A stretch of 36,341 nt of DNA, taken from IMG/VR virus record IMGVR_UViG_2778261216_000003; one strand, written 5' to 3'. The stretch's first letter is position 1. Each line of letters begins with the position of its first letter. A model generated the notes under the pieces. That model saw only the letters and a list, made by a program, of their open reading frames with translations, had not been told where the DNA came from and ran no database searches. Made by a program: the position numbers and the translations under genes. The stretch comes from a virus. Lineage: Duplodnaviria > Heunggongvirae > Uroviricota > Caudoviricetes. This document shows, in pieces, positions 1 to 36,341 of this stretch.

Positions 1-2249
<2,249 letters not shown>

Positions 2250-2306
2250 TCACGCTCCATAAACGACAAAACCGCCCGGAGGCGGTTTCACATAAAACAT
2301 TTTGCA

Positions 2307-2954
2307 TCAGCGACCAATCACCACAACCTGACCACCATCCCCTTCGTCTGCCGTGCTGATCTCCTGAGAAACCACACGTGACCCCACGCGCATTTCACCG
2401 TACAGAACAGGCAGAACATTGCCCTGGGCAACCATGTTATCCAGTGAGGAGAAATAGGTGTTCTGTTTGCCGTTATCTGTACTGGCTGCCGTGGGCGTCC
2501 TGGCTTTCGGTGCCAGCATCTGCGCCACTCCGCCCAGGATCATACTGGCCCCTGCCGCATACATGCCCGATACAGCCGCGGCCCCCAGCCAGCCCACAGG
2601 GTTCCACCATGCCACCGCAATCAGCGCCGCCCCAAGCACCACCTGAAACACACCGCCACTTTTAGCTCCCGCCAGACGCGGCACGATGTGGATCACGGCA
2701 CCATTTGCCAGCGGCTCATTAAGACGGGCAGATAATTCATTTTCGCCTGCATCACGCCCGGCAATGCGCACCTGATACCAGCCCTCATTCAGTTTCTGAC
2801 GAAACGCCGGGATCTGCATGGCCAGCGCCCGGATGGCTTCGGACCCCGTTTTCACTCGAAGGTCGATGCGGCGGCCAAATCGTTGTAAATCCCCGTAAAG
2901 GCAGATGCGTGCCATGCCCGGTGACGCCAGAGGGAGTGTGTGCGTCGCTGCCAT
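2307..2954 (-). CDS. I: Tail assembly protein I
   Basis: 215-aa ORF; N-terminus MAATHTLPLASPGMARICLYGDLQRFGRRIDLRVKTGSEAIRALA and C-terminus NGKQNTYFSSLDNMVAQGNVLPVLYGEMRVGSRVVSQEISTADEGDGGQVVVIGR match recalled lambda gpI. The 103-nt overlap with K is also conserved in lambda. Confidence 0.9.
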   Translation of the reverse strand: MAATHTLPLASPGMARICLYGDLQRFGRRIDLRVKTGSEAIRALAMQIPAFRQKLNEGWYQVRIAGRDAGENELSARLNEPLANGAVIHIVPRLAGAKSGGVFQVVLGAALIAVAWWNPVGWLGAAAVSGMYAAGASMILGGVAQMLAPKARTPTAASTDNGKQNTYFSSLDNMVAQGNVLPVLYGEMRVGSRVVSQEISTADEGDGGQVVVIGR

Positions 2955-3595
2955 TTGTCGGTATACCTCTCTCGTTTGCTCAGTTGTTCAGGAATATGGT
3001 GCAGCAGCTCGCCGTCACCACAGTAAATGGCGGCATGATTCGGCACCGATGAACCAAAACAGCACAGCAGCACATCGCCCGGCTGCGCCGCTGACAACGG
3101 CACCTGATACAGCCCTGTAGCCTCCAGATTATCCAGATAGAGATTCTGACCGTGACGCCACCAGTCATCCCCGCGATGAAAATCCGGCATCTCAATCCCC
3201 GCCAGATGGTAAGCATCCCGGAACAGCGTGTAACAGTCCGTCACCCCGTGCTCAAAGCGCCGCCCGGTAAGATGTGGCACACAGCGGAACTTGTGAATCG
3301 CCCCCCGGCAGACCAGCCACCACGGCAAATCACTCTGCACCTGCAGCCGCCGGTCGGCCTCACTCAGCCAGGGCAGACCACCGGGGTGGCTGTGGACCAG
3401 CGCCACAATCTCACCCTGCATCTCTGCCCGCAGCCAGTCCTCCGGCGACATCCGGAAATACGCCTCCGGCTCACCGGAGATATTCACGCAGGGAAAATAT
3501 CTTTCCCCCTCCGGTGTTCTCACCACGAAGCCGCACGACTCCGCTGGCGCACATCGCCGGGCGTGCGCCAGAATCGCTGATTCTGTCTCTGTCAT
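2852..3595 (-). CDS. K: Tail assembly protein K (JAMM/MPN metalloprotease motif plus NlpC/P60-like C-terminal region)
   Basis: 247-aa ORF with HSHPGGLPWLSEAD (H-x-H-x7-S-x2-D JAMM signature) and a Cys/His-containing C-terminal half. The ATG at 3595 abuts the L stop. An alternative start at 3451 would give a 199-aa lambda-length product but would remove the upstream Glu expected for a JAMM site. Confidence 0.8.
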   Translation of the reverse strand: MTETESAILAHARRCAPAESCGFVVRTPEGERYFPCVNISGEPEAYFRMSPEDWLRAEMQGEIVALVHSHPGGLPWLSEADRRLQVQSDLPWWLVCRGAIHKFRCVPHLTGRRFEHGVTDCYTLFRDAYHLAGIEMPDFHRGDDWWRHGQNLYLDNLEATGLYQVPLSAAQPGDVLLCCFGSSVPNHAAIYCGDGELLHHIPEQLSKRERYTDKWQRRTHSLWRHRAWHASAFTGIYNDLAAASTFE

Positions 3596-3600
3596 GGGAT

Positions 3601-4299
3601 TTACTGCGAAAGTTTGTTAATGGAAAGGAAGCCGCCAAAGTTGCCGACGTTATTGCGAAACTTACAGCCGCTCAGGCATTTGCTGCATTTATCCTTCGTG
3701 ATATCGGACGTCGGCTGATCATATTCATCCGCGACCGCCGGACCGTGATAACCGCACTCATCGCCGCGATAGGTCCAGGTGCAGGTGTTGGCCAGCATGA
3801 TACGTCCCGGAAAAACGGCACCGTCCGTTTCCGTCGGCGTGGACAGTACAAAAGAGGCACTCACCGCGCTCAGTTCGCTGCACTGCTCGATGCGCCAGCG
3901 GCTGATCACCTCCTGCTCCGGATCGGCGTCACTGTTTCCGTTGACGAAGTTCACCGCATCCAGAAAACGGGCGTAAACCTTACGCCGGACCACCGTTCCT
4001 CCGACCAGACTCTGCAGATCTTCCGCCATCCCGGTGACCATGCCGTGCAGGTTAGAAACCGTCAGTGTCGGACGGGCAGCACTGCCCTTGCCGTTCAGTT
4101 CAAATCCCGTCCCCTGAATGGGATACGCCTGATACTGTCGCCCCTGCCAGGTGACCGGCTCACCTTTTTCGTTCTGCTCATTACAGAAAAAATAACGTTC
4201 TCCACCGACCTCTGTCAGATCGATTTCCCAGAGCACCACCTGGGCTGACTGAGTGAGGCGTGTCGTCTCATGATGTGTTTCCTGTGGAATATCCTGCAT
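3601..4299 (-). CDS. L: Tail tip assembly protein L
   Basis: 232-aa ORF, same length and position as lambda gpL; Cys cluster CSKCLSGCKF near the C-terminus; sits between M and K. Confidence 0.88.
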   Translation of the reverse strand: MQDIPQETHHETTRLTQSAQVVLWEIDLTEVGGERYFFCNEQNEKGEPVTWQGRQYQAYPIQGTGFELNGKGSAARPTLTVSNLHGMVTGMAEDLQSLVGGTVVRRKVYARFLDAVNFVNGNSDADPEQEVISRWRIEQCSELSAVSASFVLSTPTETDGAVFPGRIMLANTCTWTYRGDECGYHGPAVADEYDQPTSDITKDKCSKCLSGCKFRNNVGNFGGFLSINKLSQ

Positions 4300-4308
4300 C
4301 AGAGACTC

Positions 4309-4638
4309 CTATGCCACGACCTGTTCAAAATCTGCCGTTATGGTTACCCACAACGCCCCCACGCTTGCCGACCATTTACGACAAACCACCCTGATCGGCT
4401 TCCAGTCATAAGGTGGCGTCCACTGAAATGCGCGGACGCCACCGTGCCGTTCCAGAAAGGCTTTTAAAGATGGGTGTTCACATTTACGAACACGTATCGT
4501 CACGCTGTAAGTCGACAACTGGTTATTCAGTCCCGCCGCACGACGCTGTTCATAACCATCGCCCAGCTTCACTGTCACCACTTTCGGCTCTGATACCACA
4601 TTCATATCCGGGCGCACTTTCCAGTGAAACGTCTCCAT
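4309..4638 (-). CDS. M: Minor tail protein M
   Basis: 109-aa ORF (lambda gpM is 109 aa) immediately downstream of the tape measure gene; ATG at 4638. Confidence 0.88.
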   Translation of the reverse strand: METFHWKVRPDMNVVSEPKVVTVKLGDGYEQRRAAGLNNQLSTYSVTIRVRKCEHPSLKAFLERHGGVRAFQWTPPYDWKPIRVVCRKWSASVGALWVTITADFEQVVA

Positions 4639-7600
4639 TACCGATATGCTCCACTTAACCGACCACCATCACGGGCCTGCTGTTGCATAAAGTCCGCTGC
4701 CGCTTTTTTCCCGAGGTCATAAACCACCTTCAGGGCAGCCGGACCTATCTGCCCGTTCGTGCCATCGTTATTGATCTCGATGTTGTACTGCGGGGCAAAC
4801 ATCGCCATACCTGAACCCCCAATATCCGCCACAACCCCCAGCTTACCGTCAGCACCACGACGCAGTGGCAGAATGGCTTCAGGTCCCGCTTCCCCCATCA
4901 CACCCGCGCCTTTTGCAAAAGCAAAAAACGTCGGACGGTTAACCACCGTGCCACTGTAACGACTCAAATCAGCAGACTGATAAATCCCCCCATTGGCATT
5001 CAGGGAAAGGCTGCTGAGATCAAATCCCAGTACACTGCCAATCCCTTTTATCGATTTCATCATGGTTGCCTGCGCCAGGATTTTCGCCATATCTGACAGC
5101 ACAGAAGAGGTGAAGGATTTGAAATTGAGTTTGCCGGTAGTGACAAAAGTTGCCAGGCCATTTCCCATGTTGCTGAAGGCTGACGAGAACACCTGTTCTG
5201 CTGTTCCTGCCGTATTATCTGCATCCACGGTAAAATCCTGAAATGCACGCAGGACTCCGTTTTTCCAGTTACCCTGCACAACTTCAAGCTGTTGCCAGTA
5301 ACGGCGATTCTCATTCAGTTGTCGGTTCAGGCTCTCCGTCAGCGCCTGCTCGGCCTTTCTGTAGTCATCCGTGTTATATGTTCCTTTCTGCTCACTATCC
5401 CGCCTCAACTGCTCCAGCTGTTGCTGGTATTTCTGGCGAAGACTCAGTTGTACCTGATATCGCTGCCGCTGCTGATCACCCATACCCACCGTGGCGATAT
5501 CCAGGTCATGTTGCTGACGCTGAGCGCGCTCTTCTTCAGCCAGTTGACTGGTCAGCTGAATTGTTTTTTTCTTCAGCTCGTTGAGTGCCGTCTGTTTCTG
5601 AAGCTCCTGCTGTTTTACATCCAGCAGCGTCAGTGCCTGAATCAGTTCATCTTTACGGGCCAGCACACTCTTTTCATCTGCCGTCAGTTTTTTCCCGTCC
5701 AGGTCGCTGATGCGCTGCTGCAGAGCCAGAAGCTGTTTATGCGCTTCTGTCATCCTTTCCGTGGCAATGCCTGCTGACTGTCTGGCAGCAGCAATCTGTC
5801 CTTCCACCTGTGCCTGTTGCTGACTGTACTGCAGCAATAACCGGGTGGCCTCATCATTACGGGGGTCGCGTGTTTTTTTCTTACCGGATGCCAGGGCTTT
5901 CTCGTAACGTTCATTTTCACGTTGTATCGCCGCATCCCTGACAGCCTGATCGGCGTACTGCATGGAATTAATACGCGCAATTTCACGCTGATGTCGTGCT
6001 GCTTCCGTTTCATTCATCCGGTTCAGTGCAGCATTTTCAGCATTACGGCGTTTCTGTTGCTCCTGATAATTCCGCTCTGCCTGCTCTTTTGCATCCTGCA
6101 AATCCTTCTGGCGTTTTTTCTCCTGAAGCTCGTTAAGACGCTGCTGATCGTACTCAACCTGAGAAGATGATGCCGTCCAGGGGAGTCTTTTCGCCCGCGA
6201 CACTTTCTCCTGTAAAGCGGAAATCTGTTCATCCAGCGAGTCTTCACGACCAATATTCATGGCCGCATCCCAGAAACGACTCCATAAATCAGACAGATAC
6301 TTCAGCGTACTGCCCAGCGCATTGAGGTTATTATCAATATCCGCAGTACGCCGACCGGTTTCCTCTGCCAGTGCAGACATGGCTATCCGTGCCGCATCAC
6401 TGGACCGCCCCTGTTCCCCAAGGACGCGTATCTGCTCAAGCTGAGTGGCAGTAAGAAAATGCAGCTCATTGTCCAGAGCCTTCGTGGCATTTACAGGATC
6501 ATCCTTCAGCCGCTTAAACTGATTTATGGTATCGCTGACCGACTGGCCAACCGATCGCTCCATCTGTGCGGCAGCTCTCGCCACCATACCGATATCGTTT
6601 CCACGAAATGCACCACTCCCCACCACCTGAGCCAGCGCACCGGCTGCAGCATGTTGCGTAATACCATTCCCGGAAATAGCACGACTGAGCGTCCACAGCT
6701 GCCCGGCAGTGACTCCGGCATAATGCCCCGTCAGCGACAACTGGCGGTTAAATTCTTCCCCCTCCTTCTGACCGTCATACCAGGCTTTACCCAGACCATA
6801 GACAGCCGCGGCAATACCGCCAATAACCCCGCCCAGCATCATGCCTTTCGGTGACATCAGTGTGTCTATCCATCCGGCACGGTTAGCCAGCGTTATTCCG
6901 GACCCCCTCAGCGCCCCTAAATTGCCGCGGGCCAGTTCACCTATCAGAACGCCTATCTCCTGGCGGGCTGCTGCACTTTTCAGACCCAGCGAATGCGTGG
7001 CTTTTCCTGCCTGCTCCATTTTGCGGATATACACTTCTGCAGCACTGCTTACCCCCAGCTGGGCAGCCTTAGCACGAAGCAACTCAGAAGATGAAAGATT
7101 CTGGCGGGTTGCCTGCTCTTTAAGCTGACGGATAAACGCCACTTTCTGTCGGGTAGCCTCTTCCTCAGCCTGTGTAAGAACACGGGTTTTCGCCGTAACC
7201 TCAGAAATCAGCGCCAGATAATCCTGCTGACCAATCCCGCCACTGTTTCTGGCCTGTCGGATCTGCTGCTGAATACGCTGTAATTCCTGCAGCCCCGCAC
7301 TGGCCTGTTTCACACTGTCAATCTGACGATAAAACGCAGCAGCCGCTTTATCCTGAGCCTCCGCCAGAGCCATGGCCTGCGCCTGTTCCTCGCGCATTTT
7401 CTGGCTCAGTGCCTCCATGCGCTGGCGGGTTTTCTCCACCTCGCGGGACATGCGTTCATGAGCCTGTGCGTTCTTCTCCACCGTCTGCGCATGGACGGAT
7501 GCGGCTGTTGCAGCCGAAGAAGCCGCCTGCGTTGTCTGCCGGGCGGCCTGAGTCTGACGCTCCATAAAACGCTGCATACGGGCAGAAGACCGTTCTGCAT

Positions 7601-7703
7601 CGCTGGCTGCACCATTCAGAAGGTTTTTGATACGGGGAATTTCATTTTTAAACTCTGCCGCATCAATCCCCAAATCAATGACCAGGTTGGCTATCTGGTC
7701 CAT
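4638..7703 (-). CDS. H: Tail tape measure protein H (about 1021 aa from the internal ATG at 7703)
   Basis: Very long Ala/Gln/Glu/Arg-rich, coiled-coil-like ORF with a Gly-rich hydrophobic segment near the C-terminus, located between G-T and M. The track ORF begins at 7733 with a non-ATG codon; the ATG at 7703 is preceded by a GGAGGTG Shine-Dalgarno and gives the T/H overlap seen in lambda. Confidence 0.85.
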   Translation of the reverse strand: MDQIANLVIDLGIDAAEFKNEIPRIKNLLNGAASDAERSSARMQRFMERQTQAARQTTQAASSAATAASVHAQTVEKNAQAHERMSREVEKTRQRMEALSQKMREEQAQAMALAEAQDKAAAAFYRQIDSVKQASAGLQELQRIQQQIRQARNSGGIGQQDYLALISEVTAKTRVLTQAEEEATRQKVAFIRQLKEQATRQNLSSSELLRAKAAQLGVSSAAEVYIRKMEQAGKATHSLGLKSAAARQEIGVLIGELARGNLGALRGSGITLANRAGWIDTLMSPKGMMLGGVIGGIAAAVYGLGKAWYDGQKEGEEFNRQLSLTGHYAGVTAGQLWTLSRAISGNGITQHAAAGALAQVVGSGAFRGNDIGMVARAAAQMERSVGQSVSDTINQFKRLKDDPVNATKALDNELHFLTATQLEQIRVLGEQGRSSDAARIAMSALAEETGRRTADIDNNLNALGSTLKYLSDLWSRFWDAAMNIGREDSLDEQISALQEKVSRAKRLPWTASSSQVEYDQQRLNELQEKKRQKDLQDAKEQAERNYQEQQKRRNAENAALNRMNETEAARHQREIARINSMQYADQAVRDAAIQRENERYEKALASGKKKTRDPRNDEATRLLLQYSQQQAQVEGQIAAARQSAGIATERMTEAHKQLLALQQRISDLDGKKLTADEKSVLARKDELIQALTLLDVKQQELQKQTALNELKKKTIQLTSQLAEEERAQRQQHDLDIATVGMGDQQRQRYQVQLSLRQKYQQQLEQLRRDSEQKGTYNTDDYRKAEQALTESLNRQLNENRRYWQQLEVVQGNWKNGVLRAFQDFTVDADNTAGTAEQVFSSAFSNMGNGLATFVTTGKLNFKSFTSSVLSDMAKILAQATMMKSIKGIGSVLGFDLSSLSLNANGGIYQSADLSRYSGTVVNRPTFFAFAKGAGVMGEAGPEAILPLRRGADGKLGVVADIGGSGMAMFAPQYNIEINNDGTNGQIGPAALKVVYDLGKKAAADFMQQQARDGGRLSGAYR

Positions 7704-8399
7704 AACGCACACCTCCGGAAATACCTTCCCCAAGATGCATCAGTTCTTCGTCCGTTCGCTCCGGTATCCCGTTCTCTTCCGGTAAAAGGCTGAAATCAGC
7801 CACCGCAGCATCACTGCTGCCGGACACCATTCTCACGATCAATGCCTTCAGCGAGGCAAACTGCGCATCCATCCACACATCACTGAAGCTCTGCATCCGG
7901 AAATAATCGCCCCACTGACCAAGCTCAGTGGCCGACATTTCCGACAGCATCCGCCGCCAGTCTGCCCGCCGGAACTCCCGGGCAAGCCGCATGACAAACT
8001 GCATTTCCCGCGTCAGGACTTTTCCGGCGTCAGCCCCTCATGCTCCAAATCCCCGGCATTATCAATGGCCCCCATACCGCTCAGCGACAGAACCATCTCC
8101 GCCCCCGCACCCAGGGCATCATACGACCATGTTGTAATAACGGATGCGTAAAGCGTCTCAACATCCTGAGACTGTTCCGCATTCCACAGTGAGCGGGAAA
8201 CCAGCCAGGCATTGATATCCATCCCCATCCGCAGAAAAGCAATCTGTCGTTCAGCCTCCGGCAGTTCTCCCTCCCCGGCATCAAACTTTGCCGTTCGCTG
8301 CTGAACAAACGTCAGATATTCAATTCTCTGCAGCCCGGACAGCTCACTGAGCACCACGGACTGTTTTTCATAATTAAACGTGTCCTGTTTCAGAAACAT
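7675..8399 (-). CDS. T: Tail assembly chaperone G-T fusion made by -1 programmed ribosomal frameshift (shift site about 8019-8025)
   Basis: The 7675-8004 ORF lies in the -1 frame relative to G and overlaps its 3' end. The -1 frame has a TGA about 25 nt upstream of the G stop, so the shift must occur in the last codons of G, where the only heptamer-like site is G-GAA-AAG. Arrangement is identical to lambda G/GT. Confidence 0.7.
8013..8399 (-). CDS. G: Tail assembly chaperone G (zero-frame product)
   Basis: ORF with MFLKQDTF start resembling lambda gpG (MFLKTESF...); acidic C-terminus; positioned between V and T/H. The track ORF starts further upstream at a non-ATG codon; the two adjacent Met codons at 8402 and 8399 are the likely start. 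Confidence 0.8.
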   Translation of the reverse strand: MFLKQDTFNYEKQSVVLSELSGLQRIEYLTFVQQRTAKFDAGEGELPEAERQIAFLRMGMDINAWLVSRSLWNAEQSQDVETLYASVITTWSYDALGAGAEMVLSLSGMGAIDNAGDLEHEGLTPEKS

Positions 8400-8459
8400 C
8401 ATGTTCTCCACCTGTAAAAAAGCCCCGAATAACCGGGGCAAATGATGAGTATCGTCCTG

Positions 8460-9203
8460 TTAACCTGCTGCGCTGACAGTCACCGTAGCCACTGCCACAA
8501 AATTCCCGTCAGCGGTCATGCCCACAATGCTGACACTGCCCTGCTTCACGCCTTTCACCGTGGCCACAAGCCCGTTCAGGGTCACCGTGGCAGTCTGTGG
8601 ATCTGTCGAATGCACACTGATCGCTTTGTCACTGGCTCCGTCAGGTTTTACTGTAAAGGTCAGCGTGGTGGTTGCTCCCACTTTTACACTGGCAGATGCC
8701 GGTGCCACCGTCAGCCCGGTAACGCTCACTGTTTCAGTGCCTTCCTCTGCCAGATACGGACGCCCCACACCGCTGATTTTCACTGTGCGGGTCATCACGT
8801 CTTTTGAGGCAATGGTTTTACCCAGTGAACTCAGCCAGCCACGGAAAACATCAACAGTACCGTTGGGATATTTGATACGAAACGCGCAGACTTCACCGGA
8901 GTCGAACAACTGAACCAGTTTTTTCTGCCCGCTGTCACCCGGACGCCAGGCCAGCGTCGCCGAAGTATCACCAACGGATTTCTGCCCCTGGGTTGTCGTT
9001 TTCCAGTCTGCATCTTCATCATCGAGATAAGTGTCATCTTCTGCATCAGCGGTCATTTCGCCAGGTTGCAGATCCTTCACCATCGCAAGACGCAGCCAGT
9101 CAGTGTCCGATAAAGGGTTCGCAAACGCATCGCCCTTGCCGGTATACATCCAGAACGTCGTTCCCGCACCTTTCGTTTTTGCCAGTGGATTTGGTGTGGT
9201 CAT
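8460..9203 (-). CDS. V: Major tail protein V with C-terminal Ig-like (Big_2-type) domain
   Basis: From the internal ATG at 9203 (preceded by AAGGAGGT) the product begins MTTPNPLAKTKGAGTTFWMYTGKGDAFANPLSD, close to recalled lambda gpV ([33 protein letters not shown]); about 247 aa; Thr/Val-rich C-terminus typical of the Ig-like decoration. Confidence 0.9.
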   Translation of the reverse strand: MTTPNPLAKTKGAGTTFWMYTGKGDAFANPLSDTDWLRLAMVKDLQPGEMTADAEDDTYLDDEDADWKTTTQGQKSVGDTSATLAWRPGDSGQKKLVQLFDSGEVCAFRIKYPNGTVDVFRGWLSSLGKTIASKDVMTRTVKISGVGRPYLAEEGTETVSVTGLTVAPASASVKVGATTTLTFTVKPDGASDKAISVHSTDPQTATVTLNGLVATVKGVKQGSVSIVGMTADGNFVAVATVTVSAAG

Positions 9204-9213
9204 TACCACCTCC

Positions 9214-9627
9214 TTAATTCGTGTACGTGATCTGGTACGTGATTTCCGCCATCGCCCAGGTGGCCATCTCATTATCACGTTGATAGTTAAAACCGAGTGG
9301 GATCAGGGTGTCGATGAGTCCGGAAAGTGCTGGTACATCATTCAGGGCCGGGAAAATGGTGCTCTCCATCCACATATCCAGCTCTGAATCCGGTGCCTGT
9401 GCCCGGATGAAGACAGCAATATGCAGAACAGCCTGCCAGTCATCTTCATCCGTCATTTTTCCGGTGTACTGAGCATCACTCAGCCACACCGCCACGGCAG
9501 GCAGTTCCTGCGCATCAACAAATGCCGGAAGCCCGTCAAAAAACGTGGCGCTGTCTCCACACTGTTCCCGAAGGCGTGCCAGTACGACCTGGCGGATTTG
9601 TGTATGTCGGTTCATCGGGTCAGCCAT
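9214..9627 (-). CDS. U: Tail terminator protein U
   Basis: 137-aa ORF containing ATFFDG...PAVAVWL...YTG...LHIAVF...APDSELD...ME, colinear with recalled lambda gpU; upstream of V. Confidence 0.85.
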   Translation of the reverse strand: MADPMNRHTQIRQVVLARLREQCGDSATFFDGLPAFVDAQELPAVAVWLSDAQYTGKMTDEDDWQAVLHIAVFIRAQAPDSELDMWMESTIFPALNDVPALSGLIDTLIPLGFNYQRDNEMATWAMAEITYQITYTN

Positions 9628-10190
9628 AACCTCAGTTGTTGTTTCAGTGCATACCCCAGCTGTTTCGGCATTTCCGCAGCAATGATGCGGTCGCGGGCAT
9701 CTTCAAATGCCTGTGTCAGCGGTCCGGACAGCGGGATTTTCACCACATCAATGGGGTAACGATTTTTGCCATCAATACGCCGCATCACATGCCAGCGACC
9801 ATTCGCCAGTTGCTGAATAAACGCATCCCGGAAAAGATATTTACCCACCTTCAGCACACTGCCACGGTACTGCAGTTTTCCACCACGCCGGGCCAGTCTG
9901 ACCCGGGCGGTCCCCAGCTTAATGGCGGGCAGATTGCCCCGGTTAACGCGGATCCTGGCCGTCATTTTTCCTGACGGACTGGCTTTAAACACCCGGACAC
10001 GCTGACGTACCAGTTTCAGGGGGATCCCTTTCACCTGGTTATCTCCCGCAACGGTATTCCCGGCAACCTGCCGGGTGGCAACCGAGACCGCTTTCTGTGC
10101 CACACGGTTTATCGCCCATGCGCTGGCCTGTGGCACCATACGGGTATCAAGGCTGTTCAGATTGCGGATGGCATTCTCAAGCCCCTTCAT
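9612..10190 (-). CDS. Z: Tail completion protein Z
   Basis: 192-aa ORF (lambda gpZ is 192 aa), basic Arg-rich, between the head-tail joining gene and U; AGAGGTG Shine-Dalgarno before the ATG at 10190. Confidence 0.82.
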   Translation of the reverse strand: MKGLENAIRNLNSLDTRMVPQASAWAINRVAQKAVSVATRQVAGNTVAGDNQVKGIPLKLVRQRVRVFKASPSGKMTARIRVNRGNLPAIKLGTARVRLARRGGKLQYRGSVLKVGKYLFRDAFIQQLANGRWHVMRRIDGKNRYPIDVVKIPLSGPLTQAFEDARDRIIAAEMPKQLGYALKQQLRLWLTR

Positions 10191-10201
10191 CCCACACCTC
10201 T

Positions 10202-10477
10202 TTACTCAATAAAGATCATTGGCTTACCGTTAAAGCGTTCATGCCGTGTGACCGTCCATTGTTGTCCGTCATAAACAACGCGATCCCCGCGCCGTGGGCG
10301 GTATCCCGAAGAAAACACCACCAGAGAGACCGCAGGTCCGGACAGAGCATTCAGCTCTGCCAGTGTTTCTCCCGGGATCACAGTCATATCGACATCATTA
10401 ATCGAGGCTGTCTTTCCCATCTTTCTGACCGTGATCGCATCCATACGCGCTGCCAGCCGGGAAAAGGGATCAGACAT
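10202..10477 (-). CDS. Head-tail joining protein (gpFII-position homolog)
   Basis: 91-aa ORF occupying the FII position between the head module and Z; start overlaps the stop of the upstream gene (translational coupling). Sequence differs from lambda FII, so this is assigned by synteny. Confidence 0.55.
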   Translation of the reverse strand: MSDPFSRLAARMDAITVRKMGKTASINDVDMTVIPGETLAELNALSGPAVSLVVFSSGYRPRRGDRVVYDGQQWTVTRHERFNGKPMIFIE

Positions 10478-10793
10478 TGAGTTTTACCGGCACTTCTTCT
10501 GCACTGGTTCCGGCATCTGCCCAGACAACCCCGACCAGCGGATCAGAGCCGCTGTTAGTCAGCTGAACTTTTCCGGACTTCAGATAAACCTTCTTACCCG
10601 TTTTCATGTCATCCGTTTTCAGCTTAGGCAGCATAAACACACCTTCGGTCAGGCCGTCGCCTGTTTCACCCTGTGGAATATCGGTCAGTGCCACCGCAAA
10701 AACATCACCCACCTGCACCAGATCTCCGCTGCTGATGGCTGCACTGGCAACAATCGCCACCGTTTTTCCTTCTTCTACAAAATTCTTTGCCAT
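10470..10793 (-). CDS. Small head-associated protein (DUF2190-like, commonly found next to protease-capsid fusion genes)
   Basis: 107-aa product from the ATG at 10793 (GGAGA Shine-Dalgarno), Gly/Val/Asp-rich, sitting immediately downstream of the capsid gene. Family assignment is from recall only. Confidence 0.5.
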   Translation of the reverse strand: MAKNFVEEGKTVAIVASAAISSGDLVQVGDVFAVALTDIPQGETGDGLTEGVFMLPKLKTDDMKTGKKVYLKSGKVQLTNSGSDPLVGVVWADAGTSAEEVPVKLNV

Positions 10794-10879
10794 AACTGTC
10801 TCCGCACAGCCCCGTTCAGGGGCTGATTTCAGGTACAAAAAAAGCCCTTACGGGCCATCAGAGTTGTTGTCTGCGACGT

Positions 10880-12838
10880 TTACGCCGTACATTTCACCAG
10901 ACCGCGGTGATCAACTGGCGCGACACCGGCGTCAATACGCACTTTCGTTGTCACGCCATCCACACTGAAGCCCTCCATCTGATCAATATATGGCGTATCC
11001 ACACCGTTGAGATAAGCCACTTCAATCGTATCGGAGCCTTTTGACGCAGCCAGGTAGAAGGTGGTCTGGCTGTTATCATCAAGACGAGGCTCTGCAATAA
11101 CGGTCGCAAAATCTTTCACCGGGTTAATAATACCGGCGTTAATGTCAGCCCCCTTGACACTTGAGGAGCGAATGACCTGGTTAGCAACAGACTCCATCGC
11201 CGTCGGTACCAGTACGAACGCAGGACGAATATTCAGATGACGCTCCCCCTCTTTCTGAACGCGCATCAACTGGCGGGCTTTATCCAGCGATGCCACGTCC
11301 ATTGCAGCGCTATCCAGTACGTTTGCATGTTTCGCTTTATCGAACAGACTTACATTATCTGTGGAGATTTTCGGGTTAGACGTCAGAATGGCATAAACCA
11401 GATCGGCAATAGTGGATTTCGCCGCACGGCCCAGTTTCATCGGGACATCGGTCAGCATATTCAGATCATCATTGATAATGGCCTGACGGGTGATACTGAA
11501 CAGCTCGCCATAGGTCGCCAGTGCAATAGTGGCCTGTTTATCTCCGGTGGTGACGTATTTATATTCCGCCCCTTCACGCACCTGACGCAGAGCACTGAAG
11601 CCCCCCATACCCACACGATGGGCAATTTTAAAATCAGACAACTGACCTTTCCGCGTCCACTGTTCATAGGTTTCAGGGGCATCTTCCCAGCCCTGCAGAA
11701 TGGCTTTGTTCGCAACATCCAGCAGAATATTACCGAAGTCAGACGTACTGTGTGTGAACGCCGCACCGACCATCTGCATCGGGTTATAACCGGAAACCCC
11801 AATACCCCGTTCAGTCAGTGACATACGGGCATATTCACGCAGGGTCATCCCGTTGTAGACATTATCACGTTCGGTTTTTTCAAATCCGGCACGCGCCATC
11901 AGCGCCTGGCGGATCCCGTCCCCCACAAAATTACCGTTTCCGGCATAAATATGAGCCGGGGTATTTTTATTGGATGGCGTGGACTCGCGCCCCATCTCGT
12001 TCAACAGCTTTTCGCGGGCCTGCTCCAGCGAACATTCAGGATCGGCAAGACACTGAGCCTGCAGCGTCTGATAACGCCCGCCAAACATGGCAAACAGATC
12101 ATTAATACCGTTTACACGCGCTTTTTGCTCTGCCAGTACCTGCGCACGGATACTGTTTTCATCCACCACGGGTGCTGCTGCCTGCACTGGCGTCCGGGAG
12201 GCTGCAGGTTCATCATCCTGTACGCGTGGAGCACTGTTGCGTGGCGGAGTAATCATGTTTCGAATGGATTCCGGCATCTTTTTAAATTCCTCTGTACGTT
12301 TTGACTGAATACATGCCATTGCCTTAACGGCTGGCGTCACCTGATCAGCAAATCCCTGTGCCAGACATTCGGCACCGGACATCCAGGTCTCATCCGCCAG
12401 CATGGCAGCAATTTCATCGGTGGTTTTCCCGGTTTTCTGTGCATAAGCGGGTAACAGAACCGCCTCAACCTTATCGAGCAGGTCGGCATAGGTGCGCATG
12501 TCCTCCGCATCACCGCCCGTAAAGCCAAATGGTTTATGAATCATCATGAAGGTGTTTTCCGGCATAATGACCGGGTTTCCCACCATCGCAATGACCGACG
12601 CCATTGACGCCGCCACACCGTCGACATAAACGGTAATGGACGCACCATGTGTTTTCAGCGCATTAAAAATGGCGATGCCTTCAAAGACATCGCCACCCGG
12701 TGAATTAATATGGAGATTAATGTGGGTGATATCGCCCAGTGCATTCAGATCACTGATAAACTGCTTCGCTGTAACACCCCAGAAACCAATCTCGTCATAA
12801 ATATAAATATCCGCGTCACTCTGGTGACCAGCCTGCAT
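10880..12838 (-). CDS. ClpP-like head maturation protease fused to HK97-fold major capsid protein (about 652 aa)
   Basis: N-terminal part has the ClpP/S14 hallmark INSPGGDVFEGIAIFNA plus the candidate Ser GVAASMAS. After an Ala/Pro-rich linker the C-terminal ~400 aa resemble an HK97-type capsid protein. The ATG at 12838 overlaps the portal stop by about 14 nt; the track ORF extension to 13099 is antisense to portal. Confidence 0.82.
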   Translation of the reverse strand: MQAGHQSDADIYIYDEIGFWGVTAKQFISDLNALGDITHINLHINSPGGDVFEGIAIFNALKTHGASITVYVDGVAASMASVIAMVGNPVIMPENTFMMIHKPFGFTGGDAEDMRTYADLLDKVEAVLLPAYAQKTGKTTDEIAAMLADETWMSGAECLAQGFADQVTPAVKAMACIQSKRTEEFKKMPESIRNMITPPRNSAPRVQDDEPAASRTPVQAAAPVVDENSIRAQVLAEQKARVNGINDLFAMFGGRYQTLQAQCLADPECSLEQAREKLLNEMGRESTPSNKNTPAHIYAGNGNFVGDGIRQALMARAGFEKTERDNVYNGMTLREYARMSLTERGIGVSGYNPMQMVGAAFTHSTSDFGNILLDVANKAILQGWEDAPETYEQWTRKGQLSDFKIAHRVGMGGFSALRQVREGAEYKYVTTGDKQATIALATYGELFSITRQAIINDDLNMLTDVPMKLGRAAKSTIADLVYAILTSNPKISTDNVSLFDKAKHANVLDSAAMDVASLDKARQLMRVQKEGERHLNIRPAFVLVPTAMESVANQVIRSSSVKGADINAGIINPVKDFATVIAEPRLDDNSQTTFYLAASKGSDTIEVAYLNGVDTPYIDQMEGFSVDGVTTKVRIDAGVAPVDHRGLVKCTA

Positions 12839-12851
12839 CCTGAACCAGGAA

Positions 12852-14360
12852 TTATTCTTCGGACTGGTCGTCGGTGTGCTGCGGCTCCTGTCGTTTCGTT
12901 GCGGCACTGCTGCCTCCTTTATCACTGGCCGGATCGGTATCAAATACCAGATCCAGCTTGCGGTTTTCATCAATTTCGGCCTTGCGCCGACGTTTGACAT
13001 CATCCGGATTACGACCACCTGCACGTACCCAGTCTGATTCTGTCGCCGCTCCACCACGAATCTGGATTTTCCAGGCCTCAGCCTCCTTAACAGGGTCAAT
13101 CCACGGCATCACCGGTCCGGAATACACCGCGGTATACAGTGAAGAACGGTCAAGATCGCGGGGTAGCCTGATAACACCGGATGCCACAGCCTGTTTCAGC
13201 CATGCACGATACATCGGGCGGGTGACGGCACCAATAAACCAGTCCTGCAGGATCAGGTAGCCATCAGTAGATTCAACCAGCTCCTGACGCTGGGCGCTGT
13301 AAGTGCCGTTATAGTTGCGCGCTGTACTGGAAAAACTCAGACGACTGCCCGCCGCCACGGCACGCAACTGACCATTACGAAAAGTTTCAAGGTTAGGATT
13401 GGGGCGATCCGACTTCACCATTCCGATTTCTTCGCCGGGTTTCAGATCGTCGTAAATAATGCCTGGCTGAATGGTAAGCTCGCGTTCCTTATCCTTGCTG
13501 CCATTACCATCCGGTTCATAGCTCTGCCCGTCGCCTTTGCGGATGTACATCCCCAGAGCAGCGGCGATCCTTGCTGCAGTCAGCTCATAATCTTCATAAT
13601 CTTTCAGGGCACTGAGGCGGATCAGCACACCGGACAACAAAGACGTCCCGCGCATCTGGTGCAGACGGCGAACAAATTTAAGATGCAGCATTCGCTCTGC
13701 ATCCACTTCTTTGGTTTCCATCTGCCGTCCGGATACGGGACGGCTTTTATACACCAGATATTTTTCGGGACGCCCCCAGTCATCAACAAACACGCCCTGA
13801 TTCAGCCTGTTGCTCTCATCACTGGTCATGGGAATAAAGTCCGGCTCGAGCGCCTCCAGCCAGAAATGAACACCGGCAGAAGGCGTCAGGCTGTTTATGC
13901 GCCCGGAAACCATCTGGGCAAACACCTCACCATCGCGCAGCCAGGTACGCAGCATCAGACGTTCCAGCATCGGACGGGTAAACTGCCCGGTGACTTCCGG
14001 GCTGACAGACCATTCACTCCATCGGGTGCGAATCTCCGCAGCCAGGTCACGGGCAATGGCCCCATTGCGTAATACCGGATGTGGCTCGACAATAATCCCG
14101 TTTTTCCCCACCACCCGTTCTTCCAGCTTGTCAAATACACCAATAACCAGATCGTGGTTGTTATCAAGGTAACGGGCCTGCTCACGTAACGACACGGCCC
14201 CGTACTGGCTTAACTGGTCGGCAGTTCGGTTTTCCCGCCGGCCTTTGTGTGTCCGCGTCGTTTTTACGGCCTCATAAGCCTGGATCACCGCACGGGAACG
14301 CAGCCTTGCCGCTTTCCATCCTGGTGAAAAAACGCCAATCACATCATCAAGAATTGCCAT
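12852..14360 (-). CDS. Portal protein (about 502 aa)
   Basis: Large ORF between W and the protease-capsid gene with an acidic C-terminal tail typical of portals. The ATG at 14360 overlaps the W stop as TGATG. Confidence 0.82.
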   Translation of the reverse strand: MAILDDVIGVFSPGWKAARLRSRAVIQAYEAVKTTRTHKGRRENRTADQLSQYGAVSLREQARYLDNNHDLVIGVFDKLEERVVGKNGIIVEPHPVLRNGAIARDLAAEIRTRWSEWSVSPEVTGQFTRPMLERLMLRTWLRDGEVFAQMVSGRINSLTPSAGVHFWLEALEPDFIPMTSDESNRLNQGVFVDDWGRPEKYLVYKSRPVSGRQMETKEVDAERMLHLKFVRRLHQMRGTSLLSGVLIRLSALKDYEDYELTAARIAAALGMYIRKGDGQSYEPDGNGSKDKERELTIQPGIIYDDLKPGEEIGMVKSDRPNPNLETFRNGQLRAVAAGSRLSFSSTARNYNGTYSAQRQELVESTDGYLILQDWFIGAVTRPMYRAWLKQAVASGVIRLPRDLDRSSLYTAVYSGPVMPWIDPVKEAEAWKIQIRGGAATESDWVRAGGRNPDDVKRRRKAEIDENRKLDLVFDTDPASDKGGSSAATKRQEPQHTDDQSEE

Positions 14361-14578
14361 CAGAACCTCGCCAGCCGGTACCCGGGATGCCCCCGTCGTC
14401 GTGTAATCAGAGCCGCAAGGCGGCGCTCCCACTCCTGCCGTCCCTGCCGGATCTCAGATAAGTTTTCCATGGTCATCTGCTGACCATTAAAGGTGACGGA
14501 TTTTCCGTCCAGCACCGCCATTTCAGCTTCCGTATAACGCTGAATCATGGCTTCGATATCATTCTGGTTCATAACCAT
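14360..14578 (-). CDS. W: Head-tail connector / DNA stabilization protein gpW-like
   Basis: 72-aa ORF ending ALITRRRGHPGYRLARF, compared with lambda gpW ending TGMTQRRRGPAGFYV; located between terminase large subunit and portal exactly as lambda W. Confidence 0.72.
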   Translation of the reverse strand: MVMNQNDIEAMIQRYTEAEMAVLDGKSVTFNGQQMTMENLSEIRQGRQEWERRLAALITRRRGHPGYRLARF

Positions 14579-16671
14579 CCTCCGGAAGTCAGCCAGGGGT
14601 TAACATCGTCAGTTACTGTTTTCTTCCGTTTTTGTTTTTTAACAGGCGTGGATACCGGTTCCGGTGAGGGTGACGGTTCGGTACTGTCCGGGACACACTC
14701 CAGCCAGGTTTCCCGGCTCGCCCACTCCGGTGCATCCGGCCAGCGGATCTTTTCGTATCCATGCAGAATGACCAGAGCCTCGGCATACACCATCAGGTCA
14801 AAAGCTTCGTTGGCACCGCGACCCGGCTTACTCCATTTCCCGTCACTGCTCCGCTCTTCATACGTCAGTTCGTCGTAAAACCAGCTCCCCAGCCAGTCAG
14901 GGAAATGCACATAGCCGGGACCTGGCGAGTCACGCCATAACGCGTTATTCACCCGGTCTTTCAGGGCATCCGTCTGAAGAAGCCAGAGCGGCACATCACC
15001 TGCGGCCTGCGCCCGGCGGCCCGTTCGTCCGGTGTTATCAGGGAATGTACGGCTGATCAGTTTTGCGCGCCGGATGCTGTCACCCTTAAACAGGTAAATA
15101 CGTTTACCAAGGCCATCACGACGGCAACGACGCCAGAATTTATAGGCATTATCAGTGACCCCGTCTTCACCGCCGGAGTCCACCGCCATTGCCATCAGTC
15201 GCATTTGTTGAGAAGGATCGGAGGCCAGCGGCCAGCTTTTATGAAAAACATCCGTCAGCAGGACATCCCAGTCTTCCGGATAGCTGGCCGGATCAATTCG
15301 CTGGCTCTCCCCGTCGCTGTCACCGCGCAATGACTGCGTGATGTTGTAACGATCAATAATCCAGCGTTCGCCACGGCTGCCATAGCCCGTTACCTGAACC
15401 ACAAAACGGCGATGACGTCCCGCCTGCACATCCACTGTCGCCACAAGGAAATTAACGCCATCCGGCACACTGCGGGAAGGAACTGGCTCTGCCCGCTGCT
15501 CAAGCAATTCACTTTTTCGTTGCTCCATGCTGGCGCGGGGAAGATAAGGTAATCCCCAGTCGGTATTGATAACCGTCTTGAGTGTTTCTTCACTTCCGGT
15601 TGTCTCGTATTCCTGTTCTGCAGTAAGCAGTTTGTAAACGAGTTGCGAGAGTGTCTGGTAAGCAGCTGCCGGACCCTCCATCCAGAATGACGCAATACGT
15701 GAGCGTCGGGGATCACCATAACGACTGCCATCCGCATTGATGGATTCACCATCCCGCAACCAGACCCCACGTCCGTTCAGCTCACGTTTGTGTTCAGGCA
15801 TAATCCGTCCTGAACAGGAAGGACACTGAATATAAGCCGCCTCACTTGCCAGCACGGGATCGGCAATATCACGGAAACCAGCAACCACATCGCCGCAGGG
15901 CTGAAAATACTCACCACAGTGTGGACAGGGCCAGTACCAGCGACGGCGATCGCCACGGTTATAGAGCGACAGTATCCCCGTGGTTGGTGGAGCCTCATGC
16001 GGTGAAGTCCGTCGCCATTTCACATCCTTCACATCCCTGCCGGGGGAACTCTCCACAAGCGTCATACCACTGGACATAAATGTTGTGGTACGTTTTGAGG
16101 CAAGAGAGAAAGCATCCCCCTCGCCATCAATATCTTCCGGAAAACGGTCATAATCCGTCAGCGCGACGCATTTATAATCTGATGAGGACATGATATTGAC
16201 TGACGGCCAGCCGATTTTCAGGTAGTTACCAGCAAGGAATGTTCTGTCATAAACGTTGTTGTCATTTTTGTTCGGACTCAGGCGACTGACCACTTCCGGG
16301 CTGACGCGAAACGTTCTGGCGAGTCGTTTTTTGGAGTGTTCGCGGGCTTTTTCCTCCGTCATCTGAATGATCAGCATATCAGCAGGATCGCAAATCACGT
16401 TGTAAATCACCCAGCCGTCAATCAGGCCGATAGTCTTGCCGGTTCGTGCCGGGCCAACAAATATCACTGCGTCGTATTCACGCGAGGCCAGGCAGTTCAT
16501 CGGCTCAATAACATACGGTGCCACCAGCGGATCCCACGGGACTGAGTTCCCTGCCCCCATGGGCACCCGCATATACTGAGCAACGGCATCAGCAACCCGC
16601 ATTCGTCTCGGTGCGCGAAGGATATAACCTGAATCGGTTCGTGCTGCCTTTGCGGTTTCCTGATTCAGCAT
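14569..16671 (-). CDS. Terminase large subunit (gpA-like)
   Basis: 700-aa ORF; N-terminal ATPase region with Walker A-like VGPARTGKT, C-terminal nuclease-type region; start ATG overlaps the small-subunit stop (TAATG) with a GGAGGAG Shine-Dalgarno. Confidence 0.88.
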   Translation of the reverse strand: MLNQETAKAARTDSGYILRAPRRMRVADAVAQYMRVPMGAGNSVPWDPLVAPYVIEPMNCLASREYDAVIFVGPARTGKTIGLIDGWVIYNVICDPADMLIIQMTEEKAREHSKKRLARTFRVSPEVVSRLSPNKNDNNVYDRTFLAGNYLKIGWPSVNIMSSSDYKCVALTDYDRFPEDIDGEGDAFSLASKRTTTFMSSGMTLVESSPGRDVKDVKWRRTSPHEAPPTTGILSLYNRGDRRRWYWPCPHCGEYFQPCGDVVAGFRDIADPVLASEAAYIQCPSCSGRIMPEHKRELNGRGVWLRDGESINADGSRYGDPRRSRIASFWMEGPAAAYQTLSQLVYKLLTAEQEYETTGSEETLKTVINTDWGLPYLPRASMEQRKSELLEQRAEPVPSRSVPDGVNFLVATVDVQAGRHRRFVVQVTGYGSRGERWIIDRYNITQSLRGDSDGESQRIDPASYPEDWDVLLTDVFHKSWPLASDPSQQMRLMAMAVDSGGEDGVTDNAYKFWRRCRRDGLGKRIYLFKGDSIRRAKLISRTFPDNTGRTGRRAQAAGDVPLWLLQTDALKDRVNNALWRDSPGPGYVHFPDWLGSWFYDELTYEERSSDGKWSKPGRGANEAFDLMVYAEALVILHGYEKIRWPDAPEWASRETWLECVPDSTEPSPSPEPVSTPVKKQKRKKTVTDDVNPWLTSGGWL

Positions 16672-17165
16672 TACTCCTCCTGCTGTAATTCCTCCTCATC
16701 ATCCGCACCTGCTTCAGTCACCCGCAGGGCTATCTGATCGCGCAGATCATCAATAATGGACTGAACACGGCTCACAGCGGCAGGCTGCAGACCGCAGTCA
16801 CGTTCCAGAATATCCGGTAATGTCTCCAGCACCTGCACGACCGCTTTTGCCCAGATGGCAAACTCCCGTCTGACATCACTGGCCGGAATGAGTTGTGCCG
16901 TTTCCTGTTCGAACTTAAGACGCTCACGTTCAGACTGATACCAGGCTTTGCGCTCATGCGCGTCCATTTCGCCTTCTGCAACCGGCGGTGGCAATGCCAG
17001 AAATGCCGACACAATATCAACCACCCGATAAAGCTTGAGGTTGCTTTCATGCCCCCCTGCAACGGGTAGATTTTGCAGCCTTGCCGCAGCAGTCTGGCGA
17101 TGTACACCTGACAGTGCCGCCAGTTGACTGATATTCAGCGTCAGATTTTTTAACTCTCGATCCAT
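16671..17165 (-). CDS. Terminase small subunit (Nu1/NohA-like)
   Basis: 164-aa ORF with N-terminal HTH-like LNISQLAALSGVHRQTAAARL and acidic C-terminus, immediately upstream of the large subunit and about 175 bp downstream of the cosN-like site. Confidence 0.8.
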   Translation of the reverse strand: MDRELKNLTLNISQLAALSGVHRQTAAARLQNLPVAGGHESNLKLYRVVDIVSAFLALPPPVAEGEMDAHERKAWYQSERERLKFEQETAQLIPASDVRREFAIWAKAVVQVLETLPDILERDCGLQPAAVSRVQSIIDDLRDQIALRVTEAGADDEEELQQEE

Positions 17166-17327
17166 ACCCGCTCCAGAATGTTTTAAACATGCATCTCGCG
17201 AACAACTTTAGGCAAACGGTGTTAGTGGTGAACAAAAAACAATCAAAATCGACACCATAAAAACAAAACCACTGTAATATCAATCTATTACAGTGGTGGT
17301 GATGACGAATGAAATTTCAAAAACTAG

Positions 17328-17362
17328 CCTTTTTCCGCGCCGCTCCCGCCCCGTGGCAGGCC
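17328..17362 (-). other. Candidate cohesive-end site (cosN-like)
   Basis: Minus-strand sequence ...CCACGGGGCGGGAGCGGCGCGGAAAAAGG... resembles recalled lambda cosN context ...TTACGGGGCGGCGACCTCGCGGGTTTTCG...; distance to the terminase small-subunit start is about 175 bp (lambda about 190 bp). An inverted repeat CCACTGTAATA/TATTACAGTGG at about 17270-17297 lies in the expected cosB region. Confidence 0.35.
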
Positions 17363-17723
17363 ACCCCACCGGGAGGACCCGTCAGCCTGACAGCCATGAC
17401 GAACGTCTGATACAGCGCCTTGCATGAATGGCATCGGGATAATCCAGAAAGGAATAGCATCGTGCCCACAAGAATCTGTGTGAGTATCCTGTTTCTTCCA
17501 CCCCCGCACAGGACTGACGAGCATGAGGGGAAAATATGCGAACCATAAATGCCTCATCTTCAGCAATGCAGCCGGCATCCGAACAGGACGATATTGTAAA
17601 TTCACCTAATTACGAGGACATTGCAGTAGTTGAATTGCAGCTCTGTATTAGCCTGACAGTGACAGAATGCGATATTGACTCTGTCACAGGTGAAATAGTT
17701 TGAATGATTAGCAGTTATGGTGC

Positions 17724-17930
17724 TCAGTCAACCACCAGGGAATAATCCTTCGAATTCTTATCGTGCTTCACCAACGCTGCCTCAATTGCCCTGAATGCTT
17801 CCAGAGACACCTGATGTTCTATACATGCAATTACAACATCCGGGTAACTCATAGAAATGGTGCTATTAAGCATATTTTTTACACGAATCAGATCCAACGA
17901 GAGTTCATCAGCAGATTGTTCTTTATTCAT
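17724..17930 (-). CDS. YbcW-like small prophage protein
   Basis: 68-aa [43 protein letters not shown]...; recalled as near-identical to DLP12 YbcW (68 aa). Confidence 0.6.
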
Positions 17931-18230
17931 TTTGTCGCTCCATGCGTTTGCTCGTCATCTAGCGGTTAAAATATTACTTCAAATCTTACTGCATAAAAGA
18001 GGAAAAGTATGAAAGTTTGAGTACATCGACCTTACATACATCTGTCGGTTGCATATCCCTCCTGGATGCCAGCAAGGCTCAATTTTGTTACGCAATCAAC
18101 ACTATTCATTAAAAACAGGCTTAATATTTGACATAAATCATCAACAAAACACAAAGAGGTCAGACCAGATTAAAACAATAAACACGATAATGCAAACTAC
18201 GCGCCATCGTATCACATGGAAGGTTTACCA

Positions 18231-18641
18231 ATGGCTCAGGCTGCCATTTTTAAAGAAATATTCGATCAAGTGCGTAAAGATTTAAACTGTGAATTATTTT
18301 ATTCTGAGCTAAAACGTCACAATATCTCACTTTATATTTACTATTTAGCCACAGATAATATTCACATTGTGTTAGAAAACGACAACATAGTGTTAGTAAA
18401 AGGACTCAAAAAGGTTGTAAATGTTAAATTCTCCAGAAACAAACATCTTATAGAGACCTCCTATAATAAGTTGAAATCAAAAGAAATCACATTTCAACAA
18501 TACAGGGAAAATCTTGCTAAAGCAGGAGTTTTCCGATGGGTTACAAATATCCAGGAACACCAAAGATATTACTATGCCTTTGATAACTCATTACTATTTA
18601 CTGAAAGCATCCAGAAAACTACACAGATCTTACCACGCTAA
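18231..18641 (+). CDS. YbcV-like protein (DUF1398 family)
   Basis: ORF starting at the second Met ([16 protein letters not shown]...), preceded by a GGAAGG Shine-Dalgarno; followed by an 8-bp-stem hairpin GTCCGGCT...AGCCGGAC. Family assignment from recall of DLP12 ybcV. Confidence 0.55.
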
Positions 18642-18793
18642 ACCATAACGTCCGGCTTCTCTCACTCCTGAGCCGGACTGCATTGGTTTAATAAAAACCA
18701 TCAACAATTGTGATTTAGATATTCGGAACCATTCAAATATAACAAAACCCCGTAAAAACGAGGTTTATGGATAAATTTTATTATTGAATACAT

Positions 18794-18966
18794 CAGATTA
18801 AATTAATCTTGACATCATAGCTTTCAAGACCCGTCATTTTTTCCCGTGCGGTAAACTGAATACTGGTAACTTCTTTCCCGGTCTTTTTCTTAAGTTCAAT
18901 AATTTTTTTTGTTATATATTCAGAAATATCTGCTTCTGCTTTTGTTTTTAAGTTTTCAATATTCAT
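18794..18966 (-). CDS. gnsB: GnsA/GnsB-family small protein
   Basis: 57-aa ORF not in the track (too short), read by hand: MNIENLKTKAEADISEYITKKIIELKKKTGKEVTSIQFTAREKMTGLESYDVKINLI, compared with recalled GnsA/B (MNIEELKKQAE...TGKEVSEIRFTAREKMTGLESYDVKIKIM). GAGGA Shine-Dalgarno upstream. Confidence 0.65.
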
Positions 18967-19137
18967 CATTTCCTCTTTTAGTCTGTTATGACTTTCCAGT
19001 TACACAGTAAGTCGATTATATGGTGCAAACGTGTAAAAGATAAGATGAAACATCGCAATAATCAACATACGATAGTCTAAATTTTACACAAACAGACAAA
19101 GAGAATTTTCCTGAATTATCAATACAATAGCATCAAA

Positions 19138-19368
19138 TCAACTCAAGAGCCTTATTGCTGCTTCCAGAATTTCTTCTGAAGTAACATGTCGATCCGCGGC
19201 TACATAAATGACTTTATGATCTCCGGTCAGAGATGGAAACCCTGCGGCCATTACAGTAAGGTGTGTTTTTTCGCCATTTGGATATTCACGCATGATGGTG
19301 TTAACTCCAGTCATCGCTGGCACTACCACTGCTGGTTCAGAGTTAAAAAAAACTATGATTTTTTTCAT
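19138..19368 (-). CDS. Hypothetical small protein (YnfN-position)
   Basis: About 76 aa from the internal ATG at 19368 (MKKIIVFFNSEPAVVVPAMTG...); sits between the gnsB-like gene and cspI as ynfN does in Qin. No family recognised with certainty. Confidence 0.4.
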   Translation of the reverse strand: MKKIIVFFNSEPAVVVPAMTGVNTIMREYPNGEKTHLTVMAAGFPSLTGDHKVIYVAADRHVTSEEILEAAIRLLS

Positions 19369-19639
19369 GATGTTACCGTAGTATGTGAGTATCCATCGAA
19401 TAGATACCAAGCAAAAAAGCTCCCGAAGGAGCCTTCATTTTCACTTTTTTAAATCCAACGACAGACGGCTGGCATTTAAGTATTGTGAAATATTATCAAA
19501 TGTAATCATCATTGATTTACAAAAGATACATTTTGCCCCGAAAGGATTCATGTCAGAAACATCAAAAGATGATGTTCTATACTGGGAACCATGACAACAC
19601 GGGCATCTAAAGTGAATATGGTTTGTAATATTGTCTACC

Positions 19640-19852
19640 TCAAAGCGCCACTACATGAACAGCGGCAGGACCTTTAGGTCCGTTCTCAATACCAAATTCA
19701 ACTTCCTGATTCTCAGTTAATGTTTTGAAATCGTTGCTCTGAATTGCTGAGAAATGGACAAACACATCTTTGCTGCCATCTTTCGGCGTGATGAAACCAA
19801 AACCTTTTTCAGGGTTAAACCATTTCACTAAACCAGTCATTTTGTTAGACAT
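19640..19852 (-). CDS. cspI: Cold shock protein, CspI-type
   Basis: 70-aa [41 protein letters not shown]... with RNP1/RNP2 cold-shock-domain motifs (KGFGFI, VFVHF); followed upstream by a long AT-rich leader typical of csp genes. Confidence 0.9.
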
Positions 19853-20215
19853 AATTATTACCTTTTGAAGAAATTAGCCCTTGGGCAGAATGGTCCGAAA
19901 AAAAATATCAGAGAGAAAAACCAACAAGGAAATCTCAAGAGGTACAAATAATAAAATTATAACAATGACTGCTTCAGATAAATTTGTAACAAACCAGAAC
20001 ACCATTAACGCATGATTAACCACCCATAGCAAGGATTACTTTTGTAAAGAAAAACACAGCAATGAAAGAATAGCTTTATTTATTAATAATAACGTGTCAT
20101 TCTGATTAAGACCTTTTATCTTACCCTTAAGATTTCAGGAATTTTGGCTCATGGAAGAGTCCTTTTTATTTAAATTTTACATTCCGCGATGTAAATGTTC
20201 CGATTTAATATTACC

Positions 20216-21239
<1,024 letters not shown>

Positions 21240-21243
<4 letters not shown>

Positions 21244-21527
21244 ATATATTTATGATGAGGACGCTCGTGCTTATTGGCAGGATTTTCAATCTTAAAGGAG
21301 TACTGATGCTGCAGATAAGACTCAACTTTTTCTGACAATTTTTCTGCTACTTCCAGGAAGACTTGCCGGACGCTCCTTCTGGCTGCTGCCTCATAAAACT
21401 CCAGCGCAGCTCCTTCAACACGGTCCATGGCGACATCCAGGTCAAAAATTTCACCGTCAAAGCGTTCTTTGTCCTGTAAGGCTACAGTTACCGTAACTTT
21501 ATTCTCAAAATTACGGACTCCTTTCAC
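21240..21527 (-). CDS. YdfR-like small protein (DUF1327-type), between holin and endolysin
   Basis: 95-aa ORF tightly packed (ATGA overlap) with the endolysin; same position as ydfR in Qin. Family from recall. Confidence 0.5.
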
Positions 21528-21555
21528 AACCAGTTCATAGTCTTGAGTCGTTGGA

Positions 21556-21771
21556 TTACTCTCCTCTCGCAGCCTTACGCCTGTCTTCTTTAATCTTGAA
21601 ATAAAGATTTGTCAGATACGTCAGCAGGCCAAAAACCAGGCTACCCAGCACACCGATTGCAGCCCACTGTGACGGAGTTACTTTATCGAGTAACTGCAAT
21701 GCCCAGAAACCAGCATTACCCGCCGATGTGCCATAGGCAACACCTGTTGTTAACTTATCCATTGATTTCAT
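21556..21771 (-). CDS. Pinholin (phage-21 S-type class II holin) with dual start
   Basis: From the ATG at 21771: [71 protein letters not shown], compared with recalled S21 ([68 protein letters not shown]); the MKSM dual-start motif is present. Confidence 0.85.
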
Positions 21772-21990
21772 ATCCTCACCCCGATGTACACGGATGGTGC
21801 AATATGTTTGAAAAGATCGGAGTCTACGGGGTAGTTTTGACAGCACACGTTGTTCTCAACGGCGCTAAAAAAACATACACATTAAAAATGTGGGTAATTA
21901 TTTTGAAAGAAAGTCATATATAAAATAATAATACGAGAAATGTTTTCATATTTAGTGTACTGTATACGGCCATTTATACAGGAAAAGCCT

Positions 21991-22161
21991 ATGTCAGAAC
22001 GTAAAAACTCAAAATCACGCCGTAATTATCTCGTTAAATGTTCCTGCCCAAACTGCACCCAAGAGTCAGAACACAGTTTTTCAAGAGTACAAAAAGGTGC
22101 CCTTTTGATCTGCCCTCATTGCAACAAAGTATTCCAGACAAATCTTAAAGCTGTAGCCTGA
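21991..22161 (+). CDS. Small zinc-ribbon protein (CxxC...CxxC), hypothetical
   Basis: 56 aa from the ATG at 21991 (AGGAAA Shine-Dalgarno): MSERKNSKSRRNYLVKCSCPNCTQESEHSFSRVQKGALLICPHCNKVFQ...; two CxxC pairs; followed by a stem-loop at 22225-22243. Confidence 0.4.
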   Translation: MSERKNSKSRRNYLVKCSCPNCTQESEHSFSRVQKGALLICPHCNKVFQTNLKAVA

Positions 22162-22224
22162 TTGATTTTATTAGTAACAAGTATTTTTTATATTTTAATA
22201 ATATATTTAAAGCAGATAATAAAA

Positions 22225-22243
22225 AACCCGCCTGAGCGGGTTT
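22225..22243 (-). terminator. Rho-independent terminator (strong on the minus strand, weaker on plus)
   Basis: AACCCGCctgaGCGGGTT stem-loop; on the minus strand it is followed by TTTTTTATT. Confidence 0.5.
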
Positions 22244-22524
22244 GAGATTGTGGTGCTTTTTGTGGGAGTCATCCACTTACGCACTTTGTTTTGCCATGCC
22301 AGCAGTTAGCTTCTGCTGTAAAACTATTCATGCAGCAAACCTGCACTTCACCACAATGGTTAGCATACTTTTCCTGATTAAGATTTTGCCAAATATGCTA
22401 GCCATTGTTTCATGTATTGGACCTCCTTACTTTTTATTAAAGAGATCCAATATTCACTACTCTGTCCGTATCTCTACTCAGGCATCAGCCTTCTTCGTTA
22501 TCGTATACAGACGAGCGATGAATT

Positions 22525-22740
22525 TTAATCAGTAATGATGACATTTGCTGCTGCAGGACCTTTAGCACCACTCTCTATAGAGAAGGTAACCTTTTGACCT
22601 TCAAATAAGGTTCGATAATTATCATTCTGAATCGCAGAAAAATGCACAAACACATCTTTACTACCATCAACAGGAGAAATAAAGCCGAAACCTTTATCAG
22701 CGTTAAACCATTTTACTAAACCAGTCATTTTATTTGACAT
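22525..22740 (-). CDS. cspB: Cold shock protein CspB
   Basis: 71-aa [70 protein letters not shown]..., matching recalled E. coli CspB. Confidence 0.9.
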
Positions 22741-23040
22741 TCTACATTCCTTAACTTGAGCCTTTCGGCATAAATGGTTTGCATAACAGAAACGACTTCG
22801 TACTTAATTGGAGAGACTCAAAGAAGGAATAAGTGAATAACACCTGAAATGAGAACTGCTTTAGTAAACTACTTCGTATATCGTCTGTTCTTCAAACCGA
22901 CGCAATCATTAACGCATAGTTGAACATATGAAGCAATGTTTATTTTAGACATCCAGCCATCTTCAACCCCATCAAAAAACTATAGCTTTCTTCAGGAACG
23001 TGTGTATAGTGCGCCAAGTTATCAGTATTAAGGAATTTTT

Positions 23041-23253
23041 TTGTCCCGTAAAATGACAGGAATTGTCAAAACCTTTGACGGCAAAAGCGGCAAGGGTCTT
23101 ATCACCCCATCCGATGGTCGTATCGATGTCCAGCTTCATGTTTCAGCGCTCAATCTCCGCGATGCAGAAGAAATTACCACCGGATTACGCGTGGAATTTT
23201 GCCGGATAAATGGTCTGCGTGGCCCTTCAGCTGCCAATGTTTACCTTTCATGA
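23041..23253 (+). CDS. cspF: CspF/CspH-type cold-shock-domain protein
   Basis: 70-aa [40 protein letters not shown]...[21 protein letters not shown]; divergent from cspB as in Qin. Confidence 0.85.
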
Positions 23254-23545
23254 GCTATATTAAAGCTTTAATTTCAGGCCCCATCGGATCACACATGGAG
23301 AGTTTTTATGAATAACCCCGTCTGTCTTGATGACTGGTTGATTGGCTTTAAAAGCTTATGCTGTACTTTGGCCGTAATAGCTCTGCTAATAATATAATAA
23401 GCAGACTCATTGTGTTTAGGGACATTGTACTGGAAGAAAACATTTTAAACATCAGGCAAATAACCAAGTCACCAGCTAAATAATAAGTTAACAGACATGA
23501 GTCCCGGGATGAGATTCAACATTACCATTGCCCCATTTAAAGCAC

Positions 23546-23569
23546 AAAACCCGCTCATCAGCGGGTTTT
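23546..23569 (-). terminator. Bidirectional stem-loop; on the minus strand the candidate tR' terminator downstream of pR'
   Basis: AAAACCCGCtcatcaGCGGGTTTT; the minus-strand transcript would read stem then UUUUGUGCUUU; located about 40-60 nt downstream of the predicted late promoter. Confidence 0.5.
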
Positions 23570-23614
23570 CTACTTTTTCTTAACGTCGGGTATACAAAGC
23601 CCATCGTTGAAAAA

Positions 23615-23643
23615 ATTTTATCCATATTTTTTGAAAAATGCAA
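23615..23643 (-). promoter_or_regulatory. Candidate late promoter pR' (sigma-70) immediately downstream of Q
   Basis: Minus strand reads TTGCAT - 17 nt - TAAAAT, a near-consensus -35/-10 pair, about 30 nt after the Q stop codon. Confidence 0.5.
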
Positions 23644-23674
23644 ACATCATGTCGCCATCTTCAGCAAAAATCAT

Positions 23675-24427
23675 TTATCTCGTCACCTTCCTCAATTGCG
23701 CTTCCGCGTATGCTTCTTCCTGCCAGCACTTTGTTACCAGTTTATCAATGACGTCCGCATACCCCTTATACCACTGATAATCGGTCAGGTCTGGTACCAG
23801 CTTCTGGACATGACGTCGTGCCAGCGTGGTCGGTAAACGACTAAATCGGTTTCCATTACAACGCCCACAAATCTTATATACCGGTACGCCATGAAACCGG
23901 GTTCTTTTTTCATCCAGAACAATCCCTTTACCCTTACACCCTCTGCACGCTGTGCTGACTTCGCCCTTACCATGGCAATGCTGACATAGTTCCTTCACCC
24001 ATTCTTCCTTGATTACAGATTCCCCGCGTCTGTAGTGTTTCACCACTTCGCGCAATACATTATAAAATCCCGTACCTGAACAATGCTCACAGCGAGCCTT
24101 ACTTGCCGCAGACCTGGAGTAATCAGCAAAGGCAAAATTCACAAGGTAAGGAATAATCTGTAACCGGATTTCTTCACTCAATTTGTTCAATGTCGGGTTA
24201 TCCAGTGCCATCGCGTAATTTAGCAGGCCTTCAATCGCAAACTGAGGGTCCTGAACACCAACTTTTGCCAGAAATAAGGCCAACCCAAGTGGTGCTTTCG
24301 ACTGCACCATCCCCTGCGCTGCCATTACATCCGTAATTGTTAAACAACCGGTGCCTGTCGCTGGAGCGTCATCGCTCAATTTTGGAGATTTTGGGGAGTA
24401 ATATTTTGGTAAGGCTTCAAGGTTCAT
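23675..24427 (-). CDS. Late-gene antitermination protein Q (QuuQ-type, 250 aa)
   Basis: 250-aa ORF with Cys-rich zinc-binding clusters (CEHCSGTG, CQHCHGKG, CRGCKGKG, CGRCNGN), directly upstream of the pR'/tR' pair. Confidence 0.82.
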   Translation of the reverse strand: MNLEALPKYYSPKSPKLSDDAPATGTGCLTITDVMAAQGMVQSKAPLGLALFLAKVGVQDPQFAIEGLLNYAMALDNPTLNKLSEEIRLQIIPYLVNFAFADYSRSAASKARCEHCSGTGFYNVLREVVKHYRRGESVIKEEWVKELCQHCHGKGEVSTACRGCKGKGIVLDEKRTRFHGVPVYKICGRCNGNRFSRLPTTLARRHVQKLVPDLTDYQWYKGYADVIDKLVTKCWQEEAYAEAQLRKVTR

Positions 24428-24440
24428 GCTCGTTCTCCAC

Positions 24441-25529
24441 TTACGCCAGTACGCCAGTTGCCAGCGCGCGATCGATAAAACGAAATATCAGCTCCAGTTG
24501 GGAGCCATACTTCTCTTCAAATGCCACTGTATCCGTATGCAGCTCGTTGTGATGCTTTCTGCACAAAGGCAACACAAAGAGATCATGTGCTTTTGTTCCC
24601 ATTCCGCCCTGCCCGTGACCAATCAGATGATGCGGATCGTCGGCTGGCATACCGCAGCAAGCACACGGCTGTGTCTTAACCCAACGAGTGTATTTCTCCT
24701 TAACCCAGCGGCGACGTTTAGGCAGCTTCATGAAAGATTCCGGAGACTCTGGATCAACGGTGATGCTTACCACCGTCTTTTCCTGTGGTGGTTTTTGTTG
24801 CTGGTGGGCGTAAGGCAACGGTGCAAGATTTTCTGTGCGTTGTTTCAATATGCTGGTGGCGGTCTGCTCTCCCTGTACGATGTCGCTTTCGCGGTACACC
24901 GAGCAGATTTTTTCCGCTGGTAATCCCAGCGAACGACGCGATACAGCCTCAGGTAGTGCATCCACCACCTGATTGCAGACCGCCCACCAGGATAATTCAG
25001 CCAAAGATAATTCCCGCTCCTGCGTACCGCTTATTGCGTGACGGATGACGTCAATCACCCATGCTGTCAGATTTTGTTGAGCAAGCAGCTCCAGTGATTC
25101 CGATGTCTGGTCACGCAGTTGGTTGTCGCAGTGCCAGCACAACACCATTGCGCCGGTACCATAACGGTGAATGACTGTTTCAGTGTGATGGTAATCGCCA
25201 TTAGGCCACTGGCAGGATGTAACATGACGTAATAGCCAGTCAGACAATGCGCCAACGCCGCCAGTAGCACGAATCACCCGTTCGTTACTAAAAAACGGCA
25301 GCAATGTTTTGTCTTCTGCCAGCGGCTGGCGAACGGCAGGAACGACTCCGGATGGCAGATTTCGCATGCTTTTTGGTTCCGGTTCCACCAGCACTCGAGG
25401 ATTATGAAATATCTGTATGGATTCACGGCCCGGCTTAAGGACCACCAGCCCAAGCTCAGGCACCAGAACAGGTCTAAGTAATACCCGCACGTTACCTCCA
25501 GATCCGTTGCTGGAAAGTGCGGGACGCAC
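24441..25529 (-). CDS. DUF968-type protein with C-terminal HNH-like nuclease motif (YdfU-like)
   Basis: C-terminal region CACCGMPADDPHHLIGHGQGGMGTKAHDLFVLPLCRKHHNELH is an HNH-type metal-binding motif. The N-terminal boundary is uncertain: a GTG near 25490 would give a product of about 349 aa abutting the upstream ORF stop. Confidence 0.65.
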   Translation of the reverse strand: MRPALSSNGSGGNVRVLLRPVLVPELGLVVLKPGRESIQIFHNPRVLVEPEPKSMRNLPSGVVPAVRQPLAEDKTLLPFFSNERVIRATGGVGALSDWLLRHVTSCQWPNGDYHHTETVIHRYGTGAMVLCWHCDNQLRDQTSESLELLAQQNLTAWVIDVIRHAISGTQERELSLAELSWWAVCNQVVDALPEAVSRRSLGLPAEKICSVYRESDIVQGEQTATSILKQRTENLAPLPYAHQQQKPPQEKTVVSITVDPESPESFMKLPKRRRWVKEKYTRWVKTQPCACCGMPADDPHHLIGHGQGGMGTKAHDLFVLPLCRKHHNELHTDTVAFEEKYGSQLELIFRFIDRALATGVLA

Positions 25530-25770
25530 GTGGTGGGCGTTCGGAATAAGGCAGCCTGACAGAGATTATCCAGTGCCGATAGTCGAGACTGAGAGCTTTC
25601 TTAACCTCGAACCCGCGCCTGCGGTAAGAATGAATCAGCCATTCGGCCTGTTCTGCAGTGCATGGAGGGTGCTGGAACCATTCAGACTTGAATGCGTGAG
25701 AATACCGCCCGTGCGTGCAGGCAAGAACGGGCGAATTATCAGAATTGTAATATTTTACGTTGCGTGCCAT
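25492..25770 (-). CDS. Hypothetical protein (92 aa)
   Basis: ORF between the Rem-like gene and the DUF968 gene in the early-right operon; no family recognised. Confidence 0.4.
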   Translation of the reverse strand: MARNVKYYNSDNSPVLACTHGRYSHAFKSEWFQHPPCTAEQAEWLIHSYRRRGFEVKKALSLDYRHWIISVRLPYSERPPRASRTFQQRIWR

Positions 25771-25836
25771 CGGTTTTCTCCGGTGGCACGGTGTTACTCA
25801 GCGGGAGTTCAGCCCCGCGCAAGATTGTAGATGAGT

Positions 25837-26088
25837 TTATTCTTCTGCAAAAGCAGAAAAGCCAGCTTTTATTCCGATCTCTTTCAATGCCTGTAATGAA
25901 GTGACAAACTCACCTTCGCGCAAGATAAATCCGTCCGTGACCCGAGCATCCACAAAATTAATTAACGCAGCCCCATTCTTTCGCAAACACATAATGCGGT
26001 AATGACTAACAAGATTTCCATTTTCAACGCACACAGCATAGAGGCCATCTTCACAAAAAATTTTACGCAGTTCTTCGATGTTCATCAT
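25837..26088 (-). CDS. Rem-like small protein (83 aa)
   Basis: 83-aa ORF MMNIEELRKIFCEDGLYAVCVENGNLV...; same size and position as rem of Qin (adjacent to hokD). Assignment from synteny and size. Confidence 0.45.
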   Translation of the reverse strand: MMNIEELRKIFCEDGLYAVCVENGNLVSHYRIMCLRKNGAALINFVDARVTDGFILREGEFVTSLQALKEIGIKAGFSAFAEE

Positions 26089-26218
26089 CAGAATCCTTCC
26101 GGATAATTAGCTCTCCCCTTTAAGGGACCATCCCTCTTATCCCTGCGCGCTACTTAAGTATTTTTGATTCTATTCCGGCACCGTCCAGATCTTCAAACGC
26201 GTTGAAAATAAAAACAAA

Positions 26219-26236
26219 AACCCGCCGAAGCGGGTT
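26219..26236 (-). terminator. Rho-independent terminator downstream of hokD
   Basis: AACCCGCcgaaGCGGGTT; the minus-strand transcript ends stem + UUUGUUUUUAUUUU. A second perfect 9-bp hairpin GGCGAGGGA-TTTC-TCCCTCGCC at 26276-26297 sits between hok and this terminator (candidate fold-back element of the hok mRNA). Confidence 0.55.
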
Positions 26237-26304
26237 AAGTGCGGGTGCGTTGAGGATGCCTGCCACATCAGAGGTGGCGAGGGATTTCTCCCTCGCCGGG
26301 TCTC

Positions 26305-26460
26305 TTACTCCTCAGGTTCGTAAGCTGTGAAGACAGCGACCTCCGTCTGGCCGGTTCGGATTCGTACCTCGCAGAGGTCTTTCCTCGTTACCAGTGCCGT
26401 CACTATGACGGTTAAACAGATGACGATCAGGGCGATTAACATCGCCTTTTGCTGCTTCAT
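26305..26460 (-). CDS. hokD: Hok-family type I toxin (HokD/RelF-type, 51 aa)
   Basis: From the ATG at 26460: MKQQKAMLIALIVICLTVIVTALVTRKDLCEVRIRTGQTEVAVFTAYEPEE, a single-TM Hok peptide. Confidence 0.88.
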   Translation of the reverse strand: MKQQKAMLIALIVICLTVIVTALVTRKDLCEVRIRTGQTEVAVFTAYEPEE

Positions 26461-26517
26461 AGCCTGCTTCTCCTTGCCTTTCGGCTCGTAAGAGGCTAAC
26501 CTACATGTGTCTAGCAT
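26305..26517 (-). CDS. Mok-like in-frame upstream extension of hok (70 aa)
   Basis: The ORF starting at 26517 (MLDTCRLASYEPKGKEKQA...) continues in frame into hok, as mokC does for hokC in K-12. Confidence 0.45.
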   Translation of the reverse strand: MLDTCRLASYEPKGKEKQAMKQQKAMLIALIVICLTVIVTALVTRKDLCEVRIRTGQTEVAVFTAYEPEE

Positions 26518-27134
26518 GAAATTGGCCTCAGATTAATGTTAAGCGTCTTGCAGGACGCGTAATGTTAACTGGGGCTTTTCTCTATCTGCCTTTGGTGTTC
26601 ATGCCCGAGGCAGATAGCCTCAAGCACCCGCAGCCATTCTACTTAACTACCGTTACCTCGCCAATATGAAATCAGTCAGAAAGGCGATCCATAAGAACAA
26701 TAGCAAGACAATAAATCGCCATTACAGCCGTAATAGCCAGCGCACATTTGAGAACCAGCACCACAACCTCCTGTATTGGACGTAGACCAGTCCTGATGAA
26801 TATGAGGCTGTCTCGTCAGTGATTCAATACAACTATTGGGTATAGTTTCTCTGATTTTTTCTGTGGAAATGGGGCACAACCACTAGTCACCACCAGCACT
26901 TCTTTTAATACGCAAAGTCCGACACAAGCTAACCTTCTAGTCCGCTTTGAGCGAAAAACAGCCATAATTTAGTGCCACGTATATAATGATAGAGCTATTC
27001 AAGCTAGCAATTCACATGTAAAAATTCAGAGGGTAGAAGCACATAGTTATAAATGTTGGCTCCATCGACAAATTGCGGTCTCAAGTACATTTATTAATGT
27101 TGCCCCCGCATTAACAAATCATCAAGGTGACGAC

Positions 27135-28922
27135 ATGGACGATATTAATATCAGCCTCGATGAACTTAACACTATTGATTTATCCCCCTTAATCCAGAGT
27201 AAGCTGCCAGTTACCTGCTTTGATATCACAAAGTATCTTTCTAGCCTAGGTGATGGAAGAGCGGAGATAAGACTGCTAACCCATATTTGCGGTTTTCACT
27301 TTCGTCCCGAAAATCCACAGGTACCATTTGGTCCGTGCTTTCAAAGCAGCCAAGGTAGATCTGCAATTCCGGATGACATTAACGGGTTGTCGCTGGAGGT
27401 ACTTTCTCAATTTTGCCCGACGATAGAGCTACCCGAACTTCAAGCTCGTATTGCTGATACACTTTGGGTTCGTAAAATTGGTGGAATCCGTTTTCCTTTG
27501 CTGGCAGTCCGTGCTTATTATGCGTCCAGTATAGCTATTATGACATCGCAAGGGACGTGGGTTAGTGCTTTAGAACGCCTAGAGCGTGCGCTTAGGCTGT
27601 GTTGTTTTTTTCGAAAGAATACTGATTTCAGGGATGAATTTGATCAGCTTTCGGCACATCTACTAGCAGAGTATGAACGTACCAGAGAACAAGGCGATTC
27701 ACCTTATCCGCTGCGACTCCTGCAACTCGATATCGACTGTAAAGTGAGTGAGCCATCTTTTATTGCCCAGGAACTCCTGTTTCTGACAAAAAACTATCTG
27801 GCTCAAAAATTATTTTCATTTGCCGTCGATGCCTGTAAAACCGCAATCACGATTGCGAATAGGTGCTGTGACAGAGATACACAGTTTGAATTCTGGCGGC
27901 TTCTTGCCGATACACATCTGGAAGAGTCAAAATTCCAAGATGGCGGTATGATTTCGGCAGCCTGCATGCAGAATGCTATTGAAGCACTGGCTAATATTCC
28001 AGGAACCCGAATAGAACGTCTTGCGCTGTATGAAGAAATGCGTGATTACCAAATCGAATCCCGTCACCAGATGTCTATCCTTCAGTCTCCCCCTCAAGAT
28101 ATTAGTGAGATTGTCCATCAAGCCAAGAGTCGGGTAGTCGGAAGAGATATGTTTGATATGGTTTTCAGACTTGCGATGCTGGTCTGTCGGCCAACCAGCA
28201 TTGAGAGACTTAAGGCTCAAGCAATAGAACAAAAGGCCAACAGCATAGCTTGGATGTTTGGATCAACACATATTGATCATGAGGGAATGACACTTGCTCG
28301 CATACCCGCAGGATTGGGGATTGATGATGCAAATGGGGCAGTTATTTGGCCCATAATGATGACGAGAATGCGTATCGACCATGAGTTGGCAGTAGCTGGG
28401 CAAATTATTCCTGCTACAGATGAGATCACAATGAAATATCCAATCTCGGAGGCGTTTTTTCGCGATATGTTCATCAATCATCCCTTCATCCCGTTTGGGC
28501 ATGAAGAGTTTTTCATCAAGGGTATGGTTTGCGGTTTCAATGGAGATTTTATGACGGCATGCCACGTGTTGATTCCCCAGATCGAAAATAGTCTGAGATA
28601 TGTGGCTAAAATTAAAGGTGAGGAACCATCGCAGCTTCACGGGGACGGTTCGCAAGAGCGAAATGGACTCAAGGGATTACTAGATAATCCACTGATTATT
28701 GAAGCTTTCGGCGTAGACATAATTGGCAATCTTCAGGCCTTACTGGTAGATAAAATCTATGGTGATTTACGAAATCAACTAGCTCACGGATATGTGCCTG
28801 CCGGTTACTACAATCAACCTCCCTGCATTTTTGCATGGTGGCTTGTATTGCACATTCTAATGAACCCTACGGCGAGATACTGGCAAGCCACTTATGGCCA
28901 AGAGAGTGAGGCTCAGACTTAA
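27135..28922 (+). CDS. Large hypothetical protein (595 aa) with C-terminal HEPN-like R-x4-H-G motif; candidate anti-phage defense / abortive-infection moron
   Basis: Long uninterrupted ORF with AAGGTGA Shine-Dalgarno; opposite strand to all flanking prophage genes; visibly more AT-rich than neighbours; C-terminus contains DKIYGDLRNQLAHGYV (R546-x4-H551-G); no Walker A motif; a palindrome TTAATG-n9-CATTAA lies just upstream. Confidence 0.75.
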   Translation: MDDINISLDELNTIDLSPLIQSKLPVTCFDITKYLSSLGDGRAEIRLLTHICGFHFRPENPQVPFGPCFQSSQGRSAIPDDINGLSLEVLSQFCPTIELPELQARIADTLWVRKIGGIRFPLLAVRAYYASSIAIMTSQGTWVSALERLERALRLCCFFRKNTDFRDEFDQLSAHLLAEYERTREQGDSPYPLRLLQLDIDCKVSEPSFIAQELLFLTKNYLAQKLFSFAVDACKTAITIANRCCDRDTQFEFWRLLADTHLEESKFQDGGMISAACMQNAIEALANIPGTRIERLALYEEMRDYQIESRHQMSILQSPPQDISEIVHQAKSRVVGRDMFDMVFRLAMLVCRPTSIERLKAQAIEQKANSIAWMFGSTHIDHEGMTLARIPAGLGIDDANGAVIWPIMMTRMRIDHELAVAGQIIPATDEITMKYPISEAFFRDMFINHPFIPFGHEEFFIKGMVCGFNGDFMTACHVLIPQIENSLRYVAKIKGEEPSQLHGDGSQERNGLKGLLDNPLIIEAFGVDIIGNLQALLVDKIYGDLRNQLAHGYVPAGYYNQPPCIFAWWLVLHILMNPTARYWQATYGQESEAQT

Positions 28923-29140
28923 AGTGAATAAGTTTACGAAGTTGGCACTTCCGGATGCATGTCCATATGAGTTGAGGCGATTTGGTTAATAAGGTTGAGT
29001 GCTGCTGAAATTATTCGATGTCCGCTTTTGGCACAAAGCGGACAACCACGCCAGATCTACCCTGTGCCATGAAAAATGAGAATGTCAATTCACTCCTGAA
29101 CTAATGCTTTTTAATCTAGTAACGTCTAAAATACCTAACA

Positions 29141-29542
29141 TTATCCCTGATAAAATGCCAGTATGCGCTGCATAACTTCACTCATCCGGCACTCGCGACA
29201 GATTATGTTTAGGCGACTGTCGTAGCGACGTATTTCTCCATCAGGTAACGACCAGATAAGGTCCGGATCAACCACAGCTGTTTTCTTCACCTTTGCCCTC
29301 GAGAGTTTTTTGCGGGCGTTTTGCCAGTCCTTACGCGCCTGTTCAGACGGGAATAACCCGTAGCCGGAGTTGTATACATCGCCACTGGCTACCAGCTCTC
29401 TGGCAAGAACGCTCATCAGATATCTAGTCGCACCTGTTTTAGCTTCCAGTTGCCGTAACGTCTCACGACCGCTCTGGCGCACGAGTTCCACCACCTGCCC
29501 TTTAATTTTTTCCCGCTCTTCTTGTGTAAAAACTTTTGCCAC
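29141..29542 (-). CDS. Hypothetical protein with putative HTH/winged-helix region (133 aa)
   Basis: ORF immediately downstream of the O-like replication gene; the segment ETLRQLEAKTGATRYLMSVLAREL looks HTH-like; no family recognised. Confidence 0.55.
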   Translation of the reverse strand: MAKVFTQEEREKIKGQVVELVRQSGRETLRQLEAKTGATRYLMSVLARELVASGDVYNSGYGLFPSEQARKDWQNARKKLSRAKVKKTAVVDPDLIWSLPDGEIRRYDSRLNIICRECRMSEVMQRILAFYQG

Positions 29543-29582
29543 AAGTCCCCCTTAAAATTACCTCATGACCTGAAATCAAAAC

Positions 29583-30548
29583 TTATCCTCTGAAACCAGG
29601 CGGAATTTCTGTATCCGGTTCAGAAATATGATTAACACAACGCTGTACAGGTGAACGCCCCAGGCGGATGACCAGTTCGTCCCATTTTTCGCGGAGCTTT
29701 GACGGGCTCATGATGTTTTTTACCCAGAATGGATCCCGCTGTACCCGACCAAACATTTCACAAATTTGTCTGTGGCTTCTGCCATCCAGCATCCGCATTG
29801 TGCGCACATCATTGGCCCAGACAGTCCAGTTAGGCTCTTTTGGTCGCATGATCTCGCCATCATCACTGGCGGCCTGTTCGTAGAGACCCACGATCCGCCC
29901 CCATATCCACTGCGCACACGCCAGATCCTCCTGGCTACCCCACTGGCGTTTTTTCGCACTAAACACAACTGCGCCAGGGTGCCGGATTAAAAAATCCTGT
30001 TCAGCCGTCTGCGGGTCCGGTTGCGAAGCTTCCGGACGAAAAGTGTTTTTATTCTCTGTAGTAATCTCTGTTGTATTCTCTGTAGGATCATCGGGCCATT
30101 TTGACCCGATGACATTGGGTCGTTTTGAACCAATGGAGCGTTTCATTTTGACCTCTTCCATCGTGTCATTTTGACCTGATGGAGCGGCGCATTTTGAACC
30201 GATGGATTCGCTCAATTTGCCATCATCTAAAAGCTCGCTTCCATAGTTAATCGTGTAGAAATTGGTCATATCGCGCTTTGATTTATTGAGCTTTTCACAA
30301 CGCAAAAGCCCCAGCGTTTTCAGACTTGCAAACGCGCGCTTTAACGTTGACTCTGACCAGAATGGGAACTGTTCCAGCCATTGTTCCGTTGTGTTGTAAA
30401 TCCAGCGAACACCATCACATTCCATGCCGGAATTGGTATCTCTCAACCAGTAATGCAACTGCTGCAACACAATGGCTTCATTTAAGCCAATCTTCATCGC
30501 AAGCTGTGTGTTTATAACCAGTGGGCGTTCAGCAAAAAGAAGGCTCAT
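29583..30548 (-). CDS. Replication initiator (lambda O-like replisome organizer) containing the origin iterons
   Basis: N-terminal HTH-type region (MSLLFAERPLVINTQLAMKIGLNEAIVLQQLHYWL); the coding sequence contains five direct repeats with 23-bp spacing that translate to the repeated SIGSK motif, as lambda O contains ori-lambda. Start is taken at the ATG at 30548 (the track ORF starts at 30602). Confidence 0.75.
   Translation of the reverse strand: MSLLFAERPLVINTQLAMKIGLNEAIVLQQLHYWLRDTNSGMECDGVRWIYNTTEQWLEQFPFWSESTLKRAFASLKTLGLLRCEKLNKSKRDMTNFYTINYGSELLDDGKLSESIGSKCAAPSGQNDTMEEVKMKRSIGSKRPNVIGSKWPDDPTENTTEITTENKNTFRPEASQPDPQTAEQDFLIRHPGAVVFSAKKRQWGSQEDLACAQWIWGRIVGLYEQAASDDGEIMRPKEPNWTVWANDVRTMRMLDGRSHRQICEMFGRVQRDPFWVKNIMSPSKLREKWDELVIRLGRSPVQRCVNHISEPDTEIPPGFRG
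30098..30212. repeat. Origin of replication iterons: five copies of C(A/G)TTTTGA(A)CC at 23-bp period, flanked by an AT-rich segment with TTCTCTGTAG x2 (about 30040-30090)
   Basis: Repeat cores start at about 30098, 30121, 30144, 30167 and 30190. The first two units are internally palindromic (TCATCGGG...CCCGATGA; CATTGG...CCAATG). Confidence 0.6.
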
Positions 30549-31050
30549 AATTCCATCCAGCTTTTTGTTGGTATTGCTGTCGATACGCAAGTTTGAAAGC
30601 AATTGCTTTTTCTATAAGTTCGTCAGTTTCACGATCCACTACGGCAGGATCAGCAAAAAGCAGTCCGGACTCCACCACATCGCCATATTCTTTGTTTAAC
30701 CCGGCGATCATGTACGTGATGCTTTTTCCGTCACTAATTTCACGATACAACCTGAAATCATTAATCCGGATAGCCTCCATAATTGCAGGCACTAGCGCCG
30801 TGAACTTTTCACGCTTATCCCTGGTGTCGATAGCCTTCCAGCGTTCGAATATCTTCACTCGATTAACGCCAAGCGCTCGCTGATCAACCGCGCCACCTTC
30901 ATCTGTGACACGCTGAACATCGATGTTCGGGCGCTCTTTCAAAGCCCAGAATGCTTCAGTGATTAATATCGTCGCCTGCTCCTGTGTCATTCCTGGTCGA
31001 CATATCCAGGCATCCAGAGCCTCACGAGCCTGTTCAGGAGTGATTTTCAT
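30529..31050 (-). CDS. Hypothetical early-operon protein (173 aa), between Cro-like DicC and the replication initiator
   Basis: ORF with start overlapping the dicC-like stop and end overlapping the O-like start; occupies the cII/YdaT-like position; no family recognised. Confidence 0.55.
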   Translation of the reverse strand: MKITPEQAREALDAWICRPGMTQEQATILITEAFWALKERPNIDVQRVTDEGGAVDQRALGVNRVKIFERWKAIDTRDKREKFTALVPAIMEAIRINDFRLYREISDGKSITYMIAGLNKEYGDVVESGLLFADPAVVDRETDELIEKAIAFKLAYRQQYQQKAGWNYEPSFC

Positions 31051-31261
31051 TGTTCAACCGCCCCGCCCGCTTCGTCTTACGATATTCGTCATAAACCTTG
31101 GGATCATACAGAAGCTCGCCGCCAGATGCCTCCTGTAGACGCATCGCGCGACCTTCAGGAACCAGCTCTTGCCATTGAGAAACAGCAGATGGGTCAACGC
31201 CAGCAGCTTTCGCTACTTTGGCTTTCGTACCGTAAAAATTAATTACGTCTGATTTAAACAT
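31034..31261 (-). CDS. dicC: Cro-like repressor DicC (75 aa)
   Basis: From the ATG at 31261 (GGAGGTG Shine-Dalgarno): MFKSDVINFYGTKAKVAKAAGVDPSAVSQWQELVPEGRAMRLQEASGGELLYDPKVYDEYRK...; divergent from dicA across a 77-bp intergenic region. Confidence 0.75.
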   Translation of the reverse strand: MFKSDVINFYGTKAKVAKAAGVDPSAVSQWQELVPEGRAMRLQEASGGELLYDPKVYDEYRKTKRAGRLNNENHS

Positions 31262-31338
31262 CGCACCTCCAGTATTGAGTTTTCTCAATGCTAATCACTC
31301 AAGGAATCTCAAGTCAAGGGTTATTAAGATATCTAAAT
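31262..31338. promoter_or_regulatory. Divergent promoter/operator region of the immunity switch (dicA to the right, dicC to the left)
   Basis: 77-bp intergenic region containing the inverted repeat ATTGAGttttCTCAAT and a second partial dyad (TCAAGgaatcTCAAG); typical repressor/Cro operator architecture. Confidence 0.5.
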
Positions 31339-31746
31339 ATGAACGAGAAAACTTTAGGTCAACGCATTAGAGAAAGACGTAAGCAGGTAGGTTTAAGTCA
31401 AAACGGTTTAAGCAAAGCTGCTGGCGTATCTGGCTCATCAATTTCATTATGGGAAAGTGACCATACAGCCCCGCGCGGGCAAAATTTGCATCGCCTCGCC
31501 GAGGTATTGCAATGTTCACCAACCTGGATACTGTTTGGCGACGAGGACAAAACACCAGCTCCCCCTGTTTCACTCGATAGTGCCTTAGACTTATCGGAAG
31601 ATGAGTTAGAGATGCTGCGTTTGTATCGCGCACTTCCTAAATCAGAGCAACAAGCACAACTCAGCGAACTCCGCGCCCGCGTTGAGAATTTTAATCGCCT
31701 GTTCACCGAGCTATTAGAGGCTCGCAAACGCAACAAGCATCAATAA
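31339..31746 (+). CDS. dicA: Prophage repressor DicA (XRE-family HTH, 135 aa)
   Basis: From the ATG at 31339: MNEKTLGQRIRERRKQVGLSQNGLSKAAGVSGSSISLWESDHTAPRGQNLHRLAEVLQCSPTWILFGDEDK...; the HTH and the LQCSPTWILFGDEDK block match recalled K-12 DicA. Confidence 0.85.
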   Translation: MNEKTLGQRIRERRKQVGLSQNGLSKAAGVSGSSISLWESDHTAPRGQNLHRLAEVLQCSPTWILFGDEDKTPAPPVSLDSALDLSEDELEMLRLYRALPKSEQQAQLSELRARVENFNRLFTELLEARKRNKHQ

Positions 31747-31938
31747 TCATCCCTTCACAAAATTTTAAAGCCTTACATTTCAATGTATTGGCTTTATCTT
31801 GCGCCAATACTTGAGTTTTCTCATCAAAAAGCCTTGACGAAAAATAATGAGAAAACTAAATTACCTCCATCAACACACCGCACGGTGTTCTCAGCAAACA
31901 GTTCCGCTACCCCGGCGTTAAGGGGAAATGAGGTCAGC

Positions 31939-32094
31939 ATGGATACTATCGATCTTGGCAACAACGAATCTCTGGTGTACGGCGTGTTTCCAAACCAGGA
32001 CGGCACGTTCACCGCAATGACGTATACCAAAAGCAAAACGTTTAAAACCGAAAATGGTGCCCGTCGCTGGCTGGAAAGAAACTCAGGTGAGTGA
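31939..32094 (+). CDS. ydfA: YdfA-like small protein (51 aa)
   Basis: ATG at 31939 with GAGGT Shine-Dalgarno: MDTIDLGNNESLVYGVFPNQDGTFTAMTYTKSKTFKTENGARRWLERNSGE; first gene of the dicA-controlled operon as in Qin. Confidence 0.65.
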   Translation: MDTIDLGNNESLVYGVFPNQDGTFTAMTYTKSKTFKTENGARRWLERNSGE

Positions 32095-32095
32095 T

Positions 32096-32671
32096 ATGGA
32101 TTTCGACACAATCATGGAAAAGGCTTACGAAGAATACTTCGAAGGCCTTGCCGAAGGCGAAGAAGCTCTCAGCTTCAGTGAGTTTAAACAGGCACTCAGA
32201 ATAAGAATGCGCTCTCACAATGACGCGGAGCACAAATATGAGAAGCAAAATCAGACCGCAGAAAATTTTGTTCTGGAACCCGGAGAAACGCTTTTCAAAA
32301 TTCCCGTTACGTGCCCCATTTGCGGTTTTACATCAGAAGAACTTGACGACTCCTGTAACAATCAGGAAACAACCAAGTATGTCGAAGATGATACCGAGTG
32401 CGCACGAAGAACGATTATATCCACGAGTCCAAACTCCAGGACCAATAAATCTCACTTTGAGAGGGTGATTAATCCACTCCCCCAAACCAATAAAAAAGAT
32501 GCCGGAGGACAAAAAAACCAATGGAACAACGGGATATCTGTCAAAAAAAGACGTTCCATTAAAGACAAACAACGCAGCGCCAACAACTGTAAGCGCTTTA
32601 TACCAGTAATCAATTTTCATGTTCTTAAGCGGATTTATTGGTGGTTGCGACATTGCTTAATGAATCCTTAA
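32096..32671 (+). CDS. Hypothetical protein in the ydfB/ydfC position (191 aa as one ORF; the basic low-complexity C-terminal half may not be real)
   Basis: ATG at 32096 right after the ydfA stop with GGTGAG Shine-Dalgarno; acidic N-terminus MDFDTIMEKAYEEYFEGLAEGEE...; a competing antisense ORF with three hydrophobic segments exists at 32333-32653. Confidence 0.35.
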   Translation: MDFDTIMEKAYEEYFEGLAEGEEALSFSEFKQALRIRMRSHNDAEHKYEKQNQTAENFVLEPGETLFKIPVTCPICGFTSEELDDSCNNQETTKYVEDDTECARRTIISTSPNSRTNKSHFERVINPLPQTNKKDAGGQKNQWNNGISVKKRRSIKDKQRSANNCKRFIPVINFHVLKRIYWWLRHCLMNP

Positions 32672-32930
32672 AACTGTGGTGATTTTAAGGATACCACCTC
32701 GCCTGACGTGGTTAAAAGCAGGCACACAACACGAAAGCGCACGGCGAAGTTCGTCTCACTGTACGGTGTCGTCAAATTTAATTCGACCGTGCGCTTCCGG
32801 TTGTGGCAACCCGCGAAATGGCGCGGCGGTAAGTATGGCGGGGTTATTCCTTCCCCGTTGAGGACACCGAGTTGTCAGGTTGACCATACGCTTAAGCGAC
32901 AACCCCGCTGCAACGCCCTCTGTTATCAAT

Positions 32931-32988
32931 TTTCTGGTGACGTTTGGCGGTATCAGTTTTACTCCGTGACTGCTCTGCCGCCGTTTTT
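32931..32988 (+). ncRNA. dicF: DicF small RNA (ftsZ-targeting antisense sRNA)
   Basis: Sequence TTTCTGGTGACGTTTGGCGGTATCAGTTTTACTCCGTGACTGCTCTGCCGCCGTTTTT matches recalled DicF almost base for base, including the 3' GGCGG...CCGCC stem and U-tract; lies immediately upstream of dicB. Confidence 0.75.
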
Positions 32989-33157
32989 AAAGTGAATTTT
33001 GTGATGCGGTGAATGCGGCTAAGCGCACGCGGAACAGTTAAAACCAAAAACAGTGTTATGGGTGGATTCTCTGTATCCGGCGTTAATTGTTAACTGGTTA
33101 ACGTCACCTGGAGGCACCAGGCACTGCATCACAAAATTCATTGTTGAGGACGCGATA

Positions 33158-33346
33158 ATGAAAACGTTATTACCAAACGTTAATACGTCTGAAGGTTGTT
33201 TTGAAATTGGTGTCACTATCAGTAACCCTGTATTTACTGAAGATGCCATTAACAAGAGAAAACAAGAACGGGAGCTATTAAATAAAATATGCATTGTTTC
33301 AATGCTGGCTCGTTTACGTCTGATGCCAAAAGGATGTGCACAATGA
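33158..33346 (+). CDS. dicB: Cell-division inhibitor DicB (62 aa)
   Basis: ATG at 33158 with GAGGA Shine-Dalgarno: MKTLLPNVNTSEGCFEIGVTISNPVFTEDAINKRKQERELLNKICIVSMLARLRLMPKGCAQ, matching recalled K-12 DicB. Confidence 0.85.
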   Translation: MKTLLPNVNTSEGCFEIGVTISNPVFTEDAINKRKQERELLNKICIVSMLARLRLMPKGCAQ

Positions 33347-33534
33347 ATTCAGCATTTGCGCTTGTTCTGACAGTTTTTCTTGTTTCCGGAGAGCCAGTTG
33401 ATATTGCAGTCAGTGTTCACAGGACAATGCAGGAGTGTATGACTGCAGCAACCGAACAGAAAATTCCCGGTAACTGTTACCCGGTCGATAAAGTTATTCA
33501 CCAGTATAATATCGAAATCCCGGCAGGTCTTTAA
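33343..33534 (+). CDS. ydfD: YdfD-like small membrane/lysis protein (63 aa)
   Basis: ATG overlapping the dicB stop (ATGA); MNSAFALVLTVFLVSGEPVDIAVSVHRTMQECMTAATEQKIPGNCYPVDKVIHQYNIEIPAGL with an N-terminal hydrophobic segment. Confidence 0.7.
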   Translation: MNSAFALVLTVFLVSGEPVDIAVSVHRTMQECMTAATEQKIPGNCYPVDKVIHQYNIEIPAGL

Positions 33535-33627
33535 AACAGTTCCGTAATAAATATCCGGTTTCATTCTTATATGCCAGCAATGGCAGGGATTTGTTCATCC
33601 TTAAATCTGTCATGAGGTTAAAACAAA

Positions 33628-36099
33628 ATGAGTAAAGTCTTTATTTGCGCCGCTATTCCTGACGAACTGGCAACAAGGGAAGAAGGCGCTGTGGCTGTAG
33701 CCACAGCCATTGAAGCTGGCGACGAACGCCGTGCTCGAGCAAAATTTCACTGGCAATTCCTGGAACATTATCCGGCTGCTCAGGACTGCGCTTATAAATT
33801 TATTGTCTGCGAGGATAAACCTGGCATACCCCGCCCTGCCCTCGATTCATGGGATGCTGAATATATGCAGGAAAACCGCTGGGATGAGGAGTCTGCTTCT
33901 TTTGTCCCGGTTGAGACTGAATCCGATCCGATGAACGTCACTTTTGACAAGCTGGCCCCTGAAGTACAGAACGCTGTCATGGTTAAGTTCGACACATGTG
34001 AAAACATCACCGTTGATATGGTTATTAGCGCACAGGAATTGTTGCAGGAAGACATGGCAACATTCGACGGACATATCGTTGAAGCGTTGATGAAAATGCC
34101 AGAAGTTAACGCCATGTATCCGGAGCTTAAGTTGCACGCCATTGGGTGGGTTAAGCATAAATGTATTCCTGGTGCTAAATGGCCCGAAATTCAGGCAGAG
34201 ATGCGCATCTGGAAAAAACGTCGCGAAGGTGAACGCAAGGAAACCGGAAAATACACGTCTGTTGTTGATCTCGCCCGCGCCAGAGCCAATCAACAGTACA
34301 CTGAAAATTCAACAGGAAAAATCAGCCCGGTCATTGCTGCCATTCATCGCGAATACAAGCAGACATGGAAAACACTGGATGACGAACTGGCCTACGCTCT
34401 CTGGCCTGGTGATGTGGATGCCGGAAACATTGACGGCAGCATCCATCGCTGGGCAAAAAATGAAGTTATCGATAACGACCGCGAAGACTGGAAGCGTATC
34501 TCGGCATCAATGCGCAAACAGCCTGATGCCCTTCGCTACGACCGCCAAACTATTTTTGGCCTTGTCCGTGAACGTCCGATCGACATTCACAAAGATCCCG
34601 TAGCACTGAACAAATATATCTGCGAATACCTGACGACAAAGGGCGTGTTTGAGAATGAAGAAACAGACCTGGGCACTGTTGATGTTCTCCAGTCATCAGA
34701 AACACAAACTGATGCAGTGGAAACTGAGGTATCTGATATCCCAAAAAATGAAACCGCGCCGGAAGCTGAACCATCTGTAGAGCGTGAGGGGCCGTTCTAT
34801 TTCCTCTTCGCAGATAAGGACGGAGAAAAATACGGTCGCGCAAACAAACTTTCTGGTCTGGATAAGGCACTGGCTGCTGGCGCCACTGAAATCACAAAAG
34901 AAGAATATTTTGCCCGAAAAAATGGCACATACACGGGCTTACCGCAAAATGTAGATACCGCTGAAGATTCAGAACAACCAGAGCCGATAAAAGTTACCGC
35001 TGACGAAGTAAACAAAATTATGCAGGCAGCCAATATCATCCAGCCTGACGCCGATAAGTTGCTTGCTGCATCACGTGGTGAATTTGTTGAAGGGATTAGT
35101 GACCCGAATGATCCGAAATGGGTTAAGGGGATCCAGACCCGCGATTCTGTGAACCAGAACCAGCATGAATCGGAACGGAACTACCAAAAAGCGGAACAAA
35201 ACAGCCCAAATGCGTTACAAAACGAGCCAGAAACGAAACAGCCTGAATCAGTGGCGCAACAGGAAGTGGAAAAAGTCTGCACCGCCTGCGGTCAGACCGG
35301 CGGCGGCAACTGCCCTGATTGTGGCGCGGTAATGGGCGACGCAACATACCAGGAAACATTCGATGAAGAGTATCAGGTTGAAGTTCAGGAAGATGATCCG
35401 GAGAAAATGGAAGGCGCTGAACATCCACACAAGGAGAACACTGGCGGCAATCAGCATCACGATAGCGATAATGAAACTGGCGAGACGGCAGATCACTCAA
35501 TTAAGGTGAACGGTCATCACGAAATCACATCCACCAGCAGGACGTGTGACCATCTAATGATCGACCTTGAAACCATGGGAAAAAATCCTGATGCCCCGAT
35601 CATCTCAATAGGTGCAATATTTTTCGATCCGCAAACCGGAGATATGGGACCGGAATTTATTAAGACTATCGATCTGGAAACTGCTGGCGGAGTCATTGAT
35701 CGGGACACCATTAAATGGTGGTTTAAGCAATCACGCGAAGCGCAATCTGCCATTATGACCGATGAAATCCCGTTAGATGATGCACTGTTACAATTGCGGG
35801 AATTTATCGACGAAAACTCCGGTGAATTTTTTGTTCAGGTCTGGGGAAATGGAGCCAACTTCGACAACACGATTTTGCGCCGTTCATACGAACGGCAGGG
35901 GATCCCCTGCCCGTGGCGTTACTACAACGATCGCGATGTACGCACAATCGTTGAGCTGGGGAAAGCCATAGACTTCGATGCCAGAACGGCTATTCAATTC
36001 GAAGGTGAGCGCCATAATGCACTTGATGACGCCCGTTACCAGGCAAAATACGTTTCAGTTATCTGGCAAAAACTGATCCCGAGTCAGGCTGATTCTTAA
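33628..36099 (+). CDS. Prophage exonuclease (823 aa) with C-terminal DnaQ-like DEDDh 3'-5' exonuclease domain
   Basis: C-terminal ~185 aa carry Exo I (MIDLETMG), Exo II (VWGNGANFDNT) and Exo III (HNALDDARYQAKYV) motifs; a long acidic middle region and a CxxC...CxxC pair (CTACGQTGGGNCPDCG) lie upstream; positioned downstream of dicB/ydfD where Qin carries ydfE. Confidence 0.78.
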   Translation: MSKVFICAAIPDELATREEGAVAVATAIEAGDERRARAKFHWQFLEHYPAAQDCAYKFIVCEDKPGIPRPALDSWDAEYMQENRWDEESASFVPVETESDPMNVTFDKLAPEVQNAVMVKFDTCENITVDMVISAQELLQEDMATFDGHIVEALMKMPEVNAMYPELKLHAIGWVKHKCIPGAKWPEIQAEMRIWKKRREGERKETGKYTSVVDLARARANQQYTENSTGKISPVIAAIHREYKQTWKTLDDELAYALWPGDVDAGNIDGSIHRWAKNEVIDNDREDWKRISASMRKQPDALRYDRQTIFGLVRERPIDIHKDPVALNKYICEYLTTKGVFENEETDLGTVDVLQSSETQTDAVETEVSDIPKNETAPEAEPSVEREGPFYFLFADKDGEKYGRANKLSGLDKALAAGATEITKEEYFARKNGTYTGLPQNVDTAEDSEQPEPIKVTADEVNKIMQAANIIQPDADKLLAASRGEFVEGISDPNDPKWVKGIQTRDSVNQNQHESERNYQKAEQNSPNALQNEPETKQPESVAQQEVEKVCTACGQTGGGNCPDCGAVMGDATYQETFDEEYQVEVQEDDPEKMEGAEHPHKENTGGNQHHDSDNETGETADHSIKVNGHHEITSTSRTCDHLMIDLETMGKNPDAPIISIGAIFFDPQTGDMGPEFIKTIDLETAGGVIDRDTIKWWFKQSREAQSAIMTDEIPLDDALLQLREFIDENSGEFFVQVWGNGANFDNTILRRSYERQGIPCPWRYYNDRDVRTIVELGKAIDFDARTAIQFEGERHNALDDARYQAKYVSVIWQKLIPSQADS

Positions 36100-36341
36100 T
36101 GTTCAACTGTCGCCGGTTGTGACTGGTATTCTGCAACCGGCGCTCGTCTAATATAAGAGATAAAGAAATCGATGAGCGAAGTAATCATGATTGTCTCTCC
36201 CGGCAAATGGGTATCCGAAGAGCAGTTAATTGCGCTGAAAGGAATAAAAAAAGGTACGTTAAAAGTAAGCGCCTCATCTGAACCGTCTGGTCTGTTTCCT
36301 CCGGCTCCACAAAAATAATGTCCATCATTTTTAATGGACAC

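Follow-up and report, generated by a model that had tools for sequence, protein, structure and literature searches.

Our aim was to understand whether a hokD gene, carried by a phage, belongs to an autonomous toxin-antitoxin module or is what remains of an operon. The question arises because, in E. coli K-12, the same Hok open reading frame is the third gene of relB-relE-hokD (relBEF). The DNA analysed, hereafter the window, is a stretch of 36,341 nucleotides from a Caudoviricetes virus (IMG/VR record IMGVR_UViG_2778261216_000003). It matches a near-complete, Qin-like lambdoid prophage adjoining rspB. A search with 551 bases from around the locus gave 100% identity to E. coli 118UI. Within the prophage, the hok locus has the replication genes on one side and the Q/lysis genes on the other. 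A first-pass annotation, made from the DNA letters alone, suggested that the locus could be an autonomous module of the hok/sok type, and not an operon remnant. Our analysis supports this proposal. Judging by sequence and by family models, the segment 26210-26664, on the minus strand, is very probably a type I toxin-antitoxin module, hok/mok/sok, that is structurally complete and belongs to the hokD/hokW subgroup. The evidence, set out below, is a full leader, a predicted promoter of its own, a tac/fbi fold, and antisense promoter hexamers identical to those of sokW. The features of the locus, and some of its surroundings, are listed in Table 1.

Table 1. Features of the hokD locus and neighbouring prophage elements, in window coordinates.
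Feature	Position	Strand	Basis or remark
cspA-type thermoregulator 5' UTRs of prophage cspB and cspI	22509-22901; 19613-19998	-	RF01766, 158.8 and 112.8 bits
Predicted full-length hok mRNA, about 420 nt	26210-26629	-	5' end placed by promoter and Rfam position 1; 3' end placed by terminator
Intrinsic terminator of hok mRNA	26219-26236	-	Terminator scan; identical in K-12
fbi (fold-back inhibition), CCUCAACGCACCC	26243-26255	-	12 bp with tac, plus 1-nt bulge
Perfect 9-bp 3'-UTR hairpin	26276-26297	-	Sequence and folds
hok (hokD) open reading frame, 51 aa and stop	26305-26460	-	Pfam PF01848; RefSeq accession
mok open reading frame, 70 aa, in frame with hok (N-terminally extended Hok)	26305-26517	-	ATG at 26517
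hok Shine-Dalgarno, AAGGAG	26470-26475	-	Sequence reading; last element retained by K-12
K-12 Qin homology breakpoint	26474/26475	.	Alignment; relE to the right in K-12; 14 nt upstream of hok AUG
Putative sok promoter, TTGCCT (26474-26479), 17-nt spacer, TAACCT (26497-26502)	26474-26502	+	Sequence; homology to sokW
dcb, GCCUC	26492-26496	-	Pairs with mok Shine-Dalgarno region GAGGC in truncated mRNA, giving Sok-target hairpin
Predicted Sok RNA, about 75 nt: 5' tail, long hairpin, then UUUUCUCU	26509-26583	+	Both ends predicted
mok Shine-Dalgarno, GAGG, 8 nt 5' of mok AUG	26526-26529	-	Sequence reading; sequestered in full-length fold
ucb (anti-Shine-Dalgarno box), AAGCCCC	26571-26577	-	Folds
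5' leader hairpin	26582-26617	-	RF01794 consensus structure; RNAalifold consensus of 24 relatives, 2 compensatory pairs
tac (translational activator), GGGUGCUUGAGG	26618-26629	-	Partner of fbi in full-length fold and of ucb after 3' removal
hok/mok promoter, TTGGCG-17-TAGAAT, sigma-70-like	26636-26664	-	Promoter scan; 9/12 consensus positions
DUF7380/DUF4209 open reading frame, 595 aa, divergent from hok	27135-28922	+	PADLOC PDC-S39 match, E = 8e-103
DicF antisense sRNA gene, upstream of dicB and ydfD as in K-12 Qin	32932-32983	+	Full-length RF00039 match, 72.5 bits

The Hok open reading frame noted in the first pass is present. In a Pfam scan, the enclosing 70-residue Mok-Hok frame matched the Hok/Gef family (PF01848) with 81.6 bits, against a cut-off of 22. 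The 51-residue Hok sequence, MKQQKAMLIALIVICLTVIVTALVTRKDLCEVRIRTGQTEVAVFTAYEPEE, has the RefSeq accession WP_000813254.1 (HokD) in K-12 DH1, and also in strain 118UI, where the locus is 100% identical. Scores for the NCBIfam Hok models were under their curated cut-offs (48.5 compared to 73), and RefSeq still names the identical protein HokD. Hence, despite these scores, the Pfam match and the shared accession settle the family. In PADLOC, no model matched Hok. The Mok-like extension is also real, and an in-frame Mok is ordinary. Among 24 relatives, the mok AUG is kept in 23, and mok is in frame with hok in 16. Separately, we observed a G directly after the Hok Tyr47 codon, UAC (26319-26322, minus strand), which gives the UACG motif for A-to-I editing by TadA. 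According to a preprint, hokD mRNA is edited at Tyr47, and the change from tyrosine to cysteine is needed for a disulfide (10.1101/2025.08.07.668861). The same preprint counts HokD as one of the homologs for which toxicity had been shown before, and its assays included HokD as a control. The protein is probably toxic in the present context also.

On sequence grounds, the hok locus appears to have its own promoter. The -10 element ends 7 nt before position 26629, which is both position 1 of the Rfam model and the first base of tac. Transcription would, in this case, start on tac base 1. The leader itself was recognised in a scan of all Rfam families, and again when the whole window was used. 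In each instance, RF01794 ("sok") matched 26455-26629, on the minus strand, over model positions 1-157 of 157. The score was 116 bits, compared to a gathering score of 59 (E = 3e-27). The alignment finishes with the hok start codon; what the model represents, therefore, is the leader of the sense-strand hok mRNA and not the antisense RNA. The leader is complete, with tac, the 5' hairpin, ucb, the mok Shine-Dalgarno and AUG, dcb, and the hok Shine-Dalgarno. Relative to the Rfam consensus, it has an 18-nt insertion that lengthens the Sok hairpin. A long dyad in the leader, reported in the first pass, is the conserved 5' hairpin; its arms are CTATCTGCC (26582-26590) and GGCAGATAG (26609-26617). 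The two 3' elements were also placed correctly from the outset. The 9-bp hairpin, GGCGAGGGA-TTTC-TCCCTCGCC, is perfect, and the terminator has a 7-bp stem, followed by TTTGTTTTTA. By analogy with the R1 model (PMC9841398), the 9-bp hairpin may block 3' exonucleases, and so form the end of the processed, active mRNA.

Some weaker signals nearby were set aside. In the hok 3' UTR (26215-26301, minus strand), an isrK-like match (26215-26296; 25.7 bits compared to a cut-off of 50, E = 0.006) and an rsmX-like match were both under threshold, and probably reflect a generic hairpin-plus-terminator shape. A plus-strand RF01794 match (26571-26713, 18 bits) is noise. Just upstream of the hok promoter is an unannotated open reading frame with a GTG start (26672-26764, minus strand). 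The 30 residues encoded, MVLVLKCALAITAVMAIYCLAIVLMDRLSD, are strongly hydrophobic, and a terminator-like hairpin (26737-26718) is found within the frame. This open reading frame may be due to chance.

The first-pass annotation had suggested that the hok mRNA be folded, to look for tac/fbi pairing. We did this with the 418 nt between 26629 and 26212. The minimum free energy structure, at -175.1 kcal/mol, has its 5' and 3' ends paired. Nucleotides 1-12 (26629-26618) pair with 26255-26243, forming 12 base pairs with a one-base bulge. In the same fold, the mok Shine-Dalgarno (26529-26526) is paired with ucb (26577-26571), such that C56, C57 and C59 of ucb contact G104, G103 and G101 respectively. 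The mok AUG region is paired with 3'-UTR sequence beside fbi. When the mRNA was shortened in silico, to either 26258 or 26262, tac switched to ucb. A local hairpin, formed by GAGGC and GCCUC (Shine-Dalgarno and dcb) and bearing the mok start, was then apparent. This fold of the truncated mRNA is also the RNAalifold consensus. Both states match those described for R1 hok mRNA (PMC9841398). The energy of the tac-fbi duplex, -21.5 kcal/mol, was equalled in 1 of 200 shuffled 3' UTRs. Together with the Rfam E-value, this places the locus as a whole far above chance.

Conservation was assessed using 53 loci encoding Hok relatives, one genome per species, with leaders located by Rfam. For 35 of these, we took the first 14 nt of the leader and sought their best pairing in the 160 nt that follow the stop codon. 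In 33 of the 35, spanning Escherichia, Kluyvera, Photorhabdus, Pantoea and others, the best duplex was tac/fbi, located 45 to 56 nt past the stop. Two compensatory changes were detected. The U4:A pair is replaced by C:G in Photorhabdus and Pantoea, and G11:C is replaced by A:U in Kluyvera and Photorhabdus. Within the leader, covariation is weak (2 compensatory pairs among 22, by RNAalifold with 24 sequences) because the leader is nearly invariant. For instance, the tac motif GGG.GCUU is the same throughout the 24-sequence alignment, except for position 4, which is U or C. Similarly, the GAGGC/GCCUC helix shows no variation in 22 to 24 of the 24 relatives, and the tac/ucb, 5'-hairpin and Shine-Dalgarno/dcb helices are retained in essentially all. 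The tac/fbi test is more informative than leader covariation. Some Enterobacteriaceae and Photorhabdus contigs in the comparison set have two hok leaders, separated by approximately 560 to 630 nt (L030 71-240 and 633-803; L038 656-803 and 1285-1433; L047 256-403). This suggests tandem hok/sok modules.

A candidate cis-encoded Sok RNA, for which a putative promoter and a terminator hairpin can be recognised, lies across the mok start. Sequence, folding and analogy with sokW are consistent with this assignment. The promoter-like element reported in the first pass, TTGCCT-17-TAACCT, does exist. It had been placed at 26488-26516, and is in fact 14 nt to the left (Table 1). The element agrees with the consensus at 7 of 12 positions, and was missed by a generic promoter scan. 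Taken alone, it is no better than chance. We have kept it, despite the poor consensus, because it is homologous to the sokW promoter. Initiation about 7 nt past TAACCT (close to 26509) would generate an RNA complementary to the mok AUG, the mok Shine-Dalgarno and ucb. The plus strand between 26507 and 26590, with its long hairpin ahead of a U-run, folds at -30.6 kcal/mol (z = -4.3), and none of 200 shuffled sequences was as stable.

The closest point of reference is hokW-sokW, of the Sakai prophage Sp5, for which type I toxin-antitoxin activity is established experimentally (Takada et al. 2021, PMC8621323). Briefly, HokW is toxic, and protection is given by sokW when this is expressed from its own promoter. 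Mutation of the sokW promoter unleashes the toxicity, and growth is partly recovered by providing sokW in trans. The activity of the system depends on RNase III and Hfq. The 'pro-less' mutation, made with primers YO-421 and YO-422, changes TAACCTA to GAGCCGG, and sokW RNA was detected by northern blot (all PMC8621323). The probe used is equivalent to window positions 26509-26538. Both loci are found in lambdoid prophages, and have the same architecture, including an in-frame 70-residue Mok. Using the copy in Stx2-converting phage I, we found 92.4% identity from fbi to the promoter. The sok -35 and -10 hexamers, their spacing, and Hok residues 1-44 are identical. The two loci differ by 8 substitutions across the promoter and Sok interval (26474-26583), and at the Hok C-terminus, which is TAYEPEE in the window and VDYESEK in HokW. 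Homology stops after fbi, so that the terminator regions are unrelated. The host phages also differ, being Qin-like at rspB for the window and an Stx2 phage for hokW-sokW.

Loci of the hokC/mokC/sokC type, copies of which are inactivated by IS elements in K-12, belong to the same leader family, and have an in-frame Mok starting MLNTCR (locus L017 of the comparison set). Their leader is shorter, and is without the 18-nt hairpin insert of the window, and Hok is about 82% identical. The hok/sok (parB) system of R1, unlike the window locus, is plasmid-borne. Furthermore, R1 mok is in the +1 frame, compared to in frame here, and R1 Sok is about 64 nt long. The set of elements (tac, fbi, ucb, dcb, mok and Sok) is the same in R1, and the same switch, between folds of the full-length and of the truncated mRNA, is predicted (PMC9841398). 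The two systems also share an Rfam leader family and a Pfam toxin family. HokW is reported to be 44% identical to R1 Hok (PMC8621323).

From homology with hok/sok of plasmid R1 and hokW-sokW of Sp5, we propose that the module would work as follows. A weak constitutive promoter would produce a stable hok mRNA of about 420 nt. With tac locked to the 3' fbi, and the mok Shine-Dalgarno covered by ucb, this mRNA would be closed to both ribosomes and Sok. Slow 3' trimming, toward the 9-bp hairpin, would strip fbi. Subsequently, tac would re-pair with ucb, freeing the mok Shine-Dalgarno and forming the Sok-target hairpin. While present, the short-lived Sok would pair over the mok start region, and the duplex would be destroyed, presumably by RNase III cleavage. 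Were Sok to drop, possibly upon loss of the element or prophage induction, mok would be translated, Hok made, and the inner membrane damaged.

How, then, does the window relate to K-12? In line with the first-pass annotation, no relB or relE open reading frame is present between 26461 and 27130, and the next gene is divergent (Table 1). The relBEF arrangement is not found at the window locus. The K-12 hokD gene (relF) shares its prophage lineage, and the neighbours rem, ydfU and ydfT, with the window. Between window positions 23150 and 26474, identity to K-12 DH1 is 99.4%, and this interval includes the Hok open reading frame, the hok Shine-Dalgarno, the 3' hairpin, fbi and the terminator. Past the breakpoint, the two differ. 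K-12 hokD has no hok promoter, tac, ucb, mok, or sok promoter and RNA. Instead, it has relE and relB, and is transcribed from the relBE promoter, unlike hok in the window. The location of the breakpoint, so close to the hok AUG, explains why K-12 hokD is without antisense control. The DNA particular to K-12 DH1 is 2.07 kb in length (positions 3326-5393 of comparison locus L002), and contains relE, relB, ydfV, flxA and ydfW. Homology resumes at window position 30771. This is inside a YdaT-family gene, the K-12 counterpart of which is the truncated pseudogene ydfX. Replaced in K-12 are 4.3 kb of the window (26475-30770), comprising the hok leader and sok, the PDC-S39-like gene, a DUF977 gene, a replication-region gene, and part of the YdaT-family gene. 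Hence, both ends of the K-12 segment cut units that are intact in the window, and K-12 is the derived state. The alignment indicates that the window is the unrearranged form, and K-12 a derived, truncated one. K-12 hokD was reportedly described as truncated by Pedersen and Gerdes in 1999.

An opposite history would have the locus as a remnant of relB-relE-hokD, produced by a recent relBE deletion, with a leader that is incidental. The identity of the Hok open reading frame to the third gene of relBEF fits with such a deletion, which we nevertheless consider extremely improbable. The hok-leader covariance model is matched over its whole length by the 170 nt upstream, and the leader is conserved, together with its structure, across genera. 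The first-pass annotation had named a scar from the deletion of relBE, and a leader lacking conserved structure, as the contrary outcome; the opposite is seen, since it is the K-12 segment that truncates the hok leader and the YdaT-family gene, both whole here. Frequencies point the same way. With window positions 26440-26665 as the query, the hok leader was found, at coverage of at least 80%, in 4287 of 5426 complete E. coli genomes, compared to 1173 for the K-12 relE-hokD junction at the same coverage. Matches of any kind to the leader occur at a median of 2 places per genome, and at up to 10. Sequenced phages carry the same module, variously annotated "MokW protein", "HokD toxin", "host killer protein" or "mok/hok". 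A different objection would be that the plus-strand promoter is dead. In this scenario no Sok would be made, and Hok would be restrained by fold-back alone, or else the copy would be drifting to inactivation. This is slightly more plausible than a deletion remnant, and still very unlikely. The poor consensus match, overlooked by the promoter scan, and a better -35 element (TTGACC) in other relatives, are both consistent with a dead promoter. However, the same hexamers, with the same 17-nt spacing, are found in sokW, where the RNA has been seen by northern blot and mutation of the -10 element abolishes protection (PMC8621323). In addition, Hok without Sok should be counter-selected, yet the majority of the searched E. 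coli genomes contain the leader.

If the module is intact, its physiological role could be either stabilisation of the element or, as for hokW-sokW, assistance to lysis once the prophage is induced. In the latter case, the SOS response would cause Sok to fall, and Hok would aid lysis and phage release, rather than mediating post-segregational killing. Note that the molecular mechanism would be the same, and that only the physiological role differs from our preferred explanation. We consider a part in the lytic programme a serious possibility, if somewhat short of an even chance. The module is 92% identical to hokW-sokW, for which mitomycin C decreased sokW RNA and increased HokW, in a way that depended on RecA, and deletion halved the phage yield (PMC8621323). 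The position of the locus in a near-complete prophage, with the replication and Q/lysis genes on either side, is consistent with this, as is the failure of chromosomal hok loci in tests of post-segregational killing (10.1101/2025.08.07.668861). Conversely, the sequence holds nothing that separates a lytic from a stabilising role, the immunity region and lysis genes differ between this prophage and Sp5, and the reported hokW effect is modest, at about two-fold. The chromosomal loci at issue, hokA, hokB and hokC, were reported to be without post-segregational killing (cited in 10.1101/2025.08.07.668861). For this reason, the intact-looking copy in the window may also be physiologically quiet.

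The complete hok/mok/sok module faces a gene whose product matches PDC-S39, a candidate anti-phage defence family. No NCBIfam model was found for this 595-residue DUF7380/DUF4209 protein. The slot occupied by the gene is variable. In phage mEp460_ev081, it contains a different gene of 1350 nt and, in K-12, relBE-ydfV-flxA. A speculative proposal is that hokD/sok acts as both marker and stabiliser of a variable cargo slot, just upstream of its promoter, in Qin-like and related lambdoid prophages. The module would then be an addiction, or lysis-timing, element guarding defence cargo, and K-12 relBEF would be one outcome of cargo exchange. We regard this as unlikely.

Among the papers searched, none named both "hokD" and "sokD". 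The hok/sok module described here is of a known and very common family, from which nothing in it deviates, and the locus has little significance beyond its correct annotation. In RefSeq, the 51-residue hokD coding sequence alone is annotated at the locus; mok, the Sok RNA and the mRNA elements are absent. Hence, a reader with K-12 in mind could mistake the locus for a fragment of relBEF. It is the textbook relBE-hokD arrangement of K-12 that is the rearranged, minority state (1173 compared to 4287 of 5426 genomes).

Follow-up and report, generated by a model that had tools for sequence, protein, structure and literature searches.

Taken together, the evidence identifies a 595-aa gene as cargo of a Qin-like lambdoid prophage, and we consider it probable, with moderate confidence, that this gene serves lysogenic conversion (a "moron") and that its product is an immune or conflict effector complete in a single polypeptide, a sensor-gated HEPN RNase that acts by abortive infection. 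The gene lies in a window of 36,341 nucleotides, by which we mean the whole stretch of DNA analyzed. It is a sound lead and not a discovery: its family is already catalogued as a defense candidate, and its value is the experiment rather than the identification. The gene is placed as follows.

27135..28922, plus strand: 595-aa gene for a DUF7380 + TPR-like + DUF4209 (HEPN) protein, member of the PADLOC candidate family PDC-S39 (open reading frame, Pfam, PADLOC, RefSeq)

The reading frame, which had been proposed from the letters alone, runs from an ATG to a TAA codon and agrees in its coordinates with the RefSeq entry WP_000340970.1 ("DUF4209 domain-containing protein"); according to the annotation it is also, as claimed, the sole plus-strand gene between Q (ydfT) and cro. 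Pfam recognizes DUF7380 (PF24098; E = 2e-34, 119.3 bits versus a gathering cutoff of 27) and DUF4209 (PF13910; E = 3e-8, 34.0 bits versus 22.3) in the protein, and both PADLOC HMMs of PDC-S39 match it, PDLC05012 with an E value of 8.4e-103 (aa 43-581 on profile positions 54-602 of 615) and PDLC05011 with one of 2.6e-102. NCBIfam gave no match, the PHROGs matches were families of unknown function only, and no PADLOC model of any named Abi system matched. The absence of a Walker A motif, noticed earlier, was confirmed (no [AG]xxxxGK[ST] in the protein), and with the P-loop and any ATPase match in Pfam missing, an OLD- or AAA-type ATPase was rejected. The higher AT content seen in the earlier note is real, if modest: the gene has 44.7% GC and the cassette that carries it 43.9%, compared to 50.9% and 47.9% in the flanks. 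Much more AT-rich stretches exist elsewhere in the window (33-40% at 18-20.5 kb).

The same note had called the gene an orphan that may be undescribed, and neither description holds. Clustered at 50% identity, the family has about 7,400 representatives, with a length of about 600 aa, and it is known as the Pfam pair DUF7380 and DUF4209, by a HEPN assignment of 2013 (PMC3710099), as the PADLOC candidate PDC-S39 and from the DefensePredictor list. In DefensePredictor, an E. coli DUF4209 protein has a log-odds of 4.3 and the label "predicted novel defense gene" and was not cloned; this protein, WP_021514655.1 (595 aa, 1788 nt), is likely an allele of the window gene. The literature that we searched gave no experiment on a DUF4209/PDC-S39 protein and nothing on DUF7380, WP_000340970, P2-EC46 or ERMARD with HEPN, and neither it nor the PDB had a phenotype, structure or biochemistry for PDC-S39.

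The following parts of the protein and invariant blocks of codons carry the functional argument.

27144..27632, plus strand: N-terminal DUF7380 region (aa 4-166), a small alpha/beta head and the first helical repeats, the proposed sensor or regulatory part (Pfam PF24098, AlphaFold)
27384..28070, plus strand: TPR-like alpha-helical repeat (aa ~84-312)
28548..28916, plus strand: C-terminal HEPN-type domain (aa ~472-594), with Pfam DUF4209 at aa 484-573
28578..28598, plus strand: codons of Q482-I-E484-N-S486-L-R488, second invariant block, in the first HEPN core helix (homolog alignment)
28770..28790, plus strand: codons of R546-N-Q-L-A-H551-G552, the predicted catalytic R-x4-H motif (invariance across homologs)

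The string DKIYGDLRNQLAHGYV, noticed earlier near the C-terminus, begins at residue 539 and contains R546, H551, and G552. Because the protein has four R-x4-6-H strings, such a string by itself could be due to chance; among the four, invariance is limited to R546/H551/G552, which are kept in 47/47 aligned homologs with identities down to about 25%. Furthermore, 259 of the 261 full-length family members sampled, P2-phage versions included, have R-x4-H-G within their last 170 residues. Q482, E484, S486, and R488 are also invariant across the aligned homologs, and 208 of the 261 members also fit the strict pattern Q-x-E-[NDS]-S-x-R. In the AlphaFold model of the monomer, which has a pLDDT of 85-97 across the DUF7380 region (aa 4-166), this polar block lies in helix 472-493 and the R546-x4-H551 motif in helix 545-551. 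Three features by which the HEPN superfamily is recognized are present: an all-alpha, up-down helical bundle, R-x4-6-H in the last core helix and, in the first core helix, a conserved residue that is polar or acidic. DUF4209 was placed in this superfamily by Anantharaman et al. (2013) as the C6orf70 HEPN family and predicted to be catalytically active, with TPR fusions and R-M-related operons noted (PMC3710099). Hence, the HEPN-type C-terminus with R-x4-H-G postulated in the earlier note is borne out by the Pfam match, the published assignment and the invariance of the motif. Sequence searches of the PDB with the single protein, a full-length profile and a C-terminal-only profile gave chance or TPR-like matches and zero HEPN entries, and a Foldseek search of the C-terminal model against the PDB gave no match. 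It is imaginable that the HEPN-like domain is non-catalytic and binds a ligand or serves as a scaffold, as in KNTase or sacsin, the protein then being, for example, a TPR-based adaptor. We regard this as highly improbable: the R, the H, the next G and the polar block in the first core helix are invariant across very divergent members, which is the pattern of catalytic HEPN domains, and the prediction by Anantharaman et al. is one of catalytic activity. In one natural variant (L057), an IS21 element is inserted directly after N547, inside the R-x4-H motif.

In our model of a sensor-gated nuclease, the C-terminal domain would be a metal-independent RNase with an active site built by R546 and H551, and the DUF7380 head and the TPR-like repeat may hold the protein inactive and serve as the sensor. 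As in other HEPN nucleases, two HEPN domains probably must come together; binding of a phage-derived trigger could activate the protein by dimerization or by rearrangement of an oligomer. The active enzyme would then cut host and/or phage RNA (tRNA, rRNA or mRNA), and the growth arrest that follows would stop the infection, which is abortive infection. Transcription against the early-right operon of the prophage, with signals of its own, may make the gene expressible in the lysogen. The signals in question are these.

26982..26987, plus strand: TATAAT, a -10-like hexamer within the cassette, possibly part of the gene's own promoter, with a weak -35 (conserved in three close copies)
27124..27129, plus strand: Shine-Dalgarno sequence AAGGTG, 5 nt before the ATG

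The Shine-Dalgarno sequence had been recognized before and is invariant in four independent copies. The upstream palindrome described with it (TTAATG-N9-CATTAA, 27094-27114) fared differently: its arms are just 6 bp and the 92%- and 80%-identical copies do not preserve it, and with conservation absent it was rejected as a functional element and is probably without meaning. A consensus scan for promoters and terminators detected nothing above shuffle expectation near the gene and missed the TATAAT at 26982 as well; we count this lack of a promoter or terminator at consensus thresholds against our best explanation.

Members of the family occur in bacteria, free-living cyanobacteria and marine bacteria included, and on archaeal plasmids. 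This breadth is a poor fit to a host-targeted protein and bears on the idea that the product is secreted as a virulence or T3SS effector. Effectors are frequent among the products of lambdoid prophage morons, and some effectors are helical-repeat proteins, but no effector family in Pfam or NCBIfam matched, and we judge the idea to be extremely improbable. In E. coli, the gene was found in 152 of 5,426 complete genomes; the copies are nearly identical, 147 of the 152 are full length, and the distribution is patchy and mobile. Distant relatives are located in the gpA-gpQ hotspot of P2, which was experimentally shown to hold defense systems (PMC9122126); DUF4209/PDC-S39 is not among the systems of this hotspot validated by Rousset et al. 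(PMC9122126). An Enterobacter prophage has its copy between Q and the lysis genes, and a prophage end adjoining umuDC is a further location; in Oleispira the gene borders on CBASS and IS elements, and in Shewanella a Schlafen/AlbA_2 gene is its neighbor. Across more than 10 contexts, there was no conserved neighbor, and the cassette holds no other gene, in agreement with the single-gene status proposed earlier. For the Vibrio/Aeromonas clade, the possibility of a conserved partner gene downstream was rejected, the two ~160-aa open reading frames being mutually unrelated.

Lone homologs also stand amid housekeeping genes, those of Vibrio cholerae and Aeromonas being examples, and for the family's eukaryotic branch, C6orf70/ERMARD, which was traced to LECA, the predicted function is RNA processing, not immunity (PMC3710099). 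Both points count against our best explanation and would fit an ERMARD-like role, beneficial to phage or host, in the processing or regulation of transcripts or tRNAs in lysogeny or stress; the metabolic-looking HAD+NUDIX pair that occupies the same prophage slot elsewhere (see below) would fit it too. Such a role is decidedly unlikely in our view, given the patchy, mobile distribution of nearly identical copies among the complete E. coli genomes, the presence of copies in recognized defense hotspots and islands, and the flagging of the family by two independent prediction resources.

The gene travels within a discrete cassette, which lies between hok/sok and the DUF977/replication genes of the Qin-like prophage.

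26455..26629, minus strand: sok antisense RNA of the hokD locus, left flank, outside the cassette (Rfam RF01794, 116 bits)
26940..26963, no strand assigned: left boundary hairpin, decayed, GTCCGCTTT-GAGCGA-AAAACAGCC, with 3 mismatches to GTCCGCTTT-N6-AAAGCGGAC
26942..29043, no strand assigned: discrete cargo cassette of about 2.05-2.1 kb, mobile as a unit (homology breakpoints and copies elsewhere)
29019..29044, no strand assigned: right boundary hairpin TGTCCGCTTT-TGGCAC-AAAGCGGACA, 10-bp stem, 97 nt past the stop codon
29141..29542, minus strand: DUF977 gene, first of the right flank, on the side of the replication module (Pfam DUF977, E = 6e-27; annotation)

Homology to prophages with other cargo stops at 26952/26965 and restarts at 29015/29020. 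A copy on a Klebsiella IncF plasmid matches 26942-29043 from hairpin to hairpin with 96.5%, and an IMG/VR record (L073) matches 26948-29043 with 92% within a different, second phage backbone. The two boundary hairpins are related to each other. The right one has a folding energy of -14.7 kcal/mol (z = -3.5); for the window copy of the left one, the folding computation gave no stable fold, and the plasmid copy and other cargo classes retain an intact version of this hairpin. A function as intrinsic terminators was rejected: the stem is stable, but a T-run is missing on both strands and no terminator was called. A genome-wide scan for the hairpin brought up, for the most part, alphaproteobacterial palindromes that are unrelated, and it was uninformative on the enteric element.

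The equivalent site of K-12 Qin indeed carries relE-relB-ydfV-flxA, as stated in the earlier note, and the variable cargo slot that was deduced from it is confirmed by alternative occupants that are mostly defense-type genes. Apart from relBE, the K-12 cargo, these are RelA/SpoT (= PDC-S33), FRG (= PDC-S15), SIR2 (ThsA-like) with Ham1 and adenosine deaminase, HAD+NUDIX, an R-x4-HG orphan, and XRE-cupin with GNAT. A defense role of the HAD+NUDIX and GNAT cargo is not obvious, and this we also count against our best explanation.

The neighborhood raises the question of a selfish function, in which a self-inhibited HEPN toxin favors retention of the cassette or prophage or hits competing plasmids and prophages and gives the host no protection from lytic phages. 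Indeed, the cassette is highly mobile (prophage, conjugative plasmids, second phage backbone), hok/sok next to it and relBE in the K-12 slot are both addiction-type modules, and natural IS insertions, which occur both ahead of the gene and within the R-x4-H motif, suggest a cost. However, an antitoxin-like partner is absent, and the 186 nt upstream and 97 nt downstream that the cassette offers beyond the gene leave no space for a second one; a conserved neighbor is lacking elsewhere, nearly all E. coli copies are full length, and many toxin-like modules proved to be phage defenses. We therefore consider a purely selfish module unlikely. The defense reading is supported by both PADLOC and DefensePredictor, which flag the family independently, by the alternative cargo of the slot, by membership in the P2 hotspot and the CBASS and Schlafen/AlbA_2 neighbors, and by the functional precedents HepS (PMC13043305) and Tha (PMC11087260).

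A bolder model combines two proposals, and we regard the combination as possible but doubtful: PDC-S39 would be a genuine, widespread single-protein sensor-effector, in which the DUF7380/TPR-like part recognizes a phage component and frees the HEPN RNase, and the ~24-nt GTCCGCTTT-N6-AAAGCGGAC hairpins would be the physical joints at which defense cassettes are swapped, hotspot to hotspot, among plasmids and phage backbones that are unrelated. No description of a hairpin-mediated cassette exchange was found in the literature examined. If true, this would give a first function to a family that reaches human ERMARD (C6orf70). Validation would turn a large DUF family, which spans bacteria and archaeal plasmids and has relatives in eukaryotes, into a characterized single-gene anti-phage system, and would add a well-delimited lambdoid (Qin-type) defense hotspot to the known P2/P4 hotspots; hairpin-bounded cassettes offer a testable handle on the movement of defense genes between phages and plasmids. 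The sensor-plus-HEPN architecture is clean, and E. coli offers a natural cassette that is compact and easy to clone.

Among known systems, the relation to PDC-S39 is one of direct membership, with nearly full-length matches to both HMMs, both Pfam domains, the same length, the invariant R-x4-H-G and no architectural difference, the family itself being a computational candidate only. AbiJ, AbiF/AbiD, AbiU2, and ApeA likewise act in abortive infection as single genes and have the HEPN domain at the C-terminus, but any similarity to AbiJ and the other Abi HEPN proteins is limited to that domain; the nearest known defense protein found by HHblits in DefensePredictor is the C-terminal domain of AbiJ (probability of about 67%, query coverage of about 0.19). 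In contrast to HEPN/MNT (HepT/MntA) and Csm6/Csx1, the window gene has neither an MNT antitoxin nor a CARF domain or CRISPR context, and regulation must be in cis via the large N-terminal part. A HEPN/MNT (type VII) toxin-antitoxin was rejected, the cassette having no second gene and none of the contexts examined a neighboring nucleotidyltransferase. Tha, the tail-activated HEPN anti-phage system of S. aureus prophages, is likewise an immune protein encoded by a prophage, and a structural protein of the phage that enters switches it on (PMC11087260). Its family and host are unrelated to ours, and tail sensing is a feature of Tha. HepS of Gifsy-1 in Salmonella (Sargen et al., Nature 2026; PMC13043305) is a solo HEPN protein of <250 aa with the motif R100-H105 that forms a tetramer, whereas the window protein has 595 aa and a C-terminal HEPN domain. 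The authors define HepS as a standalone HEPN of ≤250 aa with no additional domains (PMC13043305), and for a 595-aa DUF7380/TPR-like protein an identity with HepS was rejected; the two are different families. They share single-protein HEPN defense as lambdoid prophage cargo, a site between replication genes and late regulators, the absence of a partner gene and the R-x4-6-H motif. HepS is inactive at rest, is triggered by a phage protein, cleaves tRNA anticodons and causes abortive infection (PMC13043305), and this demonstrated logic is the one that we propose for the 595-aa protein.

The DUF4209 gene is single, mobile prophage cargo that has no partner gene and lies in a slot rich in defense-type cargo. 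The open reading frame reported in the earlier note is exact (27135-28922, plus strand, 595 aa, ATG start, TAA stop), and RefSeq has a "DUF4209 domain-containing protein" (WP_000340970.1) at the same coordinates. The gene does have its own Shine-Dalgarno sequence, AAGGTG, 5 nt 5' of the ATG and invariant among the copies compared. Of 5,426 complete E. coli genomes, 152 have the gene, and in each its location is chromosomal; the copies are at least 99% identical in 150 of the 152 and intact in 147, and public contigs with the identical 595-aa sequence number at least 1,000.

The protein had been called an orphan, which is wrong. Pfam DUF7380 (aa 4-166, E 2e-34) and DUF4209 (aa 484-573, E 3e-8) match above their gathering thresholds, and both PADLOC HMMs of the phage defense candidate family PDC-S39 match over almost the full length (E 8e-103). 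Two PHROGs families of unknown function also match; neither the named defense systems in PADLOC nor NCBIfam gave a match. Searched with a profile, a set of 1.84 billion cluster representatives yielded 7,422 relatives at E ≤ 1e-3 and 2,833 at E ≤ 1e-30, with members in Enterobacteria, Vibrio, Pseudomonas, cyanobacteria, and an archaeal (Natrinema) plasmid, among others. The best 150 of the 7,422 are all about 600 aa long and match end to end, and therefore the three-part architecture, a large N-terminal DUF7380 head, a TPR-like repeat, and a C-terminal HEPN-like domain with an invariant catalytic-type dyad, is a conserved unit. Nor is the family undescribed, being covered by Pfam, by PDC-S39, and by the HEPN survey of Anantharaman et al. 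2013, which counts DUF4209 among the HEPN families with human C6orf70 as its type, predicts catalytic activity for it, and records it as "fused to TPR" and as a family that "occurs in R-M related operons" (PMC3710099). Identification of the gene is not new. An RNA-processing or regulatory role like the one predicted for the eukaryotic branch is, for the prophage protein, quite unlikely in our view.

The motif DKIYGDLRNQLAHGYV spans residues 539-554, with R546, H551, and G552 where they had been placed. Because the protein has four R-x4-6-H strings, such a string alone could be chance; it is conservation that makes R546-H551-G552 significant. Across 47 aligned homologs, down to about 25% identity, these residues never vary, nor do Q482, E484, S486, and R488 in the helix upstream; of the 261 full-length family members sampled, 259 have R-x4-H-G in their C-terminal portion. 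With such conservation, a non-catalytic HEPN domain is very improbable. The AlphaFold2 model from the 47-sequence alignment is confident (mean pLDDT 88.9) and appears to contain the proposed HEPN fold, with support that is not unanimous; Foldseek found no match for the model in the PDB, and no PDB sequence matches the family profiles. A motif scan bore out the absence of Walker A. The reading as a HEPN protein and candidate defense gene is essentially right. A secreted effector is extremely unlikely.

The window is a lambdoid prophage resembling Qin of K-12 but more complete, and over 19184-26474 the two are 99.6% identical. The minus-strand order Q(ydfT)-ydfU-rem-hokD is followed by the DUF4209 gene on the plus strand and then by DUF977, a 339-aa replication-region protein, YdaT, and Cro. 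Identity to K-12 Qin ends at 26474, the point at which relE/relB take over in K-12; relE-relB-ydfV-flxA does occupy the equivalent position there, as claimed. The cspA-type UTRs and DicF are as expected for a Qin-type prophage.

Features of the prophage and its cargo slot
1-19 kb: tail, head, and terminase genes
19613-19998 and 22509-22901, minus strand: two cspA-type thermoregulator 5'-UTR matches (cspI/cspB region)
26305-26460 and 26455-26629, minus strand: hokD locus with full sok antisense-RNA region (Rfam RF01794, 116 bits)
26676-26879, minus strand: candidate 67-aa TTG-start ORF with Cys/Gly-rich C terminus (GGCGAGSQMCAGYYGCNGDLLSCYCSYGSPF)
26940-26963: left hairpin, GTCCGCTTT-GAGCGA-AAAGCGGAC, decayed in the window
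29019-29044: right hairpin, GTCCGCTTT-TGGCAC-AAAGCGGAC, perfect, −14.7 kcal/mol, z = −3.5
32932-32983, plus strand: DicF sRNA

The approximately 300 nt from sok to the left hairpin (26630-26940) are unannotated and 91-99% conserved in many E. coli prophages. The AT-richness noted for the gene is real but modest (44.7% GC for the gene and 43.9% for the cassette versus 50.9% and 47.9% for the flanks), and the window has far more AT-rich stretches elsewhere. The csp regions are its most AT-rich parts (33-40% GC). An upstream palindrome is indeed present (TTAATG-N9-CATTAA, 27094-27114), but we discount it because its arms are 6 bp and the copies at 92% and 80% identity lack it.

In a base-level comparison, homology to prophages with other cargo ends at 26952/26965 and restarts at 29015/29020, and at the sequence level the DUF4209 cassette is a discrete unit. 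All slot cassettes examined are bracketed by two related 24-nt hairpins in the same orientation (GTCCGCTTT-N6-AAAGCGGAC; comparison loci: the window, L003, L004, L017, L073, and L018-L084), and the window holds two copies versus 0.01 expected by chance. No T-run follows either hairpin, and therefore they are not canonical terminators; in one case, the plasmid hairpin, an arm change is compensated (GGCCGCTTT...AAAGCGGCC). Their role may be that of a recombination joint or of an RNA 3'-end element. The slot of E. coli B (L005, C3029) was rejected as an ancestral empty site, as the deletion there, equivalent to 26785-29245, has removed not only the entire cassette site but also the left flank and the DUF977 gene's 3' end.

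The description of the site as a variable cargo slot holds, with different cargo classes between the same flanks. G12 carries a RelA/SpoT-domain protein (PADLOC PDC-S33, E 5e-119) and SCU-152 an FRG-domain protein (PDC-S15, E 7e-99).

Cargo classes in the 29 IMG/VR contigs with both slot flanks
HAD + NUDIX: 11 of 29, the commonest class
DUF4209 cassette: 9 of 29 intact, 2 of 29 IS-interrupted
SIR2 (ThsA-like) + Ham1 + adenosine deaminase: 3 of 29
310-aa protein with motif YRSKAVHGG, no family match: 2 of 29
XRE-cupin + GNAT: 2 of 29

The HAD-family and NUDIX hydrolases (weak PDC-S07 match) form a 1472-bp cargo (L018, L025, L026, L028, L032, L040, L051, L058, L059, L069, and L078). The three-gene cargo of L029, L072, and L082 (3495 bp) looks like a nucleotide-targeting defense system: the best PADLOC match of its SIR2-like protein is ThsA SIR2 (E 9e-32), the middle gene is of the Ham1/ITPase family, and the deaminase matches CARF_ADA-like (E 1e-35); no single named PADLOC system matched the cassette. 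The 1210-bp cargo of L050 and L068 encodes the 310-aa protein, which has LYDYRSKAVHGGATS (R-x4-H-G) near its C terminus and no Pfam or PADLOC match, and which may be another uncatalogued HEPN-type cargo of the slot.

Copies outside the slot show the same limits. Klebsiella IncF conjugative plasmids match 26942-29043 at 96.5%, and L073, a different phage backbone, matches 26948-29043 at 92%, both with homology ending at the hairpins; therefore, the cassette and not the gene alone is the mobile unit. A 97%-identical protein is found on conjugative plasmids in 12 Klebsiella records, among them L017 (K. pneumoniae, IncFIB/IncFII, 161 kb), where a group II intron/umuDC region flanks the cassette, an IS110-family transposase abuts the right hairpin, and an antirestriction gene lies downstream. 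In L073, the cassette lies between an SRAP gene and umuDC, invertase, and tail-fiber genes, and the SRAP/umuDC context is shared by a Citrobacter copy of 81% identity. The gpA-gpQ interval (the tin/old site) of P2-like phages has divergent PDC-S39 members of 643 and 612 aa, with the motifs LRHKLAHG and IRHTMAHG (L015, phage vB_EcoM-569R9, 4041-5972; L016, P2-EC46 ORF612), at 22-24% identity across the C-terminal half. The family is thus cargo of at least three different phage hotspots. The gpA-gpQ locus is a defense hotspot by experiment (Rousset et al.), and PDC-S39 was not reported there (PMC9122126). Two things here may be new, the view of the hok/sok-DUF977 slot as a cassette hotspot bounded by hairpins and the hairpin-to-hairpin transfer of the cassette between backbones; hairpins, palindromes, and terminators go unmentioned in a 2026 paper on how the P2/P4 hotspots evolved in modular fashion.

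Further afield, the Enterobacter kobei copy lies between antiterminator Q and holin, the Oleispira copy has IS elements and group II introns on its flanks and CBASS genes 6-8 kb away, the Shewanella copy adjoins a Schlafen/AlbA_2 gene, and the Vibrio, Aeromonas, and Pseudomonas copies form small islets amid housekeeping genes. In the cyanobacterium Trichocoleus, the DUF4209 gene and the PIN-domain gene that follows it (E 4e-6) overlap by 4 nt (L205, 11926-12348) and may form a lineage-specific two-gene variant. No neighbor gene recurs across the contexts examined; ORFs of about 160 aa 3' of the Vibrio and Aeromonas copies were rejected as a shared partner, being unrelated to each other.

The gene's orientation against the early-right operon, like its invariant Shine-Dalgarno sequence, is consistent with independent expression in the lysogen; a search for a consensus promoter gave none. 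In L057, an IS21-family element interrupts the R-x4-H motif directly behind the N547 codon and leaves a truncated 553-aa product (P0274, WP_001774883.1); in L074, an IS3-family element precedes the start codon by about 84 nt. Both disruptions, anecdotal as they are, fit a gene that carries a cost. Cost and mobility would also suit a selfish addiction or inter-element competition module, a reading we consider unlikely for cargo that stands alone.

In the model that we consider most likely, the 595-aa protein would be a self-contained sensor-effector. Its N-terminal part would keep the HEPN domain inactive and recognize a phage-derived trigger, activation would put two HEPN domains in a competent arrangement, and RNA cleavage would follow and abort the infection. 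Our literature search, with the Brenes & Laub 2025 screen outside it, found no experimental work on the DUF4209/PDC-S39 family, and strain surveys cite PDC-S39 solely as an unvalidated "phage defense candidate." Among the entries that DefensePredictor labels "predicted novel defense gene" (Table S5) is an E. coli DUF4209 protein of 595 aa and 1788 nt (WP_021514655.1, mean log-odds 4.34), probably an allele of the window gene. The nearest known defense protein to WP_021514655.1 is the C-terminal HEPN domain of AbiJ, at low coverage, and the DefensePredictor table of cloned systems has no DUF4209 entry. The DUF4209 gene is a good, easily testable lead and not a discovery.

One precedent is HepS of Gifsy-1, a solo HEPN protein in a lambdoid slot comparable to that of the DUF4209 gene; it is non-toxic as a resting tetramer, is triggered by a siphovirus tail-tip protein, and cleaves tRNA anticodon loops (PMC13043305). 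Tha of S. aureus prophages is a second. The 595-aa protein falls outside the HepS family as its authors define it (at most 250 aa, no extra domains; PMC13043305). HepS is a different family, and therefore our claim is that the DUF4209 protein may work like HepS, not that it is a HepS.

Follow-up and report, generated by a model that had tools for sequence, protein, structure and literature searches.

Positions 30040-30227 of the 36,341-nt window, by which we mean the whole stretch of viral DNA that was analysed, very probably hold the origin from which a lambdoid prophage starts its vegetative replication (a probability of about 0.85, judged from sequence and comparison), placed inside the linker-coding part of the prophage's own initiator gene. 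The initiator starts at an ATG, the same start from which the initiator of phage HannyBb is annotated, with an open frame that in the ORF list extends upstream to a TTG at 30602, and the protein matched phrog_391 'replication initiation O-like' (E=3.5e-92). It consists, in order, of a winged-helix N-terminal domain, an origin-encoded linker, a lambda-O-type C-terminal domain and a DnaT-like tail. The genes and domains concerned are as follows:

31288..31746, plus strand: divergent cI-type repressor gene
31034..31288, minus strand: cro-like gene (Pfam P22_Cro)
30529..31050, minus strand: cII-like/YdaT gene (Pfam YdaT_toxin; phrog_163 CII-like)
29583..30548, minus strand: replication initiator gene (966 nt; 321 aa from the ATG, MSLLF...)
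30228..30548, minus strand: N-terminal winged-helix DNA-binding domain, presumed iteron reader (aa 1-107)
29667..29960, minus strand: lambda-O-type C-terminal domain (about aa 197-294; phrog_2357 and phrog_277 matches)
29586..29648, minus strand: DnaT-like C-terminal tail (VQRCVNHISEPDTEIPPGFRG), resembling the C-terminus of the host primosomal protein DnaT

The cro-like and cII-like genes (30529..31288, minus strand) form the upstream part of the initiator's rightward early operon, and transcription of this operon passes through the origin region. The gene next to the initiator is DUF977/'Ren-like', and a P-, DnaC-like loader or helicase gene is absent there. HannyBb, an isolated phage, carries the same module with no other replication gene annotated, and its complete genome has no annotated helicase, loader or primase. 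The term 'initiator-solo' reportedly comes from a review of phage replication modules; a literature search gave no match for it.

The repeats were resolved into an iteron array followed by a 12-mer tract:

30205-30227, minus strand: iteron U6, degenerate, in 23-nt register with U5 (GATGATGGCAAATTGAGCGAATC)
30182-30204, minus strand: iteron U5 (CATCGGTTCAAAATGCGCCGCTC)
30159-30181, minus strand: iteron U4 (CATCAGGTCAAAATGACACGATG), with an identical copy in Klebsiella phage ST147-VIM1phi7.2
30136-30158, minus strand: iteron U3 (GAAGAGGTCAAAATGAAACGCTC), without variation in the alleles of the same length that were compared
30113-30135, minus strand: iteron U2 (CATTGGTTCAAAACGACCCAATG), palindromic (inverted repeat I7, arms 89% complementary)
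30089-30111, minus strand: iteron U1 (CATCGGGTCAAAATGGCCCGATG), a near-perfect 23-bp palindrome (inverted repeat I2, arms 91% complementary)
30050-30085: three 12-bp repeats, coding strand CTACAGAGAATA / CAACAGAGATTA / CTACAGAGAATA, then AAAAACAC (TRF and repeat finder)
30040..30085, minus strand: presumed DNA-unwinding element, A-rich on the coding strand and encoding TENTTEITTENK

The array (30089-30227) spans nt 322-460 of the 966-nt initiator gene, within its central third, and comprises five clear 23-nt units, located by TRF/repeat finder and by self-match, plus one degenerate unit, with spacings of 24, 23, 23, 23 and 23 nt. The original prediction had described five direct repeats with an exact 23-bp period within 30040-30212, the first units being palindromic. 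The repeats and the palindromic form of U1 and U2 were recovered as described and the period is exact for the later intervals, but the first interval is 24 and the degenerate U6 had gone unlisted. U2+U3 and U4+U5 form a 46-bp higher-order repeat, and the autocorrelation proposed as a check gave a self-match of 56% at lag 46 and 53% at lag 23, with 0/2000 dinucleotide-preserving shuffles reaching the observed self-match (z=8.7). When simply counted across the entire window, CATTTTGACC-like 10-mers were unremarkable in number (8 compared to 3.6 expected, with 3/100 shuffles reaching 8), so the signal lies in clustering and phasing. Two periodic signals stand out as the strongest in the 36-kb window, the repeat region and a tract near 35100 (lag 21); the latter was rejected as an ordinary low-complexity Q/N/E-rich linker in an 823-aa exonuclease ORF because its period is a multiple of 3 and it has no discrete units. 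The family consensus of the iterons is GGTC-AAAA-TGACC. U3, U5 and U6 have poor left arms, which makes the number of functional sites uncertain. The core of U6 (GGCAAATTG) resembles the Erwinia/Pseudomonas-type core, and the Erwinia-type sequence is GGGCAAATTGCCC.

The AT-rich segment predicted beside the array was confirmed (28-35% GC), although it contains three 12-bp repeats (TATTCTCTGTAG/TAATCTCTGTTG/TATTCTCTGTAG on the plus strand) and not a duplicated sequence. Within the initiator gene no 40-mer is less stable than this tract (-44.6 kcal/mol, compared to -43.0 for the equivalent lambda tract), over the window only 1.3% of the 40-mers are, and 24/49 nt of its coding strand are A (25/45 in lambda). 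Its repeats, (A/C)CAGAGAnTAC, are phased at 11-12 bp, and their copy number ranges from 3 to 5 among near-identical alleles, with 5 copies in the allele L034. The CAGAGA core was present in 89/89 relatives, at 53 times background, and the element hardly differs between phages of Firmicutes and those of Proteobacteria.

A lack of conservation in related prophages had been set as the refuting result, but the repeats proved to be conserved in where they lie, in their period and in their palindromic form: between the N-terminal domain and the CAGAGA element, 86/89 distinct relatives have their best period at 22-24 nt, counts that are not independent events because many relatives lie close together. 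Relatives with the period at the same gene position extend from E. coli to Staphylococcus phages (Proteobacteria and Firmicutes), and deep comparisons (about 50% protein identity) mitigate the closeness of the others.

Measured directly, lambda matched in iteron position, in its least stable A-rich tract and in the linker location, which bears out the predicted ori-lambda architecture. Each system has its origin, a probable one here, within the linker-coding part of the initiator gene (lambda iterons at O nt 349-433 of 900), the iterons are dyad-symmetric with a TCAAAA-containing core about 20-24 bp apart, and the least stable A-rich tract is downstream of the iterons. The C-terminal domains are homologous, and the gene context is cI, cro, cII-like and then the initiator. 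The present module differs from lambda in an N-terminal DNA-binding domain unrelated in sequence, in having 5-6 units in a tighter 23-bp tandem array compared to four in lambda, in an unwinding tract made of sequence-conserved 12-bp CAGAGA repeats, and in an extra DnaT-like tail together with the absence of a P gene or other helicase loader. Stx-phage O/ori variants have been grouped with ori-lambda (PMC7466680).

The palindromic units might alternatively be initiator sites for autoregulation or copy control only (an operator, or handcuffing), with replication starting elsewhere. A dimer-binding palindrome is a typical operator form, and the iterons of iteron plasmids commonly double as control elements. 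We nevertheless consider this improbable, as the sites lie mid-gene, about 320 nt 3' of the start codon and not at a promoter, are always followed by the least stable tract with its phased 11-12 bp repeats, and have no second cluster of the same motif within the window, while the same layout is a proven origin in lambda, SPP1 (PMC5737612) and pSK41 (PMC5703833).

The iterons were observed to be inherited with the N-terminal domain, whichever C-terminal domain is present. The C-terminus is of the DnaB_2 type in Staphylococcus phage 42E, and Klebsiella phage ST147-VIM1phi7.2 has a C-terminal region of different sequence, yet both phages carry near-identical iteron units, the first unit of 42E differing from U1 at two positions. 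DNA similarity to Klebsiella phages spans exactly 30053-30503, that is the N-terminal domain, the iterons and the 12-mers, and initiators with another N-terminal domain have other iterons. Escherichia phages vB_EcoM-606R7 and Tritos share the genomic slot, the DnaT-like tail and the downstream DUF977 gene, and follow the same logic of short iterons and then 12-bp A-rich repeats within the gene; they differ, however, in having another N-terminal domain, GTCACG iterons at about 10-11 bp and a different 12-mer (ACAGATAAAGAT), with no CAGAGA. Which repeats are present therefore tracks the family of the N-terminal domain.

This modularity bears on a second alternative, that the CAGAGA/12-mer tract is mainly a recombination joint for shuffling N- and C-terminal initiator modules and not an unwinding element. 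The Klebsiella-phage similarity stops at 30053, the edge of the 12-mers, the same tract precedes very different C-terminal domains in different phages, and the copy number varies among near-identical alleles, all of which a joint would accommodate. Occasional recombination does not, however, explain near-absolute synonymous-site conservation from Gram-positive to Gram-negative hosts, nor does it explain the coincidence of the tract with the stability minimum, and we regard a joint as the main function as very unlikely. The two roles of the tract are not mutually exclusive.

The arms flanking the CAAAATG-like core covary, with a mean of 2.75/5 pairs complementary; where the same core occurs at other places in the loci, the mean is 1.25/5. 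Perfect complementarity was seen in 12 distinct arm types. A conserved hairpin in mRNA or single-stranded DNA, acting in translational pausing, attenuation or RNA stability, would also give compensatory arm changes. On the mRNA strand the arm mismatches comprised 20 G:T and 32 A:C, and this lack of G:U bias is the expectation for a duplex site bound by a dimer; mRNA hairpins were rejected on this mismatch asymmetry. The would-be loop CAAAATG is moreover the most conserved part, Rfam gave nothing at E<=1 over 29400-30800, and strict phasing of several units at 22-24 bp is usual where proteins bind duplex DNA cooperatively, leaving hairpins as a very unlikely account of the inverted repeats.

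Variability was sampled in 44 alleles of close relatives, in which the share of variable sites was 6.5% for the iterons and 2.5% for the 12-mers compared to 11.5% for the N-terminal domain, 25% for the linker and 19.4% for the C-terminal domain. Only 1/59 third-codon positions varied in the repeat zone; the corresponding counts were higher for the N-terminal domain, at 30/107 (Fisher p=6e-6 against the repeat zone), and for the C-terminal domain, at 54/122 (p=1e-10). Thr-Glu was encoded as ACAGAG in 149/158 cases in the tract zone and in 18/302 elsewhere, and CAGAGA copies were read in more than one reading frame in 21 of the 89 relatives. The repeats had also been described as mirrored in a repeated SIGSK peptide, and the initiator translation does contain SIGSK, SIGSK and VIGSK (69 nt and 24 nt apart); the motif recurs only where the 23-nt register meets the reading frame, which indicates that the peptides arise secondarily from the DNA repeat. 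A period that is not a multiple of 3, palindromic units, frozen third-codon positions, conservation and arm covariation together identify DNA elements and not peptide repeats. The converse, that a repetitive low-complexity linker peptide (SIGSK, TEITTE) under protein-level selection gives rise to the repeats, which would then have no DNA role, can draw on the probably disordered interdomain linker encoded here (the confidence of the modelled N-terminal segment drops at its end, residues 110-112), on the recurring SIGSK and TE(I/N)TT peptides and on a widely conserved TE-containing motif, but has next to no credibility, since a 23-nt period is unable to maintain a peptide repeat, the units are palindromic with covarying arms, and the codon and frame data already contradict it.

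The initiator that would act at this origin is chimeric. Pfam returned no meaningful family for the whole protein or for each half (E up to 10), and in an NCBIfam scan the DnaT tail was the sole match. The N-terminal domain has a predicted winged-helix fold of the RepA_N/DnaD type, with 13% identity to RepA_N in the structural alignment. At the sequence level it gave hhalign probabilities of 0.1% against the lambda O N-terminus and 0.2% against SPP1 G38P, PF06970 (RepA_N) gave no match at E<=10, and a profile search of PDB sequences gave no match and no RepA chain. PF04492 (Phage_rep_O) did not match the initiator even at E<=10, compared to E=5.7e-36 for the lambda O control. Iteron binding by this domain is thus suggested by the predicted fold, there being no sequence-level match to characterised iteron-binding domains. 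Arm covariation and the shared inheritance of iterons and N-terminal domain support such binding indirectly. The N-terminal domain of DnaD, a fold neighbour, does not bind DNA (PMC7145576).

The C-terminal half, on the other hand, aligned to lambda O residues 135-270 (BLASTP E=3e-27, 34% identity over 148 aa), so that the predicted 'O-like' character holds for this half and does not extend to the N-terminal domain. In lambda, the O C-terminal domain engages the P-DnaB complex. Matches of the C-terminal domain to YteR in the PDB were weak (E about 0.003) and judged spurious. The tail matched positions 160-179 of 179 of NCBIfam NF002770 and aligned to DnaT in PDB entries 2ru8, 6aep and 9zbt, and the same tail occurs on unrelated initiators in the loci L175 and L176. 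The preprimosome structure paper states no role for the C-terminal residues of DnaT, and the recruitment of DnaB/DnaC by the host preprimosome was stated to be unexplained as of 2026 (PMC13377028).

The RepA_N plasmid replicons of Firmicutes (pSK41 and pTZ2162 RepA; PDB 4pta) are close in size, at 319 aa compared to 321 aa here, and share the plan of a winged-helix N-terminal domain, an origin-encoded linker and an exchangeable host-specific C-terminal domain (PMC5703833). Their origin is likewise central in the rep gene (PMC5703833), with semi-palindromic direct repeats and inverted repeats converging on a poly-A tract (PMC7145576). They differ in being plasmid modules, whereas this is a phage module without sequence-level membership of the family, and the C-terminal domain is of the lambda-O type here compared to DnaG-interacting in pSK41. 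No account of a CAGAGA tract in RepA_N origins came up in the literature compared. Bacillus phage SPP1 (oriL/G38P) also has its origin in the initiator gene, with initiator-bound repeats (AB boxes) and an adjacent AT-rich unwinding element; in vitro, a 356-bp oriL fragment is both required and enough (PMC5737612). However, G38P shows no homology in its N-terminal domain, gene 38 has no CAAAATG-type units and no shared repeat motifs, and SPP1 encodes its own loader and helicase. A Geobacillus relative of the initiator has G39P-like and DnaB-like genes after it, arranged as in SPP1.

From this layout we propose that early rightward transcription through the cro-like gene, the cII-like gene and the initiator gene would yield the initiator, whose N-terminal winged-helix domains would bind as dimers to the five or six semi-palindromic 23-bp iterons. 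Each unit corresponds to about 2.2 helical turns, and the array could form a bent or wrapped nucleoprotein assembly resembling the lambda O-some or the complex of RepA_N with Rep boxes. Stress from this complex, together with supercoiling, would melt the adjacent least-stable tract with its three phased 12-bp CAGAGA repeats, and the lambda-O-type domain and DnaT-like tail would then bring DnaB helicase to the melted DNA, presumably that of the host, since the phage has no gene for P, DnaC or DnaB.

A more tentative proposal, which we hold as possible and less likely to be right than wrong, covers two further points: that the CAGAGA repeats are a sequence-specific unwinding element, and that the DnaT-like tail leads to the host restart primosome or DnaB-DnaC. 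One melted strand of the CAGAGA repeats could be read by the conserved winged-helix domain, a function beyond that of a generic AT-rich tract, which by analogy could be comparable to DnaA-trios or to plasmid Rep binding of single-stranded 13-mers. The tail, by mimicking DnaT, could plug the origin complex into the host restart primosome or DnaB-DnaC in loader-less phages.

An origin inside the initiator gene is a textbook layout (lambda, SPP1, pSK41), and the finding is in itself unsurprising. What it adds is a very common cassette in an uncharacterised initiator family: the cassette occurs in 1,894/5,426 complete E. coli genomes (about a third), its initiator is annotated in RefSeq as 'hypothetical protein' among the matches listed, and the family, which has no Pfam model, spans phages of Gram-negative and Gram-positive hosts. 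A literature search found no replication or binding experiment and no described origin for this family. The deeply conserved CAGAGA element and the DnaT-like tail in phages without a helicase loader are side leads on open questions, and the tail-to-primosome reading, if true, would indicate what the DnaT C-terminus does. The finding also connects replicons of the lambda and RepA_N types through a single chimeric protein, and may be of use for annotating prophage origins, for predicting replicon incompatibility between prophages and for designing origin-specific tools.

A minus-strand ORF (29583..30602) contained a repeat region at 30040-30227, in which six 23-nt units (U1-U6, the iterons) lay in register with spacings from U1 to U6 of 24, 23, 23, 23 and 23 nt:

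U1, 30089-30111, coding (minus) strand, CATCGGGTCAAAATGGCCCGATG
U2, 30113-30135, coding (minus) strand, 23-nt unit
U3, 30136-30158, coding (minus) strand, 23-nt unit
U4, 30159-30181, coding (minus) strand, 23-nt unit
U5, 30182-30204, coding (minus) strand, 23-nt unit
U6, 30205-30227, coding (minus) strand, degenerate 23-nt unit

U2+U3 and U4+U5 formed a 46-bp higher-order repeat. Self-match of the array was 56% at lag 46 and 53% at lag 23, above all 2000 dinucleotide-preserving shuffles (z=8.7), and its periodicity was among the top two in a periodic-signal scan of the entire window. Three 12-bp repeats (12-mers, core CAGAGA) at 30050-30085 adjoined U1, reading CTACAGAGAATA / CAACAGAGATTA / CTACAGAGAATA and then AAAAACAC on the coding strand. 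The original prediction of five repeats with an exact 23-bp period, the first internally palindromic, next to a segment with a duplicated sequence, was right as a description, since it deviated only in the 24-nt first interval, the missed sixth unit and the third 12-mer; U1 and U2 were indeed near-perfect palindromes.

The layout was that of ori-lambda, as had been proposed, with iterons inside the initiator gene followed by its least stable, A-rich tract. Iterons occupied gene nt 322-460 of 966, compared to 349-433 of 900 in lambda O (annotated in the lambda record), and in both genes the least stable 40-mer began directly after the last iteron (-44.6 kcal/mol in the window gene; -43.0 in lambda O), with A on the coding strand at 24/49 nt and 25/45 nt of the tract, respectively. 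Only 1.3% of the window's 40-mers were less stable than the tract at 30046-30085. Just past the AT-rich tract, at gene nt 479, lambda O also has a single TCAGAGAAT that could be either related to the CAGAGA repeats or unrelated.

Four independent lines of evidence say that the repeats are DNA elements and not a peptide-level repeat. First, the 23-nt period is no multiple of three; SIGSK/VIGSK peptides, of which SIGSK was previously taken to mirror the repeats, were present in the translation but recurred only where the 23-nt register met the reading frame. Secondly, third-codon positions were frozen: across 44 close-relative alleles, the share of variable sites was 6.5% in the iterons and 2.5% in the 12-mers compared to 11.5% in the N-terminal domain, 25% in the following linker and 19.4% in the C-terminal domain, and 1/59 third-codon positions varied in the repeat zone compared to 30/107 in the N-terminal domain (Fisher p=6e-6) and 54/122 in the C-terminal domain (p=1e-10). 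Thirdly, among 89 distinct relatives, the 12-mer zone used ACAGAG for 72/73 Thr-Glu pairs in the Gram-negative phage group and for 77/85 in the Gram-positive phage group, compared to 6/124 and 12/178 elsewhere in the same loci. Finally, CAGAGA occurred in 89/89 of these relatives at 53 times background density, with copies 11-12 nt apart that fell in more than one reading frame in 21 relatives.

Phages infecting Klebsiella, Erwinia, Pseudomonas and Acinetobacter, and also Geobacillus, Bacillus, Listeria and Staphylococcus, carried the N-terminal domain at 46-77% identity. A lack of conservation in related prophages, which would have told against the original prediction, was not seen: the best period between the N-terminal domain and CAGAGA was 22-24 nt in 86/89 distinct relatives, although many of these are closely related and the counts are not independent events. 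The form (A/C)CAGAGAnTAC, 11-12 bp apart, was kept as DNA in 89/89 (Firmicutes and Proteobacteria phages; loci L082-L172), and a near-identical allele (L034) had five 12-mer copies compared to three in the window.

Around a conserved CAAAATG-like iteron core, both flanking arms changed jointly (for example GGGTCAAAATGGCCC, TACCCAAAATGGGTA, TGTTCAAAATGAACA, TTGCTCAAAATGAGCAA, GGGCAAATTGCCC and GTGCCAAGTTGGCAC), with 12 different perfectly complementary arm types and a mean of 2.75/5 complementary arm pairs compared to 1.25/5 around copies of that core at other places in the loci. An RNA hairpin is disfavoured, as mRNA-strand arm mismatches were 20 G:T and 32 A:C, without G:U bias, and the repeat region had no Rfam match; this argues for the iterons as predicted duplex sites for a dimer.

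By sequence comparison, the iterons go with the N-terminal and not the C-terminal domain. In Staphylococcus phage 42E the C-terminus is DnaB_2-type, yet the first unit equals U1 except at two positions, and DNA similarity to Klebsiella phages spanned exactly 30053-30503, i.e., N-terminal domain, iterons and 12-mers. Initiators with the DnaT-like tail of the window protein but a different N-terminal domain had GTCACG iterons ~10-11 bp apart and lacked CAGAGA, with ACAGATAAAGAT as the 12-mer instead. In those of vB_EcoM-606R7 and Tritos, the GTCACG repeats and then three ACAGATAAAGAT copies, coding for TDKDTDKDTD, lie at gene nt ~385-470, apparently a further in-gene origin built to this plan from different sequence elements.

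The initiator (321 aa from a likely start ATG at 30548) matched phrog_391 'replication initiation O-like' (E=3.5e-92) and no Pfam family. Residues 147-294 aligned to lambda O residues 135-270 (E=3e-27), whereas the N-terminal 112 residues had no similarity to lambda O (hhalign probability 0.1%). As a description, a chimera fits it best, joining a RepA_N/DnaD-like winged helix to a lambda-O-type C-terminal domain and a DnaT-like tail. Its gene came after cro-like and cII-like/YdaT genes and faced a cI-type repressor gene; a DUF977 gene came next, with no P, dnaC or dnaB there.

The architecture is shared with SPP1 oriL, where a 356-bp fragment inside gene 38 is both required and enough in vitro (PMC5737612); homology to G38P was not found. 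It is also shared with pSK41-type RepA_N replicons, in which the N-terminal domain of a 319-aa Rep binds four Rep boxes centrally within rep, the origin-encoded linker is dispensable and the C-terminal domain is host-specific (PMC5703833). Iterons of the RepA_N type have been described as directly repeated, semi-palindromic units with inverted repeats converging on a poly-A tract (PMC7145576), exactly the GGTC-AAAA-TGACC form of the window family; the predicted fold also agrees, but the initiator does not belong to the RepA_N sequence family.

The elements themselves, the constraint on them, their conservation and the homologies are shown by the sequences, and all function is inferred from these. 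Winged-helix-domain dimers would bind the five or six iterons cooperatively, and this complex, supercoiling and early-operon transcription would open the CAGAGA tract. DNA binding by the N-terminal domain is predicted from its modelled fold; the DnaD N-terminal domain, a neighbour of that fold, does not bind DNA (PMC7145576). The C-terminal part would then recruit the host helicase; as no loader is encoded by the phage, this is the least certain step. The isolated phage HannyBb, with an identical module, had no annotated helicase, loader or primase in its entire 45 kb, and a Klebsiella locus likewise had no annotated helicase loader.

The last 21 residues (VQRCVNHISEPDTEIPPGFRG) aligned to the E. 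coli DnaT C-terminus, the end VNHISEPDTEIPPGFRG (29586-29648, minus) being nearly identical to that of the host primosomal protein; no function is assigned to these DnaT residues in the literature examined. A possible role of the tail is to recruit restart or helicase-loading proteins of the host. Homologues from the Klebsiella phage and from mEp460_4F5 carried the variants PAGFRS and PAGFRG, and the tail was also present on the unrelated initiators of vB_EcoM-606R7 and Tritos. The DUF977/'Ren-like exclusion'/LygF gene (29141-29542, minus) and the final ~60 nt of the initiator gene, which encode the DnaT-like tail, formed a DNA segment with 91-95% identity to phages (H12-H18) whose initiators are otherwise unrelated, which suggests that tail and DUF977 travel as a single module.

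Just downstream of DUF977, a 595-aa opposite-strand ORF (27135-28922, plus) interrupted the early-gene region; at the equivalent position HannyBb carries small genes that run on the same strand as the initiator. The ORF may be moron or defence cargo. The second periodic signal (35080-35280, plus; lag 21, self-match 57%) sat in a Q/N/E-rich low-complexity linker of an 823-aa exonuclease ORF (33628..36099) and looked ordinary, with a period that is a multiple of 3 and no discrete units. The window's least stable 40-mers clustered at ~18.3-22.2 kb (e.g., 22168, 21894, 18771), pointing to a strongly AT-rich block at 18300-22200, and TRF reported a 21-bp tandem repeat at 18364-18405.

In-gene origins of iterons and an unwinding tract are a well-known kind, and literature searches found no description of the origin of this initiator family. 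Interest is raised somewhat by the loader-less module with its DnaT-like tail, as it is not known, according to reviews and the 2026 preprimosome structure, by what means DnaT recruits DnaB/DnaC (PMC5778457, PMC13377028), by the prevalence of the cassette among complete E. coli genomes (1,894 of 5,426), where the records listed call it a 'hypothetical protein', and by an iteron grammar and CAGAGA kept across phyla.
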